Assembly (NCBI RefSeq): GCF_058153355.1
Contig: NZ_CM177019.1
Reading direction: 5' to 3' (one strand)
DNA length: 64,000 nt
Part shown: positions 1-64,000 of the stretch, in pieces
How positions within the stretch are numbered: the first letter of the stretch is position 1
Layout of the letters: each line of letters opens with the position of its first letter
Program-made: the position numbers and the translations under genes
The notes under the pieces: generated by a model
Databases searched by the model: none
The model's input: only the letters and a program-made list of their open reading frames with translations
Told to the model about the DNA's origin: nothing

Positions 1-63
1 ATAGTCCTTCGCTCTCCGGCCACTTGCAGGCTATGATAGTTCTCCAGCCACAGGAGAACGTTA

Positions 64-957
64 ATGAAACCGCAGGTTTATCACGTCGATGCTTTTACCG
101 CTCAACCGTTTCGCGGCAATTCTGCCGGTGTTGTTTTTCCCGCCGATAAACTTAGCGAAGCGCAAATGCAGCTTATCGCCCGCGAATTAGGTCATTCGGA
201 AACTGCTTTTCTGCTGCACTGCGACGACAGCGATGTACACGTTCGATACTTTACGCCAACGGTTGAAGTGCCAATTTGCGGTCACGCAACGGTGGCTGCG
301 CACTATGTGCGTTCAAAGGTATTAGGTTTGGGAAATTGCACGGTCTGGCAAACGTCGCTGGCAGGAAAACATCGCGTGACTATCGAAAAGCACAACGATG
401 ATTATCGTATTTCGCTGGAACAAGGTACGCCGGGCTTTGAGCCACCGCTGGAAGGTGAAACACGTGCGGCGATTATCAACGCATTGCATCTTACCGAAGA
501 CAATATTCTGCCGGGTTTGCCAATCCAGGTGGCAACCACAGGACACTCAAAAGTGATGATCCCGTTGAAACCAGAAGTGGATATCGACGCCCTTTCGCCT
601 GACCTTGCTGCGCTGACCGCTATTAGTAAACAGATTGGCTGCAATGGTTTTTTCCCGTTCCAGATCCGCCCTGGCAAAAATGAAACCGATGGTCATATGT
701 TCTCACCAGCGATAGGTATTGTGGAAGATCCGGTGACCGGGAATGCCAATGGCCCGATGGGCGCATGGTTGGTACATCACAACTTACTACCCCATGATGG
801 CAGCGTGTTGCGTGTTAAAGGCCATCAGGGGCGCGCACTGGGGCGTGACGGCGTGATTGATGTGACGGTGACAATTCGAGATAACCAACCGGAGAAAGTT
901 ACCATTTCCGGCACGGCGGTGATTCTTTTCCATGCTGAATGGGCCATTGATTTTTGA
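64..957 (+). CDS. yddE: PhzF-family isomerase-like protein YddE
   Basis: 297-aa ORF from track; PhzF/DapF-like fold signature (CGHAT motif); conserved position next to nhoA as in K-12. Confidence 0.85.
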   Translation: MKPQVYHVDAFTAQPFRGNSAGVVFPADKLSEAQMQLIARELGHSETAFLLHCDDSDVHVRYFTPTVEVPICGHATVAAHYVRSKVLGLGNCTVWQTSLAGKHRVTIEKHNDDYRISLEQGTPGFEPPLEGETRAAIINALHLTEDNILPGLPIQVATTGHSKVMIPLKPEVDIDALSPDLAALTAISKQIGCNGFFPFQIRPGKNETDGHMFSPAIGIVEDPVTGNANGPMGAWLVHHNLLPHDGSVLRVKGHQGRALGRDGVIDVTVTIRDNQPEKVTISGTAVILFHAEWAIDF

Positions 958-964
958 TACCGTT

Positions 965-1040
965 GCCTGATGCGCTTCGCTTATCAGGCCTACAACCGGG
1001 CTAATGTGGGCCGGTTGTAGGCGTTTACGCCGCATCCGGC
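965..1040. repeat. REP/BIME element (two inverted palindromic units gcctgatgcg...cgcatccggc)
   Basis: Seen in sequence: GCCTGATGCG and its inverse GCCGCATCCGGC flanking a short spacer in the convergent yddE/nhoA intergenic region. Confidence 0.6.
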
Positions 1041-1052
1041 CCCTGGCACAAA

Positions 1053-1898
1053 CTATTTCCCCGCCTCCGGATGCGTATCAAACGCCGCCATCACCAACGC
1101 CAGTTCATCCACAGTAAAGCCATGCTTTGCGTCATCTACGCCCAGACCAAACTGCTCCTGCATCACGGCATATAACGACGCCACATCCGGTAGATTTCGC
1201 TGCTCCACTGCATGTCCATTTTCATAATGGGTGAAATGAAAATTGGTCAGTGTCAGTTTGCCACCGTCCGGCAAATGGCGGCACATCAGCAAATGATGGC
1301 GAAAATGCGATTGCGGCCAGTGCGCAGACCAGAAATTGCCCATTATATAATCGCTTTGTTGCTGCTCGCAGAGATCAAAACGGTACATCGACTGCCAGTG
1401 CTGATGATGATTAAACTGCAACACCCAATCATCACCCTCCTGTAACAACCGATACTCTCCGTGTGGCGTGATCTGCACGAGATCGGGAACTAAACGAATC
1501 GGCGCGGTTAGCGTCTGTCCACCGAAACCGACATCAGCAATCCATTTTTCCCCTTCCAGTTCCACCAACAACAAACGATGGGTGCGCGGCGGTAATGCTG
1601 GCGGATTAGATAACACTACGCGCCCTAACAGACTGCGTACCTGAAAACCCAGCTCGCGTAACACCCGCTCAAACACGCCATTCTGCTCAAAGCAGTAACC
1701 ACCACGCCGGGCGAGCACCAATTTCTCTTCCAGCGATTGATCATCAAGCTGCATTTCTCTCGGCAGTAAAACATCGAGATTTTCAAATGGAATGGTGCAA
1801 TTGTGTTTCAGGTGTAATGCGCGCAGCGTTTCGATATTGACCGCAGCCGCTCCCGACCAGTTAATGCGGGTAAAATAGTGATTCAGAATGGGCGTCAT
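1053..1898 (-). CDS. nhoA: N-hydroxyarylamine O-acetyltransferase
   Basis: 281-aa ORF, arylamine N-acetyltransferase family (catalytic Cys in GGYCFEQN context); expected length and neighbourhood. Confidence 0.9.
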   Translation of the reverse strand: MTPILNHYFTRINWSGAAAVNIETLRALHLKHNCTIPFENLDVLLPREMQLDDQSLEEKLVLARRGGYCFEQNGVFERVLRELGFQVRSLLGRVVLSNPPALPPRTHRLLLVELEGEKWIADVGFGGQTLTAPIRLVPDLVQITPHGEYRLLQEGDDWVLQFNHHQHWQSMYRFDLCEQQQSDYIMGNFWSAHWPQSHFRHHLLMCRHLPDGGKLTLTNFHFTHYENGHAVEQRNLPDVASLYAVMQEQFGLGVDDAKHGFTVDELALVMAAFDTHPEAGK

Positions 1899-2072
1899 CA
1901 GGCGTTTCCGTTTGTGGTTTTCTCAATTTATAACCTGGAATAGACGCCGCACCGGCTATTTTGTGCGATCGCGGACATGCATCACGTTCGCAAATCGCCA
2001 ATCCCGTTAATTTCGTTGCTTATTGCGTTACGAGCTACGCTTTTAAAACACCCTTCATAGCGAGGCGATATC

Positions 2073-2642
2073 GTGAGCCGATTCATCCCTGTCGAATTAC
2101 ACCATGCCAGCCGTCTGTTAAATCATGGCCCAACTGTCTTGATCACCAGTTTCGATGAGCAATCCCAGCGGCGTAACATTATGGCAGCAGCTTGGTCAAT
2201 GCCGGTGGAGTTTGAACCGCCACACGTGGCAATTGTGGTAGATAAATCGACATGGACCAGGGACTTGATTGAACGTAATGGTAAGTTTGGCATCGTTATC
2301 CCGGGTGTTGCAGCAACTAACTGGACGTGGGCGGTGGGAAGTGTCTCGGGTCGAGAAGAAGATAAATTTAATTGCTATGGCATTCCGGTTGTGAAAGGTC
2401 CGGTGCTTGGATTGCCGCTGGTTGAAGAGAAATGTCTGGCATGGATGGAGTGTCGATTGCTACCAGCGACTTCTGCGCAAGAAAAATACGATACGCTATT
2501 TGGCGAAGTGGTATCGGCAGCGGCAGACGCACGAGTATTTGTCGAAGGCCGCTGGCAGTTTGATGATGACAAACTCAATACACTACATCATTTAGGTGCT
2601 GGCACGTTTGTTACCAGCGGGAAGCGAGTTACGGCAGGTTAA
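2073..2642 (+). CDS. yddH: flavin reductase-like domain protein YddH
   Basis: 189-aa ORF; flavin reductase-like fold; K-12 synteny. Confidence 0.8.
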   Translation: MSRFIPVELHHASRLLNHGPTVLITSFDEQSQRRNIMAAAWSMPVEFEPPHVAIVVDKSTWTRDLIERNGKFGIVIPGVAATNWTWAVGSVSGREEDKFNCYGIPVVKGPVLGLPLVEEKCLAWMECRLLPATSAQEKYDTLFGEVVSAAADARVFVEGRWQFDDDKLNTLHHLGAGTFVTSGKRVTAG

Positions 2643-2645
2643 GCA

Positions 2646-2873
2646 TTACATGCTGTAACCAGGTTTCTTTATCAGCGTCTCCATTTGGGGCGCAATTTCG
2701 GCGTCCCAGACAGCTTGCCATGATTCTGGTTGAATCTGCTGTAGAGCAATGCTTATCGAACTGTCTTTACTGTTCAGATGGCGAATAATAACGTCGGTAA
2801 TATCTGCAGCAAGTGCTGCTTTTTGTTGTTCGTCCAGTTCACGTGGAAAACATTTAATGTCTATGTGCGGCAT
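2646..2873 (-). CDS. pptA: tautomerase PptA (4-oxalocrotonate tautomerase family)
   Basis: ORF-track entry 2646..2912 trimmed to internal Met giving MPHIDIKCF... (catalytic Pro1 after Met removal), 75 aa; CAT start codon on minus strand at 2871-2873. Confidence 0.85.
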
Positions 2874-3177
2874 GATTGTGCTCCTTTTGAAAGATGTCAG
2901 TAAAATTAACACACGTTGTGAATGTTATGTGTCCGGTGATGCTTTTTTACGGCAATAATGCCTACTTGAATTTGTACAGATTTGTACTACACCCTTTTAA
3001 ATAAAGCGCCAACAAAAAACGTCAACTTGCAGAATATATTCTTCGCCAACATGCCATTAAGAAACATCAAGTTCCCGGCTTGCCAATTTATTAACGCCCA
3101 TTATAGTTATTCTTGCCCTCACAAAAATTTTCATCCGTAATTACCCCCAATAAAAGTCCATTCTGGAGACGCTTAAG

Positions 3178-5154
3178 ATGCAGCTTAATCATATTGTTAA
3201 AAGTCTGCTAATAACGGGATTATTCACCACCAGTTCTTTGCCACTCCTCGCGGCGGAAGCCCCTAAAGACGCCACCGCAGCCACGCAACAAGCAAACAAT
3301 TTACTCTACAACCAGTTGCCGTTTTCTGATAACACTGACTTTACTGATGCCCATAAAGGTTTTGTTGCCCCTATCCCTCAAGACGTGATTAAGGGCGAAA
3401 AAGGAAATGTTATCTGGGATCCACAACAATACGCTTTTATTAAAGAAGGTGATAAAGCCCCTGATACGGTGAATCCAAGTTTATGGCGTCAGGCGCAACT
3501 GATAAATATCAGCGGATTATTTGAAGTGACTGAAGGTGTCTATCAGATTCGTAACCTCGATTTATCAAATATGACCATCATTGAAGGCAAAGAGGGTATT
3601 ACCATCGTTGATCCCCTTGTTTCAGCAGAAAGAGCCAAAGTGGGTATGGATCTCTATTACAAAAATCGCGACAAAAAACCGGTAGTAGCGGTTATCTACA
3701 CACACAGTCATGTCGATCACTACGGTGGTGTTCGCGGCGTAATTGATGAAGCTGACGTTAAATCAGGCAAAGTTAAAATCTACGCGCCAGCCGGATTTTT
3801 GGAGGAAGCCGTTTCCGAAAATATTATGGCTGGCAATGTGATGAGCCGACGAGCCAGTTATATGTATGGCAACTTATTGAAACCTGATGTTAAAGGCCAG
3901 GTTGGCGCGGGACTGGGAACAACCACTTCAGCAGGAACGGTCACGTTGATTGCTCCTACTAACTACATCACCAAAACCGGACAAAAAGAAACTATTGACG
4001 GGTTGACCTATGATTTCTTGATGGCGCCAGGCTCTGAAGCACCTTCTGAAATGCTGTGGTTTATTGAAGAAAAGAAACTGATCGAAACCGCCGAAGATGT
4101 TACGCATACCCTTCATAACACCTATTCGCTGCGTGGGGCTAAAATTCGCCAACCGCTGCCGTGGTCAAAATATATTAACGAAGCTCTCAATTTATGGGGA
4201 GATAAAGCCGAGATTATTCTCGCTCAACATCACTGGCCAACCTGGGGCAACGATAACGTGGTCAAACTGCTTAAAAGCCAGCGTGATTTGTATCGTTACA
4301 TCAATGATCAAACTCTGCGTATGGCAAATCAAGGGATGACCCGTGATGAAATTGCCGCAAACTTTAAACTGCCCTCTTCACTGGCTAATACCTGGGCGAA
4401 TCGCGGCTATTACGGTTCGGTAAGTCATGACGTGAAAGCAACTTACGTGCTTTATCTCGGCTGGTTTGATGGTAACCCCGCGACGCTTGATGAACTGCCA
4501 CCAGAAGAAGGCGCAAAAAAATTCGTCGAGTATATGGGCGGTGCTGATGCCATTTTACAGAAAGCCAAACAAGATTATGACCAGGGTAATTTCCGCTGGG
4601 TTGCTCAGGTTGTAAGTAAGGTGGTGTTTGCGGATCCAAACAACCAGGCAGCGAGAAATCTGGAAGCTGATGCGCTTGAGCAGTTAGGCTATCAGGCTGA
4701 ATCTGGGCCGTGGCGTAATTTTTATCTCACAGGCGCACAGGAATTGCGTAATGGCGTACAAAAATTACCAACACCAAATACTGCCAGCCCTGACACCGTG
4801 CGTGCAATGACGCCAGAGATGTTCTTTGATTATCTTGCCGTCCATATTAATGGTGAGAAAGCGGCAGATGCCAAAGCTGTACTGAATTTCGATTTTGGTG
4901 AAGATGGCGGCACCTATAAAGTGGAGCTTGAAAATGGTGTTCTCAATCATACCGATGGTGTAAAGGCTTCGGATGCTGATGCCACTATCACTCTGTCTCG
5001 TGATGTATTGAACAAAATTGTACTAAAAGAAGAGACGCTGAAAGAAGCCACGGACAAAGGAGATGTCAAAATTACTGGCAATGCGGAAAAACTCAACGAG
5101 CTGTTAGGTTATATGGATAATTTTGAATTTTGGTTCAATATAGTGACACCATAA
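3178..5154 (+). CDS. secreted alkyl/aryl-sulfatase homologue (metallo-beta-lactamase fold, YjcS/SdsA1-like); accessory gene absent from K-12 at this locus
   Basis: 658 aa; N-terminal signal peptide (MQLNHIVKSLLITGLFTTSSLPLLAAEAP); metallo-beta-lactamase metal motif THSHVDHYGG; overall length and C-terminal region consistent with alkyl sulfatase dimerisation and SCP2-like domains; GGAGA RBS upstream. Confidence 0.8.
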   Translation: MQLNHIVKSLLITGLFTTSSLPLLAAEAPKDATAATQQANNLLYNQLPFSDNTDFTDAHKGFVAPIPQDVIKGEKGNVIWDPQQYAFIKEGDKAPDTVNPSLWRQAQLINISGLFEVTEGVYQIRNLDLSNMTIIEGKEGITIVDPLVSAERAKVGMDLYYKNRDKKPVVAVIYTHSHVDHYGGVRGVIDEADVKSGKVKIYAPAGFLEEAVSENIMAGNVMSRRASYMYGNLLKPDVKGQVGAGLGTTTSAGTVTLIAPTNYITKTGQKETIDGLTYDFLMAPGSEAPSEMLWFIEEKKLIETAEDVTHTLHNTYSLRGAKIRQPLPWSKYINEALNLWGDKAEIILAQHHWPTWGNDNVVKLLKSQRDLYRYINDQTLRMANQGMTRDEIAANFKLPSSLANTWANRGYYGSVSHDVKATYVLYLGWFDGNPATLDELPPEEGAKKFVEYMGGADAILQKAKQDYDQGNFRWVAQVVSKVVFADPNNQAARNLEADALEQLGYQAESGPWRNFYLTGAQELRNGVQKLPTPNTASPDTVRAMTPEMFFDYLAVHINGEKAADAKAVLNFDFGEDGGTYKVELENGVLNHTDGVKASDADATITLSRDVLNKIVLKEETLKEATDKGDVKITGNAEKLNELLGYMDNFEFWFNIVTP

Positions 5155-5165
5155 ATTTACTGTAT

Positions 5166-5192
5166 ACCGGGCAGGTATCCTGCCCTTTTTTG
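5166..5192 (+). terminator. intrinsic terminator after sulfatase gene
   Basis: GGGCAGG-tatc-CTGCCC hairpin followed by TTTTTT, 12 nt downstream of the stop codon. Confidence 0.65.
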
Positions 5193-5200
5193 GTTAAAAA

Positions 5201-6298
5201 ATGGCTGAACAAAGAAAAACGCATCACTCGTGGAAAACCCGCCGCGATATGGTTATTCGCGGCATGACGATTAGTTTGCCATGGTTTGCTTTTATCAATG
5301 TCAGTTTTGCATTGATGATTTTGCTGCGCCGTGTTCTGTTTAATGACCTTACTCCTCCCTGGTTAAATGAAAAAAGCCTTATACATTCTATTGATATATC
5401 TGCAACGGGTATTCTGCTGATTTGCAGTGGTTTACTACTCATCCCTCGGCAAAAAACATTACCTATCCAGGTGCTATTAGTTGCCCTGAGCCTGCTATGG
5501 TCATGGTGTAGTTATCACTTTATTGCGTACTGGACGCTGCAGTTTGCTTATCCACTATGTGTATTATTAATGCTTAGTGGCGTTGTCGCACTTTATTTCC
5601 ATACCCCATCATTGCTCGCATTTGTCATTCCCTTATGGTTCACCACTCCAATAGCGAGCCTTATGCTTAATCAACAGGTTAATATTCATTTTGCTGTTAT
5701 CTGGTGTATTTTTTCACTGGCGTTATATGGTGGGCGACTCATTTTGTTACGTTGGTTTGAAGAAGCATGGGAACAAAACAGCTATAACAACCAGTTAATT
5801 AATCGCCTTGATGCATTAGCACATCGTGATCCTTTAACTGGGATAGCAAACCGACGAGCAATGAACAGTATCTTACACGACGCGATAGATAACGGCGGGT
5901 CATTTGCTCTTATTATGCTGGATGTCGATTTTTTTAAACGCTACAACGACACCTACGGGCATCCTGCTGGGGATCGTTGTCTGATACAAGTTGCCGACGC
6001 TCTACAGCATTCAACTCGCCAGTCGGAGGATGTTGTTGTCCGTTATGGTGGCGAAGAGTTTGCCATCATACTTTTTAATGCAACATTGCCGGAAGCAGAG
6101 ACGGTAGCAGCCAGAGTGAAGCAAGAACTTAAACTGGCAGCTATCCCGCATCAGGCATCTGCTGTTAATGCATTCGTTACGGTTAGTCAGGGGATTACCT
6201 GTTCAGCTCCCGCAAAAACGGCTGAACAAATTATTTCAGATGCCGACGCCGCGTTATACCGGGCGAAAGAAAGTGGGCGAAATCGATGGGAAAAATAA
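5201..6298 (+). CDS. membrane-anchored diguanylate cyclase (GGDEF domain, GGEEF active site); accessory, not one of the K-12 DGCs
   Basis: 365-aa ORF; N-terminal about 200 aa strongly hydrophobic (multiple predicted TM helices); C-terminal GGDEF domain with RYGGEEF motif, DxLTG-like HRDPLTGIANRR upstream; true start may be an internal Met (codon 17 or 22). Confidence 0.8.
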   Translation: MAEQRKTHHSWKTRRDMVIRGMTISLPWFAFINVSFALMILLRRVLFNDLTPPWLNEKSLIHSIDISATGILLICSGLLLIPRQKTLPIQVLLVALSLLWSWCSYHFIAYWTLQFAYPLCVLLMLSGVVALYFHTPSLLAFVIPLWFTTPIASLMLNQQVNIHFAVIWCIFSLALYGGRLILLRWFEEAWEQNSYNNQLINRLDALAHRDPLTGIANRRAMNSILHDAIDNGGSFALIMLDVDFFKRYNDTYGHPAGDRCLIQVADALQHSTRQSEDVVVRYGGEEFAIILFNATLPEAETVAARVKQELKLAAIPHQASAVNAFVTVSQGITCSAPAKTAEQIISDADAALYRAKESGRNRWEK

Positions 6299-6916
6299 TT
6301 AAATGATTCCATTCCTCTTTAGTATCCCTTTTAGCTTTGGTATCTGACATACAGCATCAGCGATCGCACTGATATTCGTGGCATTATCCTGAAACCATTC
6401 ATGCCCAGGCCCCCATGTGCGCATAGTGCAAAGATAACAGTCCACCAGCGTTAGTTGCTCACCAAACGCATAAGGTTCAGCGGTCAATTGTGAATTCAGC
6501 CAGATATAAAGCGATTTGCGATATTCAATAACATTCTTCTTCAACTGTTCAGGTGCGTCAGGAGCCCAACGCTCAGGGTAATCGGCGAAGGTAAACGTTG
6601 GATAGACATTAGCGACCAGCCAGACCAATAACCGTTGAAACTGCTGACGTTCGGCGTGCCCAATCGGTGGCGAAAAATTCGGGTGGCGGTCGAGAACCAT
6701 CAATGCAATCGCCGCTGTCTCCGTCATAATCTCGCCATTTTCCAGCACCATTGTCGGAATCTGGCACAACGGGTTCAGGTTTTTCAGTATCTCGCGAGAA
6801 GTTCCCTCGCGATCAAACCCACTGACATCAACGAACTGATAAGGAATATCAGCCAGTGATAGCATCAGCTCACTGATTGTAGAGCCCCATCCGGGTACGC
6901 CATACACCTTAATCAT
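6299..6916 (-). CDS. yncG: glutathione S-transferase homologue YncG
   Basis: 205-aa ORF, GST fold; adjacent to ansP as in K-12. Confidence 0.85.
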   Translation of the reverse strand: MIKVYGVPGWGSTISELMLSLADIPYQFVDVSGFDREGTSREILKNLNPLCQIPTMVLENGEIMTETAAIALMVLDRHPNFSPPIGHAERQQFQRLLVWLVANVYPTFTFADYPERWAPDAPEQLKKNVIEYRKSLYIWLNSQLTAEPYAFGEQLTLVDCYLCTMRTWGPGHEWFQDNATNISAIADAVCQIPKLKGILKRNGII

Positions 6917-7182
6917 ATGCCCCTCACAATCTTTTAAAGATTAAGTGTAGGACAGTACACAGGTTAACCAGCAAAAGGATTTGTCATTTTTTCGTCAGTT
7001 GTATTATTCCCCTTCAGGATTGTAAGGGGATGTTTTGCATCGTTTATCGATAACGGGTAGGATGCTGCGCCGATAGTTTTATACCCATAAAGAATAATGG
7101 TGATAACTATCATCGCCAGGATGAATAAACATTGTTCATGGCAACTTATATGACTTTTTCATTAAAGCAATCAGGGAGAGCA

Positions 7183-8682
7183 ATGAGTAAACACGACACC
7201 GACACTTCAGATCAACACGCCGCGAAACGTCGCTGGCTTAATGCCCACGAAGAGGGGTATCACAAAGCGATGGGCAATCGCCAGGTACAGATGATCGCCA
7301 TTGGCGGCGCGATTGGCACCGGCTTGTTTTTAGGTGCAGGAGCCCGACTGCAAATGGCGGGGCCAGCACTGGCACTGGTCTATTTAATCTGCGGCCTGTT
7401 TTCATTTTTTATTCTGCGTGCATTGGGTGAGCTGGTGCTACACCGGCCTTCCAGTGGCAGTTTTGTCTCTTATGCCCGTGAGTTTTTAGGAGAGAAAGCC
7501 GCTTACGTTGCAGGCTGGATGTACTTCATCAACTGGGCGATGACGGGGATTGTCGATATTACCGCCGTCGCGCTGTATATGCATTACTGGGGTGCGTTTG
7601 GCGGCGTGCCGCAGTGGGTCTTTGCGCTCGCTGCGCTGACCATCGTTGGCACCATGAATATGATCGGTGTGAAATGGTTTGCGGAGATGGAGTTCTGGTT
7701 TGCGCTTATTAAAGTGCTCGCCATTGTGACCTTTTTGGTCGTGGGTACAGTGTTCCTCGGTAGTGGTCAGCCGCTGGATGGCAACACCACTGGCTTTCAT
7801 TTAATCACCGATAATGGCGGCTTCTTCCCCCATGGTTTGCTACCTGCGCTGGTATTGATTCAGGGCGTAGTGTTTGCTTTTGCCTCCATTGAAATGGTGG
7901 GTACAGCTGCCGGAGAATGTAAAGATCCTCAGACCATGGTGCCTAAAGCCATTAACAGTGTGATTTGGCGTATTGGCCTGTTTTACGTCGGCTCCGTGGT
8001 GTTGCTGGTTATGTTATTGCCGTGGAGTGCGTATCAGGCTGGGCAAAGTCCGTTTGTGACGTTCTTTTCCAAACTGGGCGTGCCGTACATCGGCAGCATT
8101 ATGAACATTGTGGTGCTGACCGCTGCGCTCTCCAGCCTGAACTCAGGTCTGTACTGCACCGGACGTATTCTGCGCTCGATGGCGATGGGCGGTTCCGCAC
8201 CGAGTTTTATGGCGAAAATGAGCCGTCAGCATGTGCCGTATGCCGGGATCCTGGCGACGCTGGTCGTTTATGTTGTTGGCGTATTCCTTAACTATCTGGT
8301 GCCGTCGCGCGTATTTGAGATTGTGTTGAACTTCGCGTCGCTGGGAATCATCGCTTCATGGGCGTTTATCATCGTGTGCCAGATGCGCCTGCGTAAAGCG
8401 ATTAAAGAAGGCAAAGCAGCGGATGTCAGTTTTAAACTGCCTGGCGCGCCCTTCACTTCCTGGCTGACATTACTGTTTTTACTGAGTGTCCTTGTGCTGA
8501 TGGCGTTTGATTACCCGAACGGGACTTATACCATTGCGGCGCTGCCGATTATCGGTATTCTGCTGGTTATAGGCTGGTTTGGTGTGCGCAAACGCGTTGC
8601 TGAAATTCACAGCACTGCGCCAGTCGTCGAGGAAGATGAAGAACAACAGGAAATTGTGTTTAAGCCAGAGACGGCGAGTTAA
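7183..8682 (+). CDS. ansP: L-asparagine permease (APC family amino-acid transporter)
   Basis: ORF-track 7132..8682 trimmed to Met with GGGAGAG RBS (MSKHDTDTS...), 499 aa; 12-TM APC transporter sequence. Confidence 0.9.
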   Translation: MSKHDTDTSDQHAAKRRWLNAHEEGYHKAMGNRQVQMIAIGGAIGTGLFLGAGARLQMAGPALALVYLICGLFSFFILRALGELVLHRPSSGSFVSYAREFLGEKAAYVAGWMYFINWAMTGIVDITAVALYMHYWGAFGGVPQWVFALAALTIVGTMNMIGVKWFAEMEFWFALIKVLAIVTFLVVGTVFLGSGQPLDGNTTGFHLITDNGGFFPHGLLPALVLIQGVVFAFASIEMVGTAAGECKDPQTMVPKAINSVIWRIGLFYVGSVVLLVMLLPWSAYQAGQSPFVTFFSKLGVPYIGSIMNIVVLTAALSSLNSGLYCTGRILRSMAMGGSAPSFMAKMSRQHVPYAGILATLVVYVVGVFLNYLVPSRVFEIVLNFASLGIIASWAFIIVCQMRLRKAIKEGKAADVSFKLPGAPFTSWLTLLFLLSVLVLMAFDYPNGTYTIAALPIIGILLVIGWFGVRKRVAEIHSTAPVVEEDEEQQEIVFKPETAS

Positions 8683-8690
8683 TTGCAAAA

Positions 8691-8718
8691 TTGCCCGGCT
8701 ATGTGCCGGGCAAATTCA
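8691..8718. terminator. bidirectional hairpin terminator between convergent ansP and yncE
   Basis: GCCCGGC-tatgt-GCCGGGC stem-loop flanked by A/T runs. Confidence 0.55.
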
Positions 8719-8794
8719 GATTAGAAACGAGGGTGCCGGATGCGGCGTGATAAAAGTCAGGCAAGTCTCTCAGTTTTCACCCTCGCCATATCTA

Positions 8795-9856
8795 TTACAA
8801 CGCAATACGAATCACATCGTCCGGCTGAGTAGCTTCCTGCTGTTTAGTGGATTTTTGTTTCACACTGACATACAGCGTTTTGCCATCGGCAGACAGCGCC
8901 AGGCTGTTCGGATGGGTCGGCGTATCGAACGTTTTCACCACTTTATAGCTTTTCGCGTCAATCACACTGACTTTACCTGCCTGACGATGCGTTACGTAGG
9001 CTTCATTACGCGCTGGGTTAAACAGCACAGCCAGTGATTCCGGTGCCGCAACCTTCGCCAGAATATTGCCATTACGGGTATCGACCACTAGCACTTCTGC
9101 CGCTTTAGAATCGGTGATAAATGCACGCTGCCTGGCGGTATCGAGGCTGATGTTGATAAAGAAGTGCTCTTTGCCATCATCCAGCAGCTTTTTACGGCTG
9201 AGGATTTTATTGTCGGCGGTGTCGATGGTAATCAATTCACCATCGGCATTAGTGGTGTAAAGACGTTTGCCTTTGCTATCCAGCGCCAGACCGGTACTCA
9301 TTTTACCGGTGTTCTGGATGGCGGTTTTCAGTTTGATATTCTCGCCATCAACGACCCAAATCACGCTCTCTTTACCAATACCACTGATGTAAACGGTGTT
9401 CGTGGCATCATCAGCTACCAGCTCACGCGGTTGCAGCGGGCGCACCTCTTCCGTGCGCTTACGATCATCCAGCACCAGACGGCCTTTCACTTCGCCCGTT
9501 TTGGCATCTATCGCCGTGACCGCGCTGTTTACGGTGTTACCAAACCACAACGTCTGAGTCGTGTTATTGATGGTGGCACCAAACGGCTTGAGATCGTTAT
9601 GGATCGCCTGCGTCACTTCCAGAGTGACCGGATCAAGACGATAAACCACGCCACCTTTATCCAGTTTGCGGCTTTGCGAAGTGGCGAGCCACAGCGCGTT
9701 TTCTTGCTGGCTATAAGCCATTTCGTAGGCACCTTTACCTACCGCTTTACGCAGCATTTCTTCTGCGGCCTGCGTACTGAATGATGAAGCAACAAGCAAT
9801 GAACCTAACAGTAATGAACCACGCAGGCGCGATGAAAACAGATGACGTAAATGCAT
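8795..9856 (-). CDS. yncE: periplasmic PQQ-like beta-propeller protein YncE
   Basis: 353 aa with signal peptide; repeated beta-propeller blades; K-12 synteny. Confidence 0.9.
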   Translation of the reverse strand: MHLRHLFSSRLRGSLLLGSLLVASSFSTQAAEEMLRKAVGKGAYEMAYSQQENALWLATSQSRKLDKGGVVYRLDPVTLEVTQAIHNDLKPFGATINNTTQTLWFGNTVNSAVTAIDAKTGEVKGRLVLDDRKRTEEVRPLQPRELVADDATNTVYISGIGKESVIWVVDGENIKLKTAIQNTGKMSTGLALDSKGKRLYTTNADGELITIDTADNKILSRKKLLDDGKEHFFINISLDTARQRAFITDSKAAEVLVVDTRNGNILAKVAAPESLAVLFNPARNEAYVTHRQAGKVSVIDAKSYKVVKTFDTPTHPNSLALSADGKTLYVSVKQKSTKQQEATQPDDVIRIAL

Positions 9857-9940
9857 GACGACTCCCTTTGATGAACCGATATTTTTGCTGCTTCACAATG
9901 CTTCGCTAAGCGTAATCATCGTTACGCTCTTGTTATAAAT

Positions 9941-9959
9941 GGGAATGGTAATCATTATT
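9941..9959. promoter_or_regulatory. predicted Fur box in yncE/yncD divergent promoter region
   Basis: gggaatggtaatcattatt matches the 19-bp Fur consensus GATAATGATAATCATTATC at 15 of 19 positions; yncE is a reported Fur-regulated gene and yncD is a TonB-dependent receptor. Confidence 0.6.
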
Positions 9960-10097
9960 TTCTCAAATGTGGAGCATTTCTTGCCGTTACGACTACAATT
10001 TTCTCAATTACTTAACGTATTGTGCCGTTTCATTTTCCATAAATTTACAATTTCATTACCATGACGGCGTTTTCCCATTCTTAACCTGGCTTTTTTC

Positions 10098-12200
10098 ATG
10101 AAGATTTTTTCCGTCCGACAGACCGTTTTGCCCGCACTGCTTGTCCTTTCCCCCGTTGTTTTTGCCGCTGATGAACAGACTATGATTGTCAGTGCCGCAC
10201 CGCAGGTGGTTTCAGAACTGGATACCCCAGCAGCAGTAAGCGTGGTGGATGGCGAGGAGATGCGCCTGGCAACACCGCGCATTAACTTGTCCGAATCACT
10301 GACCGGCGTGCCTGGTTTGCAGGTACAAAACCGGCAGAACTATGCGCAAGATTTACAGCTGTCGATTCGCGGATTTGGCTCCCGCTCCACTTACGGTATT
10401 CGCGGTATTCGCCTGTATGTGGACGGTATTCCCGCCACCATGCCCGACGGGCAAGGGCAAACATCCAACATCGATTTAAGCAGTGTGCAAAATGTGGAAG
10501 TGCTGCGTGGCCCCTTTTCTGCCCTGTATGGCAACGCGTCTGGCGGTGTAATGAATGTCACCACCCAGACCGGGCAACAGCCACCAACCATTGAAGCCAG
10601 TAGTTACTACGGCAGTTTTGGCAGCTGGCGCTATGGGCTGAAAGCAACGGGCGCAACGGGAGACGGCACACAGCCCGGTGATGTCGATTACACCGTCTCA
10701 ACCACGCGTTTTACGACCCACGGCTATCGTGATCATAGTGGCGCACAGAAAAATTTAGCCAATGCCAAACTGGGTGTACGCATTGATGACGCCAGCAAAT
10801 TAAGCCTGATTTTCAATAGTGTGGATATCAAAGCAGATGACCCTGGTGGGCTAACCGAAGCAGAATGGAAGGCGAATCCGCAACAAGCGCCACGCGCTGA
10901 ACAGTACGACACGCGAAAAACCATCAAGCAAACTCAGGCTGGGTTGCGCTATGAACGTAGCCTAAGTTCGCAGGATGATATGAATGTGATGATGTATGCC
11001 GGAGAACGAGAAACGACCCAGTACCAGTCAATCCCAATGTCCCCCCAACTTAACCCATCGCATGCGGGCGGTGTGATTACTCTACAACGTCATTACCAGG
11101 GGATAGACAGCCGCTGGACACACCGTGGCGAACTGGGTGTTCCGGTCACGTTCACTACCGGCCTGAACTACGAAAACATGAGTGAAAACCGTAAAGGCTA
11201 CAACAACTTCCGCCTGAACAGCGGTGTGCCGGAGTACGGGCAAAAAGGTGAGTTGCGCCGCGACGAACGCAATCTGATGTGGAACGTCGATCCTTATTTA
11301 CAAACGCAGTGGCAGCTGACCGAAAAACTGTCGCTGGATGCTGGCGTGCGCTACAGCTCCGTATGGTTTGATTCCAACGATCATTACATTACTCCGGGTA
11401 ACGGCGATGACAGTGGTGATGCCAGTTATCACAAATGGCTACCAGCCGGATCGTTAAGATATGCAATGACCGATGCCTGGAATATCTATCTGGCAGCCGG
11501 GCGTGGTTTTGAAACGCCGACGATTAATGAGCTGTCTTATCGTGCTGACGGTCAAAGCGGTATGAACTTTGGTTTAAAACCATCCACCAACGATACAATT
11601 GAGATCGGCAGTAAAACGCGTATTGGTGATGGGCTGCTTAGTCTCGCATTGTTCCAGACCGACACCGATGATGAAATTGTTGTCGATAGCAGTAGCGGTG
11701 GACGTACGACTTATAAAAATGCCGGAAAGACCCGTCGTCAAGGTGCTGAGCTGGCATGGGATCAACGTTTCGCGGGAGATTTTCGCATAAAAGCGTCCTG
11801 GACCTGGCTTGATGCGACCTATCGCAGCAATGTGTGCAATGAACATGATTGTAACGGTAACCGGATGCCAGGGATCGCCCGTAATATGGGCTTTGCGTCG
11901 ATAGGTTATGTACCGGAAGATGGCTGGTATGCAGGCACGGAAGCGCGTTATATGGGCGATATTATGGCCGATGATGAAAATACGGCCAAAGCGCCGTCTT
12001 ATACTCTCGTCGGCTTATTCTCCGGGTATAAATACAATTACCACAATTTAACTGTGGATTTATTTGGTCGTGTCGATAATTTATTCGATAAAGAATACGT
12101 TGGTTCTGTCATTGTCAATGAGTCGAACGGGCGATATTACGAACCTGCGCCCGGGCGAAATTATGGTATCGGCGTGAATGTTGCGTGGCGATTTGAGTGA
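10098..12200 (+). CDS. yncD: TonB-dependent outer-membrane receptor YncD
   Basis: 700 aa; signal peptide; TonB box region; C-terminal beta-barrel ending in aromatic residue (AWRFE). Confidence 0.9.
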   Translation: MKIFSVRQTVLPALLVLSPVVFAADEQTMIVSAAPQVVSELDTPAAVSVVDGEEMRLATPRINLSESLTGVPGLQVQNRQNYAQDLQLSIRGFGSRSTYGIRGIRLYVDGIPATMPDGQGQTSNIDLSSVQNVEVLRGPFSALYGNASGGVMNVTTQTGQQPPTIEASSYYGSFGSWRYGLKATGATGDGTQPGDVDYTVSTTRFTTHGYRDHSGAQKNLANAKLGVRIDDASKLSLIFNSVDIKADDPGGLTEAEWKANPQQAPRAEQYDTRKTIKQTQAGLRYERSLSSQDDMNVMMYAGERETTQYQSIPMSPQLNPSHAGGVITLQRHYQGIDSRWTHRGELGVPVTFTTGLNYENMSENRKGYNNFRLNSGVPEYGQKGELRRDERNLMWNVDPYLQTQWQLTEKLSLDAGVRYSSVWFDSNDHYITPGNGDDSGDASYHKWLPAGSLRYAMTDAWNIYLAAGRGFETPTINELSYRADGQSGMNFGLKPSTNDTIEIGSKTRIGDGLLSLALFQTDTDDEIVVDSSSGGRTTYKNAGKTRRQGAELAWDQRFAGDFRIKASWTWLDATYRSNVCNEHDCNGNRMPGIARNMGFASIGYVPEDGWYAGTEARYMGDIMADDENTAKAPSYTLVGLFSGYKYNYHNLTVDLFGRVDNLFDKEYVGSVIVNESNGRYYEPAPGRNYGIGVNVAWRFE

Positions 12201-12204
12201 TTAT

Positions 12205-12236
12205 CTTGATGCCCGGTATTTGCCGGGCATTTAATT
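12205..12236. terminator. bidirectional terminator between convergent yncD and mcbR
   Basis: ATGCCCGGTATTTGCCGGGCAT perfect hairpin flanked by T runs. Confidence 0.65.
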
Positions 12237-12901
12237 TAACGATTATATTGCTGGTATAACATAGCAACATTTTGTTGCATAATTTCAGCAAGACAATGTC
12301 TGCATCGCTCTTTGTCTTTTACTTTCAACGCGGCGAGTAGTTCATGATAGCTTTCTATACGATCCTGTAATTCCGCTGGATTAATCGCTTCATAGAGATA
12401 ATGTAAACCAGGTCCCATCCTGACCCACAGTTGCTCAATCATCTCACACAGGATGGGCATATTTGAACGATGATAAATCGCTAAGCGAAATAACCTGTTC
12501 GCATTAATGATTTGTTCCATGTCGCCCTTTTCTTGCGCCTGCTGTAATTTATCGAGCAATTTCTGAAGTTCCGCTATATCTTGCGAGGAGAGGTTTTCTA
12601 CAGCCAGAGCAACTGCCATTAATTCCAGTTCGTAGCGGATCCGATTGATTTCGTCTAATTGACCTTTCCCCACTTCCGGTACTGTAAATGCTTGCGCTGG
12701 TGCGACAGAGAGCGCATTCACCGAAACCAGACGTAATAATGCTTCACGCACGGGTGTAATACTCATACCTAATTGCTCCGCCAGATTTTTAGTAATCAGG
12801 CGTGCGCCAGGTTTTAGTGCGCCAATACTTAGTTGATGTTTCAGGTCGTTCTCAACCTGCATAGTCAAACTGACATGTTTCATTTTTTCCGTTCCAGGCA
12901 T
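12236..12901 (-). CDS. mcbR: GntR-family transcriptional regulator McbR (YncC)
   Basis: ORF-track entry trimmed to MPGTEKMKHVSL... (221 aa); N-terminal winged HTH of GntR family, FCD-type C-terminal domain. Confidence 0.85.
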   Translation of the reverse strand: MPGTEKMKHVSLTMQVENDLKHQLSIGALKPGARLITKNLAEQLGMSITPVREALLRLVSVNALSVAPAQAFTVPEVGKGQLDEINRIRYELELMAVALAVENLSSQDIAELQKLLDKLQQAQEKGDMEQIINANRLFRLAIYHRSNMPILCEMIEQLWVRMGPGLHYLYEAINPAELQDRIESYHELLAALKVKDKERCRHCLAEIMQQNVAMLYQQYNR

Positions 12902-13099
12902 TTTACTTCCTTCGCGTGTTTTCTTTCCGACCCTGCCTGCATAGCAGAAGGCGTTCACCTGGTGTGTTAAAATGAATAATCATAAGCCACTCACCTTTGT
13001 AGTTATTAGCAGCAGAACAATGATGTGGTCAGTTAATTAAAGCTGAAAATAAGCTTTTTGCCTGGATTTTTATGGCGGCCTTACGCCGCCGTTGAAACT

Positions 13100-14137
13100 T
13101 TAATCATCATCCGCCACGCGGATCACCACTTTGCCAAAGTTTTTACCCTTCAGCAGGCCGATAAACGTCTGTGGGGCGTTCTCCAAACCGTTGGTAATTT
13201 GTTCACGATAGTGAATTTTCCCCTCTTTCACCCATTGTCCCATCTCCTGCTGAAACTCATGGATACGGTGACCATAATCCTGACCAATAATAAACCCTTG
13301 CAAGCGAATGCGTTTTTTCAGCACCGTTGCCATCAACAGGGGTAAACGATCCGGACCGGGTGGTAGCTCTGTAGCGTTATAGCTGCTCACTAAGCCGCAG
13401 ACGGGAATGCGCGCGGATGTATTGAGTAACGGTAGCACCGCATCAAATACCTTACCGCCAACGTTTTCATAATAAATATCGATACCTTTTGGGCACGCTT
13501 TCGCCAGTTGCTCGGCAAAATCATCCGCGTGATGGTCAAGGCAGACATCGAAGCCCAACACCTCGGTAGCATGGCGGCATTTTTCCGCGCCACCAGCTAC
13601 CCCCACCACTCTGCAACCTTTAAGTTTGCCGATTTGCCCCACCGTCGCCCCCACTGGTCCTGTCGCTGCAGCTACCACCAACGTTTCGCCTTCTTTGGGC
13701 TGACCGATATCCAGCAGGCCCATATAAGCGGTAAAGCCTGGCATCCCCAGCACACCCAGCGACCACGATGGATTTTGCGGATGATCGCCAAGTTTCACCA
13801 AATCATCACCACTGGATATGTCATAGTCCTGCCATCCACTGTAGCCCAGCACCCAGTCACCAGGCTGGTAATCAGGATGATTAGACTCCACAACACGGCT
13901 CACCGTACCGCCGACCATCACGCCGTCAATGTCAACCGGCGGTGAATAAGATGGCTCATCGCTCATACGTCCACGCATATACGGGTCCAGTGACAAATAA
14001 ACTGTGCGCAGTAATACCTGTCCTTCACCCGGTGTGGCGACATCATCTTCTTCAAGACGAAAATTCTCCGCAACCGGCGCGCCATGCGGACGCGAGGCCA
14101 GAACCCAACGGCGGTTACGCTGCTTTTGTTGCCCCAT
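13100..14137 (-). CDS. curA: NADPH-dependent curcumin/dihydrocurcumin reductase
   Basis: ORF-track entry trimmed to MGQQKQRNRRWVLAS... (345 aa); medium-chain dehydrogenase/reductase with AATGPVGATVGQ nucleotide-binding motif. Confidence 0.85.
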   Translation of the reverse strand: MGQQKQRNRRWVLASRPHGAPVAENFRLEEDDVATPGEGQVLLRTVYLSLDPYMRGRMSDEPSYSPPVDIDGVMVGGTVSRVVESNHPDYQPGDWVLGYSGWQDYDISSGDDLVKLGDHPQNPSWSLGVLGMPGFTAYMGLLDIGQPKEGETLVVAAATGPVGATVGQIGKLKGCRVVGVAGGAEKCRHATEVLGFDVCLDHHADDFAEQLAKACPKGIDIYYENVGGKVFDAVLPLLNTSARIPVCGLVSSYNATELPPGPDRLPLLMATVLKKRIRLQGFIIGQDYGHRIHEFQQEMGQWVKEGKIHYREQITNGLENAPQTFIGLLKGKNFGKVVIRVADDD

Positions 14138-14317
14138 AATGCTCTCCTGTGCTTTTGGCATGAATCCATCAATAGTAGCAGGCTCGCAGGATTGGTTTTG
14201 TTTGCAGTCGTCACATCCCCTCTGCAACACGCAATAATTTCATCGAGGAATCCGTTGCTTCGGGCTGTTTTCGATAGTATTGATAACGTCATTATCATTA
14301 TTTTATCGAGGCCAGAC

Positions 14318-14833
14318 ATGTCCATCCGTTTTGCCCGCAAAGCCGACTGTACTGCCATTGCGGAAATTTATAACCACGCCGTGTTGTATACGGCGGCTAT
14401 CTGGAATGACCAAACGGTGGATGCAGATAACCGCATTGCCTGGTTTGAAGCGCGGACCATAGCAGGTTATCCGGTGCTGGTGAGTGAAGAAGATGGCGTA
14501 GTGACGGGATATGCCTCGTTTGGCGACTGGCGTAGTTTCGATGGTTTTCGCCATACCGTGGAGCATTCGGTTTATGTCCATCCTGATCATCAGGGCAAAG
14601 GTCTTGGGCGTAAATTGTTAAGCCGATTGATTGATGAAGCGCGGGATTGCGGGAAGCATGTTATGGTCGCCGGGATCGAATCGCAAAATCAGGCTTCGCT
14701 GCATCTCCACCAGTCGCTGGGATTTGTCATCACCGCACAAATGCCGCAGGTGGGCACTAAATTTGGGCGCTGGCTGGATCTGACATTTATGCAGTTGCAA
14801 CTCGACGAACGCAGTGAACCGGACGCAATCTGA
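14318..14833 (+). CDS. mnaT: L-amino acid N-acyltransferase MnaT (GNAT family)
   Basis: Track ORF 14084..14833 has a long spurious N-terminal extension overlapping curA; real start taken at ATG 14318 (MSIRFARKADCTAIAEIYNH...), 171 aa; GNAT motif HQGKGLGRKLL. Confidence 0.85.
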   Translation: MSIRFARKADCTAIAEIYNHAVLYTAAIWNDQTVDADNRIAWFEARTIAGYPVLVSEEDGVVTGYASFGDWRSFDGFRHTVEHSVYVHPDHQGKGLGRKLLSRLIDEARDCGKHVMVAGIESQNQASLHLHQSLGFVITAQMPQVGTKFGRWLDLTFMQLQLDERSEPDAI

Positions 14834-15282
14834 TGAATCAGTCGCTTACCCTTGCCTTTTTGATTGCCGCAGGGATTGGTCTGGTCGTCCAGAACACGCT
14901 AATGGTGCGCATCACCCAGACCTCCTCTACCATTCTCATCGCCATGTTGCTGAACTCACTGGTAGGGATTGTGCTCTTTGTTTCTATTTTATGGTTTAAA
15001 CAAGGCATGGCGGGGTTTGGCGAACTGGTGTCCAGCGTACGCTGGTGGACACTTATACCCGGCTTGCTGGGATCTTTTTTTGTCTTCGCCAGTATCAGCG
15101 GATATCAGAATTTGGGAGCGGCGACAACTATTGCAGTACTGGTCGCCAGCCAGCTAATTGGCGGTCTGGTGCTGGATATCTTCCGCAGTCATGGCGTACC
15201 ACTACGGGCGTTGATCGGCCCAATTTGTGGCGCAATTTTACTTGTGGTTGGTGCCTGGCTGGTGGCCAGGCGCACATTTTAA
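14833..15282 (+). CDS. ydcZ: inner-membrane protein YdcZ (DMT-like)
   Basis: 149-aa hydrophobic ORF; start overlaps mnaT stop (ATGA). Confidence 0.8.
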   Translation: MNQSLTLAFLIAAGIGLVVQNTLMVRITQTSSTILIAMLLNSLVGIVLFVSILWFKQGMAGFGELVSSVRWWTLIPGLLGSFFVFASISGYQNLGAATTIAVLVASQLIGGLVLDIFRSHGVPLRALIGPICGAILLVVGAWLVARRTF

Positions 15283-15517
15283 TCAGAGGATGGTGCCGCC
15301 TTTGGTTAACTGTTCGTGGCGCGCTTCCATATCCTTCTTTATGCTTGCGACCGTGATGGGCGATCGCTGTGCGCAGACGCTGCTGCTGGGTGTAGCGATC
15401 TTCCCGACTTAACTCCGCGTCATCGCTCAGGGCGATTAATAATTCGTTCATATGGGCAATGACGCTCTCTTCAATCGCGGCATCCACGCGCGCGATGACT
15501 TCATCCAGATGCGACAT
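15128..15517 (-). pseudogene. ydcY: ydcY with +1 frameshift giving altered, extended C-terminus
   Basis: First 61 codons match YdcY (MSHLDEVIARVDAAIEES...HGRKHKE); after an extra C at about 15333 the frame changes. The alternative frame reads DMEARHEQLTKGGTIL-stop, which is the expected YdcY C-terminus (77 aa in K-12, recalled from memory). Confidence 0.6.
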
Positions 15518-15602
15518 ACTTTCTCCTTAGCCACTTGTGAAATTTATCGATTCATCCAAATGATATAAGTCTGCGTGGTGCCGTCAAGCCAGTGCGTAAG
15601 AT

Positions 15603-15776
15603 TTAAAACAGTGAAAACAACAGCGCCACCGGGAAACTCATCGGCCATGTTGCCCCCACCAGAAAGGCGCTTAAGAAACGGATGCGTTTCTTATCGTGAG
15701 AAAGAAACCAGGTGATAAGAAATGCGATTGCTGCCATAACCGCATAAAAAACAAGCATGTGTTGATAGAGAGACAT
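15603..15776 (-). CDS. ortT: orphan toxin OrtT (YdcX), small membrane protein
   Basis: Track ORF trimmed to MSLYQHMLVFYAVMAAIAFLITWFLSHDKKRIRFLSAFLVGATWPMSFPVALLFSLF (57 aa). Confidence 0.8.
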   Translation of the reverse strand: MSLYQHMLVFYAVMAAIAFLITWFLSHDKKRIRFLSAFLVGATWPMSFPVALLFSLF

Positions 15777-15970
15777 GTACGGGCGTCCAGCCAGATGAAT
15801 AAAACGCGCGCAAATATGCGTCATATCTTGACGTGCATCAAGTTTTTTCACCAGTTTGAGAAAAAATCATCAAACAGCAACTTGCCCTTATCCATCTTCA
15901 GAATGAGTATTATTGCGGATTTTCTTAACCCGTACTATACACATAGGGGCAATGATAAAAGGTGGCAAAA

Positions 15971-16066
15971 ATGAATGTTTCCAGTAGAACTGTAGTACTG
16001 ATAAATGTCTTTGCTGCTGTTGGTTTGTTTACTCTTATCTCTATGAGATTTGGCTGGTTTATTTGA
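15971..16066 (+). CDS. yncL: small membrane protein YncL (31 aa)
   Basis: Found by manual translation (below 60-aa track cutoff): MNVSSRTVVLINVFAAVGLFTLISMRFGWFI-stop. Confidence 0.75.
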   Translation: MNVSSRTVVLINVFAAVGLFTLISMRFGWFI

Positions 16067-16088
16067 TGTAGTGATTTTGCACGCAGCA

Positions 16089-16122
16089 CGTACTGTCAGA
16101 GAAATCAACTCTCTGACAGTAC
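16089..16122. terminator. strong hairpin between yncL and patD (bidirectional terminator)
   Basis: CGTACTGTCAGAG-aaatcaa-CTCTGACAGTACG 13-bp perfect stem. Confidence 0.6.
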
Positions 16123-16162
16123 GCAAGATCTTCTCATACTCTTACGATCTGCAATATTATCC

Positions 16163-17587
16163 TTAATGCTTAACCATGACGTGGCGGACGACGGTGTAAT
16201 CCTCCAGCCCATAAAGTGACATATCCTTGCCGTAACCAGAAAGTTTCTGCCCACCGTGCGGCATTTCACTTACCAGCATGAAATGGGTATTGACCCAGGT
16301 ACAACCATATTGCAGCCGTGCGCTGACGCGATGCGCCCTGCCCACATCTTTCGTCCATACCGAAGATGCAAGTCCGTACTGGCTGTCATTCGCCCAGTTC
16401 ACCACCTGTTCTTCATTGTCAAAGGCCGTCACGCTCACCACCGGACCAAATACCTCTTTTTGCACGATGGCATCGTCCTGTAACGCGCCAGCCAGCAGCG
16501 TAGGCGCGTAGTAATAACCATTACCCTTGCGCTTTTCACCACCGGTGATCACTTTGATGTGCCCTGTCTCTTTCGCCTCTTCTACCGCCTTGCTGACACG
16601 TTCGAGATGTGCCAGCGAACTTAACGGTCCAAGCTCTGTGGACTCGTCATCCGGCGCACCCGATTTTAACGTTGCCACTGCAGCACCGAGTTTTTCCACC
16701 AGCGTATCGTAAATACCTTTTTGCGCGTAGATCCGACAAGCCGCAGTACAATCCTGTCCGGCATTGTAATAGCCAAAAGTACGAACACCTTCGACCACTG
16801 CTTCAATATCAGCATCATCAAAAACAATCACTGGCGCTTTGCCACCAAGTTCCATATGAGTACGCTTAATAGACGGCGCTGTATGGCTGATGATGTGCTC
16901 GCCGGTGGCGATAGAGCCCGTCAGCGACACCATCCGCACTTTGGGATGTCCGGTCAGCGGATCGCCCACTGTTTTGCCTCTGCCAAACAGCACATTAATC
17001 ACGCCAGCCGGGAAGATATCTTTCGCCAGTTCAGCCAGCTTCAACGCTGTCAGCGGCGTAATTTCTGATGGTTTAAGCACTACGCAGTTCCCTGCCGCCA
17101 GCGCCGGAGCCAGTTTCCACGCGGCCATCATCAGCGGATAATTCCACGGTGCGATAGAAGCCACGACCCCCAACGGATCCCGACGGATCATTGAAGTATG
17201 ACCTTCAAGGTATTCGCCGGCCGCCAGACCATTGAGGCAGCGCGCCGCCCCGGCGAAAAAGCGAAAGACATCGACAATCGCCGGAATTTCATCATTGAAC
17301 GCACTATGCAGCGGTTTGCCACAATTACGGGACTCCAGTTCGGCAAAAACCTGACCATTTTCTTCAATAACATCGGCCAGTTTCAGCAGGCATTCCGCAC
17401 GCGCTTTCGGCGTGGTTTGCCCCCATTCGGCAAATGCTGCATCTGCCGCGCGAACAGCAGCATCCACCTGCTCTGCGGATGCCTCGGCAATCTCCAGTAA
17501 AACGTCCCCCGTTGCCGGATTATAGACAGGCTGTTTTTCCCCTTCGCCGCTAACCAGTTCTCCGTTAATCAGTAACTTATGTTGCAT
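16163..17587 (-). CDS. patD: gamma-aminobutyraldehyde dehydrogenase
   Basis: 474-aa aldehyde dehydrogenase (catalytic Cys in GQDCTAAC context, ELGGKAP Glu motif); last gene of ydcSTUV-patD cluster. Confidence 0.9.
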
Positions 17588-17608
17588 AGCATATTCCTGT
17601 ATCAGTGG

Positions 17609-18403
17609 TTATTGACCATTGTCGCCTTCGCGGGTTAGCCACCAGGCTCCCAGGATCGGCAAGGTTGTTACCAACATAACCAGCAGTGCCACGACGTTGG
17701 TTACCGGTACATCACGTGGTCGCCCAAGCTGATTGAGCAACCACAACGGTAACGTTCGTTCATGACCTGCCGTAAAGGTCGTCACGATGATTTCATCGAA
17801 CGACAAAGCAAACGCCAGCATTCCTCCTGCCAGAAGCGCCGAACTGAGATTCGGCAACACTACGTAGCGGAAGGTTTGCCAGCCATTGGCCCCAAGATCC
17901 ATTGACGCCTCAACCAGACTCCAGGAGGTGCGGCGAAAACGGGCGATGACATTGTTAAACACCACCACTACGCAAAAAGTCGCATGACCGACCACGATGG
18001 TGAAAAATCCCGGCTCCAGATTGATGGTTTTAAAAGCAGTTAATAGCGCCAGACCAGTGACAATGCCCGGCAGCGCAATGGGCAGCAGCAATAACAATGA
18101 AATGGCGCTTTTACCGAAAAAGTCCCGACGCCACAGCGCAGCAGCGGCCAGTGACCCTAATACCAGCGCAATTAATGTCGCCAGCGCCGCCACTTTAAGT
18201 GACAGTGTCACAGCATCAAGAATATCACTACGCTGTGCTGCCACGCTAAACCAGCGCAGCGTCAGGCCTTGCGGTGGAAAACTAAACGCCGCATCTTCAG
18301 TGTTAAACGCATAGGCGGCGATAATCAGGATGGGGAAATGTAGGAAAACCACGCCGCCCCAAGCCGCCAGTTTGAGGAAAAACGGTGCGCGTTCAGAGTG
18401 CAT
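17609..18403 (-). CDS. ydcV: ABC transporter permease YdcV
   Basis: 264-aa polytopic membrane protein of the binding-protein-dependent permease family. Confidence 0.85.
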
Positions 18404-19334
18404 CGAACGCTCCCAGACGTTTCACGAACGCCAGGTACAGTGCGATGAGAACAATCGGCACCAGGGTGAATGCCGCCGCCATCGGCATATTGCCAATCGC
18501 CCCCTGCTGGGAATAAACCATATTGCCGATAAAATATCCTGGAGGGCCAACCAGCTGCGGAACGATAAAATCGCCCAGTGTGAGTGAAAAGGTAAAGATA
18601 GAGCCAGCGGCAATACCCGGGATCGCCAGCGGCAGCACCACATAGCGAAAGGTTTGCCGTGGACGCGCGCCAAGATCAGCCGACGCCTGCAACAATGACG
18701 GCGGCAAACGCTCAAGCGCCGCCTGCACGGGCAGGATCATGAACGGCAGCCAGATATAGAGAAACACCAGAAAGCGCCCCAGCCCGGAAGTTGACAACGT
18801 GTTACCGCCCACCGCGGGTAATGTAAGGAACGCTGTCAGCAGTGGTTCCAGCCCCAGATGTTGTAAAAACCACTGCGCCACGCCATCTTTTGCCAGCAAT
18901 AATGTCCAGGCATAAGCTTTAACAATGTAGCTTGCCCACATTGGCAGCATCACCGCAATATAGAAGAACGCTTTCATTTTCCCGCTGGTATAGCGCGCCA
19001 TATACCACGCCATCGGAAAAGCCAGAATGGCGCTGGCGATAGTGACAGCCACAGCCATGGTTAGCGTGCGAAGGATGATGTCGTAATTCGCCGGATTAAA
19101 CAGCGCGCGGATATTCGCCAGCGTCAGTTCTGGCGTTACCGACATGGTGAAATCGTCAAAGGTATAAAAGCCCTGCCATAATAGCGTCAGCAGCGAGCCG
19201 AAATAGATGATACCAAACCACATCAGCGGACCAAGCAGCAGCAAAAACAGCCCCAGTCCCGGTTTCCGCCAGAAGAATCCTGACACCTTACCCAGATTTG
19301 GACGTGAAGGTGATTGCAATACGTTCATCGCCAT
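18393..19334 (-). CDS. ydcU: ABC transporter permease YdcU
   Basis: 313-aa polytopic permease; overlaps ydcV start by 11 nt. Confidence 0.85.
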
Positions 19335-20348
19335 TCACCTCTCCTCAACCAGCGGCACCATTACATCGCGCGACCAGGAAACCATCACCTGTTGTCCGGG
19401 CGTGAGCGTGGCAGGCAGTTCTTCGCCTGTGATATTGGCCTGACTCACCAGCAGTTTTTCACCGCCATTCAGTCTCAGTTCAAAACGGGTCGCCGCGCCC
19501 TGATACTGCACCGCCTGGATCGTGCCATTAACTTGCACTTCGCCGGGGGTGTTGAGGCGGATATGTTCCGATCTCAGGGCAAAACTGCCTATCATGCCGC
19601 AAAGATTCTCGGCCATTAGCGGCTCAAAAACGTTGGATGTCCCGACGAATCCGGCAACAAACGGCGTGCGCGGACGCATATAGAGATCGCGCGGGGAATC
19701 GACCTGCTCAATACGACCGTTGTTGAATACCGCAACACGATCGGACATCGATAACGCTTCGCCCTGATCGTGGGTGACGAAAATAAAGGTGATGCCAAGA
19801 GACTATTGCAGCTTTTTCAGCTCCAGTTGCATCTGCTCACGCAGCTTAAGATCCAGCGCGCCGAGCGGTTCATCCAGCAGCAATACGCGCGGTTCATTCA
19901 CTAACGCTCTGGCAATGGCAACCCGCTGACGCTGACCACCAGAAAGTTGTGACGGTTTACGTTGCTGTACAAATCCGAGCGCCACTTTCTCCAGCGCCTC
20001 TTGCGCCATTACGTGTCGCTGTTTTTTATCCACCCCTTTGACCATCAGCCCATAGGCCACGTTGTCAAGAATCGACATATGCGGAAAAAGCGCGTAGTCC
20101 TGGAAAACGGTATTCACGTCCCGCTCCCACGGTGGCAGATTGCTGGCGGGTTTACCAAAGATAGATATAGTCCCGCCGGAAAGCTGTTCGAATCCAGCAA
20201 TCAGGCGCAGGCAGGTGGTTTTGCCGGAGCCAGACGGCCCCAGCATTGAGAAAAACTCACCATCTTTTATCGCAATACTGACACCATCTACCGCGCGCAC
20301 ATCACCATACAGTCGCGATACGTTGTCAAACTCCACTGCGTACGTCAT
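19335..20348 (-). pseudogene. ydcT: ABC transporter ATPase ydcT interrupted by in-frame TAG stop
   Basis: N-terminal 181 codons (Walker A GPSGSGKTT, signature LSGGQRQR, Walker B LLLDEPLGALD) end at TAG (plus-strand cta at 19803-19805); reading continues in the same frame as SLGITFIFVTHDQGEA... through the C-terminal 137-aa ORF. Confidence 0.8.
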
Positions 20349-20365
20349 AAAACACCCCAGCGAAG

Positions 20366-21511
20366 TTAGCGGCCGCCCATAATGGCAATATAATCCTGCG
20401 TCCAGCGACTGTAGGGAACAAACTTGCCCCCTTCTGCTATAGGCGTTTTCCAGAAGGCGATTTTATCGAAATAGTTAAAACCGTTTGTTTCACAACCTTT
20501 TTCGCCTAATAACGGACTGGCTTTACACCCTTCCGGCACTACCGGTAACGAGCCAAACCAGGCCGCCACATCGCCCTGCACTTTTGGCGTTAATGACCAG
20601 TTCATCCATTTGTAGGCGCAAACCGGATGTTTCGCTTCGCTATGTAGCATGGTGGTGTCAGCCCAACCGGTAACGCCCTCCTTCGGGAAAACGGTAGCGA
20701 CAGGCTGGCCTTCGGCTTTCAGGGCGTTGGCCTGATAGGGCCATGCACTGGAAGCAACCACACCCTCGTTTTTGAAATCGCTCATTTGCACGGTAGTGTC
20801 ATGCCAGTAGCGATGGATCAAACTATGTTGATCGCACAGCACTTTCAGCACCGCCTGGTACTGTTCTTCGGTGAGTTGATACGGATCGCTGATGCCCAAC
20901 TGCGGCTGAGTGGCTTTAACGAACAACGCAGCATCCGCAATATAAATAGGGCCATCATAAGCCTGAACGCGGCCTTTATTGCTCTTACCGTCCGGCAGAT
21001 TCTGCGCAACAAAAACCACTTGCCAGCTATCCGGCGGCGTCGGGAAGGTTTTCGTGTTGTACATCAGCAGGTTCGGCCCCCATTGGTAAGGAGTGCCGTA
21101 AACTTTGCCGCCAACGTTAAACCAGTCGCCTTTAACCACGCGCGGATCGAGCGCTTTCCAGTTGGGAATCAATGCGGTATTAATCGGCTGCACGCGTTTA
21201 CCCATAATCAGGCGCAGCGAGGCATCGCCGGACGCCGTAACCAGATCGTAACCCCCTTTGGTCATCAGACTGACCATTTCATCGGACGTCGCGGCGGTTT
21301 TTACATTCACCGCGCAACCTGTCTCTTTTTCGAATTGCGTTACCCAGTCGTATTGTTTATCGGTTTGTCCGCGTTCGATGTATCCCGGCCAGGCGATAAT
21401 ATCCAGTCGCCCTTCCGGTTTATCTAAATTGGTGGGCGGTTCGGCGGCGTGAGCGGTCATTATTATCATGGTGAGCGCACACAGGCTGCTGCGGGCAAAT
21501 GTCTTGCTCAT
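20366..21511 (-). CDS. ydcS: periplasmic substrate-binding protein YdcS (polyamine-type ABC transporter)
   Basis: 381 aa with signal peptide; PotD/PotF-like binding protein. Confidence 0.85.
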   Translation of the reverse strand: MSKTFARSSLCALTMIIMTAHAAEPPTNLDKPEGRLDIIAWPGYIERGQTDKQYDWVTQFEKETGCAVNVKTAATSDEMVSLMTKGGYDLVTASGDASLRLIMGKRVQPINTALIPNWKALDPRVVKGDWFNVGGKVYGTPYQWGPNLLMYNTKTFPTPPDSWQVVFVAQNLPDGKSNKGRVQAYDGPIYIADAALFVKATQPQLGISDPYQLTEEQYQAVLKVLCDQHSLIHRYWHDTTVQMSDFKNEGVVASSAWPYQANALKAEGQPVATVFPKEGVTGWADTTMLHSEAKHPVCAYKWMNWSLTPKVQGDVAAWFGSLPVVPEGCKASPLLGEKGCETNGFNYFDKIAFWKTPIAEGGKFVPYSRWTQDYIAIMGGR

Positions 21512-21755
21512 AAGGTCTTACTCCTGTCGTAATTAATTGTTCAGCCGCCGTGCCGTAAAAATATCTCCTTGTTTAACCATAGACGGCGGCTTGCAGGCAC
21601 ACCTTCGCCCCTGAGAAAATTTAATCAGGTTGTGAGCTACCGCGCATTATGCCGTCTGTGAGGTTATCTTCTGGAGTATAGACAAGGGGTTAGGAAATAT
21701 GACTGCTATTCGAAATTCATATTACCCAACCTAAGAGGAATTAAATTAAACGCTA

Positions 21756-23162
21756 TTACAGCCGTTCTTGAATAAGTTTGCCTAATTGTTTAACCGCCTG
21801 TTCTTCGCGCTCGCCCCACTGCCATGCAGTATTAAAACGAAAAAAACGTGACCAGTTTTCACCGGTAGAAAACATTTTACCCGGCGCAATACTGATATGA
21901 TGCGTCAGTGCTGCCAGGCTTAATTCGCCCGCATCTAACGGCGCGGGGAGTTCCAGCCAGAGAAAATAACCGCTGTCATTATGATGAATTTTCACTTCTG
22001 CAGGCAGATAACGCAGCAGCGCCTGCCAGGCACGTTGTTTACGTTCCGCAAGCTGACGACGTAAACGACGAAGATGGGCGTCGTAACGGCGCGTGGAAAG
22101 ATAATCCACCAGCGCAAGCTGCATCGGTGAACTGGTCGAAAGCGTACTCATCAATTGCAATCGTTGAATTTTGCGTGCGTGTTTTCCGGCGGCGACCCAA
22201 CCAATACGAAAACCTGGCACCAGACATTTCGAAAACGAAGAGCAATGCAAAACGCCATCGTGGCGATCCCACGCTTTCGCAGGCAGCGGTTTTTCCCGTC
22301 CAAAATAAAGTTCGCTGTACACGTCATCTTCAATCAGCGTTACGTTGTACTGATTGAGCAACGCTACCAGTTGTTCTTTTTTCTGCGGCGTTAAGGTAAA
22401 ACCGAGTGGATTCTGGCTATTAGTCATCAGCCAGCACGCTTTCACCGGATACTCCTGCAACGCCAGTTCCAGCGCCTGAAGATCGATCCCTTCGTTAACG
22501 TCCGTCGCCACCGATAACGCCTTCAGCCGTAACCGCTCCAGCGCCTGCAACGCGCCGTAGAAACAAGGATTCTCTACTATCACCCAATCGCCTGGTTCCG
22601 TTACCGCTTGTAAACTGAGGTTTAATGCCTCTAACGCCCCGGCGGTAATGACAATTTCATCAGGAGAAATAGTGATGCCCTGTAAGGCATAGCGACGAGC
22701 AATAGCCTGACGCAGTTCTGCGTTTCCTGGCGGTAAGTTTTCAATCACGCTCATCGCCGTGGCGGTTTTGCTTACCTGCGCCAGCGAGCGGTTTAGTTGT
22801 TGGAGGGGGAAAAGTCGCGGGTCGGGAAAGGCCGAGGCAAACGGAACTACCGACGGATCGCGACTGGCCTGCAACATATCAAAAATATAGGTGTTGATAT
22901 CGACTGCTTCATCTCGAGTGACTGGAATGACTGGCGCTTTCGGCATTTTTATTGCCTGTGGCGCAACGTAATAACCCGACTGCGGTCGCGCGATAATATG
23001 TCCCTGACTTTCGAGCAACTGATAGGCATGGCTGACAGTCATAAAGCTCATGCCAGAAAGCGCCACCTGGTCACGCAACGAAGGTAAACGATCGCCGGGT
23101 TGCCAGATACCCGACGCAATCTGCTCGCGTAATTGTTCTGCAAGCTGCTGGTATTTTTTCAT
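21756..23162 (-). CDS. ydcR: MocR/GabR-type regulator YdcR (GntR HTH fused to PLP aminotransferase-like domain)
   Basis: 468 aa; N-terminal winged HTH, C-terminal fold-type I aminotransferase domain. Confidence 0.85.
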   Translation of the reverse strand: MKKYQQLAEQLREQIASGIWQPGDRLPSLRDQVALSGMSFMTVSHAYQLLESQGHIIARPQSGYYVAPQAIKMPKAPVIPVTRDEAVDINTYIFDMLQASRDPSVVPFASAFPDPRLFPLQQLNRSLAQVSKTATAMSVIENLPPGNAELRQAIARRYALQGITISPDEIVITAGALEALNLSLQAVTEPGDWVIVENPCFYGALQALERLRLKALSVATDVNEGIDLQALELALQEYPVKACWLMTNSQNPLGFTLTPQKKEQLVALLNQYNVTLIEDDVYSELYFGREKPLPAKAWDRHDGVLHCSSFSKCLVPGFRIGWVAAGKHARKIQRLQLMSTLSTSSPMQLALVDYLSTRRYDAHLRRLRRQLAERKQRAWQALLRYLPAEVKIHHNDSGYFLWLELPAPLDAGELSLAALTHHISIAPGKMFSTGENWSRFFRFNTAWQWGEREEQAVKQLGKLIQERL

Positions 23163-23240
23163 TATCGAATCGTTATTATGTGCAGGTGATTCGGCAGTCT
23201 ATATCAGTTGTTAAAAATGACAACTTTTCATTAACTGTTA

Positions 23241-23480
<240 letters not shown>

Positions 23481-23655
23481 TTACCTCCGTGTGTAATGTG
23501 CTCGAAAATAGCACTTAATCGCCGCAACGGCAGAATGCAATGCAAAATCAGGAAGGAAGATTCCAGAATTTCTTTGCGCTAATTTGCAAAACTGAATAAT
23601 AACCTCAAGAAACGATCGGCATCATAGCGGCAAAAGGTGAGAAAAAGGTGGCGGG

Positions 23656-23886
23656 ATGTTTACGAAGGCGTTATCGGTTGTCTTATTAACGTGTGCGCTG
23701 TTCTCAGGACAACTCATGGCAGGGCACAAAGGACATGAATTTATGTGGGTAAAGAATGTGGATCATCAGCTACGTCATGAAGCGGACAGCGATGAATTGC
23801 GTGCCGTGGCGGAAGAGTCGGCGGAAGGTTTGCGCGAGCATTTTTACTGGCAAAAATCGCGCAAACCAGAAGCGGGACAACGTTGA
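23656..23886 (+). CDS. yncJ: uncharacterised secreted protein YncJ
   Basis: 76 aa with signal peptide (MFTKALSVVLLTCALFSGQLMA). Confidence 0.8.
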   Translation: MFTKALSVVLLTCALFSGQLMAGHKGHEFMWVKNVDHQLRHEADSDELRAVAEESAEGLREHFYWQKSRKPEAGQR

Positions 23887-23895
23887 GTCATTTAT

Positions 23896-23930
23896 TTATT
23901 GCCGGATGCGGCGTGACGCCTTACCCGGCC
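23896..23930. repeat. REP element
   Basis: TGCCGGATGCGGCGTGACGCCTTACCCGGCC palindromic unit downstream of yncJ. Confidence 0.55.
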
Positions 23931-23981
23931 GACAAGATCATGCAGATTCAATAAGTTGTGAGTAACCAGAAAACTGGCGTT

Positions 23982-25943
23982 TTACCCTTTTCGCTTCGGC
24001 AATGTTTTCAGCAGCTCATCCGGACTAACGGATGCCACTACGCTTCCCGGTAACGGCATTTTCAGTATGTGATTTTTGATTTTGCCAATGACGTGCATCT
24101 CACATGGGCGACAATCGAACTTTAGCGTTAATACTTCATCGCCATTAACCAGTTGCATTGGCGTCGCCTTCCAGCTTTTGATGTTACCTTTTGCCTGTTT
24201 CGGACACAGATTGAAGGCAAAGCGCAGACAATGCTTGGTGATCATTACCGGCACTTCCCCCTTCTCTTCATGCGCTTCATACGCCGCATCAATCAGTTGC
24301 ACACCATAGCGATGATAAAATTCACGCGCTTTCTGGTTGTAAACGTTCGCGAGGAAACTCAAATGCGTTTGCGGATAAACCGGCGCAGGGTCAGCAACCG
24401 GTTTACGACTGCCGCGCTGATAACTGACAAGACGCGCAGCATCCAGCATTTCGGCGGCCTCACGGCGGAACTGATTTAACAGACTGTTCGGTACAAACAG
24501 CGCACCAGGCAGGTTAATTTGCACATCGCGGGCGTAATAGATGGTTTGCCCCAGCTTAGCCAGACCATCTTTCAGGTTATTAAGCGCTTTTTCGGCGTTA
24601 TTAGCTTCGTCGAATTGTCCATCCAGCGTATGCGTGACGCTGACGCCCTCTTCACTGGTCAGGGTCAGAATCAGTTGTTCATGCCAGCCGCCCAGTTCAA
24701 TGTCTACCGCTACGCGACGTTCGCTGGATGTTTTGGTCAACGCCTGCTGCCAGTTATGGTCCAGATTACGATTAAGCGGATGATGCGGACGAATTTTATG
24801 CAAATCCGCAGGCATCTCATTTGGCCAGACGCGGTACTGATTTTGCCCGGTTTTTTCGACTGTATTGGCGCGAAAGCCAACCACTTCACGTTTAATCATC
24901 ACATTCAGACCATCGCCATTTGCTAACGGCTCGGTGACGGCAACATCAATATGATCTTTCGCTACTTTCAATACTTCGCCCACCGGCAGGCCAATGAATT
25001 TCGGTGAATCGAACGCGCCAATATCGCCTTTACGCGCGTTAACAAAGTAGTCTGTGCTGCCTCGGTGGAAAGTCTTTTCCGTCGACGGGACAAAGAAATG
25101 TTCAGTACGACCTGATGACGCACGCGCCAGATCGCCACGTTCTTCAATAATGGCATCCAGCATCTGGCGATAATGTGCGGTGATATTCTTCACGTAACTC
25201 ATATCTTTGTAACGCCCTTCAATCTTGAAGGAGCGCACGCCAGCATCAATCAGCGCGCCGAGGTTGGCAGTCTGATCGTTATCTTTCATCGACAGCAGAT
25301 GTTTTTCATAGGAAACCACCCGCCCCTGATCGTCTTTCAATGTGTATGGCAAACGGCACGCCTGCGAGCAATCGCCACGGTTGGCGCTACGCCCTGTTTG
25401 CGCATGAGAAATGTAGCACTGACCAGAATAGGCCACGCACAATGCACCATGAATAAAGAATTCAATGGTCGCGTCCGTGGCCTGGTGAATCGCGCGGATC
25501 TGCTCAAGATTCAGCTCTCGCGCCAGCACAATCTGCGTAAAGCCAACATCAGAGAGGAACTTCGCTTTTTCTACTGTGCGAATATCGCACTGCGTACTGG
25601 CGTGCAGTTCAATCGGCGGAATATCAAGTTCCAGAATCCCCATATCCTGAACAATCAGCGCATCGACGCCGGTCTGGTAGAGGTCGGTAATCAGCCGTTG
25701 CGCAGGTTCCAGCTCATCATCATGCAAAATGGTGTTAAGCGTGACGAAAATTTTTGCACCATAACGATGGGCAAACGGCACCAGTTCGGCAATATCTTTC
25801 AGGCTATTACTGGCATTATGACGGGCACCAAAACCAGGGCCGCCGATATAAACAGCATCGGCACCGTGCAAAATAGCTTCGCGGGCAATGGCGGCATCGC
25901 GTGCCGGGCTTAACAGTTCAAGACGATGAGAAGATACGGTCAC
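23982..25943 (-). CDS. rlhA: U32-family peptidase homologue RlhA (YdcP)
   Basis: Long ORF of U32 peptidase family; start placed at GTG (25941-25943) to give 653 aa; the track ORF extends 14 codons further upstream. Confidence 0.8.
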   Translation of the reverse strand: MTVSSHRLELLSPARDAAIAREAILHGADAVYIGGPGFGARHNASNSLKDIAELVPFAHRYGAKIFVTLNTILHDDELEPAQRLITDLYQTGVDALIVQDMGILELDIPPIELHASTQCDIRTVEKAKFLSDVGFTQIVLARELNLEQIRAIHQATDATIEFFIHGALCVAYSGQCYISHAQTGRSANRGDCSQACRLPYTLKDDQGRVVSYEKHLLSMKDNDQTANLGALIDAGVRSFKIEGRYKDMSYVKNITAHYRQMLDAIIEERGDLARASSGRTEHFFVPSTEKTFHRGSTDYFVNARKGDIGAFDSPKFIGLPVGEVLKVAKDHIDVAVTEPLANGDGLNVMIKREVVGFRANTVEKTGQNQYRVWPNEMPADLHKIRPHHPLNRNLDHNWQQALTKTSSERRVAVDIELGGWHEQLILTLTSEEGVSVTHTLDGQFDEANNAEKALNNLKDGLAKLGQTIYYARDVQINLPGALFVPNSLLNQFRREAAEMLDAARLVSYQRGSRKPVADPAPVYPQTHLSFLANVYNQKAREFYHRYGVQLIDAAYEAHEEKGEVPVMITKHCLRFAFNLCPKQAKGNIKSWKATPMQLVNGDEVLTLKFDCRPCEMHVIGKIKNHILKMPLPGSVVASVSPDELLKTLPKRKG

Positions 25944-26015
25944 TTTCTTATCCAGTAGCTGAAAAATGGCGGCTATTTTAGCCACAAGCGCGACGTTGCG
26001 AAATAGTTTTCCCGC

Positions 26016-26552
26016 TTAACTGCGTGGGTAATGGATGAGGGAATGAAAATGTACGATTTGCTCCCCACCATTACGATAGACATGCGTAACGTCTGCAGCA
26101 AATCGAGCGCCTTCTCCACAATTAAGGCTCTGCCATTCACCATCAACGCACAGATCAAGTTGCCCATCAATGACGACAACATGTTCGATTACTCCCTTCT
26201 CATGGGGCGTCGATTCACTTATTGCACCAGGTGCCATCTGAATCGAGAATTGTTCAAAGCAGAGTTGTGGATCATAAGGAAACAGCGAAGTGATCACCAT
26301 CGCCTGCTGTTGCGGATCATAAACTGAAGGCGTAGCGGACTGCGGCGGAGAAATAAATGTCGAAAATGGCACATTCAACCCGGTGGCAATTTTCCATAAT
26401 GTCGCGACCGTCGGGCTGGATTCATTACGTTCAATCTGCCCTAACATCGCTTTAGAAACACCCGTCGCTTCTGCCAGTCGCGAAAGACTCCAACCGCGCT
26501 GCTGACGTAGTTGTTTAAGTGTGGTGGATAAAAAGCGAGTGAGATTTTCCAT
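26016..26552 (-). CDS. sutR: XRE-HTH plus cupin transcriptional regulator SutR (YdcN)
   Basis: 178 aa; N-terminal XRE-type HTH, C-terminal cupin domain. Confidence 0.8.
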   Translation of the reverse strand: MENLTRFLSTTLKQLRQQRGWSLSRLAEATGVSKAMLGQIERNESSPTVATLWKIATGLNVPFSTFISPPQSATPSVYDPQQQAMVITSLFPYDPQLCFEQFSIQMAPGAISESTPHEKGVIEHVVVIDGQLDLCVDGEWQSLNCGEGARFAADVTHVYRNGGEQIVHFHSLIHYPRS

Positions 26553-26643
26553 GTGACTCCTCCGGCAAAGCGGAAGTTTATCACTTGTGCGTTATAACGG
26601 ACAAATGCTACGGTACCTGTACGCTATAACGCACGAGGTGACC

Positions 26644-27816
26644 ATGCGTCTGTTTTCTATTCCTCCACCCACGCTACTGGCGGGGTTTCTGGCGGTATTA
26701 ATTAGCTACGCCAGTTCAGCGGCAATAATCTGGCAAGCAGCGATGGTCGCCGGAGCCACCACTGCACAAATCTCTGGCTGGATGACGGCGCTGGGATTGG
26801 CAATGGGCGTCAGTACGCTGGCTCTGACATTGTGGTACCGTGTGCCTGTTCTCACCGCATGGTCAACGCCGGGCGCAGCTTTGCTGGTTACCGGATTGCA
26901 GGGACTGACACTTAACCAAGCCATCGGTGTTTTTATTGTCACCAACGCGTTAATAGTCCTCTGTGGTATGACGGGATTATTCGCCCGTCTGATGCGTATT
27001 ATTCCGCACTCGCTGGCAGCGGCGATGCTGGCCGGAATTTTGTTACGCTTTGGTTTACAGGCGTTTGCAAGTCTGGATGGTCAGTTTACGTTATGTGGCA
27101 GTATGTTGCTGGCGTGGCTGGCGACGAAAGCTATTGCGCCACGGTATGCGGTTATTGCGGCGATGATAGTTGGGATCGTCATCGTTATTTTACAAGGTGA
27201 CGTTGTCACAGGGGATATTGCCTTTAAACCCGTTCTCCCCGCTTATATTGCCCCTGAATTTTCGTTTGCTCACAGTCTGAGCGTTGCACTCCCCCTTTTT
27301 CTGGTGACGATGGCATCGCAAAACGCTCCAGGTATCGCAGCAATGAAAGCAGCCGGATATTCGGCTCCTGTTTCGCCGTTGATTGTATTTACTGGATTGC
27401 TGGCGCTGGTATTTTCCCCTTTCGGGGTTTATTCCGTCGGTATTGCAGCAATCACCGCAGCTATTTGTCAAAGCCCGGAAGCGCATCCGGATAAAGATCA
27501 ACGTTGGCTGGCAGCTGCCGTCGCAGGCGTTGTTTATTTGTTTGCAGGTCTGTTTGGTAGCGCCATAACTGGAATGATGGCCGCGCTGCCCGTGAGTTGG
27601 ATCCAGATGCTGGCAGGTCTGGCGCTGTTGAGTACCATTGGCGGCAGTTTGTATCAGGCGCTGCATAATGAGCGTGAGCGCGACGCGGCGGTGGTCGCAT
27701 TTCTGGTAACGGCAAGTGGACTAACGCTTGTCGGGATTGGTTCTGCGTTTTGGGGATTAATTGCCGGTGGCGTTTGTTACATGGTGTTAAATTTAATCGC
27801 TGACAGAAACCGATAA
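26644..27816 (+). CDS. ydcO: BenE-family inner-membrane transporter YdcO
   Basis: Track ORF trimmed to MRLFSIPPPTLLAG... (390 aa), highly hydrophobic. Confidence 0.8.
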   Translation: MRLFSIPPPTLLAGFLAVLISYASSAAIIWQAAMVAGATTAQISGWMTALGLAMGVSTLALTLWYRVPVLTAWSTPGAALLVTGLQGLTLNQAIGVFIVTNALIVLCGMTGLFARLMRIIPHSLAAAMLAGILLRFGLQAFASLDGQFTLCGSMLLAWLATKAIAPRYAVIAAMIVGIVIVILQGDVVTGDIAFKPVLPAYIAPEFSFAHSLSVALPLFLVTMASQNAPGIAAMKAAGYSAPVSPLIVFTGLLALVFSPFGVYSVGIAAITAAICQSPEAHPDKDQRWLAAAVAGVVYLFAGLFGSAITGMMAALPVSWIQMLAGLALLSTIGGSLYQALHNERERDAAVVAFLVTASGLTLVGIGSAFWGLIAGGVCYMVLNLIADRNR

Positions 27817-27850
27817 TAAAAAGCGCCATCTTACGATGGCGCGACTGGAA

Positions 27851-28519
27851 TTACTTTTTGTTAACGTCAAACATGGTGGCATCGGTCGCCATGTCATCAA
27901 TAACTTGCTTAATATTCTCGAAAGCCATTGGCGTACTTTCATTATTCAGGTCTTTACCTTCGCCCTGACGAACGACTTTGATAACCGGTTTATTAGTAGC
28001 TGCATCAATCAGCTCACCTTCAAAATACAGGCGAGTATCCATGGTACGGTGGCCCGTCGCCATTTGCGTCCCCGCGACCACTAATGCGACAGGAACCACT
28101 TCATAGAATTGCAGCCCTTCTTTGCTGGTATCTACACCGGTAATGGCCCCACGGAAAATCAGACTACGCGGCCCAGCGGTGGTAACCAGTGGTTTACGCT
28201 GCGCAATCGCTTCTTTCATTTCAGTGTTGGTATAGCTCAAAATTTTATCCAGAACTTTCTGCCCTACCTGAGTAGAAGGTTTCGGCACCGGATAATAAGT
28301 GATTGGGTTCCAGACGATGCTGTCATATTTACTTTGATCAAAACTTGGGTCTACCCAACGTAAAACAGGCTTACCCGTTGCAGAATTTGTTTCTTTTAAA
28401 TCAGAGTAATTGTTTAAAAAGCCAGAATATTTATCTGGCTGGGTGATTTTAGAGGCACAACCAGACAGAGCCAACAAGCCGCATAAAGCTGCAACTTTCG
28501 CAAATGATGTGGTACGCAT
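27851..28519 (-). CDS. ydcL: lipoprotein YdcL
   Basis: 222 aa; lipobox LSGC in signal peptide. Confidence 0.8.
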   Translation of the reverse strand: MRTTSFAKVAALCGLLALSGCASKITQPDKYSGFLNNYSDLKETNSATGKPVLRWVDPSFDQSKYDSIVWNPITYYPVPKPSTQVGQKVLDKILSYTNTEMKEAIAQRKPLVTTAGPRSLIFRGAITGVDTSKEGLQFYEVVPVALVVAGTQMATGHRTMDTRLYFEGELIDAATNKPVIKVVRQGEGKDLNNESTPMAFENIKQVIDDMATDATMFDVNKK

Positions 28520-28616
28520 GAATAGTTTCCTGAGATGATTATATTACTTTTTAAGTTATAGCAAAAAGCACCGCTTCGTGTTGTGGCAAAAAAAGTGTTG
28601 GTGAAAATAAATTTTT

Positions 28617-28659
28617 CAGCCCCTTTTCAGACGACATAGTCAATGCCGAAAAAGGGGCT
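28617..28659 (-). terminator. hairpin downstream of tehB (putative tehAB terminator)
   Basis: AGCCCCTTTTC ... GAAAAGGGGCT inverted repeat; on minus strand followed by a U-rich tract. Confidence 0.45.
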
Positions 28660-28821
28660 AAGTCAATCATCAGTAGTTAAATTTCAGTAAGTTAAGCTGC
28701 TAAAAAACTTCGACTACTGTGATTAATTTCACATCCATTCGATAAAAAATATGCTTACCGAAAAGAAGAACAGTAGACCATCTCAGCGTGGGGAATTTTC
28801 ACGCGCCTTGTTCTTACCAGG

Positions 28822-29415
28822 TTATTTTTTACGTGCCAGCATCGTGGCGAAACGCAGTTTAATACGATTACCGTTGGCGTCGGTGCGGTGCAGCTCGCCG
28901 ACGTCTTCATTGTATTTCACCATCTCCCAGCCTTCGTAATATCGACGTAATTCTCCCTCTTTGAAGGCAAACGGGAAGCCGACGGTACATGGATAATCAG
29001 CGGTATCCATCGCCGCCACAATCAGGTTGTAACCGCCAGGTTTAGTGCAACGTTGCATATTGGCAATCAGCCCAGGGATGGTTTTAGCCTCAAGGAACAT
29101 CAGCACCACAGTCGAAAGAATAAAATCGTATTGCCCATCAAACGTGAGGTTATTCAGATCAACGACCCGGGTATGTAAATTATCCAGATTTTCAATGGAT
29201 TTAATGCGCTCGACGTTGGCGATACTCATGGCATTTTTATCCCATGCGTCAACTTCATAACCATTGGCTGCCAGGTAAAGACTGTTACGACCATTGCCAC
29301 AGCCCAGATCCAGCGTTTTACCGGGTTTAACCACTTTCACCGCTTCCAGTACTTCAGAGTGTGTGCGGGTTAATTCATATTTTTCAGTAAAATAGTTTTC
29401 GTCACGGATGATCAT
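28822..29415 (-). CDS. tehB: tellurite methyltransferase
   Basis: 197 aa SAM-dependent methyltransferase (motif [11 protein letters not shown]). Confidence 0.9.
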
Positions 29416-30404
29416 TCTTTGTCCTCAGCTTTCATTAAAACAGCGCGCTCTGTTTTGATTAACAATTTCCCCTGCATCAGAAGCGCGAAAGTACGGATAA
29501 GCAGTATTGCTATTATAAAATTGGTAAAGATAAACAGCGGCACCGCCAGGGTATGGAAAAATCCATTATTGCTGCCACTCCCCAAATGCAAACCGGTGGT
29601 TGCCAGTGCAGAAACGCCGAACGAGAAACTCCAGAATGAAGCATTAAATGGTTGGGAGAGATACCATGGCATCAGACGTAGCATAAACAGCAGTTGCAGC
29701 AGTCCATAACCGAAAAGCATTTTTGCCAGCGTGTCCCCCTCGCCGCCGTTGACGCTTAGCCAGGCACTACAGGCCACCAGCGCAGGAGCGAGCTGAATGC
29801 CGAGTGATGTCCGCAATGCCGTGGGTAACTCTCCCGAACTGCGCAGACGCTGAAGGATCACCGGTTCCAGACTTAACCATGAGAAAACGCCTGCGCCTAA
29901 AAACACCAGACCGGCGTCGGTGTAGCCCAGTGCACCACAGGCCATTGCGCTGATAAAGTTGTTGGCAACTGTCGGCAGATACAGTCCAGGCGTGGTGGCT
30001 TCTTCAGGGTGTGATCCGCGCCATAATCCCGCAGTTTGCCAGGCGGCATAAGCCAACTGAACCACGACGCCAAAACTGAACAGGCACACAGCCAGTGGGC
30101 GAAACCACGGAACAAAACCAATCGCTACCAGCATCGTCGTTGCAGGAAACAAACTCACAAAACTGCTCATCACTGGATGGCGCACTTCCGCCAGCACGCT
30201 ATGCGGAAAACGTATGAGTCGGGTAATAAATGCGCTAGCCAATAATCCCCAGATGATCATCGCCAGAATCACTAGCCCATCCCCTAACCAGTGGCTGACC
30301 TGCCAAACCTGGCTGGCATAGCGCCAGGCAAATCCCATCCCTATCGTCCCCAACACAATACCAAAGTAGCCTGCCGGCAAATTGAGCACTTTATCGCTCT
30401 GCAT
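29412..30404 (-). CDS. tehA: tellurite resistance/dicarboxylate-type membrane transporter TehA
   Basis: Track ORF trimmed to [14 protein letters not shown]... (330 aa); overlaps tehB start by 4 nt. Confidence 0.85.
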
Positions 30405-30527
30405 CTTCTTACTCATTTTGTTTAATTTATAAAGTATATTTGAAATACATTTTATGGAATTTTCTCGAGCATAGCCAGAGCCGCAGAATTTGCTACGGTT
30501 ATAGTAAGTCACCTGTGGGAAAACGCT

Positions 30528-31508
30528 ATGCGCAAATATCGTCTAAGTGAAGAACAGCGAGCCTTTAGTTATCAGGATGATGGCACTAAAAAAAGTGTGT
30601 TATTACGGCAAATTATCGCCATGAACGATTTTAACGATGTGATAGCAGGAACCGCTGGCGGCTGGATCGATCGCGAAACGGTGTTAGCGCAGGAAGGAAA
30701 TTGCTGGATTTACGATCAGAATGCTATTGCGTTCGGCGGAACGGTGATTTCCGGTAATACGCGTATCACCGGCACCAGCGTCCTTTGGGGAGAGGTTTAC
30801 GCAACGGATAACGTCTGGATCGATAATAGTGAAGTCAGTCAGGGTGCATATATAAGTGACAGTGTCACCATTCGTGACTCATTAGTTTGCGGTCAATGTA
30901 GAATATTTGGTCACGCCTTAATTGATCAACATTCTATGATCGTCGCCTCGCAAGGCTTAACCTCCGACCATCAACTCCTGCTACAAATTTATGATCGCGC
31001 AAGGGTTAGCGCCTCGCGTATTGTCCACCAGGCACAAATTTATGGCGATGCCGTCGTCCGGTATGCTTTTATTGAACATCGCGCCGAAGTTTTTGATTTT
31101 GCCAGTATTGAAGGTAATGAAGAGAACAACGTCTGGCTATGCGATTGCGCTAAAGTCTACGGTCACGCGCAGGTGAAAGCTGGCATAGAAGAAGATGCCA
31201 TTCCGACAATTCATTACAGTTCGCAGGTAGCGGAATATGCCATTGTAGAAGGTAATTGTGTGTTAAAACATCATGTCTTGATTGGCGGAAAGGCAGTGGT
31301 ACGTGGCGGACCGATTCTGCTCGACGAGCACGTTGTAATACAAGGTGAGAGCCGTATTACAGGTGCGGTGATAATTGAAAACCATGTGGAGTTGACCGAC
31401 CACTCCGTCGTTGAAGCCTTTGATGGCGACACGGTTCATGTCCGTGGTCCAAAAGTCATTAACGGCGAAGAGCGCATTACGCGAACGCCGCTGGCAGGGT
31501 TATTGTGA
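30528..31508 (+). CDS. ydcK: left-handed beta-helix repeat protein YdcK
   Basis: 326 aa with repetitive hexapeptide-like segments. Confidence 0.8.
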
Positions 31509-32039
31509 ATCGATAATACGCGCGTATAAGTTCACATCATCATAGGCATCATTCAGAAACTCAGCCTGTTTCAGGCAACCTTCAAGGATAAAACCATTGC
31601 GCAAAGCGACCTGGTTGCTTTGCGCATTATCCACCCGACATTTGATCACGAAGCGTCTAAGTTCACCAGACTGAGCGTAATGATGAATCAATGCCTGCAG
31701 CGCCTGAGAAATGATCCCCTGCCCCTGATGAGATTCGTCCAGCCAGTAGCCGATTTCAGCGGTTTTATTCAGTGGTTCAATACGATTAAACGAGATAACG
31801 CCGATAAGTTGATCTTCTTTGAAAATCATGAACATTTTGGCATAGCCGCGTTGATGCAACATTACATTGCCCTGCACCGTTTTTCGCGTGTCCTCTTCAC
31901 TTTGAACAAACTGCGGCCAGTTTAGCGACTGCTGTAACCAGGTTCTATTTTTACAGATTAACTGATAAAGAGGTGTGACATGACTTTCTGCAACAGCATG
32001 TAATTCAAGTGATTCACTTACTTTTATCGTTTCAGCCAT
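31500..32039 (-). CDS. rimL: ribosomal protein L7/L12 serine N-acetyltransferase
   Basis: GNAT fold; start trimmed to MAETIKVS... (179 aa). Confidence 0.85.
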
Positions 32040-32101
32040 CTTATCTCCAGTCAATCCATACAGTTGTTAAAAAAGCCGCCTGGCTGGCGGCTTAGGAAAG
32101 T

Positions 32102-32326
32102 TTACACCTCTTTGACGCTCTCCTGCTGCAGGATTTTGAGCATCTCATCTTTTAACTGTAGCTTTTGTTTTTTCATGCGGACCACTTCCGCATTGTACCC
32201 TCGACCGTCGGAACCTTCCTTTCTGGCAATTTCATGATCAAGTTTATTGTGTTTATCGAACAAGGACATAAAGCGAGGATTTTCGTTTTTCAGACGGGAT
32301 ATTAAATCTCGGTATTCTGGAAACAT
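32102..32326 (-). CDS. ydcH: small uncharacterised protein YdcH
   Basis: 74-aa ORF (MFPEYRDLISRLK...), coiled-coil-like. Confidence 0.7.
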   Translation of the reverse strand: MFPEYRDLISRLKNENPRFMSLFDKHNKLDHEIARKEGSDGRGYNAEVVRMKKQKLQLKDEMLKILQQESVKEV

Positions 32327-32465
32327 ACGCACTCCCTGTTAGTGGCTGACAAGGTGTATCTGAAATACACACTATCAGATTACTCATTTAACTTAGGGAA
32401 AAATGCGAGCGGGATCGTGTTTAACCAGACGGCACCTCCCGAAGAAGGTGCCGAAGAAAAAACGA

Positions 32466-34121
32466 TTAACTCATCACGCGGTCGTCAACATACTGACGTT
32501 TATCCGGCGCTGGCGGGAAATACTGATACAGCCATGTTTCACTGATAGCGTCGCCCTGACAACGCAGATACATCCGCATATCGACCGGATCAGTGGAGTC
32601 CGAAGTCGGATACCAGTCAAACTGAATACGATAACCATCAATGGGTTCAATATAGAGAATTTCGATTTGCTTCGCTTCCCCACTGGAAAGCGTAATCACC
32701 GGCTCAATGCCTTTTGGTGCGGCAGCTTTCAGATCACCACCAACGAAATCGACGGCAAAACGACGCGCCCATTTTTCAAGATAGTGTTCACCAGGCGCCC
32801 AACCTTCCGGGAAACCGCCCATGCCGGTACGCGTTGCCATAACGCGCGCTAATGGGCAATGAACAGGCGGTTGCGCACTCCAGTACAGACGATACTGGAA
32901 TGCAAACTCATCACCCGCTTTTACAGCTTTTTCTGGCTGCCAGAAGCAGACAATGTTATCCAGCGTTTCGCCCGTTGTTGGGATTTCCATCAGGCCGATG
33001 GTGCCCTTACCCCACTTGTTACGCGGTTCCACCCACAGACTTGGGCGTTTGTTATACCAGCCCATAATGTCCTGATAATGAGAGAAATCACGATCCAGTT
33101 GCAATAAACCAAACCCTTTCGGGTTGTTGTCGGTGTAAGCATTGAACTGCAATTTTTGCGGATTATTCAGCGGACGGCAAATCCACTCGCCGTTGCCCCG
33201 CCACATGGACAGACGATCAGAGTCATGGATTTGCGGATGAATGGTGTCGCACATCCGACGTTCATTAGTGCCGCAGCTGAACATGCTGGTCATCGGCGCA
33301 ATGCCCAGCTGTTTAATGTCTTTGCGCGCATATAGGTGATTTTCCACATCCATAATCACCTGACTTTTCTCACAATGGATAGTGAACTTATAGGCACCAG
33401 TAATGCTGGCGCTATCGAGCAACGCATAAACGGTAAAGGTGGTTGCCCCCGGTTTTACCGTATCAAACCAGAAGGCGGTAAAGTCGGGGAACTCTTCTTT
33501 ACTGTCGGTGTAAGTGTCGATCGCCAGGCCGCGAGCCGACAAACCGTATTGATATGTATCATCAACCGCGCGGAAATAACTCGCACCGAGGAATGATACG
33601 ACATCACGGCGCGCCAGTTCGGGGGCTTTAAACACGCGAAAACCGGCAAAACCGAGATCGCTTTGCCCTTCTAATTGTTTGGTATCAACACCCGCATCGT
33701 TGTATTTGAACAACTCCGGGCGAAAGTGAATTTCACGCGCCAGATGTGTTGCGGGATCAACAGAAAACATACGAACGCGGCGACGGAATCCCATTCCCAT
33801 ATGGAAGAACTGAGCGTCCAGTTGACGGTTCTCAACGTTATGCCAGAGCGATTTTTCGGCGTCGTATTGAATACTGTTATAAGCCTGCGGCGTCATTGTC
33901 GCCAGAGTGTCAGGTAACGGACGCGGCGCACCACGCCACGCGGTTTGCGCTAAGTCGTGCGCCATTGACTGTAGAATGGAGAAGTCAAAACGCTGGGTTT
34001 GCCCGTCGGCAATATCAGAATCTGCCGCGAATGCCGCCTGAGAAAAAAGAGAAGCAATGCCGCTGGTACCGCACACGGCGGCCATAGCCATTGAACCTTT
34101 AATAAATCGTCTACGATCCAT
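32466..34121 (-). CDS. opgD: glucans biosynthesis protein D (periplasmic, Tat-exported)
   Basis: 551 aa; twin-arginine signal [10 protein letters not shown]; MdoG/MdoD family. Confidence 0.9.
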
Positions 34122-34345
34122 ACCTGAAAGTGAGTCCTTCTGGTGTTGTGAATGGTCCCGCGCTGGTCGTTTTCAGCGGCAAGAAAGTGCTTATTTATGA
34201 CCGCTCACTCTAGACAATATTTATTAATAATCCAATTGTTGAACTCAGAGAATATGCATTAATCGGCAATTTTTTTATGTCGATGGGATGAGCCTGATTC
34301 GTTTGTAAAATCAGGCAAATTTTTGCAAAGGCGGATGGTCAGAAT

Positions 34346-35689
34346 TTAAAGCAAACCACAGCGACGTTTACTGCGTTCTTCCGCTTCCTGATAAAGCTGG
34401 AACTCATCCAAAACCGGGCAGCCCAACGCCTGCTCAAATGCTTCGCGACTGGCATTACCGTGACTGCGTGCCTGCGTTTCATTACCCAGATTTGACTGGA
34501 AGATCCCCGCCGCGCTAACGGGCAAGAAATCTTCATAGGTAATGGGTTGCGCCACTATCCAACCACGTTCAATTAAGGGCTGTGGATCGTCTCCGGGATG
34601 AATCGCCTGACGATGCGCCTCACCTGAAGGCGTCAGACGGTACCGGAACCATGCCAACCCTTGCTGACGCATTAAAAACTCACTGTCAGGAAAAGTGCGG
34701 AAGGTTTCCTGTAAATGCATTTGGTGAGTGAGATTATCCTGCCCGGTTCCAGCGTTCCGCAGTAGATCATCATACAGTTGTCGTCCTTTCGGCGTTAATG
34801 CCACGCCACGCTGCTCTATTTCACCAAAGCGCGCGGTATGCGTGCCCTGTTTCTGCCCCGCAAACAACACCTTCTCTTCCAGTGCTTTAAAGCTGGTCTG
34901 GCGTAGTAAAATCGGTACCTCGCGGCGCGGCGGCCCTTCGATCAGAATTTTGGGTTCAATTCCGCATTCAGGCATCATCGACTGCACACGGTCAATATCC
35001 AGCGTACGTGGCGTCAGGTGGTTGATATGGCATCCAGGAAAACAGACCACATCAGCAATCAGCCGATGTTCGTTATGCAAGGCGCGATAGGTTACTTCAT
35101 CCACCGTTGCTGACTGGTGCCAGCGAAACGTTTCCAGGGCTTCCTGCACAAACTCCTGTGCCTGTGTTTCGTTAAAACCGCCCAGCTGCTCATACTCCTC
35201 TAACAGTTGTCGACAACGTGGGGTGAAGATATCGCGCTGACGCAGAATCTCCGCCGCTTTCTGGCGCAAAAATTCGTTCTCGATAAGCTCCAGGCGGAGT
35301 AATGAGGTAAAAACGCGGAAGGGATTACGCGCCAGAGAAGCATCATCAATGGGCCGAAATGCTGTGGAATGTACCGGCACGCCCGCCTGCGAGAGATCGT
35401 AATAGCTCACCGGGTACATCCCCATAATGGCAAACATCCGCCGAAGAGTAGCAAGCTCTTGTGCGGTCCCGACGCGAATTGCCCCATGACGTTCAACATT
35501 CAGTCGCGCCAGCTCGTCTGCATTTACCATTTTTTCGTGCAGTTGAGGATTGTTTTCCAGCACAGCCAGATTCACATCAGCTACCAGTTCCAGCAGCGTG
35601 CCGTACTGCGGAACTTCTTGCTGGTACATGGCTGACATTGCCTGCGAAAACTGTTCCCGAATCTCATCCGCCGTGATGCTGTCCGCCAT
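34346..35689 (-). CDS. ydcJ: uncharacterised protein YdcJ
   Basis: 447-aa ORF in conserved position between opgD and ydcI. Confidence 0.8.
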   Translation of the reverse strand: MADSITADEIREQFSQAMSAMYQQEVPQYGTLLELVADVNLAVLENNPQLHEKMVNADELARLNVERHGAIRVGTAQELATLRRMFAIMGMYPVSYYDLSQAGVPVHSTAFRPIDDASLARNPFRVFTSLLRLELIENEFLRQKAAEILRQRDIFTPRCRQLLEEYEQLGGFNETQAQEFVQEALETFRWHQSATVDEVTYRALHNEHRLIADVVCFPGCHINHLTPRTLDIDRVQSMMPECGIEPKILIEGPPRREVPILLRQTSFKALEEKVLFAGQKQGTHTARFGEIEQRGVALTPKGRQLYDDLLRNAGTGQDNLTHQMHLQETFRTFPDSEFLMRQQGLAWFRYRLTPSGEAHRQAIHPGDDPQPLIERGWIVAQPITYEDFLPVSAAGIFQSNLGNETQARSHGNASREAFEQALGCPVLDEFQLYQEAEERSKRRCGLL

Positions 35690-35905
35690 AATGTCTGCCT
35701 CCAGTGGTCAGTAATCTGGAGTGTAGGTAACCGCATTCACTCTGGCGGGAAGAATTTGCAAACTGTGATCTCGCCGCGAAAACATCAATATTATCCATTT
35801 TGCTGTAACACAATTGCTTTAATTGTTAATAATATTTTGCAATCAAGTTATCATGATCAAACAACTTCACTTGTCAGCGACACCGCTTCGTTTTTAACAT
35901 CGCTT

Positions 35906-36829
35906 ATGGAAAAAAATAGTCTGTTTAGTCAGCGCATCCGTTTGCGCCACCTTCATACATTCGTAGCTGTTGCACAACAAGGAACTTTGGGGCGCGCAGC
36001 TGAAACCCTTAATTTGAGTCAACCTGCGCTCTCCAAGACATTGAATGAACTAGAGCAATTGACAGGTGCTCGCTTGTTTGAGCGTGGTCGTCAGGGGGCG
36101 CAACTTACCTTACCCGGCGAACAATTTTTAACACATGCCGTCAGAGTTCTTGACGCTATTAACACTGCCGGACAGTCGCTTCATCGTAAAGAAGGTCTTA
36201 ACAATGATGTCGTCAGGGTAGGTGCATTACCTACCGCGGCGCTGGGAATATTACCTTCGGTTATAGGTCAGTTTCATCAGCAACAAAAAGAGACGACCTT
36301 GCAAGTTGCGACAATGAGTAACCCTATGATTCTGGCGGGTTTGAAGACCGGCGAAATCGATATTGGCATTGGTCGGATGTCAGATCCTGAACTGATGACC
36401 GGGCTTAATTATGAACTGCTGTTTCTTGAATCGCTGAAGCTGGTTGTCCGCCCTAATCACCCGCTACTTCAGGAGAACGTAACGCTAAGCCGGGTGCTGG
36501 AATGGCCGGTTGTTGTATCACCAGAAGGCACTGCGCCACGCCAGCATTCAGATGCATTAGTGCAGAGCCAGGGCTGTAAAATTCCTTCGGGCTGTATCGA
36601 AACACTGTCTGCTTCGCTATCTCGTCAACTTACGGTTGAATACGACTACGTGTGGTTTGTTCCATCTGGCGCTGTAAAAGACGACCTGCGTCATGCCACG
36701 CTGGTGGCCCTGCCTGTTCCGGGGCATGGTGCAGGCGAACCGATCGGAATATTGACCCGCGTAGATGCGACGTTCTCTTCCGGTTGCCAATTGATGATTA
36801 ACGCTATTCGAAAATCAATGCCGTTCTGA
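35906..36829 (+). CDS. ydcI: LysR-family transcriptional regulator YdcI
   Basis: Track ORF trimmed to ATG 35906 (MEKNSLFSQRIRLRHLHTFVAV...), 307 aa; LysR HTH plus substrate-binding domain. Confidence 0.8.
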   Translation: MEKNSLFSQRIRLRHLHTFVAVAQQGTLGRAAETLNLSQPALSKTLNELEQLTGARLFERGRQGAQLTLPGEQFLTHAVRVLDAINTAGQSLHRKEGLNNDVVRVGALPTAALGILPSVIGQFHQQQKETTLQVATMSNPMILAGLKTGEIDIGIGRMSDPELMTGLNYELLFLESLKLVVRPNHPLLQENVTLSRVLEWPVVVSPEGTAPRQHSDALVQSQGCKIPSGCIETLSASLSRQLTVEYDYVWFVPSGAVKDDLRHATLVALPVPGHGAGEPIGILTRVDATFSSGCQLMINAIRKSMPF

Positions 36830-36832
36830 AAA

Positions 36833-36862
36833 GTAAGGGATCTTTCGATCCCTTCTTTGATA
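36833..36862. terminator. bidirectional terminator between convergent ydcI and trg
   Basis: GGGATC-tttc-GATCCC hairpin with T-rich flank. Confidence 0.55.
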
Positions 36863-36865
36863 TTT

Positions 36866-38506
36866 TCACGCTGTTGCGAAACTAACAGACTCACCAGCTC
36901 CGCGTGATTCTGCCAACACAGAATGTTTGTTCAGGCGGAAAACGTCTACCGCCTCAGTTAATCGTGCAGCCTGTTCTTCAAGGGATAGCGCCGCCGCAGA
37001 AGCCTCTTCTACCAGAGAAGCATTCTGTTGCGTCACCTTATCCATTTCGGAAATCGCCTGGCTCACCTGCGTTATGCCTGTACTTTGTTCATCCGAGGCG
37101 GCGGCAATCTCCTGCATGATATGTGTGACACTCGCGACGGCATCAACAATCGTGCTCATGGTTTTCCCTGCCGTTGCCACTTCAACCGACCCCAGGTCAA
37201 TTAACCTGACTGATTCACTGATCAAGCCTTCAATCTCTTTCGCCGCTTGGGCGCTGCGACTTGCGAGTGTCCGTACTTCGCTGGCGACAACGGCAAATCC
37301 ACGTCCTTGCTCACCCGCTCGCGCGGCTTCAACGGCAGCATTCAGCGCCAGAATATTTGTCTGGAAAGCAATGCTGTTGATGACGGCAGTGATCTCGGAA
37401 ATTTTCTTTGAACTCGTGGAGATTGCTCCCATCGTTCTAACTACACCGGAAACCGTCTCCCCGCCATCGCTGGCTTTAATGGAGGCCTCCTGCGCCAGTT
37501 TGCTGGCATGATGCGCGTTATCTGCATTCTGTTTCACCGTCGCAGTGAGTTGCTCCATGCTGGCGGCAGTTTGTTCAATTGCCGCCGCTTGTTCTTCGGT
37601 GCGAGATGAAAGGTCCGCATTGCCAGCGGAAATTTCGCTGGTGCCACGATAAATCTCTTCCGCGCCCTGTCGAACAGTCCCGACTGTCATCCCCAGTGAA
37701 TGCTGCATTTGCTGTAAATGACGACTTAAGCGACCGATTTCATTACGACCCGCCGGTTCATCATTCATCGTCAGATCGCCACTGGCAATTTTTTCAATCC
37801 GTTGTGCGGCATGTTGCAGTGGACGAATGACGATCCGACGTAGCACCATAAATGTTATCAGCGTCATGACCACGGCAAGCACAAACGCGCCAATCATAAA
37901 CATCACACCCAGGCGGGTACGCTGATGGGCCTGTTCCGCCAGTTGGTTGGCTCTGGTGCTACGTATCTTAACGGCTTTGCTCAAAATATCGGTATAAGCA
38001 TTATCCAGCGGTCGGATCTGCTCACTTTCATGATTGATAATCGCCTCAAACATGCCATTTTTGGCATATTTCAGCATGGGTTGGATACCCGTGATATAAG
38101 CCTGGAAACGTTGATTTAATTCAGCCTCGAGAGCTTCATCAGCAGGTGTTTTCACCGGCCGACTCCGGTAAGCCCGATAACCTTGCTGCGACTGTTTAAT
38201 CTCCGATTCGGCTTGCGCAATATTTCGCTTCATTGCTTCCATTTCCGCAATACGACTCGCGGCCCCGGCCTGAATCATATTGATCCGGGCCGAACGCAAA
38301 AAATCTGAGCTGTTCGCTAACCCGGTCCGAACCTCAATCTCTGCAGTCACATCACGCTGATCGCGATCGGCCTTCCAGAGGAAATAGCCAGCCAGGGCTG
38401 AACTCAAGGCAAACAGAAGTAAGATACCGCCAAGAATGCAGGCAAATAACGGAACCAGCCTGATGTGATGCAAAAAACCTAATCGCTGTGAGGGAGTTGT
38501 ATTCAT
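36866..38506 (-). CDS. trg: methyl-accepting chemotaxis protein III (ribose/galactose sensor)
   Basis: 546 aa; two TM segments, HAMP, conserved MCP signalling domain with methylation sites. Confidence 0.9.
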
Positions 38507-38784
38507 TACCGTTGTCTCTCTTCCAGGTTTACTCCTGATAGAAAGTCATCGGCATTTGACGGTAATTACTTACGACTAAAAACCTCTTTGCGTCACATTT
38601 TTACAACAATTATTGCAGAGAAGATTAATGCCATTGGATTGAAGAAAGTGAGGAATGGTTAAACTGGCTAACCCGAATGACGAAAAATTCTGGAAAACAG
38701 CACGCTATTTCGTGAAGTGATTATTTTCGTCCCTAAGGAAACCTCATAGGATGCTCACGGGTGCCTGAGACTTTCTGTTTTCAG

Positions 38785-38846
38785 GCTAACCGGGAATCAG
38801 AAAGACGAAGGCCCCGACCGATATTTCTATCAACCGAGGCCAACGA

Positions 38847-38850
<4 letters not shown>
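38785..38850 (-). ncRNA. sokB: predicted sokB antisense RNA of the hokB/sokB type I toxin-antitoxin locus (approximate position)
   Basis: Inference from hok/sok architecture: the antitoxin RNA is antisense to the mok translation-initiation region; boundaries not determinable by eye. Confidence 0.3.
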
Positions 38851-39054
<204 letters not shown>

Positions 39055-39125
39055 GGGCAAGCGCGGGGATTTTCCCCGCGCATCTGACTAGCGGATTCAG
39101 TTTCTCATGGCACCCCTTTTACACT

Positions 39126-39299
39126 TCAGTTAGTGCATGTTTTTTTCGATGCACTAATAGAACCATCATTACAGACAAATTTGCCGCCTGCCGTACAGTG
39201 TGAGATCCCCCCTTTCGAACCAGAACAGGGTTTGCGCCCGGCATCGGCATAAAAGGAAACAAGCGCTCCCATAACCAAGATAAGTGCCAATTTTTTCAT
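39126..39299 (-). CDS. ydcA: small secreted cysteine-rich protein YdcA
   Basis: Manual translation of minus strand: MKKLALILVMGALVSFYADAGRKPCSGSKGGISHCTAGGKFVCNDGSISASKKTCTN (57 aa); below track cutoff. Confidence 0.8.
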   Translation of the reverse strand: MKKLALILVMGALVSFYADAGRKPCSGSKGGISHCTAGGKFVCNDGSISASKKTCTN

Positions 39300-39469
39300 A
39301 TAACCTCCATGATTTATCGAATCTTATGTTCGATTTGAACGTTATACGCTGGTTTATTTTGATACCGTTGATGAGATCAAAGATCGGGTGAATTGATTAA
39401 AGATAAGCCAGATGGACATATGGACAAGGATTATGGTTTTATTTGTCATACAAATAAATATAATAGGCG

Positions 39470-39534
39470 CTTCCGATGTAGGCCCGTATTCTTCGCCTGT
39501 ACCACGGGTCGGTTTTAGTACAGGCGTTTTCTTT
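39470..39534 (+). ncRNA. rydC: Hfq-dependent small RNA RydC
   Basis: Sequence CTTCCGATGTAGGCCCGTATTCTTCGCCTGTACCACGGGTCGGTTTTAGTACAGGCGTTTTCTT matches remembered RydC; ends in CCTGTAC...GTACAGG hairpin plus U tract; lies in the cybB-ydcA intergenic region as in K-12. Confidence 0.7.
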
Positions 39535-39543
39535 AAATATCCT

Positions 39544-40074
39544 TCAGGAACGTTTACGCGGCATCATGCGTAGAAGTGTGTTGTCCTTCCAGAAATAGTG
39601 GTGTGCCAGTGCAGCCGCAGCGTGCAACCCGATGACAAAATATCCCAGATTCGCCAGCGTCTCATGCCACCACTTTAAGCTATCAACCCGTTCGAAATTG
39701 GCCTCTGCTGCATAAGGCATTGTCATACCAAACGCAAACCACGGGTTGCCCCGGTTATACATCATCACCAAACCAATCACTGGCAGCGCAATAAACAGGA
39801 GATAGATCACCAAATGTCCCAAATGTGCCAGTCCCGTCATCATCGGTTTTGGTTTAGGTACAATCGGCGGAGTTGAGTATTTAAGCCTTAGCAAAAGACG
39901 AACAACCATCAGCACGAGAATTGAGATGCCACAGGAAACATGAATCATGTTGATGAGCGGCCGATCGCTACGTGGGAAGAAACCACGAAACTCCATTGCG
40001 CAATACGCTGCGATAACCAGCAAAAAGACCAGCCAGTGAATGCTGATTTGTAACCTTGAGTATTTATTTTCCAT
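39544..40074 (-). CDS. cybB: cytochrome b561
   Basis: Track ORF trimmed to MENKYSRLQISIHWLVF... (176 aa); four TM helices with conserved His ligands. Confidence 0.9.
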   Translation of the reverse strand: MENKYSRLQISIHWLVFLLVIAAYCAMEFRGFFPRSDRPLINMIHVSCGISILVLMVVRLLLRLKYSTPPIVPKPKPMMTGLAHLGHLVIYLLFIALPVIGLVMMYNRGNPWFAFGMTMPYAAEANFERVDSLKWWHETLANLGYFVIGLHAAAALAHHYFWKDNTLLRMMPRKRS

Positions 40075-40262
40075 AACATTTCCTGCTTTAAAACAATTTG
40101 CCGTTAACATAACGAGCTTTTCTTAAAATTTCATTAAATATTGTTCACCCGTTTTCAGTACGTTACGTTCCACGGCAAGAATGTAGATTGCCCATCCCGC
40201 CATCCTGGTCTAAGCCTGGAAAGGATCAATTTTCATCCGAACGTTCCTGACAGGAGAAGACC

Positions 40263-41264
40263 ATGAGTAAAGTTGGTATTAACGGTTTTGGTCGTATCGG
40301 TCGACTGGTGTTGCGTCGATTACTTGAAGTCAAAAGTAACATAGACATTGTCGCTATTAATGATCTCACTTCCCCAAAAATTCTCGCCTACCTGCTGAAA
40401 CATGATTCAAACTACGGACCGTTCCCTTGGAGCGTTGATTTTACGGAAGATTCACTTATCGTTGATGGAAAAAGTATCGCGGTTTACGCCGAAAAAGAGG
40501 CTAAAAATATTCCATGGAAAGCGAAAGGCGCAGAAATCATTGTCGAATGTACTGGCTTTTATACCTCCGCCGAGAAATCGCAGGCGCACCTTGATGCTGG
40601 TGCGAAGAAGGTGTTGATTTCCGCCCCTGCCGGTGAAATGAAAACCATCGTTTATAACGTCAATGACGACACACTGGATAGCAACGACACCATTGTTTCC
40701 GTGGCGTCATGCACCACTAACTGTCTTGCACCGATGGCCAAAGCCTTGCACGACAGTTTCGGAATAGAAGTCGGCACGATGACGACCATTCATGCCTATA
40801 CTGGCACCCAGTCACTGGTGGATGGCCCGCGAGGTAAAGATCTACGCGCTTCACGTGCAGCGGCAGAAAATATCATTCCCCACACTACAGGCGCGGCAAA
40901 AGCCATTGGTCTGGTGATCCCAGAACTGAGCGGCAAACTGAAAGGTCATGCGCAACGCGTACCCGTGAAAACAGGTTCGGTGACTGAACTGGTGTCTATT
41001 CTTGGAAAAAAAGTGACTGCCGAAGAGGTGAACAACGCGCTTAAAAACGCGACAAACAATAACGAGTCATTTGGTTATACCGATGAAGAAATAGTCTCTT
41101 CTGATATCATTGGCAGCCATTTCGGGTCGGTGTTTGATGCCACGCAAACCGAAATTACCGCCGTGGGCGATTTACAGTTGGTGAAAACGGTCGCCTGGTA
41201 TGATAACGAATATGGCTTCGTCACGCAGCTTATTCGCACCCTCGAAAAATTCGCTAAACTCTGA
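40263..41264 (+). CDS. gapC: glyceraldehyde-3-phosphate dehydrogenase C (intact; pseudogene in K-12)
   Basis: Uninterrupted 333-aa GAPDH: NAD-binding NGFGRIGR, catalytic ASCTTNCL. Confidence 0.9.
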
Positions 41265-41269
41265 CGAGC

Positions 41270-41300
41270 AAAGGCGGAGGGAAAAGCCTCCGCCTCTTTC
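41270..41300. terminator. bidirectional terminator between convergent gapC and aldA
   Basis: AGGCGGAGG-gaaaag-CCTCCGCCT hairpin plus T-rich tail. Confidence 0.65.
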
Positions 41301-41305
41301 ACTCA

Positions 41306-42745
41306 TTACGACTGTAAATAAACCACCTGGGTCTGCAGGTATTCATGCAAGCCATGTTTGCCATCTGCGCCGCCAATACCGGATTTACGCCATCCGGCGT
41401 GGAATCCTTGCATAGCTTCGAAGTTTTCACGGTTGATGTAAGTTTCACCAAACTTCAGCCCTTTAATAGCTTTCATCGCGACGTTCAGATTTTGGGTATA
41501 GAGTGATGAGGTCAGGCCGTAATCACTGTCATTAGCCATTGCGATAGCCTCTTCCAGCGTGTCAAATGCGACCACTGGCAGCACCGGGCCAAAGGTTTCC
41601 TCGTGCATAATCGACATTTCCTGACGAACATCCAGTAGCAATGTCGGCGGATAATAATATCCTTTCCCCTCTACTGCCTTGCCCCCCAACGCCACTCTCG
41701 CCCCCTCTTCGACTGCGCGCGCCACTTTTTGCTCGACCCTTTCCAGCGCCGCGGCGTTAATCAACGGCCCCATCGCAATGTCGTTGCGTTCAGCGGGGTT
41801 ACCAAATTGAACCGCCTGCATCGCTTCACCCAGCCGATTGACGAACTGATCATAAATGCCTTTCTGTACATAAACACGTTCTGCACAGTTACACACTTGC
41901 CCACTATTAATGACGCGTGAATCAACGATGGCTTTGACTGCCAGTTCAAGATCGGCATCGTCCATTACAATAGCTGGTGCTTTCCCCCCCAGCTCAAGAC
42001 ACACTTTGGTGATATTTTTCGCTGCAGTCGCCATGATCTTCTCACCAGCAGAAACACTGCCTGTCATACTGACCATTGCGACCTTTGGGTTACCCGCCAG
42101 TTCTTGCCCAACGGTTTCACCACGCCCCAGCACAAGGTTAAACACACCGCGTGGAAGGCCTATTTCATCGACAATTTTGGCAAAAGCAATCGCATTGTTT
42201 GGCGTAAATTCACTGGGTTTAATGACGATAGTATTACCGGTCAAAAGAGCGGGAGCCATTTTGCGGGCAATGAGGAAGAACGGGAAGTTCCACGGCAGAA
42301 TGCCGGTAGTCACGCCAAGCGCACGTTTAAACAGAAGAATATTTTCTCCTGGACGATCGCTTTGAATAATCTCGCCTTCATAACGCCGTGCCCACTCCGC
42401 CATGTAATCGATATAGTCCGCAGTAAAAGCCACTTCGACTTCAGACAGCTGCTGGATCTTGCCCCCTTCTTCAACAATCAGCGCACTAATTTCACTGGCG
42501 CGTTCGCGGATCCCGGCGGAGATTTTGCGCAACCAACTGGCGCGTTCAATGGCAGGCAACGCTTCCCATTCTGGTTGTGCACGTTCTGCTGCATCGATTG
42601 CCTTACGGGCATCCTCGGCCTGACCATCGGGAATGCGGGAAATGACCGCCTCTGTAGCAGGGTTTACCACATCAATCCATGCGTCTCCACGCCAGGTAAC
42701 AAACTGTCCATCTATATACATAGGATGTTGAACGGGTACTGACAT
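41306..42745 (-). CDS. aldA: lactaldehyde dehydrogenase
   Basis: 479-aa aldehyde dehydrogenase (ELGGKAP, catalytic Cys in GQVCNCAER). Confidence 0.9.
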   Translation of the reverse strand: MSVPVQHPMYIDGQFVTWRGDAWIDVVNPATEAVISRIPDGQAEDARKAIDAAERAQPEWEALPAIERASWLRKISAGIRERASEISALIVEEGGKIQQLSEVEVAFTADYIDYMAEWARRYEGEIIQSDRPGENILLFKRALGVTTGILPWNFPFFLIARKMAPALLTGNTIVIKPSEFTPNNAIAFAKIVDEIGLPRGVFNLVLGRGETVGQELAGNPKVAMVSMTGSVSAGEKIMATAAKNITKVCLELGGKAPAIVMDDADLELAVKAIVDSRVINSGQVCNCAERVYVQKGIYDQFVNRLGEAMQAVQFGNPAERNDIAMGPLINAAALERVEQKVARAVEEGARVALGGKAVEGKGYYYPPTLLLDVRQEMSIMHEETFGPVLPVVAFDTLEEAIAMANDSDYGLTSSLYTQNLNVAMKAIKGLKFGETYINRENFEAMQGFHAGWRKSGIGGADGKHGLHEYLQTQVVYLQS

Positions 42746-42940
42746 GGGCGACTCCTGTGATTTATATGTTTGTTTTTGGTAAATGCATTGTTAATTAACA
42801 TCAATCATCATAGAGACGGCATCGTGAAAGGACAATTCTGTGAAGGGCTTCATAAAAACAAGTGTAAAAGGAATAAAAGGCAGAAATAAACGTCAGGAGT
42901 CATGCCCGTTTGCAAACAGTTGTTCTCAAACGGGCAATTT

Positions 42941-43741
42941 TCAACGTAGCGAGCGACTTTCCATCGCCTCGATAAGCACAGCATCGTGTTTCAGCCTTTG
43001 CCATGCCTGGGTGACTTCTGCAGGAAAATCAACGTGAACGATAAAATCTCGCCCGCGTGGACCGTAGCCATCGCTATCATCGCGTAAACGTGGCAGCTCG
43101 CCAGTGAGTAGTGAGAGATAACGCTCAACCGGCCATAATCCTTGCAACGGATTAACAAAGATTACACTGTCTGCGTTGTTTCCTAGCTGAGGAACGAATC
43201 CGGGATAACTTAACCAGCGAGGTGCATCTGGATTGTCCCCGGTCATACGGCGGAACGTCGCCATCGTGCGCCGCTGCATGGTGGGGTCCTGAACAACGAT
43301 AGCCGTATGAACTCTTTCTACGGCCTGATTCAATAGCGCGATGCTAAAGCGTGCGTTTTCACCGCAGTTTGTTGACTGGTCTTCAATCCAGATTTTTTCA
43401 TGCGGAATGTGCCAGAACTGATGAGCGATATCCGCCAGGATGGTAGCTTCTGCTCTGCCAGTGGTGCGGATAGTGTTGTAGTGCGGATGCTGTGCGATGG
43501 CGCTATACAAAAAAGTTGTCGAGTGACCGATACCACCACTAATCAGTAGAGGAATTTGCTGATCGCGGGCAATCTTACATGCCGCATCGATAGTCGGCAT
43601 AACCGCATTGCCTGCAAGGATCACGCAATCGGCCTGATATGGCTCCTCTCCGGAGAAATCATCCTGCGCCAGCCACTGTCCGATAACATTTATGGCATCT
43701 ATGGTTGCCGTCGAAAGCGTCGGAAACGGGGTAATGTTCAT
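42941..43741 (-). CDS. ydcF: DUF218-family protein YdcF
   Basis: 266-aa ORF in conserved position downstream of hrpA. Confidence 0.8.
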
Positions 43742-44155
43742 GGTTCCTCCTTATAGTTCCCTTAAGAATACTGCGTGAGATAATAATGAGAAGCGGAGCC
43801 ATCTGAAAGGTAGTTGATGCTTTTTCTATCGCGCCATCGCGAACCAGACACTTGTTTAAGTCATACACTATTTGCGGAGAAACTGTTGATAAAACATCAA
43901 TAACATAATGTTCTATCATTTTTAAATGACAGATAATCTGGTGTGATATTTATATAATATTCATTCTTATATTTCTCAATCAAGGGGAACATTTGGTATC
44001 CAGTGTATCGTCCTCATCAACCAGATGTGTTATAAGCACTTTACCTCGTTAATTTTAATATTACGAGTTACAGGACAAAACATCACTCGAATTTAGTCCA
44101 GTAACTCGTAGTAGCCAGAGTATACGTACCCATTGATAAAATGTCTGGCAATAAA

Positions 44156-45013
44156 TTAACCAGCTATACTCGCACTCGTCGGCCCTGTTTCAATACTACC
44201 CACAATATCAATAATGTGCCCCCAGAACATATCATCATCGTTATAATATAATGAATAATCTCTATTATAATCCATAGTCAACTCAACAAGATTTATTCTG
44301 CTAACAAACATATCTTCTGTAATTTCTTCATCTTCTTCATCTTGAAGCCAGTCATTGGCCAATTCAGTTAATTGTTCTGCGGCATATTGCCTAAACTCCT
44401 GATCTTTTTGTTGCATATGACTACATAAAAATCGCAGATTTTCAAAAGCCTGTTGCCAGGTATATCTATCATTCTTATCTACTTCCATAGATACAGAAAT
44501 ATTCTGATCATTCCATTTCACTTCCCCGCTAAAACAGGAGTAGTCTTTATTAAGCACGAAAGTCCCCAATTGCTGATCTTCAACAACAACTGGTTTGCGA
44601 TATTCTTTCTGAATATTGAGCAGTTCCTCACACTGAACATGACTTTCAAGAACCTCAAGAACATAAAACCGATTATAAAACTCGGCTAACTTTCCTTCCG
44701 GCACGGTCCTGTCAATCAAATCTCGTACTCTCAGGCGATATATACCACCAGACTGCATATTAAACGGCCACGCACAGCCTTGAGTTTTCTCATTTTCTTC
44801 TGTTATCAACCAGTTGAGTCGTCCATCTCCAACGTGAATTTCTCCCGTCGTCAGACTCTTCCAGGCGAGTAAGTGTTCAACCGCTGTCCAGTAATTATCA
44901 CCGTTACTCTTACCCGCGCCACCGCCAGTATCACTAAGAAGAACGATAATTTCTTCTTCTGTATCTTTAAATGTATGACTAAATTTTTTGTATTCTTCAG
45001 AATTTAAGTCCAT
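44156..45013 (-). CDS. orphan hypothetical protein (285 aa, acidic, cytoplasmic) in low-GC islet; no family assigned
   Basis: Uninterrupted 858-nt ORF with own promoter space (45014-45163) downstream of the hrpA terminator; no signal peptide or TM segment; Asp/Glu-rich with acidic stretch QDEEDEEITEDMF; AT-rich codon usage unlike flanking core genes; no K-12 counterpart at this position. Confidence 0.65.
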   Translation of the reverse strand: MDLNSEEYKKFSHTFKDTEEEIIVLLSDTGGGAGKSNGDNYWTAVEHLLAWKSLTTGEIHVGDGRLNWLITEENEKTQGCAWPFNMQSGGIYRLRVRDLIDRTVPEGKLAEFYNRFYVLEVLESHVQCEELLNIQKEYRKPVVVEDQQLGTFVLNKDYSCFSGEVKWNDQNISVSMEVDKNDRYTWQQAFENLRFLCSHMQQKDQEFRQYAAEQLTELANDWLQDEEDEEITEDMFVSRINLVELTMDYNRDYSLYYNDDDMFWGHIIDIVGSIETGPTSASIAG

Positions 45014-45163
45014 TTTTGCCCCGGTGAAAAATAAATTTGATCAATAACATTGAGTGCCGCAGTAATGAATGTGTTATCGATAATTCAAAAATGACTGCGT
45101 ACGCCACAAGCCTACTCCCTACGCGACGTAAGGAGTACCGCCCTTGCTATTTTTCAGAATTCA

Positions 45164-45199
45164 TAAAAAAACCCGGCGCTAAATGCTTACCGGGTTTTA
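45164..45199 (-). terminator. hrpA intrinsic terminator
   Basis: ACCCGG...CCGGGT hairpin; on minus strand followed by a 7-U tract, 24 nt after the hrpA stop. Confidence 0.7.
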
Positions 45200-45222
45200 G
45201 ATTTATCAGGCAAATAGCAGTG

Positions 45223-48200
45223 TTAACCGCTAATCTGTTCCATCGCCTGCAGAATACGCTTATCTGAAATCGGATAGGGTGTACCGAGTTGTTGGGCAAA
45301 ATAGCTGACGCGCAACTCCTCTATCATCCAGCGTATCTCTTTCACGTCTTCATCCTCACGACGTGCAGGCGGCAGTTTGTTGATCCATTGCTGCCACGCC
45401 TGCTGGACGTTTTCAACTTTCAGCATCTGAGCACGGTCACGGTGCGGGTCAACCGCCAGTTTTTCCAGACGCTTTTCAATCGCCTGCAAATAACGCAGCG
45501 TGTCGCCCAGGCGTTTGAAGCCATTACCAGTGACAAAACCGCGATACACCAGCCCACTCATCTGCGCTTTAATGTCAGAAAGCCCCAGCGCCATGGTCAT
45601 ATCCACCCGCCCTTTCAGGCGTTTGTTGATATTGAACACCGCTGTGAGGATTTGCTCGACCTGCTTCGCAATATCCACCACCGTGTCGTTCAGTTCAGCG
45701 CGCACTTTTTCATGCAACGCAGCAAAGCCTTCTTCCGTCCAGACCGGGCCGCCCGCCTCATCAATCAATTTATCAACACCGCAGGAGATGCAGTCGTCAA
45801 TAAGATCCAGCACTTTACCGTACGGGTTAAAGTAGAGACCCAGCTTTGCTTTATTCGGCAGTTTCTCATGCAGATATTTAATTGGCGACGGAATGTTCAG
45901 CAACAGCAAGCGACGCAAACCACGCCACATAGCCTGCTGTTGTTCCTGCGGGTTATCAAAAAGCTTAATCGCTACGCTGTCACGCTCATCCACCAGCGCA
46001 GGCCAGGCCTTCACTTTGTAGTTGCCACGTTTCTGCTCGTAGTGATCCGGTAAATTACCGAAGCTCCAGATATGTAACCCGCTTTGCTCAATACCATCAT
46101 CGGCAACGGCGGAAAGCGTTTCCTGCACTTTGCCTTTCAGGGCATCTTTCAGATCCTGTAATGAGCGCCCTTCTTTTAGCTTCTTATTTTTGTCGTCCAC
46201 CACGCGGAAGGTGATTTTCAGGTGATCAGGCACCTGATCCCAGTGCCAGTCTTCGCGGTCAACGGTAACGCCGGTCATCCGCCGTAGCTCGCGCTCAAGG
46301 CTGTCGAGCAACGGCAGTTCCAACGGCGTGACGCGACCTAAAAACGCTTCGGCGTAGTTTGGCGCGGGCACAAAATTACGCCGTACCGGTTTCGGCAACG
46401 ATTTGATTAGAGCAATCACCAGTTCACGGCGCAGGCCTGGGATCTGCCACTCAAACCCGCTTTCCTCAACCTGGTTAAGTAACGGCAGCGGAATATGCAC
46501 GGTCACACCGTCAGCATCCGCCCCCGGCTCAAACTGATAGCTTAAACGCAGCTTGAGATTGCCCTGATGCCAGAAGTTCGGGTAATCCAGCTTGCTGATT
46601 TTTTCCGCCCCTTCTTTGATCAACATGCTCTTTTCAAAGTTGAGCAAATCAGGTGTTTCGCGGCTGACTTTTTTCCACCAACTATCAAAGTGTCGTGCGG
46701 AAATCACATCGTGGCTGATGCGCTGGTCGTAAAACTCAAACAACGTTTCGTCATCCACCAGAATATCGCGGCGACGTGATTTGTGTTCCAGTTCTTCCAC
46801 TTCTGCCCGTAGTTTCAGGTTTTCACGGAAGAATGCGTGACGCGTCTGCCAGTCACCTTCCACCAGCGCGTGGCGAATAAAAAGTTCACGACACAGCGCA
46901 GGATCAATCTGGCTGTAGTTGACCTTACGCGCAGCAACAATCGGCAACCCGTAAACGGTGACTTTTTCAGTTGCCATCACCGCGCCCTGCGCCCGTTCCC
47001 AGTGCGGTTCGCTGTAGGAGCGTTTAATCAAATGCTGGGCAACTGGCTCTACCCATTCCGGATCGATGCGTGCCGCAATGCGCCCCCACAGGCGGCTGGT
47101 TTCTACCAGTTCCGCCACCATTGCCCATTTCGGCGGCTTCTTGAATAAACCAGAACCGGGGAAGATGGAGAAACGCGCGTTACGTGCGCCGGTATATTCC
47201 TGTTTATCGGCATCTTTCATGCCGATATGCGAAAGCAAACCTGTCAGTAAGGCGATGTGAATTTCGCGATACTCCGCCGGTTCGCTGTTAACCGGAATGC
47301 CAAGTTCTTTCACCACCTGGCGCAACTGGGTGTAGATATCCTGCCATTCGCGCACGCGCAGATAGTTAAGGTAATCGGTACGGCACAGGCGACGGAAGGC
47401 GTTTGAAGAGAGCGCCTTTTGCTGCTCGCCGAGATAATTCCACAGATTTACAAACGCCAGGAAGTCGGATTCTTTATCGTGAAAGCGACGATGTTTTTCG
47501 TCCGATGCCTGCTGCTTGTCCATTGGCCGCTCACGCGGGTCCTGAATAGAGAGCGCGGAAGTGATAATCATCGCCTCACGCACGCAGCCATGTTTCTGCG
47601 CTTCCAACACCATTCGCGCCAGACGAGGATCGACTGGCAGTTGCGAGAGCTGGCGACCGAGCGGCGTCAGTTTATAGGCGCTGGCCTGTTCATCAGTGGT
47701 GATCGCGCCCAGCTCTTCGAGCAGACGCACGCCATCCTGGATATTGCGTTTATCCGGCGCTTCTACAAACGGGAACGCAGCGATATCGCCCAGCCCCAGC
47801 GCGGTCATCTGCAAAATAACCGAGGCCAGGTTGGTACGCAGAATCTCCGGATCGGTAAATTCCGGGCGCGAGAGGAAATCGTCTTCGGAATAAAGACGAA
47901 TGCAGATCCCTTCTGACACACGACCACAGCGGCCTTTACGCTGATTAGCTGAAGCCTGCGAAATGGGCTCAATCGGCAGACGCTGTACTTTGGTGCGATA
48001 GCTGTAGCGGCTAATACGCGCCGTACCTGGGTCGATAACGTATTTAATCCCCGGCACGGTCAGCGACGTTTCCGCGACGTTAGTCGCCAGCACAATGCGC
48101 CGTCCGCTGTGCGACTGGAAGACGCGGTTCTGCTCGCTGTTCGAAAGCCGTGCATAAAGCGGAAGAATTTCCGTATGGCGTAAGTTCAGCTTGTTCAGCG

Positions 48201-49125
48201 CATCGGCGGTATCGCGAATTTCTCGCTCGCCGCTCATAAAAATCAGAATGTCGCCAGGGCTTTCCTGGCTCAGTTCATCTACGGCATCGAAAATCGCCTG
48301 CAACTGGTCGCGCTCGGTGTCATCAGCTTCTTCAACAATCGGGCGATAGCGCACCTCCACCGGATAGGTACGACCGGAGACTTCGATAATCGGCGCATTA
48401 TTAAAGTGGCGCGAAAAGCGTTCCGGGTCGATAGTCGCGGAAGTGATAATGATTTTTAGGTCAGGACGCCGCGGCAGTAACTCTTTCAAATAACCGAGGA
48501 GAAAATCGATATTCAGGCTGCGTTCGTGCGCTTCGTCAATAATGATGGTGTCGTACTGCATCAGCAGGCGGTCTTGCTGGAGCTCCGCCAGCAGGATACC
48601 GTCGGTCATCAGCTTGACCATCGTGTTATCACTTACGTGATCGCTGAAACGCACTTTATACCCGATGCAACCGCCCGGCTCCGTTTTCAGCTCTTCCGCA
48701 ATACGGTTCGCCACCGTTCGTGCCGCCAGACGACGCGGCTGGGTATGGCCGATCAGCCCTTTAATCCCGCGGCCCAGTTCCATACAGATTTTCGGTAGCT
48801 GAGTCGTTTTCCCGGAACCCGTTTCCCCGGCGACGATCACCACCTGGTGATCACGGATTGCTTCGAGAATGTCCTGCTTTTTCTGACTAACCGGCAAATT
48901 GTCTGGATAAGTGATTTCCGGTCGTACTGCTTCACGCAGCAGGACTTTCCCTGCCGCCTGGTCAATCTCTTTCGCCATCTCCTGGAAAATGGCCTGTTGT
49001 GCATCAGGATTTTTAACCTTCTTCACGCCGTGCAGACGGCGGGAAAAACGCAGTCTGTCACGCAGCATCAGCGAATCCAACCGTTGCTGCAAGGCCGTAA
49101 AGGTCAATTTTTGTTGTTCTGTCAT
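45223..49125 (-). CDS. hrpA: ATP-dependent RNA helicase HrpA (DEAH box)
   Basis: 1300 aa; Walker A GETGSGKTTQ, DEAH box IIIDEAHERS, helicase C-terminal and OB-fold regions. Confidence 0.95.
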   Translation of the reverse strand: MTEQQKLTFTALQQRLDSLMLRDRLRFSRRLHGVKKVKNPDAQQAIFQEMAKEIDQAAGKVLLREAVRPEITYPDNLPVSQKKQDILEAIRDHQVVIVAGETGSGKTTQLPKICMELGRGIKGLIGHTQPRRLAARTVANRIAEELKTEPGGCIGYKVRFSDHVSDNTMVKLMTDGILLAELQQDRLLMQYDTIIIDEAHERSLNIDFLLGYLKELLPRRPDLKIIITSATIDPERFSRHFNNAPIIEVSGRTYPVEVRYRPIVEEADDTERDQLQAIFDAVDELSQESPGDILIFMSGEREIRDTADALNKLNLRHTEILPLYARLSNSEQNRVFQSHSGRRIVLATNVAETSLTVPGIKYVIDPGTARISRYSYRTKVQRLPIEPISQASANQRKGRCGRVSEGICIRLYSEDDFLSRPEFTDPEILRTNLASVILQMTALGLGDIAAFPFVEAPDKRNIQDGVRLLEELGAITTDEQASAYKLTPLGRQLSQLPVDPRLARMVLEAQKHGCVREAMIITSALSIQDPRERPMDKQQASDEKHRRFHDKESDFLAFVNLWNYLGEQQKALSSNAFRRLCRTDYLNYLRVREWQDIYTQLRQVVKELGIPVNSEPAEYREIHIALLTGLLSHIGMKDADKQEYTGARNARFSIFPGSGLFKKPPKWAMVAELVETSRLWGRIAARIDPEWVEPVAQHLIKRSYSEPHWERAQGAVMATEKVTVYGLPIVAARKVNYSQIDPALCRELFIRHALVEGDWQTRHAFFRENLKLRAEVEELEHKSRRRDILVDDETLFEFYDQRISHDVISARHFDSWWKKVSRETPDLLNFEKSMLIKEGAEKISKLDYPNFWHQGNLKLRLSYQFEPGADADGVTVHIPLPLLNQVEESGFEWQIPGLRRELVIALIKSLPKPVRRNFVPAPNYAEAFLGRVTPLELPLLDSLERELRRMTGVTVDREDWHWDQVPDHLKITFRVVDDKNKKLKEGRSLQDLKDALKGKVQETLSAVADDGIEQSGLHIWSFGNLPDHYEQKRGNYKVKAWPALVDERDSVAIKLFDNPQEQQQAMWRGLRRLLLLNIPSPIKYLHEKLPNKAKLGLYFNPYGKVLDLIDDCISCGVDKLIDEAGGPVWTEEGFAALHEKVRAELNDTVVDIAKQVEQILTAVFNINKRLKGRVDMTMALGLSDIKAQMSGLVYRGFVTGNGFKRLGDTLRYLQAIEKRLEKLAVDPHRDRAQMLKVENVQQAWQQWINKLPPARREDEDVKEIRWMIEELRVSYFAQQLGTPYPISDKRILQAMEQISG

Positions 49126-49316
49126 AACGTTAGTGGGCAGCAGGCTGCCTGATTAATTTTCTTTTAAATGATAGATATAGAGTACCACATTGCGGCTTTC
49201 TATGCGTTGTTCAATAAATTCGAACATAGGCTTCGATTTATTGCGCTATCTCTGTGGCAGGATTGTGAATAAAGTGTCAACAAGCAACGGGGCATCGCCC
49301 ATTCAAACATCTATAA

Positions 49317-49931
<615 letters not shown>

Positions 49932-49945
49932 CCGGACACGATCTT

Positions 49946-49975
49946 GATGTGGACTGTAGATATTCAGTCCACATC
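49946..49975. terminator. bidirectional terminator between convergent azoR and ynbD
   Basis: GATGTGGACTG-tagatattc-AGTCCACATC hairpin. Confidence 0.6.
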
Positions 49976-49984
49976 TCAATCCGC

Positions 49985-52747
<2,763 letters not shown>

Positions 52748-52762
52748 TTTCTCTATTTTCCT

Positions 52763-53659
52763 TCAGTAACAGCAGTAGCGAATAAAATAAAAAAATACCG
52801 GAGCGGTGAAAATTAATGAGTCAATCCTGTCAAGGAGTCCGCCATGTCCTGGTAATAGTTTTCCACTATCTTTAACACCAATATCTCGTTTGATGGCTGA
52901 CATCACTACATCGCCGCAAAAACCACTAATACCAATTAACAAACCCGCTAATAATGCCTGTAATGTATCTAGCGGTGTCAGCAACGGTCCAATAATCAGT
53001 GACGCAATCATGGTGGTGATTACGCCGCCCATCAGACCTTCCAATGTTTTTCCCGGGCTGACTTTAGGGACCACTTTTCTTCTGCCGCAGGATTTTCCCC
53101 ATAAATACTGTGCAATATCGTTTGACTCGGTTAATGCCAAAAGAAATAACACCAGTAACGCCCCGCCCTGGATATTTGTGGTTGGCAACATTAATAACCA
53201 GGCGGCATGACTCAAGGCGAAAACGGTCATTATCCAGCCCCAAAAAATGGCGCTCACGGTATGCAGAAAACCAGAGGGGTCACCCACTAAAACTCGCCAG
53301 GTGGCTAATATCAGAAACCCAGCCAAAGGTATAAATAACAGAAACAGCTCAAAGCAATTAAAACCGATAAGCAAATAGTTAAGAGGAATACCCCAATATA
53401 ACCAACGCGGAAAATGTACAGATATAAGCGTACAATATTCTTTCAATGCCAGAAAACTTATCAGCGCAAAAAACGTCAACGTCATCCAGCGTGGACCTGA
53501 AATCACCATTGAAAAACAAATGACGATGCCCCACCAGGTACGAATACGTAATGTAACCTCACCCCCTTTTCTCTCCGGTAACCGCCATATCAGAAAACGG
53601 TTTATCAGCGTTGCTAAAATTAACAACGCGAAAAGTGTTGCCAGAGATTTTTCCAGCAT
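52763..53659 (-). CDS. ynbB: CDP-diglyceride synthase paralogue YnbB
   Basis: 298-aa polytopic membrane protein, CdsA-like. Confidence 0.8.
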   Translation of the reverse strand: MLEKSLATLFALLILATLINRFLIWRLPERKGGEVTLRIRTWWGIVICFSMVISGPRWMTLTFFALISFLALKEYCTLISVHFPRWLYWGIPLNYLLIGFNCFELFLLFIPLAGFLILATWRVLVGDPSGFLHTVSAIFWGWIMTVFALSHAAWLLMLPTTNIQGGALLVLFLLALTESNDIAQYLWGKSCGRRKVVPKVSPGKTLEGLMGGVITTMIASLIIGPLLTPLDTLQALLAGLLIGISGFCGDVVMSAIKRDIGVKDSGKLLPGHGGLLDRIDSLIFTAPVFFYFIRYCCY

Positions 53660-54264
53660 TATCTTTCAGCACTCATAAAAAGCACACTCCGACAACGATT
53701 AATCGCAGTCCAGAGAAGCAGAATTGAAGCAATGCTCCATAAAAGATTATTCCATTGCATCCACTGTGGATAAATGGCAACGGCCAGCCCCCACAAACCA
53801 AATATTAACGCGCGATCGCTTTTGCCAAATGGACCGGCATAACTGCGAATACCGTTAATCGTCTGCGCGAGTAAACCACAAAACTCAGTCAATATGGTGC
53901 AAAATAACATGAGTATTACGAGTGATGCGTTACTTTCCGGTAAAAATAAAAACGGTAAATAGAGCGCAATATCGGAAATAACATCGCCAGTTTCATTCAA
54001 AATCGCCCCCAGACGTGTTTGCTGATTGCACTCACGCGCCAACATGCCATCCAGCGCATTGAGCGCCATACGGATAAAAAGCACGATGGGCAATAGCAAA
54101 AAGAGGATGGGTCGTGCCACCAACATCAACAGCAATCCGGTAAGAAGAGAAAGCGCCAGTGCAGCAAGAGTGATGTGATTCGCTGTAACGTGGTGCTTAT
54201 AAAGCCAAAACATCGTCGGCCTTAACAGCGACTGAAAGAGCGGTTTTATCTGGTAGAGCGTCAT
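53659..54264 (-). CDS. ynbA: CDP-alcohol phosphatidyltransferase-family protein YnbA
   Basis: About 201 aa; motif ALNALDGMLARE resembles CDP-alcohol phosphotransferase signature D-G-x2-A-R. Confidence 0.8.
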   Translation of the reverse strand: MTLYQIKPLFQSLLRPTMFWLYKHHVTANHITLAALALSLLTGLLLMLVARPILFLLLPIVLFIRMALNALDGMLARECNQQTRLGAILNETGDVISDIALYLPFLFLPESNASLVILMLFCTILTEFCGLLAQTINGIRSYAGPFGKSDRALIFGLWGLAVAIYPQWMQWNNLLWSIASILLLWTAINRCRSVLFMSAER

Positions 54265-54434
54265 TATCAATCCTTGATAATTCGGTTTGCGCTATGGTGC
54301 ATCAATTCCCCTGACGGAGATATCGCAACACGCCGCTTCATTAAAAATTCAGAATATATCAAGGTATTGGGGACTCACTGTCAGGAATGATTATCCCCAA
54401 TAGATCAAGTGGTTAAAAATTATTACGCTGTTAT

Positions 54435-56741
54435 TCAATACAACTCATCAAGTTTTCTCATCGCTTGTTCCCGTATTGCGCGCGTCTTACCGTTAAGCGC
54501 CAGCTGGCGAACTAAATCCAGTTCAGGGTTAACAAGCTCTAACGCCAGCAAAGGATTACGTTTCAGCCTCGCCTTCAATACATCAACTGGAAAGCGGGGA
54601 TTATTCATCGCCACAATCCACCACTCGGGATCAATTTCTGCCGCCAGTACTGCAGGCGGTGTGTGGCGGTTGCTAAGTGCGCCGAACTTGAAAAATGTGA
54701 GATTGCTTTTCGCCAGTGTACTCCACCATATACGATCCGGTTGTTTTGCCAGTACATCCAGTTGTGCTAACGCATCGGGGTCGAGTGCATAATAAACACG
54801 TAACGCTTCGTTAACCTGCGCACGGGAACTGTTTTCCTGCCTCAGAAAAAACTTCGCCCAAATATCATTGCGTGGCATGTTTTGCTGTAATTCCTTGAGA
54901 ACAACAGCGGGTAAATTATCCCAACTAATTAATGCACTCTCTAAAAAGTCCCAGTCGTCCGAACGTATCAGAGAGGTGGCATTTAATAGCATCTGGTCAT
55001 CAACTTCACCGTAGCTGATAAGCTCAGACAAAATCATATCAGCGCTGGTTTCATATGCATCTGAATCTGCTTTGGGATTATTTTTCCGATGCGATAAAGC
55101 ACGTTGCCAAATTTTTTGTTTCATCGACGTGCTCAGAAACTGATTTTTCGCCAGATTACTCCACCCCTCAGGATCGTTGAAACGTGTCAATAACCGTTGT
55201 AGAGCAGCGTCAGAGTGAATTACCTGCATATCCCGACAGCAAAAGTAGGCAGGGGATTTTTTCTCCATCCTTTTAACAAAATTAAACTGTAAGTTATCTG
55301 GCAATGCTAAAAATAACACACGTATTAGATCATCGTCATTCTCGAATTTTTGGTATAAATAGGCTGCAACTTTGTCACTCTCTTGTGGCGTCATCCGCAA
55401 TAATTGACCATGGTGTTTCATCTCTGCCAGCTTGAACGCTAAGCTTGTGACAACATTGTTTGATGAATCGTTCGCCAACTGCATTGCCTGATTGTAGGTG
55501 AGTTGTCCTCCAGCACCGACCTGACGAATAGAGGAATCATCACTGCGGATATAGCCATCAATAATGGATTCAGGCAATAACCACGCATCTTTATAAAGCT
55601 CCTGAATGATCATATCCCAATCTCTTTTCGCCAGAGTCATGACGATATCCAGAGGGAGATTTTCACGTAGCGCAAGATTCAACGGACCGACACCATCAGG
55701 TAGACGACTCATTCGCGTCATTATTTCGACAGAGAGCGGTTCACGGTCGAGCAACCCCAGAACAACAGGCTGGTAACCCAATTGCTGATCGGTCAACTCC
55801 AGAATCTCATTGTCAGGCATATATCTCGCCATACTTGCAATCGTTTGTTCATCATTGCTATTAATAAGTTGTTTGCGTAGGTTAGCTGAAATTCCTTTAA
55901 GCCTTGGGAGAGTTCGCATTACGGCAAGATCAAATGTCGCAATGTCTCGTCCTTCAAATGCAGCAACGTTGCCTTCATCCAGCATTTGCAATTCCTGCAC
56001 TAACTCAGGAGAAGGCTTAGGGCGAAACAGCGCTTCTTTTTTCATCTGATTACAGACATTCCCTGCCATGCGAATATTGCTTCGCTTAAAAATTTCTTTC
56101 AGAGCATCTTCATCATTTATTAGACCCCAATAATATGCATCAGGATTTATTATCATCAGCGCTTTTTTGACATTTTCAGTGTCATTTTTGTCACTCGCAC
56201 GGACCATGAATTCACTATTTGTCGAAGACGCAACAACAGGTGCAATTATGTCATTGATAAATATCCCACGCGCATTAATACTCCCCTTAATCGTAGACGG
56301 ATTATCGTAATATGAATCGATAAATACCAGTCCACTTGCATTTATCGAACCGGTAATTAACAGTGGTGAATCCGTAACTATATTCGTTGCCGTCACGTTA
56401 CCGAGAATAACCCATGGATTAGAAAGAGAGAAAGTGGAAATATTACCTTTGACTGTCAAATTACCAAGAACAATCAATTTTTGATTACTCTCTATATTAC
56501 CGTCTACCACTAAATCGCCACGATGCACTTTCCAGTCCGATGCAGATAAACCGAAGGGGACAAGATTCACGCTACTGTTGATAGCTTGTTCAACTTGCTG
56601 TTTATCTTCAGCGGTAGCCGCAGATAAAAATGGATTAATATCAACTGCATTTGCAACACATCGAAGTTCCGCCTGTACTGGAAGACTCAGGATAAACAGG
56701 GGAAGTAAACGTATCCAGCCGCAAATCCTGGCCTTAAACAT
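54435..56741 (-). CDS. ydbD: uncharacterised protein YdbD (signal-peptide-bearing, about 768 aa)
   Basis: Long ORF with N-terminal signal sequence; position between ynbA and ydbC as in K-12. Confidence 0.8.
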   Translation of the reverse strand: MFKARICGWIRLLPLFILSLPVQAELRCVANAVDINPFLSAATAEDKQQVEQAINSSVNLVPFGLSASDWKVHRGDLVVDGNIESNQKLIVLGNLTVKGNISTFSLSNPWVILGNVTATNIVTDSPLLITGSINASGLVFIDSYYDNPSTIKGSINARGIFINDIIAPVVASSTNSEFMVRASDKNDTENVKKALMIINPDAYYWGLINDEDALKEIFKRSNIRMAGNVCNQMKKEALFRPKPSPELVQELQMLDEGNVAAFEGRDIATFDLAVMRTLPRLKGISANLRKQLINSNDEQTIASMARYMPDNEILELTDQQLGYQPVVLGLLDREPLSVEIMTRMSRLPDGVGPLNLALRENLPLDIVMTLAKRDWDMIIQELYKDAWLLPESIIDGYIRSDDSSIRQVGAGGQLTYNQAMQLANDSSNNVVTSLAFKLAEMKHHGQLLRMTPQESDKVAAYLYQKFENDDDLIRVLFLALPDNLQFNFVKRMEKKSPAYFCCRDMQVIHSDAALQRLLTRFNDPEGWSNLAKNQFLSTSMKQKIWQRALSHRKNNPKADSDAYETSADMILSELISYGEVDDQMLLNATSLIRSDDWDFLESALISWDNLPAVVLKELQQNMPRNDIWAKFFLRQENSSRAQVNEALRVYYALDPDALAQLDVLAKQPDRIWWSTLAKSNLTFFKFGALSNRHTPPAVLAAEIDPEWWIVAMNNPRFPVDVLKARLKRNPLLALELVNPELDLVRQLALNGKTRAIREQAMRKLDELY

Positions 56742-56804
56742 ATGCACTCCATGCCATTAAAAAAGAAACAAAAGGGAAATGCATCTTTCCCTTTTGTATA
56801 TTCG

Positions 56805-57665
56805 TTATTCTCGCGAAATACCATCCAACGTAGACAACACGTCCGCAGAAAGATGCAATTTTTCTGCGGCCATATTCTCCCGTAAATGAGCAACAGAAGA
56901 CGTTCCTGGGATCAGCAAAATATTCGGTGAACGCTGTAAAAGCCACGCCAGCGCCACCTGCATTGGTGTCGCATTAAGGCTCGCAGCAACATCGGAAAGC
57001 GTGGAGGATTGCAGTGGCGTAAAGCCCCCGAGCGGGAAGAACGGCACGTAGGCAATACCATCGCGGGCCAAAGCATCAATCATTGCGTCATCAGCACGAT
57101 GAGCAATGTTGTATTCGTTCTGCACACAGACAATTTCGGTAATCTTACGCGCCTCTGCAACCTGCGTCGGTGTGACGTTGCTCAGGCCAATATGTTTTAC
57201 CAGGCCTTGTTGTCGCATCTCTGCCAGCACGGTCAGGCTGGCTTCAATCGATCCTTCCGCTGGGCCATGACCATCCCCCATCATAACGCGCAGGTTAACC
57301 ACATCCAGTACGTCCAGTCCGAGATTACGTAGATTATCGTGTACCGCTTTTTGCAACTCTGCCGGAGAAAATGCAGGCAACCAGGAGGCGTCCTCTCCAC
57401 GCCGCGCCCCAATTTTAGTAACAATGGTCAGGTCGTCAGAGTAAGGATAAAGCGCTTCGCGGATAATCTGATTGGTGACGTGTGGACCATAAAAGTCACT
57501 GGTATCAATGTGATTAACGCCTAATGCCAGCGCCTCGCGCAGCACGGTTATAGCGACGTGGCGATCCCTTGGGGGACCAAAAACTCCAGGACCTGCCAGT
57601 TGCATCGCGCCATAACCAAGACGGTTAACGGATTTTGTACCGAGAGTAAATGTGTTGCTGCTCAT
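56805..57665 (-). CDS. ydbC: aldo-keto reductase YdbC
   Basis: 286-aa AKR-fold ORF. Confidence 0.85.
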   Translation of the reverse strand: MSSNTFTLGTKSVNRLGYGAMQLAGPGVFGPPRDRHVAITVLREALALGVNHIDTSDFYGPHVTNQIIREALYPYSDDLTIVTKIGARRGEDASWLPAFSPAELQKAVHDNLRNLGLDVLDVVNLRVMMGDGHGPAEGSIEASLTVLAEMRQQGLVKHIGLSNVTPTQVAEARKITEIVCVQNEYNIAHRADDAMIDALARDGIAYVPFFPLGGFTPLQSSTLSDVAASLNATPMQVALAWLLQRSPNILLIPGTSSVAHLRENMAAEKLHLSADVLSTLDGISRE

Positions 57666-57796
57666 CGCACCCTGCCCTGTAATAAAACGGATTAAGAAAA
57701 ATCAGTATAGAAACGAAAAGAGTTAAATAATGCGAAGGCGTAAACAAGATTACTGGATGAGTTCCTCTATTGTCCTGAAAAACACCAAAACAAAAC

Positions 57797-57818
57797 GCGT
57801 CAAGCGCCGCATCCGGCA
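57797..57818. repeat. REP-like palindromic unit
   Basis: CAAGCGCCGCATCCGGCA motif between ydbC and ydbA. Confidence 0.45.
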
Positions 57819-57853
57819 ATAAAAAACCGCAACCTGTATCAGCGTTGCGGTTT
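57819..57853 (-). terminator. ydbA intrinsic terminator
   Basis: AACCGCAAC...GTTGCGGTT hairpin; on minus strand followed by a run of U. Confidence 0.65.
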
Positions 57854-57872
57854 ATGCATCACATACTAAAAA

Positions 57873-60800
57873 TTAGAACGTTTTCTTGAAGTTCAGCATC
57901 ACGCCTTTATCGCTGATACCATCCTCTTTCCAGTGGTAAGCATCCAGATTCAGCGAACTTTCTTTGCTGCTGTACTTCACGCCGACGCTTGCCAGACTGT
58001 TGATGCCGCCGCCCTTTTGCCCATCATCGACATTAAAGTGCTGGCTGCCTGCGCCTGCCAGGCTTGCCGTGCGCTGGCTCTTCGTGTAGCTCAGGTTCGG
58101 GCCGCCTTCCAGCGTGGCGTTCGCGCTCCAGCCGTCTTTGCCTGCGTAGTCCAGCTTCAGCCCGACGATACTGTCCACCGCCGTTTCGCTGCCGCTGTTC
58201 ATGCTCAGGTTAAAGTCTCCGGCATTACGCTCCTGATAACCGCCTTCCAGCGTGTGACGCAGTTTCACACCCGCATATGGCGTGATTTTCAGCCCTTCGC
58301 GCGGTTCAAAGGTTTTCGCCCCTTCGCTGCGGAACTCCAGGTACTGCTGTTTCACGTTGGTATCCGCCGTTTTGCTAACGTCGCCGTAAGCCACCGAACG
58401 GCTGCTGTCCAGTTGGTGAATATCGTAACGCAGCGCGTTATTCCAGCTCATACCGTTGTCAAAGGACATCTGATGCTTCAGGCCAAAGAACTGGCTGTAG
58501 CCGCCTGTAACACCATTATCACCCGCTTTCTGCGCACCATCGCCGTCCAGACGGGCGATACCGTACTCCAGGCTCATGGTCTGGTTTTCGCTCAGGTCGA
58601 GGGTTTTGCGCAGCGCCAGCATGTCGTACTCGGTATTATTCCCCAGCTCTGCACGCGGATCGCCTTTCGCCACCACGTTAAATGCCAGACCGTTGCCCAT
58701 CTTCGGTGCTGCGTCCGCCAACATGCTGAAGCGGTTACTCAACACGCGGGCCTCACGAAATACCGTGGTAGCCTGGCTCCCGCTGACTTGTTTCAGCGCG
58801 CTGTTCAGCTCTGCAGTGGTGCCAACGTTCAGACTGGTATACAGCTCGTTGTTGGTGTAACCCGCATCCAGCGCTTTTGCCACGTCATTCACTGAGGCAT
58901 CCGTCGCCACATCGGTGTAGGCGTTTTTGCTCATGGTCACGTCAACGTTGCCGCTGGCGTCGGTACTGCCTGTCGCCTGCCAGACAACAGATGTCGAAGT
59001 GATCGCTTGCGCATCAGTCAGGTTGCTGCCTTGCACCACATCATCAAAGCTGACGGTTTTGTCCGCCGTTCCCGCCGCAAAATCGGTGTTGATCTCCACG
59101 CCGTTCATACTGGCGTTATTGAGCATCAGCTTACCGGCGCTACCGTCGGCGTTCGTCCCCACCACGTAACCATTGAGGTTGTTCATGCCATCGTTGCGGC
59201 TAACGGAAGAAGAATGGGTGCCGTCGTATGGCGTAATGGTGGGTTCTTCCGGCGCGGTAAAGTCGACATAGTGCACTTCCGTACCGTCTCCGCCTTCGCC
59301 ACTACCCTCCATCGCCGTGCCAGATTGTTTAATTAATCCGGAACCATTCACGCTGTCGTCAATATAAACAGTGCCGTTGTTAACAATATGACCATTGCTC
59401 CCGAGCTTGCTGAAAGCCCAGGAGTTATTGGCGTAGATATTAATCGTACCGTTGTTTTCAACCACACCATCCGCTTTCGCGTCCGATGCTAATTGCATTC
59501 CAACCATACCTGTATGCGAAGTGCCTTCGCTACCAATATTGATAGTGCCATTGTTGACCATTTTTGCGCTGCCGTGCGCATTCATGGCGATGGTATTATT
59601 TTTATCAATATTGATAGTGCCATCGTTAATTGCCCGGCTACCGGCGTTATTATTTGGCGTCGTAACCTGGCCGTTAATCACACCTGTCGTACCGTTATAC
59701 AACGTATGCCCATTACCGCTGGTAGCGATATCAGCATCACCATTCACTGTACCCCAGTTGTTGAAATGCCCAGCCCAAAGTCCGTTATCAAGAAGATCGA
59801 CAACACCACCGACCAGGTTATTAAAGGTCGCGTTTTTATCAACCGAACCACTGTGAACCGTTCCTGCGTTATTGAAAGTGGCTGCGGCAGAAAAATTCAC
59901 TTTATTGACCGTTCCATCCGCTTCGTTATTCATCACGGCAGAAGCTGAGGCCCCTTTCCAGGCTGTTACCGTCCCGGCGTTATAAAACGTACTGGCCCAT
60001 TGTTCAACAGTGTTCATGGTGCCGGAATTGTTGATAACAGAACCCGCAACGGTTGTACCTACCAACCCGGTCACCGTACCTTCGTTAGTGAACACGCCGC
60101 CATCCACAGAAACGGTTTTTGTCGTGCCCTTATTGGTGTATTCCCCACCGGTTGCGATATCAACCTCATTAATACTGCCCGTGGTTTCATTGACCAAACG
60201 GCCAAAGTCAGCCACGGTGACAGGCCCCCCGGTAACCGTACCCGCGTTGGTTACCAGGGTTTCGGCGGTTGCCGTGATATCAGTCGTACCGCCATATGAA
60301 GACAGGTTAAGCGTTTCCCCGTCAGCCGAAATAATGTCACCATTTCTCCAGCTTAATGAAACAAACCCGTCAGTCGGGTTATAGGCGTTATTGTCCTGGC
60401 ATTTCCCAAAAGTACAGATGGTTCCGTAATTAACAATAGTCCCGCTGCCATCGTTATAGAACGCCTGCCCGTTTTCGGCATTGATATTGATGATGCCAGT
60501 CTGATCATTAATCGCAGTGGCACCATTGTAAACAGCCATGCCGACCAATTTATTTGGCCCCAGCGTATCATCATCATTTTCATTTACTTCCAGATTTATA
60601 GTTCCCTGGTTAATAATAATGTTACCTGGCTTCATCGCGGCCATACCGGCACCGGAATTATAGAGTGTTATTTCACCACCCTGCTGGTTAATGGCGGTAG
60701 AATTAACGCTGGCACCAGAACTGTCTGTACCCACAGCCATCCCGACAGCATAATCTTTGGCGCTGTCATGAGCGATATTGGACGCCAGACTGGAAGTATC

Positions 60801-63371
60801 GTTTTCATCAACCCATAATGCGTCAATGAAAATCTTACCCATATTGTCAATGGTTGAATTATTGGAGGCCAGCATGCCAACACTCCCCCGGCCGTACATT
60901 TGGATCTCACCGGCAGTATTATTTGAAGCGGTGCCATTGTTGCCTGCCGTCATCCCCGTCAGACTAATGACTTGATTATTAAAAATTAAAGGGTCACTCA
61001 AACCTTGAGCGTTCAGACTATTGAAAATACGTCCCTGCGCGAGTACCTTACTGGTGATGGCACTGTTATTAACAACTCGACCACCATAGACGCTCAAATA
61101 CGCAGAACTAGCAGAGTCTGATGTATTCCCCTCTACGCCGTAGATAGAAATCGTTACGTTGTTATTATTTACAGCTAGCGACTCTTCACCAGTAGCCCTG
61201 GCAAAGCCAATATTACCCAGTTCTACATCACCATTATTTATCATCTGCGAACCGGAATTCACCAGTACAACCTGTGATGTGTCACTATTATAATGATCAA
61301 ATGTATTTATATCTTTTAGGATAAAAGTGGCGTTGCGGCCAAGTTCTAAATGGGCTCGGTTATTCAGTTGAATGATATCGCCTAATCCAAGCGGAAAAAC
61401 ACCACTGATTGTTGAATCCCCATTTAGATACAGAGTAGAGTGCCCATCGATTTTGATAACAGGCGTATCGCCATAACCATTACGTTTTAAAGCAGGTGTG
61501 GAGCCATCCTGTAGAGTATTTTCTTCGCCAGCTAAATGGATACCACCATTAATTTCGACGGTATTACCGTCACCCGACACAACCAGACCATTAATATTTT
61601 CCTGGCTGCCATCCATTTCATTATAGATACGAGAAGTGACTTCACTGTCAGCAACAACGGTAAGATTGCCATTTAATACGATATTATTGTCGTGTCCCTG
61701 CACCTGAATGCCAACAGAAGGGGTAAAAAAGTCATTTATTGAATGCTCTCCGGCCTGATTTTTATCCACCAGAATATTACCGGTAATTTCAACTTCATTG
61801 CCATCACCGGCTACATTTACCCCTGTCGCAACACTGCCGGTCACATTAAGCTCATTTGTCGCCAGCGTCATGGCGTTATTATTTCCAGAGACATCCAGAC
61901 CGGTTGAATAATCCCCTACATCCACACGGCCAGCCAGAGAAATCAGACCATCATCTCCGATGATGCGAATCCCGGTACTGAAATTATCAGCAATGATGTC
62001 CCCCACATTGATAAGGGTAGAATGATTACCCTCAATCAGAATCCCTGTCGCATTGGCCTCTGAACTACCATTACTGACGGAAATATCCCCCCTGTTAATG
62101 AACGTCGACGCATCACCACTGAGAGAAACACCCTGCGAATTTTCATCCACGACCGTTATATTTCCTTTGTTGCTGACGATCGCGCCATTACCCTCAACAT
62201 CAATACCCCGTGCAGCATTGCTAACGTATAAATCCCCTTCCTGTATAACCGTCGCATTATTACCAACGATTTTGCTGCCCGTTGAATTTTGCCCATCAAC
62301 CGTCATATGTCCTTTATTATCGGTCCTGACATCATTACCGCTAATAACGGCCCCTATTCCGCCGTTATTGACAGTGGAGTCGCCAGTGTTATTTAAGATT
62401 GTACGATCGCCATTGACGATAACCGCCGTGCCAGCATCGACCACCGTCTGACCGTTATTATTGATGGTTATATTATCGCCGGTCAGGATACCGACCACCG
62501 AACCTTCACCGACAGCCTCTGTTTTACCCTCGTTTGTCAGCGCAATGTTGTTACCATTAATCATCATCACCGTGCCGCCATTCAGGGCCGTGTTACCGCC
62601 CTGGTCAGTGATAATCGCATCATTAACGGTAATTATTCTGCCCGTTGTTCCATCAGACACGACACTGGCTAACTGTGTGACGTGGAGTTTACCTTCGTCA
62701 TCGTAGCGCCATTCCATATCACCTGTGGTACTCACACCACTAAACATGGCGGTATGAGTCTCTTCATGGTTTTCCCACTCAGTCACAATGGTTTTTCGGC
62801 CATCTTTTGCCGTCAGCGTGTAGCTACCATCTTCATTTTGGGTATAAGTGAACGTCGCCCCGCGAATCTTCAGGGTTTGCGCGTCCTCGTCCCATGTCAC
62901 ATTGTTATCAAAGACAACGGGTTCTGTTCTCGGGGGGTCAACATCATCACCGCTATTGTCGGGTGGAGTAACATTACCGCCGTTATCTGGCTTTACAGGT
63001 ATACCTGAATCTTCATCACTGGGAACGGGTAGCGGTAGAGGGCCATTATCATCTGGCGGTATGGGCTGGGGAAAAGAAGAGTGAGCAGAATGATCATTGT
63101 CATGAGACAATTCAATCACTGCGAGTGTTGCCAGTACCGCCGTGGCACCTAATGCCAGTAACGAGCTGAAACCATTATTTGTAACAACAGCACATTTTTC
63201 TGGCACTGTTTTCAACTTCGTTGACGGTCGGGCGTGCCCTTCTGACTGACATGTCATTTGAGAGCTTCTGCGCATACTGTCTGCACTCTCGCCTTCTGTT
63301 ATTTCCGCCCCCCAGCTTTGGCCACTTAACGCTATAGCGATACACGCTGATAATAACGTTTTCTTTTGCAT
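57873..63371 (-). CDS. ydbA: large AIDA-I/Ag43-type autotransporter adhesin YdbA, apparently intact
   Basis: 1832-aa uninterrupted ORF; signal peptide MQKKTLLSACIAIALSGQSWGA; long Gly/Asn/Thr-rich passenger with degenerate beta-helix repeats; C-terminal beta-barrel ending ...LNFKKTF; no IS sequence inside. Confidence 0.85.
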   Translation of the reverse strand: MQKKTLLSACIAIALSGQSWGAEITEGESADSMRRSSQMTCQSEGHARPSTKLKTVPEKCAVVTNNGFSSLLALGATAVLATLAVIELSHDNDHSAHSSFPQPIPPDDNGPLPLPVPSDEDSGIPVKPDNGGNVTPPDNSGDDVDPPRTEPVVFDNNVTWDEDAQTLKIRGATFTYTQNEDGSYTLTAKDGRKTIVTEWENHEETHTAMFSGVSTTGDMEWRYDDEGKLHVTQLASVVSDGTTGRIITVNDAIITDQGGNTALNGGTVMMINGNNIALTNEGKTEAVGEGSVVGILTGDNITINNNGQTVVDAGTAVIVNGDRTILNNTGDSTVNNGGIGAVISGNDVRTDNKGHMTVDGQNSTGSKIVGNNATVIQEGDLYVSNAARGIDVEGNGAIVSNKGNITVVDENSQGVSLSGDASTFINRGDISVSNGSSEANATGILIEGNHSTLINVGDIIADNFSTGIRIIGDDGLISLAGRVDVGDYSTGLDVSGNNNAMTLATNELNVTGSVATGVNVAGDGNEVEITGNILVDKNQAGEHSINDFFTPSVGIQVQGHDNNIVLNGNLTVVADSEVTSRIYNEMDGSQENINGLVVSGDGNTVEINGGIHLAGEENTLQDGSTPALKRNGYGDTPVIKIDGHSTLYLNGDSTISGVFPLGLGDIIQLNNRAHLELGRNATFILKDINTFDHYNSDTSQVVLVNSGSQMINNGDVELGNIGFARATGEESLAVNNNNVTISIYGVEGNTSDSASSAYLSVYGGRVVNNSAITSKVLAQGRIFNSLNAQGLSDPLIFNNQVISLTGMTAGNNGTASNNTAGEIQMYGRGSVGMLASNNSTIDNMGKIFIDALWVDENDTSSLASNIAHDSAKDYAVGMAVGTDSSGASVNSTAINQQGGEITLYNSGAGMAAMKPGNIIINQGTINLEVNENDDDTLGPNKLVGMAVYNGATAINDQTGIININAENGQAFYNDGSGTIVNYGTICTFGKCQDNNAYNPTDGFVSLSWRNGDIISADGETLNLSSYGGTTDITATAETLVTNAGTVTGGPVTVADFGRLVNETTGSINEVDIATGGEYTNKGTTKTVSVDGGVFTNEGTVTGLVGTTVAGSVINNSGTMNTVEQWASTFYNAGTVTAWKGASASAVMNNEADGTVNKVNFSAAATFNNAGTVHSGSVDKNATFNNLVGGVVDLLDNGLWAGHFNNWGTVNGDADIATSGNGHTLYNGTTGVINGQVTTPNNNAGSRAINDGTINIDKNNTIAMNAHGSAKMVNNGTINIGSEGTSHTGMVGMQLASDAKADGVVENNGTINIYANNSWAFSKLGSNGHIVNNGTVYIDDSVNGSGLIKQSGTAMEGSGEGGDGTEVHYVDFTAPEEPTITPYDGTHSSSVSRNDGMNNLNGYVVGTNADGSAGKLMLNNASMNGVEINTDFAAGTADKTVSFDDVVQGSNLTDAQAITSTSVVWQATGSTDASGNVDVTMSKNAYTDVATDASVNDVAKALDAGYTNNELYTSLNVGTTAELNSALKQVSGSQATTVFREARVLSNRFSMLADAAPKMGNGLAFNVVAKGDPRAELGNNTEYDMLALRKTLDLSENQTMSLEYGIARLDGDGAQKAGDNGVTGGYSQFFGLKHQMSFDNGMSWNNALRYDIHQLDSSRSVAYGDVSKTADTNVKQQYLEFRSEGAKTFEPREGLKITPYAGVKLRHTLEGGYQERNAGDFNLSMNSGSETAVDSIVGLKLDYAGKDGWSANATLEGGPNLSYTKSQRTASLAGAGSQHFNVDDGQKGGGINSLASVGVKYSSKESSLNLDAYHWKEDGISDKGVMLNFKKTF

Positions 63372-64000
63372 GAGAAATCCTTTTCAATGAATGACATTTC
63401 AAATAATAAAATATGAGTAATAGATAAGAAATAGCCACAGGCTGTGTCATGATTTAATGCCTGCTCTTGAAATTTTATTTAGCAATCCCAGAACATTCAA
63501 CTTAATTAGTATTTCGAAACCTCAATGTAGACACATAAAAAACAAATTATTCGATTACTTAGGCTATTTGTTGCATTAATACACATCCTCTAACAATAAT
63601 CAGACAAAAAGCAATGTCAGCGTCAAATTGGGTAGCTGATTCATATTACTGACCACTCCGGAAATTCATTCATCGTGAAAATATTAACATTTCAACCATG
63701 TTCCATTTAATCAACCCACTGAAAATCTGGAGGTTATCTACTGCGGTTTGTTGTTGACTGCCCCTGACAGGTTTACCAGGCGTTGACAGAAGATGAGGCT
63801 TGCAAGATGCTAAAAACAATGTGGTGTTACAAGCAATCCCATAAACCTCGTAACTTCACTTAAATGAGCGATGCCGTCCATATTTGGGTTGACTATAAAA
63901 ACCCTTAATATTGAGGTTGATGATGATATTCATGATGGCATTGGAAAAATAGGACACCCATAAAATATCTATACAGCCTTTAAATTAAATCATTGAAATA

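Follow-up and report, generated by a model that had tools for sequence, protein, structure and literature searches.

The window, that is, the whole stretch of 64,000 nucleotides of DNA that was analysed, contains an uninterrupted ORF of 333 aa at positions 40263-41264 (+ strand), with an ATG start and a TGA stop, which corresponds to an undamaged gapC. A Shine-Dalgarno sequence (AGGAG, 40252-40256, + strand), read from the sequence, is located 6 nt 5' of the ATG. The divergent neighbour is the ORF of cybB (cytochrome b561/superoxide oxidase; 39544-40074, - strand), and a cybB gene of 531 nt is annotated at the equivalent place in K-12, Sakai and Z0117EC0005. The convergent neighbour is the ORF of aldA (aldehyde dehydrogenase A, 479 aa; 41306-42745, - strand), a gene that is also annotated in all matching genomes. 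The order trg, hokB/sok, ydcA, RydC, cybB, gapC, aldA, ydcF and hrpA is the same as that found at 1.487-1.494 Mb in K-12, although reversed, and the order trg-hokB-ydcA-cybB-gapC-aldA-ydcF-hrpA also matched Sakai and Z0117EC0005. When a 1.3-kb query around gapC was used, matches were found in 5,417 of 5,426 complete E. coli genomes, and among the matches listed the features under full-length matches were 'gap/gapC' and 'aldA' in every row. Based on the gene order and these annotated matches, the window gene could therefore be identified as the gapC orthologue. Two RNA genes that are present in K-12 too scored above the Rfam gathering score in the window: the sok antitoxin RNA of the hokB locus (38759-38910, 114 bits) and the RydC sRNA (39470-39533, 90.5 bits).

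The divergent intergenic region between cybB and gapC (188 nt; 40075-40262) presumably contains the promoters of the two genes. Conservation of this region was strong in E. coli and E. albertii, conserved blocks could also be observed in Citrobacter, and the Shine-Dalgarno block CCTGACAGGAGAA was identical across E. coli, E. albertii and Citrobacter. A simple consensus scan of the region revealed no sigma-70-like promoter above threshold. A ChIP-seq peak of sigma-S RNA polymerase in the gapC-cybB interval of K-12 is reported in PMC4447067. Downstream, the convergent stop codons of gapC and aldA are separated by a 41-nt spacer, in which RNA folding placed a GC-rich 9-bp hairpin (41272-41295; core GGCGGAGG/CCTCCGCC). 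Its dG was -20.7 kcal/mol on the + strand and -25.3 kcal/mol on the - strand, with z scores of about -4.3 to -4.4, and none of 200 shuffles equalled it. The hairpin is kept in E. coli and also in E. albertii, where aldA is absent. Its T-tails, TCTTTCAC (+) and TTTGCTCG (-), are short (4 T in 8), and the consensus terminator scan missed the hairpin because the T-tail was below threshold. It is likely that this hairpin serves as a bidirectional terminator for gapC and aldA. An earlier note on this DNA, made from the sequence alone, had described a clean terminator shared with aldA; a strong and conserved hairpin does lie between both stops, but 'clean' was an overstatement given the modest U-tract.

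The predicted GapC protein scored 447 bits against TIGR01534, the equivalog model of GAPDH-I (EC 1.2.1.12; curated cutoff 367.2 bits, E=3.9e-134), with a match covering profile positions 1-330 of 330. Two Pfam domains were identified: the NAD-binding Rossmann domain Gp_dh_N (PF00044, residues 3-102, 122.6 bits) and the catalytic domain Gp_dh_C (PF02800, residues 155-313, 195.9 bits). The NAD site contains the Rossmann motif G8-F-G-R-I-G13 and D34, the active site contains S149-C150-T151-T152-N153 of the SCTTNC motif and the catalytic H177, and the phosphate-site residues are T180, T182, R195 and R232. All of these residues were invariant in an alignment of GapC proteins from E. coli (Sakai and Nissle), E. 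albertii, Citrobacter and Klebsiella with K-12 GapA. Considering the TIGR01534 score, the Pfam domains and the identity at 329 of 333 positions to PDB 7C5F (see below), the ORF is not a chance reading frame. Thus, the full-length 333-aa GAPDH with NAD-binding and catalytic-Cys motifs that had been noticed before was confirmed by the ORF, TIGR01534, Pfam and residue alignment. It should be noted that in several public gene calls (P0002, P0003 and P0005-P0007), which are 99% identical, GapC is extended by 50 residues at the N-terminus to 383 aa. They probably represent a start-site miscall in those assemblies, and such an extension is impossible in the window because an in-frame stop lies upstream of gapC.

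E. coli possesses gapA, which encodes the housekeeping glycolytic GAPDH, and it is because of this established gene that the window gapC may be called a 'second' GAPDH. K-12 GapA (b1779) and GapC catalyse the same reaction with the same catalytic residues and agree in their fold and in both domains, whereas the two are only 46% identical and are encoded at different loci. The window protein did not qualify as a member of the GapA-type model NF011954 (300 bits versus a cutoff of 662), and in a ranking of PDB chains other bacterial GAPDHs were closer to it than the GapA-type chains were. No GAPDH homologue besides gapC was found in the 64-kb window, and gapA is located outside it.

In K-12, gapC (b4493, formerly gapC_1/gapC_2) has 1001 nt and is annotated as a pseudogene. 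Nucleotide alignment with the window and Sakai copies located two lesions in it: a nonsense mutation at codon 39 (Lys39, AAA to TAA), and the loss of 1 nt in a run of seven A at gene positions 738-744, which corresponds to 41000-41006 in the window. In contrast with K-12, the window copy has neither K39* nor the A7-to-A6 frameshift, nor R18G. It aligned free of gaps and stops with the copies of Sakai, Nissle and 15 other E. coli strains. Full-length nucleotide identity was 95.1-99.7% to 20 E. coli gapC copies, of which only three showed a gap, namely the 1-nt deletion of the K-12 type, and 86.6% to E. albertii. The observation that gapC is undamaged here and is a pseudogene in K-12 was therefore borne out by nucleotide alignments with K-12, Sakai and Z0117EC0005, and it stands because a frameshift or stop, which was sought in the window gene at the nucleotide level, was not present. 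The accompanying statement that K-12 gapC is split by a frameshift was right about the frameshift but incomplete, as the K39* nonsense codon is also there.

The occurrence of these lesions was examined in 5,426 complete E. coli genomes using short allele queries, in which each 28-nt seed had to cover the diagnostic position. The K-12 stop allele at codon 39 was found in at least 1,155 genomes, the K-12 A6 frameshift in at least 1,050 and the Lys39 allele in at least 3,881; these counts are lower bounds because flank polymorphism blocks seeding in the remaining genomes. The wild-type count was taken from the codon-39 query, and a 48-nt query for the wild-type A7 run was set aside, as it yielded no match though the string is present in Sakai, probably due to the low-complexity filter of BLAST. 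When 17 genomes were sampled systematically along the ranking of matches to the 1.3-kb query, 13 had an undamaged gapC and 4 had a disrupted one (one with the stop only, two with both stop and frameshift, and one with an IS1A-associated deletion). Undamaged gapC is the majority and ancestral state, present in approximately three quarters of E. coli genomes. Among the matches listed, about one-third of the carriers of K-12 alleles looked like K-12 laboratory derivatives, and the remaining two-thirds or so came from humans, pigs, cattle, poultry, a cat and river water. Some of the literature words the K-12 gapC lesions as products of laboratory domestication. Our census essentially established them as a natural polymorphism from a wild clade, carried by about a fifth of the sequenced complete genomes. 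A wider account, in which these wild-clade lesions were accompanied by repeated loss of gapC in some host-associated lineages and by its retention elsewhere, including the deep-branching lineage of the window, is tentative, and we would give it somewhat less than an even chance. That loss of gapC is tied to host association is a speculation, which would agree with the role that has been proposed for gapC outside the host.

Two individual strains provided additional observations. E. coli 63-2 (locus L010, 463-1464) has the K39* stop without the A6 frameshift, and its gapC haplotype is 3 nt from the undamaged allele of G47-1 and 6 nt from K-12. Either the stop is older than the frameshift or it moved between backgrounds by recombination, and this strain suggests that the two lesions had separate histories. 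In E. coli SCPM-O-B-7615 (locus L018, 3163-5340), an IS1A adjoins a deletion through which the 3' part of gapC was lost together with the 3' end of aldA; this is an independent inactivation of gapC.

Comparison with related copies provided information on the evolutionary history of the gene. Sakai gapC (O157:H7, ECs_2022, UniProt P58072; 1002 nt) occupies the same cybB/aldA locus and showed 95.1% nucleotide and 98% protein identity to the window gene, the two proteins being different at five residues (I29V, N132K, S140G, N262Q and N265T, from window to Sakai). In other species, the protein identity was 97% in E. albertii, about 90% in Citrobacter, 89% in Trabulsiella and 88% in the Klebsiella oxytoca group. 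The gene order is cybB-gapC-aldA-ydcF-hrpA in Citrobacter, gapC-aldA-ydcF in Klebsiella and cybB-gapC-ydcF, without aldA, in E. albertii. The dN/dS ratio of gapC was 0.038 versus Sakai, 0.033 versus Nissle and 0.047 versus a repaired K-12 sequence (dS 0.16-0.21), in a similar range to its neighbours aldA (0.025-0.033) and cybB (0.075-0.091). Values of 0.03-0.05 at a dS of about 0.2 therefore indicated long-term purifying selection on gapC and, combined with the synteny in Citrobacter and Klebsiella, that gapC is an old, selected resident gene. Lateral acquisition of gapC is stated in PMC1796617. A recent lateral gain was considered and rejected here, since the synteny and the 88-90% protein identity in Citrobacter and Klebsiella imply long residence.

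With regard to function, the window GapC was compared with EcGAPDH1 (PDB 7C5F; 7C5G-7C5R series), which shares 329 of 333 residues and the C150/H177 numbering with the window GapC. The four substitutions are located at positions 29, 140, 262 and 265 (I29, S140, N262 and N265 in the window protein); S140 is common to E. albertii and N265 to Nissle. The 7C5F chain also carries 19 extra N-terminal residues that have no counterpart in the window protein. The 7C5F sequence is that of the common E. coli gapC allele WP_000048667.1. Text searches of PMC8615399 returned no occurrence of either 'gapC' or 'gapA'; judged by its sequence, the published 'EcGAPDH1' is the gapC product and not the housekeeping GapA. 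EcGAPDH1 has been reported as an active GAPDH with a Km of 0.73 mM for G3P (Zhang et al., 2021, PMC8615399). It uses G3P and NAD, and its crystals contained bound G3P, NAD and BPG-forming intermediates, whereas C150S or H177A reduced its activity about 10^4-fold (PMC8615399). The suggestion in the earlier note that the strain has a second functional GAPDH thus appears to be supported as to catalytic competence, in view of this near-identical active enzyme and a dN/dS of about 0.04. As for expression, PMC2949598 and PMC1796617 quote Espinosa-Urgel and Kolter (1998) for an undamaged gapC in isolates from the environment and for its preferential expression in fresh water, and gapC transcripts that depend on CsrA were detected in EPEC (PMC6333774). 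The window copy is presumably expressed and would add GAPDH activity in its host strain.

On the basis of these results, our preferred reading, to which we assign a probability of approximately 0.88, is that the ORF represents chromosomal gapC in its ancestral, undamaged form, encoding a type I, NAD-dependent phosphorylating GAPDH that is a working isozyme alongside GapA. By homology, Cys150 would attack glyceraldehyde-3-phosphate to form a thiohemiacetal, with His177 acting as the base; hydride would be passed to NAD+, and phosphate would then attack the thioacyl intermediate to give 1,3-bisphosphoglycerate. The gene would be monocistronic, transcribed divergently from cybB and terminating at the hairpin common with the convergent aldA. 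GapC would be a conditionally used isozyme beside GapA, and some lineages, including that of K-12, would have lost its gene.

Several other readings should be weighed against this one. The gene might be cryptic, that is, its ORF might be whole but silent, making no contribution and decaying towards the pseudogene state of K-12. Loss of gapC is indeed recurrent and tolerated, which makes the gene dispensable in nature: K-12-type lesions are found in at least 1,155 genomes by the stop and in at least 1,050 by the frameshift, and one IS1-linked 3' deletion is present in another strain. The lack of a consensus sigma-70 promoter in the scan points in the same direction. However, purifying selection on gapC is as strong as that on aldA (dN/dS 0.03-0.05), conservation of the upstream region and the Shine-Dalgarno sequence extends to E. 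albertii and Citrobacter, the gene holds its syntenic position across genera, and its expression is described in the literature (PMC1796617/PMC2949598, PMC6333774 and PMC4447067). A silent gapC therefore appears improbable.

The possibility that a GAPDH-fold enzyme has another job, as an Epd/GapB-like E4P dehydrogenase, an arsenate-resistance GAPDH or an NADP-dependent gluconeogenic GAPDH, is even less probable. E. coli does provide a precedent for it in Epd (GapB), a GAPDH paralogue that acts on another substrate, and the window protein gave sub-threshold matches to the Epd and ArsJ-associated models. Its scores were nevertheless far below the cutoffs of the Epd models (277 bits versus 530.55 for TIGR01532 and 281 versus 539 for NF010058) and of the model of ArsJ-associated GAPDH, NF033735 (308 versus 450), none of which accepted it, whereas TIGR01534 did. 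No arsJ gene was found in the neighbourhood of gapC, whose flanking genes are cybB and aldA. Asp34, the residue tied to NAD preference in GAPDHs, is conserved. In addition, the near-identical EcGAPDH1 turns over G3P with NAD (PMC8615399). The remaining reading, that gapC looks undamaged only through an assembly artefact such as a miscounted A7 homopolymer, has almost no probability left. The K-12 frameshift sits in precisely this run, and homopolymers are error-prone on some sequencing platforms, but A7 is common to all undamaged strains sampled, codon 39 is likewise wild type in the window, and an identical 333-aa GapC was called in 89 blocks of public assemblies, among them a separate assembly (the Logan assembly of SRR8656992) that is 99.995% identical to the window over 21 kb. 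An undamaged, working gapC thus remains the reading that we prefer.

The host of the window is more unusual than its gapC. The whole window (1-64000) was 92-96.5% identical to K-12 MG1655, and the hrpA segment 91.9-93.9%. For the 24 kb around gapC (28000-52000), the best identity among 5,426 complete RefSeq E. coli genomes was 98.1-98.2%, and most genomes reached 96.3% or less. The gapC allele group is rare and deep-branching, with at least 99% identity in only 16 of 5,417 genomes. The low identity to complete genomes and the rare gapC allele therefore place the strain outside the commonly sequenced phylogroups; the host belongs to a deep-branching E. coli-like lineage, which may be a cryptic clade. 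It had been proposed that an intact gapC marks the strain as non-K-12. This is true, but gapC is a weak marker because the undamaged gene is the majority state, and the strain is set apart from K-12 much more convincingly by the 92-96.5% identity along the whole window.

Some other differences from K-12 were observed in the window. An uninterrupted 1832-aa ORF with a BigA/YdbA N-terminal domain and beta-sandwich domains is located at 57873-63371 (- strand); its K-12 counterpart, ydbA, is a pseudogene interrupted by IS2D and IS30C, and this ORF may be a second K-12 pseudogene that is undamaged here. A 285-aa ORF with DUF7021 and DUF2262 (44156-45013, - strand) lies inside a 1.3-kb insert between ydcF and hrpA that is absent from K-12, and the same gene occupies this position in E. 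albertii and in some related assemblies. A 658-aa alkyl sulfatase of the metallo-beta-lactamase fold (3178-5154, + strand) and a 365-aa MASE5-GGDEF diguanylate cyclase (5201-6298, + strand) occupy a segment (2963-6300) in whose place K-12 carries the rhsE-ydcD-yncI-ydcC remnants. Two K-12 segments are absent from the window, namely IS609 (1503161-1504908) and about 445 bp comprising hicA and the beginning of hicB (1509241-1509686); the corresponding window junctions are at 27815/27816 and 23479.

Taken together, the undamaged gapC in this strain is a correct but ordinary observation of an already described gene in its usual state. That gapC is whole in natural E. coli and broken in K-12 has been in print since 1996-1998, and as undamaged gapC is annotated in thousands of genomes, the finding itself matters little. 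Our census amends a common simplification, in that K-12 carries both a nonsense mutation and a frameshift and both are common to many wild isolates. In addition, the PDB entries of 'EcGAPDH1' should be read as the product of gapC and not as GapA. When metabolic models or strain typing are based on K-12, it should be taken into account that most wild strains would have a second GAPDH isozyme.

Follow-up and report, generated by a model that had tools for sequence, protein, structure and literature searches.

The 285-residue protein encoded between ydcF and hrpA in the 64,000-nucleotide stretch of DNA analysed here (hereafter, the window) is, to judge from its sequence, a full-length member of the Pfam DUF7021+DUF2262 family, which has no assigned function. 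Comparison with its relatives and with the same locus in other genomes tips the balance towards its being an orphan immunity protein, which would neutralise an incoming interbacterial toxin.

The Gene and Its Product

The following features were recognised in the window.

42941..43741, minus strand: ydcF (DUF218), flanking core gene (ORF; RefSeq annotation of the syntenic locus)
43811..45150, no strand assigned: islet proper, without counterpart in empty ydcF-hrpA regions (blastn against loci L003 and L005)
43857..43922, minus strand: 3' remnant (last ~20 codons) of a fifth islet gene (blastn to L004 and L017)
44059..44113, minus strand: inverted repeat with 22-nt arms and an 11-nt loop, 86% complementary (repeat search)
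44156..45013, minus strand: uninterrupted DUF7021+DUF2262 ORF of 285 aa, coordinates with the stop codon (ORF list, Pfam, homologues, dN/dS, AlphaFold2)
44165..44578, minus strand: DUF2262 C-terminal alpha+beta domain, residues 146-283
44315..44347, minus strand: acidic loop QDEEDEEITED, ~residues 223-233 (alignment)
44600..44992, minus strand: DUF7021 N-terminal domain, OB-like five-stranded barrel, residues 8-138
45058..45099, no strand assigned: imperfect palindrome centred on TATCGATA (repeat search)
45165..45198, minus strand: hrpA intrinsic terminator, hairpin AAAACCCGG...CCGGGTTTTTTT on the minus strand (read directly)
45223..49125, minus strand: hrpA (ATP-dependent RNA helicase), flanking core gene (ORF; RefSeq annotation of the syntenic locus)

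The region between the two core genes forms a compositional trough, with a GC content of 0.33-0.41 over 43750-45100 as compared with ~0.5-0.55 in ydcF and hrpA. The ORF itself has a GC content of 0.386 against ~0.52 in its flanks, and its GC3 is 0.33, versus 0.51 for ydcF and 0.61 for hrpA. The ORF list and this profile bear out the initial annotation, which had described a low-GC stretch with an uninterrupted minus-strand ORF. The placement of the ORF after the hrpA terminator was also correctly recognised, as the hairpin at 45165-45198 lies between the hrpA stop codon and the start of the ORF. The same terminator is kept in the empty loci L003 and L005. Because the ORF encodes two Pfam domains, has hundreds of full-length homologues and displays dN/dS values of 0.12-0.22 between its E. 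coli alleles, indicating that purifying selection has been kept, it is regarded as a real gene.

The product is a cytoplasmic, strongly acidic protein, with a pI of 4.4 and 54 Asp and Glu as opposed to 25 Lys and Arg residues. Neither a signal peptide nor a transmembrane segment was found in it, and it is devoid of hydrophobic segments (Kyte-Doolittle, 19-residue window, maximal mean of 0.73), in agreement with what had been read from the sequence at the outset.

Two small elements flank the gene. The inverted repeat, ~45 nt 3' of the stop codon, may represent a terminator or an RNA-stabilising hairpin; no clear T-run follows the hairpin, and the terminator scan made no call at that position. 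The palindrome is found 45-85 nt upstream of the start codon and may be an operator or a promoter-region element. A scan for sigma-70 consensus sequences from the hrpA terminator to the ATG called no site. At the borders of the islet, the search for mobile-element signatures yielded only direct repeats, which are short and at chance level, and the Rfam scan gave no match.

Family Membership and Predicted Structure

The product had initially been considered an orphan that could be assigned to no family. This proved incorrect, as the protein matches two Pfam models, PF22886 (DUF7021; E 5.8e-31) over residues 8-138 and PF10020 (DUF2262; E 4.2e-43) over residues 146-283, the latter model being covered from position 1 to 142 of 142. 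RefSeq already gives the name 'DUF2262 domain-containing protein' to the same locus in four E. coli genomes. A word-indexed search retrieved 112 homologues, and 1,512 cluster representatives (50% identity) were obtained at E <= 1e-3. Both domains are present in 106 of the 112 homologues, among the matches listed. One family member, P0243, has a duplicated N-domain. No known enzymatic domain and no match to a SUKH model were found in the protein by Pfam, and searches of PDB sequences with the single sequence and with a profile gave no match. The literature search returned no paper naming DUF2262 or DUF7021.

The AlphaFold2 model, based on an alignment of 51 sequences, has a pLDDT of 93.7. In this model the OB-like barrel of DUF7021 is followed by the DUF2262 domain, whose topology comprises four strands, a long helical hairpin, the acidic loop, and four more strands. 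The structure-based search that had been proposed as a check led only to unannotated DUF2262 proteins (Foldseek against AFDB50). The DUF2262 domain harbors the motifs AAxxLTELANDW and YYNDDDMFWGH; Asp259 and His266 are strictly invariant, as is the terminal Gly, and DDDMFWGH is nearly so. The acidic loop has a lower pLDDT than the rest of the model. In 11 sampled homologues its length varies from 9 to 30 residues, with 3-15 Asp or Glu, and it is acidic in all of them. The whole protein has an acidic pI in 51/51 homologues, with a median of 4.4.

An R-x4-H motif (RFLCSH) had been likened to the signature of HEPN nucleases. The alignment does not support a HEPN nuclease, since the column of R194 contains Arg in 14 and that of H199 contains His in 5 of the 51 homologues, and no HEPN Pfam match was found in the protein. 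Two other candidate matches were rejected, one to the NCBIfam model of the BPTD_3080 restriction endonuclease (E 0.012, 13.6 bits for a cutoff of 800) and one to an HNH PHROG (E 0.0065 over 44 residues).

A Strain-Variable Islet between ydcF and hrpA

In most E. coli strains ydcF and hrpA are separated by only ~270 bp, as in E2348/69 (L003) and in L005. The 1.48-kb version of the region is covered over at least 80% of its length in 4 of 5,426 complete E. coli genomes, which confirms that the islet is missing from most of them; the initial annotation had set it against a short gap in K-12. In these four carriers the DUF2262 gene is always in the ydcF-hrpA slot, with 91-99% nucleotide identity. 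In blastn comparisons with the two empty loci, homology stops at 43810 and restarts at 45151/45152. At this junction the empty loci contain ~130 bp of unrelated sequence that is missing in the window, and the islet is thus a replacement and not a clean insertion. The Escherichia chromosomal copy lies between core genes, off mobile elements and with no adjacent recombinase.

The view of the islet as a single-gene insertion has to be abandoned, because the gene is left over from a co-directional islet of five genes, which other E. coli strains still possess in full. The remnant at 43857-43922 (MIEHYVI...DVLSTVSPQIVYD) corresponds to the C-terminus of a 125/126-aa ORF of O157:H7, and the equivalent stretch is labelled a partial pseudogene in RefSeq. 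This 125-aa ORF is intact in O157:H7 and in 586 other genomes, where it is the last of a four-ORF cluster (141, 112, 143-144, and 125 aa) present in ~11% of complete E. coli genomes (587/5,426). The contents of the slot in other strains are as follows.

E. coli with allele P0008 (82% identical): hrpA, DUF2262 gene, ORFs of 141, 112, 80, and 125 aa, ydcF; complete and co-directional
Escherichia sp. MOD1-EC7003: gene order of the P0008 strains; DUF2262 gene frameshifted
E. fergusonii: DUF2262 copy disrupted
E. albertii: 291-aa allele with 51% protein identity; HrpA 97.8% identical
186-190 other E. coli genomes: SUKH (SMI1/KNR4) gene and a 99-aa ORF, adjoining a remnant of the 125-aa ORF

The third ORF of the islet is thus 80 aa long in strains with the P0008 allele and 143-144 aa in the others. 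Neither the four ORFs of the O157 type nor the 99-aa partner of the SUKH gene have Pfam or NCBIfam matches, and no tblastn match to them was found in 96 other loci. Among the 5,426 genomes the slot is mostly empty and otherwise holds the DUF2262 gene (4 genomes), the SUKH cassette (186-190) or the four-ORF cluster (587). A DUF2262 gene also occupies this position in E. fergusonii, E. albertii and a further Escherichia species.

Between the DUF2262 alleles dS amounts to 0.25-0.29 and is roughly threefold higher than in hrpA (0.07-0.09), a sign that old alleles have been swapped by recombination. The various states of the slot across Escherichia point to a long-standing, strain-variable islet that has been lost in most E. 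coli strains. On these sequence comparisons, the window represents one decay state, in which the islet has been reduced to the DUF2262 gene and ~20 codons from the end of its last gene. The literature search found no paper in which the ydcF-hrpA hotspot is described.

Distribution and Genomic Context of the Relatives

The more than 1,500 relatives belong to Firmicutes, Bacteroidota, Actinomycetes, and Proteobacteria. They include proteins from Escherichia, Pasteurellaceae, Neisseriaceae/Cardiobacteriaceae, Pseudomonas, Bacteroidota, Fusobacterium, Actinomyces/Schaalia, and Bacilli. The family is most numerous in gut Clostridia and is enriched among gut and oral bacteria, and its spread is patchy and resembles that of horizontally transferred genes. 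Plasmid copies are confined to three (conjugative) megaplasmids of Bacillus, together with one Fusobacterium chromosome mislabelled as a plasmid, whose record carries no gene annotation. No match to the family was found in 50,697 phage records, and a single locus was found in 2.9 million viral contigs, as against 279 in 100,044 genomes.

The genes of the family are found in three types of context. Some are solo copies among housekeeping genes (pyruvate phosphate dikinase, AspRS, SerRS, XylE, IscS, rplM-rpsI), a pattern that matches that of the E. coli copy. The gene upstream of solo copies is a housekeeping gene, in the window it is hrpA, and many such copies have no conflict context. Others are cargo of mobilisable or conjugative elements of Firmicutes. 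Lastly, in gut Clostridia they are part of long, tightly spaced co-directional arrays of up to >30 genes. Within ±6 kb, 28 of 81 family genes are found in co-directional runs of at least five genes.

The array of Pseudoflavonifractor sp. An184 (L097/L099) is a run of more than 30 closely spaced genes, all in one orientation, including two DUF7021+DUF2262 paralogues. It also harbors two DUF6138 genes and genes for ankyrin, DUF1963, DKNYY, DUF5713, DUF4241, Imm-NTF2 (PF15655), NADAR, Imm51 (PF15595), and PTS_2-RNA proteins. More generally, the array genes of 26 loci include three SuFu genes as well as ankyrin, DUF4241, DUF1963, DUF5713, NADAR, and Imm-NTF2 genes. In 14 loci, a 77-aa gene located directly downstream of the family gene matches Imm17 (E 1.6e-6). 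Among the array products, the largest belong to the TPR+SuFu and SuFu/Imm33 types of polyimmunity protein, and enzymes are also encoded near family genes (NADAR, PTS_2-RNA/KptA, GNATs, NUDIX). P0164, a member of the family, is a fusion with DUF5713, a domain that has a gene of its own in the An184 array but is not established as conferring immunity. Among the neighbours in ~90 loci no toxin domain was detected, and the large neighbours, when scanned with NCBIfam and Pfam, turned out to be housekeeping enzymes or SuFu/TPR/Imm33 polyimmunity proteins and no toxins.

An Immunity Function and Its Alternatives

Heterogeneous polyimmunity loci have been described as toxin-free, strain-variable sets of genes in the same orientation with short gaps, which encode SUKH, SuFu and Imm families, and for several Imm families, such as Imm47 and Imm48, polyimmunity context was the sole basis of assignment (Zhang et al., 2012, PMC3482391). 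The arrays in which the relatives are found fit these published features; the window itself holds only the remnant of a five-gene co-directional islet. An immunity function is also suggested by the SUKH gene that fills the ydcF-hrpA slot in ~186-190 E. coli genomes, SUKH being the broadest known immunity superfamily (PMC3482391). It is consistent with the fusion of one member to the array domain DUF5713, with the patchy, HGT-like spread that includes carriage on mobile elements and Bacillus megaplasmids, and with the divergence of the alleles in this slot, which greatly exceeds that of their flanks even though purifying selection is maintained. The lack of a signal peptide, a transmembrane segment and an enzymatic domain, and the acidic pI throughout 51 homologues, argue in the same direction.

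Mechanistically, the two-domain protein would act on its own, with the DUF7021 barrel and DUF2262 binding and neutralising a toxin domain that originates from competing bacteria. Delivery of such a toxin might rely on polymorphic-toxin systems of the contact-dependent, T6SS, T7SS, or a comparable type. A basic toxin, possibly one that attacks nucleic acids, would go well with the strongly acidic surface of the protein and with its variable acidic loop. The Escherichia copy would be one gene of a strain-variable, co-directional hrpA-ydcF islet that deletions have eroded in most lineages. This assignment, in which we place modest confidence, is one by association, no cognate toxin being located beside any member examined. 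As the test of toxin adjacency failed, the protein is best described as probably working like an immunity protein, and not as a member of a defined Imm family.

The genuine enzymes encoded in the same arrays (NADAR, PTS_2-RNA/KptA, GNATs, NUDIX) lend some weight to another reading, in which the protein is an accessory conflict or stress protein of mobile-element cargo arrays, working as an enzymatic antidote or a small-molecule binder with no toxin-binding immunity function. The many solo copies outside conflict contexts agree with it, and Asp259, His266, the C-terminal Gly, and DDDMFWGH are more conserved than a fast co-evolving binding surface needs. We consider this alternative unlikely. 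Quite improbable in our estimation is a more elaborate proposal, according to which DUF2262 is an antidote domain of a new kind, either catalytic or dependent on a ligand. It would rely on the invariant Asp259 and His266, the DDDMFWGH motif and the obligatory C-terminal Gly, would be mounted on an OB-like targeting barrel, and would repair or intercept toxin damage. The slot would then be an Escherichia-wide polyimmunity islet with five further undescribed immunity families (141, 112, 144, 125, and 99 aa). The target would be the damage caused by a class of toxins with no known immunity, and the models would be NADAR and KptA. Both of these reverse ADP-ribosylation.

The initial annotation had left the choice between defence, anti-defence and immunity. 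The genomic context supports the last of these, and the first two find no support in the PADLOC, phage and viral searches. An acidic surface that imitates DNA would suit a DNA-mimic, anti-restriction or anti-defence protein carried by mobile elements, but the near absence of the family from phages and viruses compared with bacterial genomes speaks against it. Searches of Pfam, PHROGs, and the PDB revealed no resemblance to ArdA, Ocr or further known mimics, the Escherichia chromosomal copy is located off mobile elements, between core genes, and its relatives' array neighbours are immunity families and not anti-restriction genes, all of which makes such a role decidedly improbable. As for a single-gene anti-phage protein or a HEPN-type nuclease, the low-GC, strain-variable islet flanked by core genes would fit, as would the NACHT and KAP NTPase genes near one Bacteroidota homologue and the nSTAND3 NTPase gene upstream of the Pseudoflavonifractor array. 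This reading is nonetheless highly improbable, given that the best PADLOC match, JukB, has an E value of 0.039 over 39 residues, that effector domains such as a nuclease or an NTPase are missing from the protein, as is a conserved Rx4H motif, and that the neighbours in 80 loci are not defence systems. Equally slim are the chances of an SSB/RPA-like nucleic-acid binder with a role in DNA or RNA metabolism, possibly tied to HrpA. Unlike the OB-fold ssDNA binders SSB, RPA, and PriB, the domain is acidic, and it has no sequence similarity to them and an unrelated genomic context. The OB-like barrel most likely reflects the reuse of a fold for protein binding.

Implications

If the protein does function in immunity, a two-domain DUF family of wide distribution (>1,500 clusters at 50% identity) would gain its first hypothesis of function. 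The hrpA-ydcF region would then be a small strain-variable immunity islet of Escherichia, in which a DUF2262 gene alternates with a SUKH gene or with four ORFs devoid of family matches. Orphan immunity genes influence the survival of strains under contact-dependent killing in the gut, and the islet could therefore serve as a record of earlier encounters with particular toxins. In practical terms the analysis yields a small set of genes that can be tested, and it introduces no new biological principle; to a specialist of interbacterial antagonism, the proposal should appear plausible and not surprising.

Comparison with Known Systems

Acquired interbacterial defence (AID) clusters and the putative T6SS immunity islet of Salmonella Typhi are reported to be toxin-less, strain-variable, and sometimes carried by mobile elements, and their genes to guard against toxins from non-kin (Ross et al., bioRxiv 10.1101/471110; PMC7400221). 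The concept of orphan immunity genes without a toxin is shared with the present system. Those clusters are reported to have been delimited through their similarity to established T6SS immunity genes and to have undergone experimental tests, whereas for the protein of the window the toxin and the delivery system are hypothetical.

The relatives resemble polyimmunity loci in that they are found in co-directional, tight, toxin-free arrays with Imm17, Imm33, Imm51, Imm-NTF2, SuFu and ankyrin genes. The DUF2262 protein itself is similar to the immunity proteins of polymorphic toxins, being small and soluble with conserved Trp and acidic motifs. It differs from most Imm families by its larger size, with 285 residues in two domains, and by the solo state of the E. 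coli copy. DUF2262 is absent from the families named in the searchable parts of Zhang et al. (2012), and one supplementary file of that study contains no DUF2262, DUF1877, or DUF1963. The closest parallel within Escherichia is offered by SUKH (SMI1/KNR4), whose gene occupies the same slot and adjoins the same remnant of the fifth gene in ~190 E. coli genomes. The two proteins would differ in fold and topology, as the DUF2262 protein is predicted to combine an OB barrel with a beta4-alpha2-beta4 domain.

Occupants of the ydcF-hrpA Slot

The interval between ydcF and hrpA holds different genes in different Escherichia genomes (coordinates in the comparison loci are local to each locus):
L004, 4116-5804, E. 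coli O157:H7 7386WT: four small co-directional ORFs
L002, 4390-5180, opposite strand, E. coli Eco_23-3511: SUKH/SMI1-KNR4 gene with a 99-aa ORF, an alternative occupant
L018, 5174-7001, E. albertii NBRC 107761: DUF2262 allele with a downstream ORF
L108, 6001-8056, E. fergusonii CP040805: truncated DUF2262 gene and a fragment

The four-ORF cluster, whose products comprise 141, 112, 143, and 125 aa, occupies the slot in 587 of the 5,426 complete E. coli genomes, O157:H7 among them, and its counterpart in the window is the remnant at 43857-43922. None of the four proteins matched a family in Pfam or NCBIfam, and the cluster may represent further undescribed immunity-type genes. The SUKH occupant was found in approximately 186-190 genomes, in one of which (H43) IS1 has inserted. 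Its SUKH/SMI1-KNR4 protein is 164 aa long and is encoded by a gene that overlaps the 99-aa ORF, to which no family was assigned.

Divergence and Probable Recombination Around the Islet

The DUF2262 allele of E. albertii shows an identity of only 51%, in contrast with 97.8% for HrpA. The ORF after it spans at least 233 aa; its product begins with a hydrophobic segment at the N-terminus and matched no family. In E. fergusonii, the DUF2262 gene is cut to 273 aa and a second DUF2262 fragment of 63 aa lies approximately 1 kb downstream, which suggests that the gene was interrupted internally by an insertion or a rearrangement.

Among islet-bearing strains, dS is higher for ydcF (window 42941-43741; 0.06-0.19) than for hrpA (window 45223-49125; 0.07-0.09), and the pairwise ydcF pattern is discordant with the DUF2262 alleles; together, these observations point to mosaic recombination around the islet. 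The window also contains the following features:
40263-41264, plus strand: intact type I glyceraldehyde-3-phosphate dehydrogenase gene (333 aa), at the gapC position
44059-44113: hairpin with 22-nt arms, downstream of the DUF2262 ORF (44156-45013)
45058-45099: imperfect palindrome centered on TATCGATA, upstream of that ORF

The palindrome and the hairpin may be regulatory and terminator elements; consensus scans made no call at either. The gene at the gapC position is a pseudogene in K-12; in the related strains compared here, RefSeq annotates it as 'gap' and as intact.

Relatives Outside Escherichia

In Fusobacterium vincentii, the DUF2262 homologue (locus L103) immediately follows rplM-rpsI and an IS200-like transposase ORF. 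The 2.1-Mb record that carries it, NZ_CP084075.1, is evidently a chromosome despite its PLSDB label as a plasmid. The locus in Pseudoflavonifractor sp. An184 is as follows:
L097 and L099, NFKI01000028: array of more than 30 co-directional genes

An nSTAND3 NTPase gene lies upstream of this array on the opposite strand. Within it, recognized Imm families are intermixed with many DUFs (DUF6138 pairs, DUF4241, DUF5713, DUF6572, DUF6881, DUF6966, and DUF5071), and the ADP-ribose-processing enzymes NADAR and PTS_2-RNA/KptA are also encoded. Many candidate families for immunity or antidote roles can be drawn from this array.

Follow-up and report, generated by a model that had tools for sequence, protein, structure and literature searches.

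On the minus strand of the window analyzed here (the whole 64,000-nucleotide stretch of contig NZ_CM177019.1 from RefSeq assembly GCF_058153355.1), we found a single long ORF that is very probably an intact ydbA orthologue at its usual chromosomal site, encoding a BigA/YdbA-family autotransporter of the monomeric type (type Va) that would be displayed as a surface adhesin in a minority E. coli lineage. The gene and its features are listed in Table 1.

The ydbA locus

The ORF has an ATG start and comprises 1832 codons plus a stop. It remains open from MQKKTLLSAC... through ...MLNFKKTF*, whereas stops abound in the plus-strand translation. By our own estimate, the chance odds for 1832 open codons are (61/64)^1832, or ~1e-38, in ~49% GC DNA, which is far beyond chance. 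The original prediction of an uninterrupted 1832-aa ydbA reading frame therefore holds, with the minus strand, unstated there, now assigned. The gene is preceded by ydbL and followed by pdxI-ydbD-ynbAB, matching the synteny of K-12 ydbA, and the proteins of the neighbour genes are 97-98% identical to their K-12 counterparts. Because of this position by pdxI-ydbD-ynbAB and the collinear homology to K-12 ydbA (b4492, a pseudogene in the same slot), we regard the gene as the ydbA orthologue. An Rfam search over positions 57000-64000 returned no match.

As had been anticipated, ydbA of K-12 is broken by IS elements into three annotated fragments, which are separated by IS2D and IS30C. When rejoined, the fragments give an in-frame product of 2020 aa, compared with the intact 1832 aa of the window. 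The N-terminal module, BigA_N, the sandwich and the barrel are common to both proteins; identity is 88% across the last 480 aa, but only 56% over aa 212-1832. Synonymous sites are saturated in the passenger (pS 0.74-0.90) but not in the barrel (pS 0.37). Moreover, tandem repeats of 98 aa are strong in K-12 ydbA and missing from the window gene, and the fea-tyn-paa island lies between ydbL and ydbA in K-12, whereas the two genes directly adjoin each other in the window.

Table 1. Features of the ydbA region, with nucleotide positions in the window and residue numbers in the 1832-aa protein
Feature	Position	Strand	Basis
Weak terminator-like hairpin between ydbA stop and pdxI start	57793..57814	-	Consensus scan only; counts not above shuffles
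ydbA CDS, BigA/YdbA-family type Va autotransporter (very probable)	57873..63371	-	ORF, domain matches, homologue alignments
12-strand beta-barrel translocator, aa 1580-1832, ending ...KKTF	57876..58634	-	PF03797, AF2, Foldseek
Alpha-helical linker, aa 1485-1579	58635..58919	-	AF2 secondary structure, low confidence
BigA_beta sandwich domain, aa 1401-1484	58920..59171	-	Pfam PF25783, E 3.3e-26; strands in AF2
Gly/Asn/Thr-rich beta-helical passenger, aa 233-1400, with close Cys pair C986/C991	59172..62675	-	AF2, periodicity, composition
G6 homopolymer, ORF nt 3142-3147, codons 1048-1049	60225..60230	-	Genome comparison
BigA_N small beta-barrel domain, aa 152-232	62676..62918	-	Pfam PF25784, E 1.4e-25; AF2 pLDDT about 90
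Linker rich in Asp/His and, further on, in Pro/Asp, aa 89-151 (P 24%, D 17.5%)	62919..63107	-	Sequence, alignment
Helix-like hydrophobic stretch rich in Gly, Ala, Thr and Leu, aa 68-88 (FSSLLALGATAVLATLAVIEL), G75 invariant	63108..63170	-	Sequence, alignment
Two-cysteine loop C41...C60	63192..63251	-	C41 and C60 unchanged across 16 family members
Putative signal peptide of Sec type, about aa 1-21 (MQKK / TLLSACIAIALS / GQSWG-AE)	63309..63371	-	Inspection, family conservation
AT-rich ydbL-ydbA intergenic spacer, to window end	63372..64000	-	34% GC; full length 646 bp in related genomes
Shine-Dalgarno-like AAGGA, 6 nt ahead of ATG	63378..63382	-	Sequence

Domain architecture of the protein

A C-terminal beta-barrel ending in Phe had been predicted, and it was confirmed by a PF03797 match (E 5.4e-19; 69.4 bits versus a cutoff of 26) that was seen only when the C-terminal 325 aa were scanned alone, the full-length Pfam scan having missed the barrel. 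The AF2 model of this region, which is of low confidence (mean pLDDT 55), has 12 long strands following a helix, and the 15 best Foldseek matches to it in the PDB are the type Va translocators AaaA, EstA, EspP, NalP and BrkA (E 3e-7 to 9e-5). Directly ahead of the barrel strands, AF2 predicts at low confidence a pore-spanning helix (aa 1536-1553, TTVFREARVLSNRFSMLA). The window protein shares with these five autotransporters PF03797, a 12-strand barrel after a helix and the C-terminal Phe, and hence has both the translocator and the helical linker through the barrel pore with a terminal aromatic residue that are expected of a type Va protein. At the sequence level, PDB searches with the C-terminal 475 aa and with the N-terminal 1357 aa gave no match, solved type Va translocators included. 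In contrast to these solved systems, the window protein has a non-enzymatic beta-helix as its passenger and the additional domains BigA_N and BigA_beta.

These two domains, named by Pfam after BigA and YdbA, flank the long beta-helix in the arrangement by which the BigA/YdbA family is recognized. Salmonella BigA (NCBIfam NF033178, 'autotransporter adhesin BigA') has the same overall architecture and length class, shares BigA_N and BigA_beta, and carries the same module of signal peptide, Cys loop, hydrophobic helix and PPDDGGD linker. The auto_BigA profile aligns over aa 441-1832 of the window protein with 986.4 bits; since the curated cutoff is 3400 (NF033178, exception-level), we consider the window protein a homologue and not BigA itself. 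The barrel of BigA has been grouped with NalP-type barrels by Celik et al. 2012 (PMC3419190).

The Gly/Asn/Thr-rich composition predicted for the passenger is present (G 14.2%, N 13.2% and T 9.7% over aa 236-1360), and the beta-helix portion is roughly 1150 aa long. Its rungs appear as regular short strands in the AF2 model of aa 236-330 (pLDDT 82-93). The internal degenerate repeats that had been proposed are only weakly borne out: a 24/49-aa periodicity in aa 235-700 could be recovered (z about 6.5-6.8 versus shuffles), but neither DNA tandem repeats (Tandem Repeats Finder) nor self-BLAST matches were detected. The suggestion of a pertactin-like passenger was not supported, as three passenger segments gave no local Pfam match at E up to 10, and no AIDA, pertactin or PATR repeat of the AIDA-I or pertactin type was found. 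A 99%-identical homologue is annotated with Pfam BigA_3rd and BigA_4th, and our local Pfam copy is silent on the window passenger. Foldseek matches of the N-terminal AF2 model to Ag43 and pectate lyases were not significant (E > 0.2); they are weak given 150 disordered residues and a generic solenoid. The cysteines of the protein form close pairs, C41/C60 and C986/C991. Closely spaced Cys pairs are compatible with autotransporter translocation across the outer membrane.

Following the established type Va pathway, the 188-kDa acidic precursor would be exported via Sec under the direction of its signal peptide, BAM would insert the 12-strand barrel into the outer membrane, and the passenger would exit C-terminus first and fold as a long beta-helical stalk. 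The BigA_beta sandwich would then form the base of the stalk, with the BigA_N barrel, the Pro-rich linker and the hydrophobic helix at its distal end. Set against this account are the passenger without an adhesin Pfam match in the local library, the lack of a solved relative by sequence, the low confidence of the C-terminal model, and a hydrophobic helix that stands outside the standard pathway.

The N-terminal helix and alternative readings

The putative signal peptide, conserved in the family, consists of a KK n-region, a 12-aa core that is hydrophobic by calculation and a c-region of small residues, its cleavage site having been placed by eye. It contains LSAC (aa 7-10), which we considered as a lipobox of the NalP/SphB1 type. 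This reading was rejected, since several family members lack the Cys, which lies only 9 residues from the N-terminus; unlike NalP, the window protein has no conserved lipobox whose Cys would close a signal peptide of full length. Further downstream, the short hydrophobic stretch proposed to follow the signal peptide is indeed found (SLLALGATAVLATLAVIEL, aa 70-88). The linker behind it (aa 89-151) corresponds, in short and degenerate form, to the PPDDGGDxTP decapeptide arrays of other alleles. The conserved helix is not accounted for by the standard autotransporter pathway, and no explanation for it or for the variable proline tether was found in the literature searched. AF2 gave no confident model of the helix and placed it nowhere (pLDDT < 50), so its docking into the BigA_N barrel is unsupported.

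One reading is that the family carries an undescribed N-terminal passenger-tip module, possibly inserting into membranes or oligomerising through helix-helix contact. The proposed module begins with a disulfide loop and a hydrophobic helix resembling a glycine zipper, to which are added a patch of Asp and His and a PPDDGGD proline tether of stepwise variable length. We consider such a module unlikely, and it is likewise doubtful that the window helix on its tether would act as a membrane-inserting or self-associating element by analogy with VacA, the Helicobacter pylori toxin, in which case the protein would be membrane-active or anchored in a target membrane rather than a simple receptor-binding adhesin. 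The family alignments, of 10-16 sequences only, favor this idea in that the helix, C41, C60 and G75 are kept in 16 of 16 aligned members from several genera. In addition, the BigA-like clade shows a clear glycine zipper (GxxxGxxxAxxxGxxxG), E. coli YdbA retains a small-xxx-small face, and VacA illustrates that an autotransporter passenger is able to carry such a segment (PMC4926140). However, the window helix has a single Gly and no G-containing zipper triplet. The N-terminal GXXXG region of VacA has no homology to the window segment, which is without tandem GXXXG; the VacA region starts the mature toxin, whereas the window helix is preceded by about 45 residues forming the disulfide loop and followed by the Pro-rich tether. 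The likeness to VacA is an analogy and serves as a lead rather than a test. The same stretch could also be read as an inner-membrane anchor, with the protein spanning the periplasm or retained in the inner membrane instead of being a true surface autotransporter. The succession of hydrophobic helix and Pro-rich spacer resembles that in periplasm-spanning proteins of the TonB type, and a crude Hessa-scale sum of about -0.3 kcal/mol makes the window segment borderline membrane-competent. This reading is extremely improbable: other members score +0.4 to +3.7, and the 20 residues after the helix contain 0-1 K/R and 2-8 D/E in all members, contrary to the positive-inside rule. Moreover, a spanning helix would, after signal-peptide cleavage, strand the remainder of the protein in the cytoplasm, which cannot be reconciled with the outer-membrane barrel confirmed at the C-terminus. 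A stop-transfer anchor was therefore rejected on topology and flanking charge, and the shortage of K/R after the helix also counts in favor of the tip reading.

Two further alternatives concern the gene rather than the helix. In the closest complete genome, a G7 instead of G6 at ORF nt 3142 splits the gene in two; disrupted copies occur in K-12 and other strains, and many representatives are truncated. The window ORF might accordingly be a decaying pseudogene still open by chance, or an assembly artefact at the homopolymer, but we consider this very unlikely. Two independent intact homologues align without frame breaks, the 1830-aa protein end to end with a single 2-aa gap and the 1832-aa protein without gaps, which excludes the hidden frameshift that would have undermined the original prediction. 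Furthermore, the start of the ORF is conserved among homologues, and the 90% cluster contains many 1829-1832-aa members on multiple contigs. The dN/dS values of 0.05-0.18, well below 1 in every region divergent enough to measure, indicate at the sequence level that ydbA is a maintained gene. A maintained gene may still be phenotypically silent, that is, a cryptic gene under H-NS-type repression and inert under ordinary conditions. We regard this as a genuine possibility, though somewhat below even probability; it concerns regulation and is compatible with the autotransporter account. The AT-richness predicted for the region upstream of the ORF is consistent with it (34% GC over the 629 bp to the window end, versus 49% for the ORF), although this stretch, which had been called a leader, is the ydbL-ydbA intergenic spacer. 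Promoter and terminator scans gave counts equal to those of shuffles, which, for the promoter-like sites, also fits silence. In K-12, the paaY/ydbA spacer is among the H-NS-associated 'promoter islands' (PMC3661553), and the ydbA transcript is raised in an rpoZ mutant (PMC5811629); however, the window and K-12 spacers are unrelated, without sequence similarity, so these data are not transferable. Besides, an H-NS consensus motif scan of the window spacer showed no local enrichment, and purifying selection implies that cells produce the protein frequently enough for it to be of consequence.

Distribution, role and significance of ydbA

Intact ydbA is already known, as 99%-identical proteins are annotated in databases; the rarity implied earlier was overstated, since public E. 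coli data abound in intact YdbA proteins of 1860-1960 aa. The allele class with the 34%-GC upstream spacer was found in 17 of 5426 complete genomes. Identity to relatives along the gene changes from 100% to 67% and then to 93-97%; judging by this pattern, the allele is a recombinational mosaic. A single-protein scan of species representatives yielded only six loci, none of them close (best 61%).

The most likely role of this autotransporter would be that of an adhesin or aggregation factor exposed on the surface and variable as an antigen, whose passenger may be swapped between lineages by recombination. The putative adhesin function follows the naming of the family: in the literature found, the role of BigA is an annotation only, functional experiments on YdbA or BigA were absent from the searchable literature beyond incidental mentions, and neither protein appears in a 2022 review devoted to functionally characterised autotransporters. 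If the tip module were real, the family would comprise tethered, membrane-active 'harpoon' adhesins and not plain beta-helix adhesins, with possible insertion either into a target membrane or into the outer membrane of the cell itself, and among the variants the window allele would have the most hydrophobic helix on the shortest tether.

As a gene call, the finding changes little, because many genomes already have an intact ydbA annotated, and its pseudogene state in K-12 is a peculiarity of a laboratory strain. The strong allelic divergence and passenger mosaicism suggest a surface antigen under diversifying exchange, which is relevant to strain typing and host interaction. In practical terms, the window gene is a clean full-length template, short and without repeats or IS elements, which suits the first functional test of this widespread, uncharacterised autotransporter of the Enterobacteriaceae.

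An uninterrupted ydbA orthologue

The interval 57873..63371 (-) holds a single ORF of 1832 aa with an ATG start, whose frame is open from MQKKTLLSACIAIALSGQSWGAE... through ...GVMLNFKKTF*; the opposite (+) reading is full of stop codons. The ORF listing and translation of both strands agree with the coordinates and length of the original prediction, which had named no strand. Downstream lie pdxI, ydbD, ynbA, and ynbB, whose proteins are 97-98% identical to those of K-12, and ydbL, ynbE, and ydbH stand upstream in related genomes. In K-12, this slot is occupied by ydbA, which is indeed IS-broken as predicted: it is annotated in three fragments with IS2D and IS30C between them, and the rejoined fragments encode a 2020-aa product in frame. 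The window gene is therefore the ydbA orthologue, and the analysis bears out that it encodes an intact YdbA autotransporter. The NCBIfam 'autotransporter adhesin BigA' model covers aa 441-1832 with 986 bits, under its curated cutoff of 3400 bits; therefore, the protein is a homologue of BigA, and BigA itself was ruled out. Nearby, aa 1-371 and aa 467-585 of K-12 YnbC match two separate stretches at 51294-52747 (-), with ~95 residues absent and separate 376-aa and 103-aa ORFs in place of one 585-aa gene, so that ynbC looks disrupted.

The gene is uninterrupted, as had been claimed. The intact 1830-aa protein of strain EC42405 aligns end to end with 95% identity and a single 2-aa gap, and an 1832-aa database protein, whose gene is also set in a ydbH-ynbE-ydbL / pdxI-ydbD context, aligns gap-free (1807/1832 identities); no hidden frameshift was found in either alignment. 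Strain 2020CK-00188, the nearest complete genome (locus L001; 98.3% nucleotide identity), has its ydbA divided into two CDS by one additional G (G7, L001 6809-6816, versus G6 in the window). This G could be a real frameshift, possibly due to slipped-strand switching, or a sequencing error in the homopolymer.

The unbroken state of ydbA is not unusual. In a protein search, full-length YdbA clusters labelled E. coli (1860-1960 aa) numbered in the hundreds; several are found on many contigs, and one has 1619 members. The exact window sequence is absent from the protein collection; a 113-member 90% cluster has a representative 99% identical to it and contains many 1829-1832-aa proteins annotated 'autotransporter domain-containing protein'. 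Intact YdbA of this kind is thus not new and has been annotated before.

Domain architecture and the N-terminal module

Features of window ydbA and of its product (nt, window positions; aa, protein positions)
Feature	Position	Strand	Remarks
Shine-Dalgarno-like element	6 nt upstream of the ATG	-	AAGGA, from sequence
G6 tract	60225-60230 (ORF nt 3142)	-	G7 in closest complete genome
Signal peptide	~aa 1-21		
Loop	between C41 and C60		after signal peptide
Hydrophobic stretch	aa 68-88		
Asp/His patch, then Pro/Asp-rich linker	up to aa 151		P 24%, D 17.5%
BigA_N barrel	aa 152-232		Pfam, E 1.4e-25, full-length scan
Beta-helix	~1150 aa, after BigA_N		G 14%, N 13%, T 10%
BigA_beta sandwich	aa 1401-1484		Pfam, E 3.3e-26, full-length scan
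Helical linker	between BigA_beta sandwich and barrel		
C-terminal barrel	within last 325 aa		PF03797, E 5.4e-19, 69 bits vs cutoff 26

The predicted autotransporter beta-domain was matched by PF03797 only when the last 325 aa were scanned by themselves; with all 1832 aa as query, hmmscan missed it at E <= 0.01, so that domain scans of long proteins with biased composition are to be read with care. With a 16-sequence alignment, AF2 gave a confident model of aa 152-330 (pLDDT ~90), in which a small barrel leads into regular rungs of short strands, and left aa 1-150 unmodelled (pLDDT < 50). The model of the last 480 aa was weak (mean pLDDT 55) and contained, besides the sandwich, twelve long strands and three helices, of which the last spans aa 1536-1553; its best fifteen Foldseek PDB matches were all type Va translocators (E 3e-7 to 9e-5), namely AaaA, EstA, EspP, NalP, and BrkA. 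A PDB sequence search found no relative with a solved structure. A terminal Phe is part of the usual outer-membrane-protein signature and ends both window YdbA and E. coli YdbA. Some BigA-like members (P0136, P0152, and P0172) terminate in ...KKTFR, with Arg beyond this Phe.

The internal degenerate repeats proposed for the passenger are only weakly present: aa 235-700 have a periodicity of 24/49 aa (z ~6.5-6.8), but the gene contains no DNA tandem repeats and self-BLAST gave no matches, unlike K-12 YdbA with its strong 98-aa tandem repeats. Passenger segments matched no family in the local Pfam library, so that 'pertactin-like' fails as a family assignment and describes the passenger at the fold level.

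Alignment of 16 family members from several genera revealed a conserved N-terminal plan of signal peptide, Cys loop, helix, Asn/Asp/His patch, decapeptide repeats, and BigA_N barrel. Both Cys of the CPxx...LPxxC loop are invariant, and the helix comprises 19-20 uncharged, Gly/Ala-rich residues with one invariant Gly (G75 in the window). The predicted hydrophobic stretch was found here, at aa 70-88. The helix of the BigA-like clade forms a textbook glycine zipper (GxxxGxxxAxxxGxxxG), whereas in E. coli YdbA the small-xxx-small face alone remains. By a crude hydrophobicity sum, the window helix is borderline (-0.3) and other members are positive; the following 20 residues contain 0-1 K/R and 2-8 D/E in every aligned member. 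The first 300 aa have only 43 matching representatives among 1.84 billion (E < 1e-3), all of which look like the BigA/YdbA family or its fragments.

A stop-transfer anchor is topologically implausible for this helix because the C-terminal outer-membrane barrel is confirmed, and a lipobox reading of the signal-peptide Cys was rejected, as this Cys is not conserved as a lipobox across the family. To our knowledge, VacA is the sole precedent for such a hydrophobic segment on an autotransporter passenger. The N-terminal GXXXG region of VacA forms membrane channels (PMC4926140). By this analogy it is conceivable, though improbable, that the YdbA helix would be membrane-active or self-associating.

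Other E. coli alleles carry ~3 to >20 PPDDGGDxTP-type decapeptides, whose copy number makes YdbA length classes step by 10 aa (1862, 1871, 1881 ... 1961); the array in the tether is a coding VNTR. The window counterpart at 62919-63107 is a short linker with only a degenerate remnant. Perfect PPDDGGDTPV-type arrays were seen in the N-terminal 100-300 aa of P0005, P0007, P0008, P0040, P0067, and P0137. The helix-and-tether module as a whole is conserved in the family.

Mosaicism, rarity, and the upstream spacer

Compared with EC42405, the first 2.7 kb of window ydbA and the upstream spacer are 100% identical, ORF nt 3300-3900 fall to 67% identity, and the remainder returns to 93-97%; in the 3' end, L001 and the related locus L002 are mutually 100% identical, where the window reaches only 93-97%. 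This succession of identities is that of a recombinational mosaic. Between K-12 and the window, synonymous sites are saturated in the passenger (pS 0.74-0.90; barrel pS 0.37). Wherever divergence permits an estimate, dN/dS is 0.05-0.18; purifying selection has thus preserved the coding sequence while passenger cassettes are exchanged.

Among 5426 complete E. coli genomes, at least 80% of the locus is covered in just 17, and most genomes share the 3' barrel part only (82-89% identity); the upstream spacer is present in exactly those 17, even at blastn sensitivity. Thus, the allele class is rare among complete E. coli genomes. hrpA (45223-49125) is 98.5% identical to 18 genomes and 90-95% to ~5400 other E. 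coli, whereas nearly all genomes match the 24-kb stretch 16000-40000 with 95-99% identity (best 98.2%). Locally raised divergence would account for this difference, as would the import of a block beside ydbA. Taken together, allele class, spacer, and these identities place the source in a minority E. coli lineage with no close complete genome. Among species-representative genomes, only distant relatives were detected, the best in Escherichia sp. E1V33 (61%) and others in Pseudocitrobacter, Yokenella, and Chimaeribacter.

The 629 bp from the ydbA start to the window end are AT-rich as predicted (34% GC) and constitute the ydbL-ydbA intergenic spacer (646 bp in related genomes); to call them a 'leader' or 'silenced' is conjecture. 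Promoter-like and terminator-like matches did not exceed shuffles, no Rfam family matched the region, and an H-NS consensus scan of the spacer was uninformative. In K-12, the fea-tyn-paa island (~20 kb), which is missing in the window's lineage, parts ydbL from ydbA. The K-12 paaY-ydbA spacer is listed among H-NS-linked promoter islands (PMC3661553), and altered RNAP binding in an rpoZ mutant is reported for K-12 (PMC5811629); the window spacer has no similarity to the K-12 spacer, so these observations are not transferable. The ydbL-ynbE-ydbH genes (AsmA-like YdbH system) adjoin the spacer in this lineage, just past 64000 (L001 10620-13772; related locus L010 1-1354).

Possible function

Celik et al. 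(2012, PMC3419190) ascribe to BigA a passenger resembling AIDA-I and a barrel of the NalP type, and bigA is termed an adhesin gene by annotation in Salmonella papers (PMC8011750). Both BigA and YdbA are absent from a review published in 2022 on autotransporters of characterised function (PMC9289746), and our literature search found no functional study of YdbA; an adhesin role is thus inferred at the level of the family. Low dN/dS together with passenger exchange is what would be expected if YdbA were a functional surface protein with variable antigens. What stays noteworthy is that the allele is rare and mosaic, that it differs from its nearest relative in a homopolymer, and that the family has a conserved N-terminal helix-and-tether module.

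Follow-up and report, generated by a model that had tools for sequence, protein, structure and literature searches.

The locus examined here raises the question of what lies between the surface-adhesin gene ydbA and its upstream neighbour, and whether the DNA in that gap controls ydbA. A previous description of this DNA (the sequence-only reading) pointed to over 600 bp of AT-rich non-coding sequence upstream of ydbA, considered it typical of H-NS-bound, phase- or stress-regulated adhesin promoters, and proposed that it could also hide a small RNA or leader peptide. In the stretch of 64,000 nucleotides that was analysed (the window), the gap begins at 63372, and everything from there to the window end lies upstream of ydbA. 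The strain EC42405 (NZ_CP043414), which is 100% identical over the spacer, reveals the remaining 17 bp up to the ydbL stop codon, so the complete ydbL-ydbA intergenic spacer spans 63372-64017 and measures 646 bp. Over the first 1.5 kb of ydbA, however, identity to EC42405 is only 99.8%, so the window comes from a close relative and not from that record itself. Both flanks of the spacer, the ydbL stop and the ydbA start, are on the minus strand. ydbL is the final gene of the ydbH-ynbE-ydbL operon and is co-directional with ydbA. None of the 17 carrier genomes has an annotated feature inside the spacer. The non-coding gap of more than 600 bp is thus real.

The high A+T content was confirmed. The spacer has 34.8% G+C compared to 48.8% for the whole window, and a G+C content of 36% or less was found in only 0.6% of the 646-bp windows across the 64 kb, placing the spacer among this lowest fraction. 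Several A-tracts had been remarked on, and we counted 11 runs of at least four A or T, though shuffled sequences gave 9.8 +/- 2.9, so base composition accounts for their number. As had been stated, the spacer encloses no complete ORF of 60 codons or more; the longest ORF with a start codon encodes 49 aa and the longest stop-free frame has 61 codons. DNA of 65% A+T is expected to lack long ORFs by chance, so their absence alone is not evidence. A 91-codon ORF on the minus strand (63175..63450) starts in the spacer and lies mostly within ydbA in another frame; it is almost certainly spurious. The spacer is a real but ordinary non-coding gap before a surface-adhesin gene. The most AT-rich stretch of the window lies elsewhere, at 44156-45013 on the minus strand (about 34% G+C), where a 285-aa ORF with Pfam DUF7021 and DUF2262 sits between a ydcF-like gene (42941..43741) and hrpA (45223..49125) and looks like a putative inserted gene.

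Downstream of the spacer, ydbA (57873..63371, minus strand) is an intact BigA/YdbA-type autotransporter gene encoding 1832 aa. Pfam detected both the BigA_N beta-barrel and the BigA beta-sandwich (BigA_beta) domains (PF25784, 89.6 bits; PF25783, 91.3 bits), and RefSeq names the product an autotransporter or BigA/YdbA-domain protein. At E<=0.001 these were the only two Pfam domains listed, the classical autotransporter beta-domain being absent from the list; the RefSeq label nevertheless gives YdbA an autotransporter beta-barrel domain. The allele is very divergent: over its N-terminal 450 aa it shares only 42-55% identity with those of K-12 and SMS-3-5 and with the closest partial database match. 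A search for homologous proteins with this N-terminus returned partial proteins only, with no useful context, and a contig scan of genomes with the same N-terminus gave no match. The closest relative found among species representatives was in Pseudocitrobacter faecalis (60% identity over residues 134-450). Two further observations concern the protein itself. The linker after the signal peptide of SMS-3-5 YdbA contains a long tandem array of the heptapeptide GGNTPDD (alignment columns about 110-225); the other alleles have a much shorter array or none, making this a length-variable repeat within the protein. Among the carriers of the window allele, variation in ydbA is about half as frequent at codon positions 1 and 2 as at position 3, a pattern suggestive of relaxed or diversifying selection acting on the passenger domain.

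The spacer proved to be rare and tied to its ydbA allele. Among 5,426 complete E. coli genomes, 17 carry it, each in one copy and at 98.4-100% identity, and blastn in distant mode detected no match beyond these 17 carriers in E. coli, plasmids or phages. The 5' 1.5 kb of ydbA was found in exactly the same 17 of the 5,426 genomes (92.9-99.8% identity), so that spacer and gene 5' end form one linked cassette. The layout of ydbA, 646 bp and ydbL was identical in all carriers inspected. By comparison, 2,435 genomes have the K-12-type spacer and 47 have that of the SMS-3-5 type. In K-12, a 19-kb fea-tynA-paa island separates ydbL from ydbA; here the feaR-feaB-tynA-paaZ...paaY cluster (K-12 1446000-1465500) is absent and ydbA directly follows ydbL. 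The stretch from paa to ydbA, which lies between the core genes ydbH-ynbE-ydbL and ynbC, has been described as a region of heterogeneity (PMC4951805). Identity among the window type, K-12 and SMS-3-5 drops from ~98% to 87-90% from ydbH to ydbL towards the junction (locus L001, 12719-15400), a gradient typical of DNA next to a hot spot of recombination or diversity. At this hypervariable junction the spacer represents a rare allele specific to its lineage, a property that the sequence-only reading overlooked.

We compared the spacer with those of other ydbA loci. A scan of species-representative genomes added the loci of Pseudocitrobacter faecalis, the E. coli representative, Escherichia sp. 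E1V33 and E. whittamii, and an alignment-based scan yielded five loci whose spacers had no match to that of the window. The seven ydbA-upstream spacers compared come from six lineages or species, and all fall within 326-646 bp and 25-35% G+C. In a blastn-type comparison the only alignable pair among the seven was that of the two E. coli paaY-ydbA spacers, from K-12 and the species representative. None of the others is as long as the window spacer or as rich in G+C, so some of its length may be filler without function. The same gene pair, ydbL and ydbA, encloses the spacer in four types (window, SMS-3-5, Escherichia sp. E1V33 and E. whittamii), and BLASTN between pairs of these ydbL-ydbA spacers gave no match at E<=1e-3. 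A switched intergenic region is defined, for a gene pair, by the same flanking genes enclosing spacers without a significant BLASTN match (Thorpe et al. 2018, PMC5890482); for horizontal regulatory switching, this paper, which presents Piggy, cites Oren et al. 2014. With one gene pair and mutually unalignable spacers across four types, the ydbL-ydbA spacer is a switched intergenic region by this gene-pair definition. It differs from such regions in two respects. ydbA itself has diverged strongly (42-55% aa identity at the N-terminus), and its alleles and spacers are strictly linked, so that the whole cassette of spacer and gene 5' end is exchanged rather than the spacer alone. In addition, the 129 bp closest to ydbA are still homologous to the SMS-3-5 type.

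This proximal block (63372..63500, minus strand) is ~70% identical to the SMS-3-5-type spacer by sensitive local alignment, with a score of 51 compared to 22.3 +/- 2.6 for shuffled sequences, and probably contains the core promoter and 5' UTR of ydbA. A Shine-Dalgarno sequence, AAGGA (63378..63382, minus strand), lies 6 nt before the ydbA ATG, and the ribosome-binding region is the only upstream element common to all the ydbA loci compared. Promoter prediction produced a candidate pair, TTGAAT-17-TAAAAT (63472..63500, minus strand), which would give a 5' UTR of roughly 90-95 nt. The SMS-3-5 type retains the -35 hexamer of this pair together with the adjacent 13-mer ATTGCTAAATAAA. A second promoter-like pair, CTGACA-16-TATTGT (63593..63620, minus strand), lies ~220 nt upstream of the ATG and is a chance-level match. 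Both pairs are oriented towards ydbA. The number of promoter-like sites was no higher than chance (3, compared to 3.1 in shuffles), and in a simple -35/-10 scan that found two sites in the spacer, 17% of equal-sized windows had at least as many. The position of the ydbA promoter is therefore a prediction, with TTGAAT-17-TAAAAT as the best candidate for its core.

The remaining, distal part of the spacer (63501..64000 in the window, extending to 64017; 517 bp) had no detectable homologue beyond its own lineage. Apart from the 17 carrier genomes, its only relatives were two contigs of the same lineage from metagenomes. These two, both with the same E. coli locus and haplotype, were all that was recovered when metagenomes were scanned with a distal 24-mer. 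It contains a core of 42% G+C at about 63600-63900 that is unlike its flanks. Polymorphism was determined in seven carriers representing the full identity range. Within the spacer, 17 of 646 sites (2.6%) were variable, compared to 60 of 493 third-codon positions (12.2%) in ydbL, ynbE and ydbH (Fisher p=2.5e-10) and 14.7% of third-codon positions in the 5' part of ydbA. The spacer is thus ~5x less polymorphic than neighbouring third-codon positions, and its distal and proximal parts are similar in this respect (2.7% and 2.3% variable sites). Low polymorphism fits purifying selection on regulatory sequence. The pairwise pattern among carriers is mosaic, however, and the flanking core genes can recombine species-wide, so that a young, recombining haplotype rather than constraint is an equally simple explanation.

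We searched the spacer for a hidden gene. A conserved coding gene was sought by homology with Pfam, a protein look-up and phmmer, and none was found: Pfam gave no match on eight stop-free frames; eight small spacer ORFs were all absent by exact look-up from a collection of 15 billion proteins and had thus never been called as a gene; and phmmer with 12 concatenated stop-free frames gave 0 matches at E<=0.001 against 1.84 billion representatives, a search with limited sensitivity for 30-60-aa peptides. The spacer was also compared by blastn and tblastn with the K-12 fea-tynA-paa island, with the remainder of the window and with other ydbA loci, and gave no match. The 17 variable sites were evenly distributed along the spacer. 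When those in the two longest frames were counted by hand, there was no third-codon-position bias, which argues against the proposed leader peptide. In the 40-aa plus-strand ORF and the 61-codon frame they fell mostly at codon positions 1 and 2, and one variable site in this check abolished a stop codon. The proposed small RNA fared no better. Rfam 15 gave only a chance match (best 16 bits against a threshold of 80, E=5), only 1 of 58 windows had a z below -2 in sliding 100-nt folds of both strands, and the regions just after ydbL and just before ydbA folded no better than shuffles. No intrinsic terminator was found in the spacer, including the region after ydbL, so ydbA could be read through from the ydbH operon.

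Phase-variable adhesin control regions are well known in E. coli: agn43 is controlled by Dam and OxyR, pap by Dam and Lrp, and fimS by inversion. The ydbL-ydbA spacer resembles them in lying upstream of an adhesin-type gene and differs in having none of their defining sequence features. There were 0 GATC (Dam) sites in the 646 bp, where about 2 would be expected, and no tandem or simple-sequence repeat that could slip, the longest homopolymer being A6. Perfect 9-10-bp inverted repeats flank 525-599 bp and are out of register with each other; we estimate that they are at chance level, about one such repeat being expected per 650 bp of AT-rich DNA. All 17 genome copies and the 2 metagenome contigs had the same orientation in a single colinear match, and no recombinase gene adjoins the locus. 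These results speak against the phase-regulated promoter suggested previously. Motifs of other regulators were of little help: CRP, OxyR, Lrp and RcsAB gave only weak matches with 2-4 mismatches, which carry no evidential weight, and nothing usable was found for the RfaH ops element, sigma-54, IHF or Fis. The spacer contained no REP sequence and was single-copy in every carrier genome. A mobile element was considered and rejected, since there were no repeat signatures, the spacer was single-copy and every copy was colinear. As the searches for repeats, GATC sites, RNA and coding sequence were all negative, the signatures of phase variation, a small RNA, a leader peptide and a mobile element are absent from the spacer.

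H-NS is a plausible regulator. H-NS-silenced adhesin promoters are found at cryptic autotransporter and chaperone-usher fimbrial operons of E. coli. Like them, the spacer is a long AT-rich region before a large, variably present adhesin gene; unlike them, silencing of the window allele is suggested by composition and analogy only. The counterpart by position is the K-12 paaY/ydbA spacer, which is one of 78 'promoter islands' and was H-NS-bound in two ChIP data sets (Panyukov & Ozoline 2013, PMC3661553). Such islands are defined with PlatProm as having at least 8 promoter-like start points per 100 bp over at least 300 bp. Both spacers occupy the same position before a ydbA/bigA-type autotransporter gene, and both are long, AT-rich and tied to horizontally variable DNA. 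Of the island-type traits, the window spacer has an A+T content well above average over at least 300 bp and an association with a horizontally variable gene. In contrast, the two share no sequence homology and, in a crude scan, the window spacer had no excess of promoter-like sites. In K-12 the spacer comes after paaY, measures 330 bp at 25% G+C and includes ynbG (21 aa), whereas the window spacer comes after ydbL and has 646 bp and 35% G+C; H-NS binding is documented for the K-12 spacer only. The H-NS high-affinity motif tCG(t/a)T(a/t)AATT is matched at 9 of its 10 positions by one or two overlapping sites at 63545..63560, a weak signal. Across the window there were 31 such 9/10 matches compared to 20.5 +/- 4.9 expected. 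Because the K-12 spacer is a positional counterpart and not a homologue, we infer H-NS binding of the window spacer from A+T content, the 9/10 motif match and this analogy, and regard it as plausible.

The analysis thus shows a rare, AT-rich and non-coding spacer that is tied to its ydbA allele and shares homology, over part of its length, with one other spacer type. The reading that we favour, with a probability of roughly 0.6, is that it is a two-part non-coding regulatory spacer, with a proximal promoter and UTR and an AT-rich upstream region of the H-NS-silencing type, carried in a rare ydbA-linked cassette. In this arrangement, the ribosome-binding site lies in 63372-63500, which would also provide a 5' UTR of about 90 nt and, probably, a sigma-70 core promoter for this ydbA allele. 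The AT-rich distal part, of untraceable origin (63501-64017), separates ydbA from the co-directional ydbH-ynbE-ydbL operon. Most likely, H-NS-type silencing of a horizontally exchanged adhesin gene would nucleate and spread on this distal part, and ydbL transcription would end within it. The spacer moves with the ydbA allele as a single rare cassette and is one of several mutually unalignable 'switched' spacers at the hypervariable junction. A regulatory role, as the sequence-only reading had proposed for this DNA, is thus still the best reading of a non-coding region upstream of an adhesin-type autotransporter gene, while the phase regulation, small RNA and leader peptide that went with it are not supported.

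Two other explanations deny the distal part or the whole spacer a regulatory role of this kind. The distal 517 bp may be a functionless scar, decayed junction DNA left by a lost gene or by the gain or loss of an island, with only the proximal promoter being of consequence. The documented heterogeneity of the locus (PMC4951805) and the absence of the fea-tynA-paa island here are consistent with this, as are a distal part without a homologue, its 42% G+C core unlike the flanks, and the fall in ydbH-ydbL identity from 98% to 87-90% towards the junction, as at a recombination hot spot. We nevertheless consider a scar unlikely, though it deserves some weight: there was no trace of the K-12 island genes at the DNA or protein level and no protein homologue for any frame, and variable sites are no more frequent in the distal than in the proximal part (2.7% compared to 2.3%) and ~5x rarer there than among adjacent third-codon positions. 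Alternatively, ydbA could be co-transcribed with ydbH-ynbE-ydbL, with the 646 bp being an untranslated inter-cistronic region, perhaps subject to Rho-dependent attenuation. That the four genes share one strand and that ydbL has no intrinsic terminator after it would suit such an operon. However, ydbA follows paaY rather than ydbL in K-12-type genomes, suggesting that ydbA alleles generally bring their own upstream region; the proximal block with its promoter-like pair is kept in the SMS-3-5 type; and the sense RNA is G-rich and not C-rich, unlike a typical Rho-utilisation site. Co-transcription therefore seems improbable.

Other explanations place something further in the spacer. It might conceal a small RNA or small protein akin to the 21-aa YnbG of the K-12 paaY-ydbA spacer, where ynbG is carried on the strand opposite ydbA. 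Spacer ORFs of 26-49 aa do exist, and carriers differ less in the spacer than at synonymous-type sites nearby. We judge this very unlikely, since the spacer resembles neither ynbG nor the K-12 spacer, none of its ORFs has a homologue or has ever been called as a gene, the variable sites in the 40-aa ORF and the 61-codon frame fall, by hand count, mostly on codon positions 1 and 2 with one removing a stop codon, and the Rfam, folding and terminator searches were all negative. Least credible is a phase-variable switch, operating by Dam/OxyR or Dam/Lrp methylation, slipped-strand repeats or an invertible promoter segment. Many adhesin and autotransporter promoters, such as those of agn43, pap and fim, are phase-variable, and perfect 9-10-bp inverted repeats do lie around 525-599 bp. 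Against this stand the lack of GATC sites (0, about 2 expected) and of any tandem or simple repeat (longest homopolymer A6), the out-of-register arrangement and roughly chance number of the inverted repeats, the lack of an adjacent recombinase gene, and the single orientation seen in 17 genomes and 2 metagenome contigs. We also regard as doubtful, at the level of a tentative suggestion, that the distal 517 bp form a lineage-specific functional non-coding element, for example a long-range silencing or anti-silencing platform for an allele-specific regulator, an unstructured transcript or an insulator. If the distal part were functional, an insulator would uncouple ydbA from the ydbH-ynbE-ydbL operon, and selection would explain the ~5x lower polymorphism despite the lack of a homologue elsewhere.

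Returning to the favoured two-part regulatory spacer, its sequence is previously undescribed and of a known kind, that of the AT-rich, H-NS-associated regions upstream of variable adhesin genes. Its importance beyond the locus is small and its implications are ordinary. It provides an example of upstream regions of adhesin genes being swapped wholesale between E. coli lineages while their general character is kept: long, AT-rich and probably H-NS-silenced. If the low polymorphism reflects selection, the spacer would be a small test case for constraint on regulatory sequence without a homologue, and would also raise the question of whether the ydbA spacer types differ in their expression of this poorly studied adhesin.
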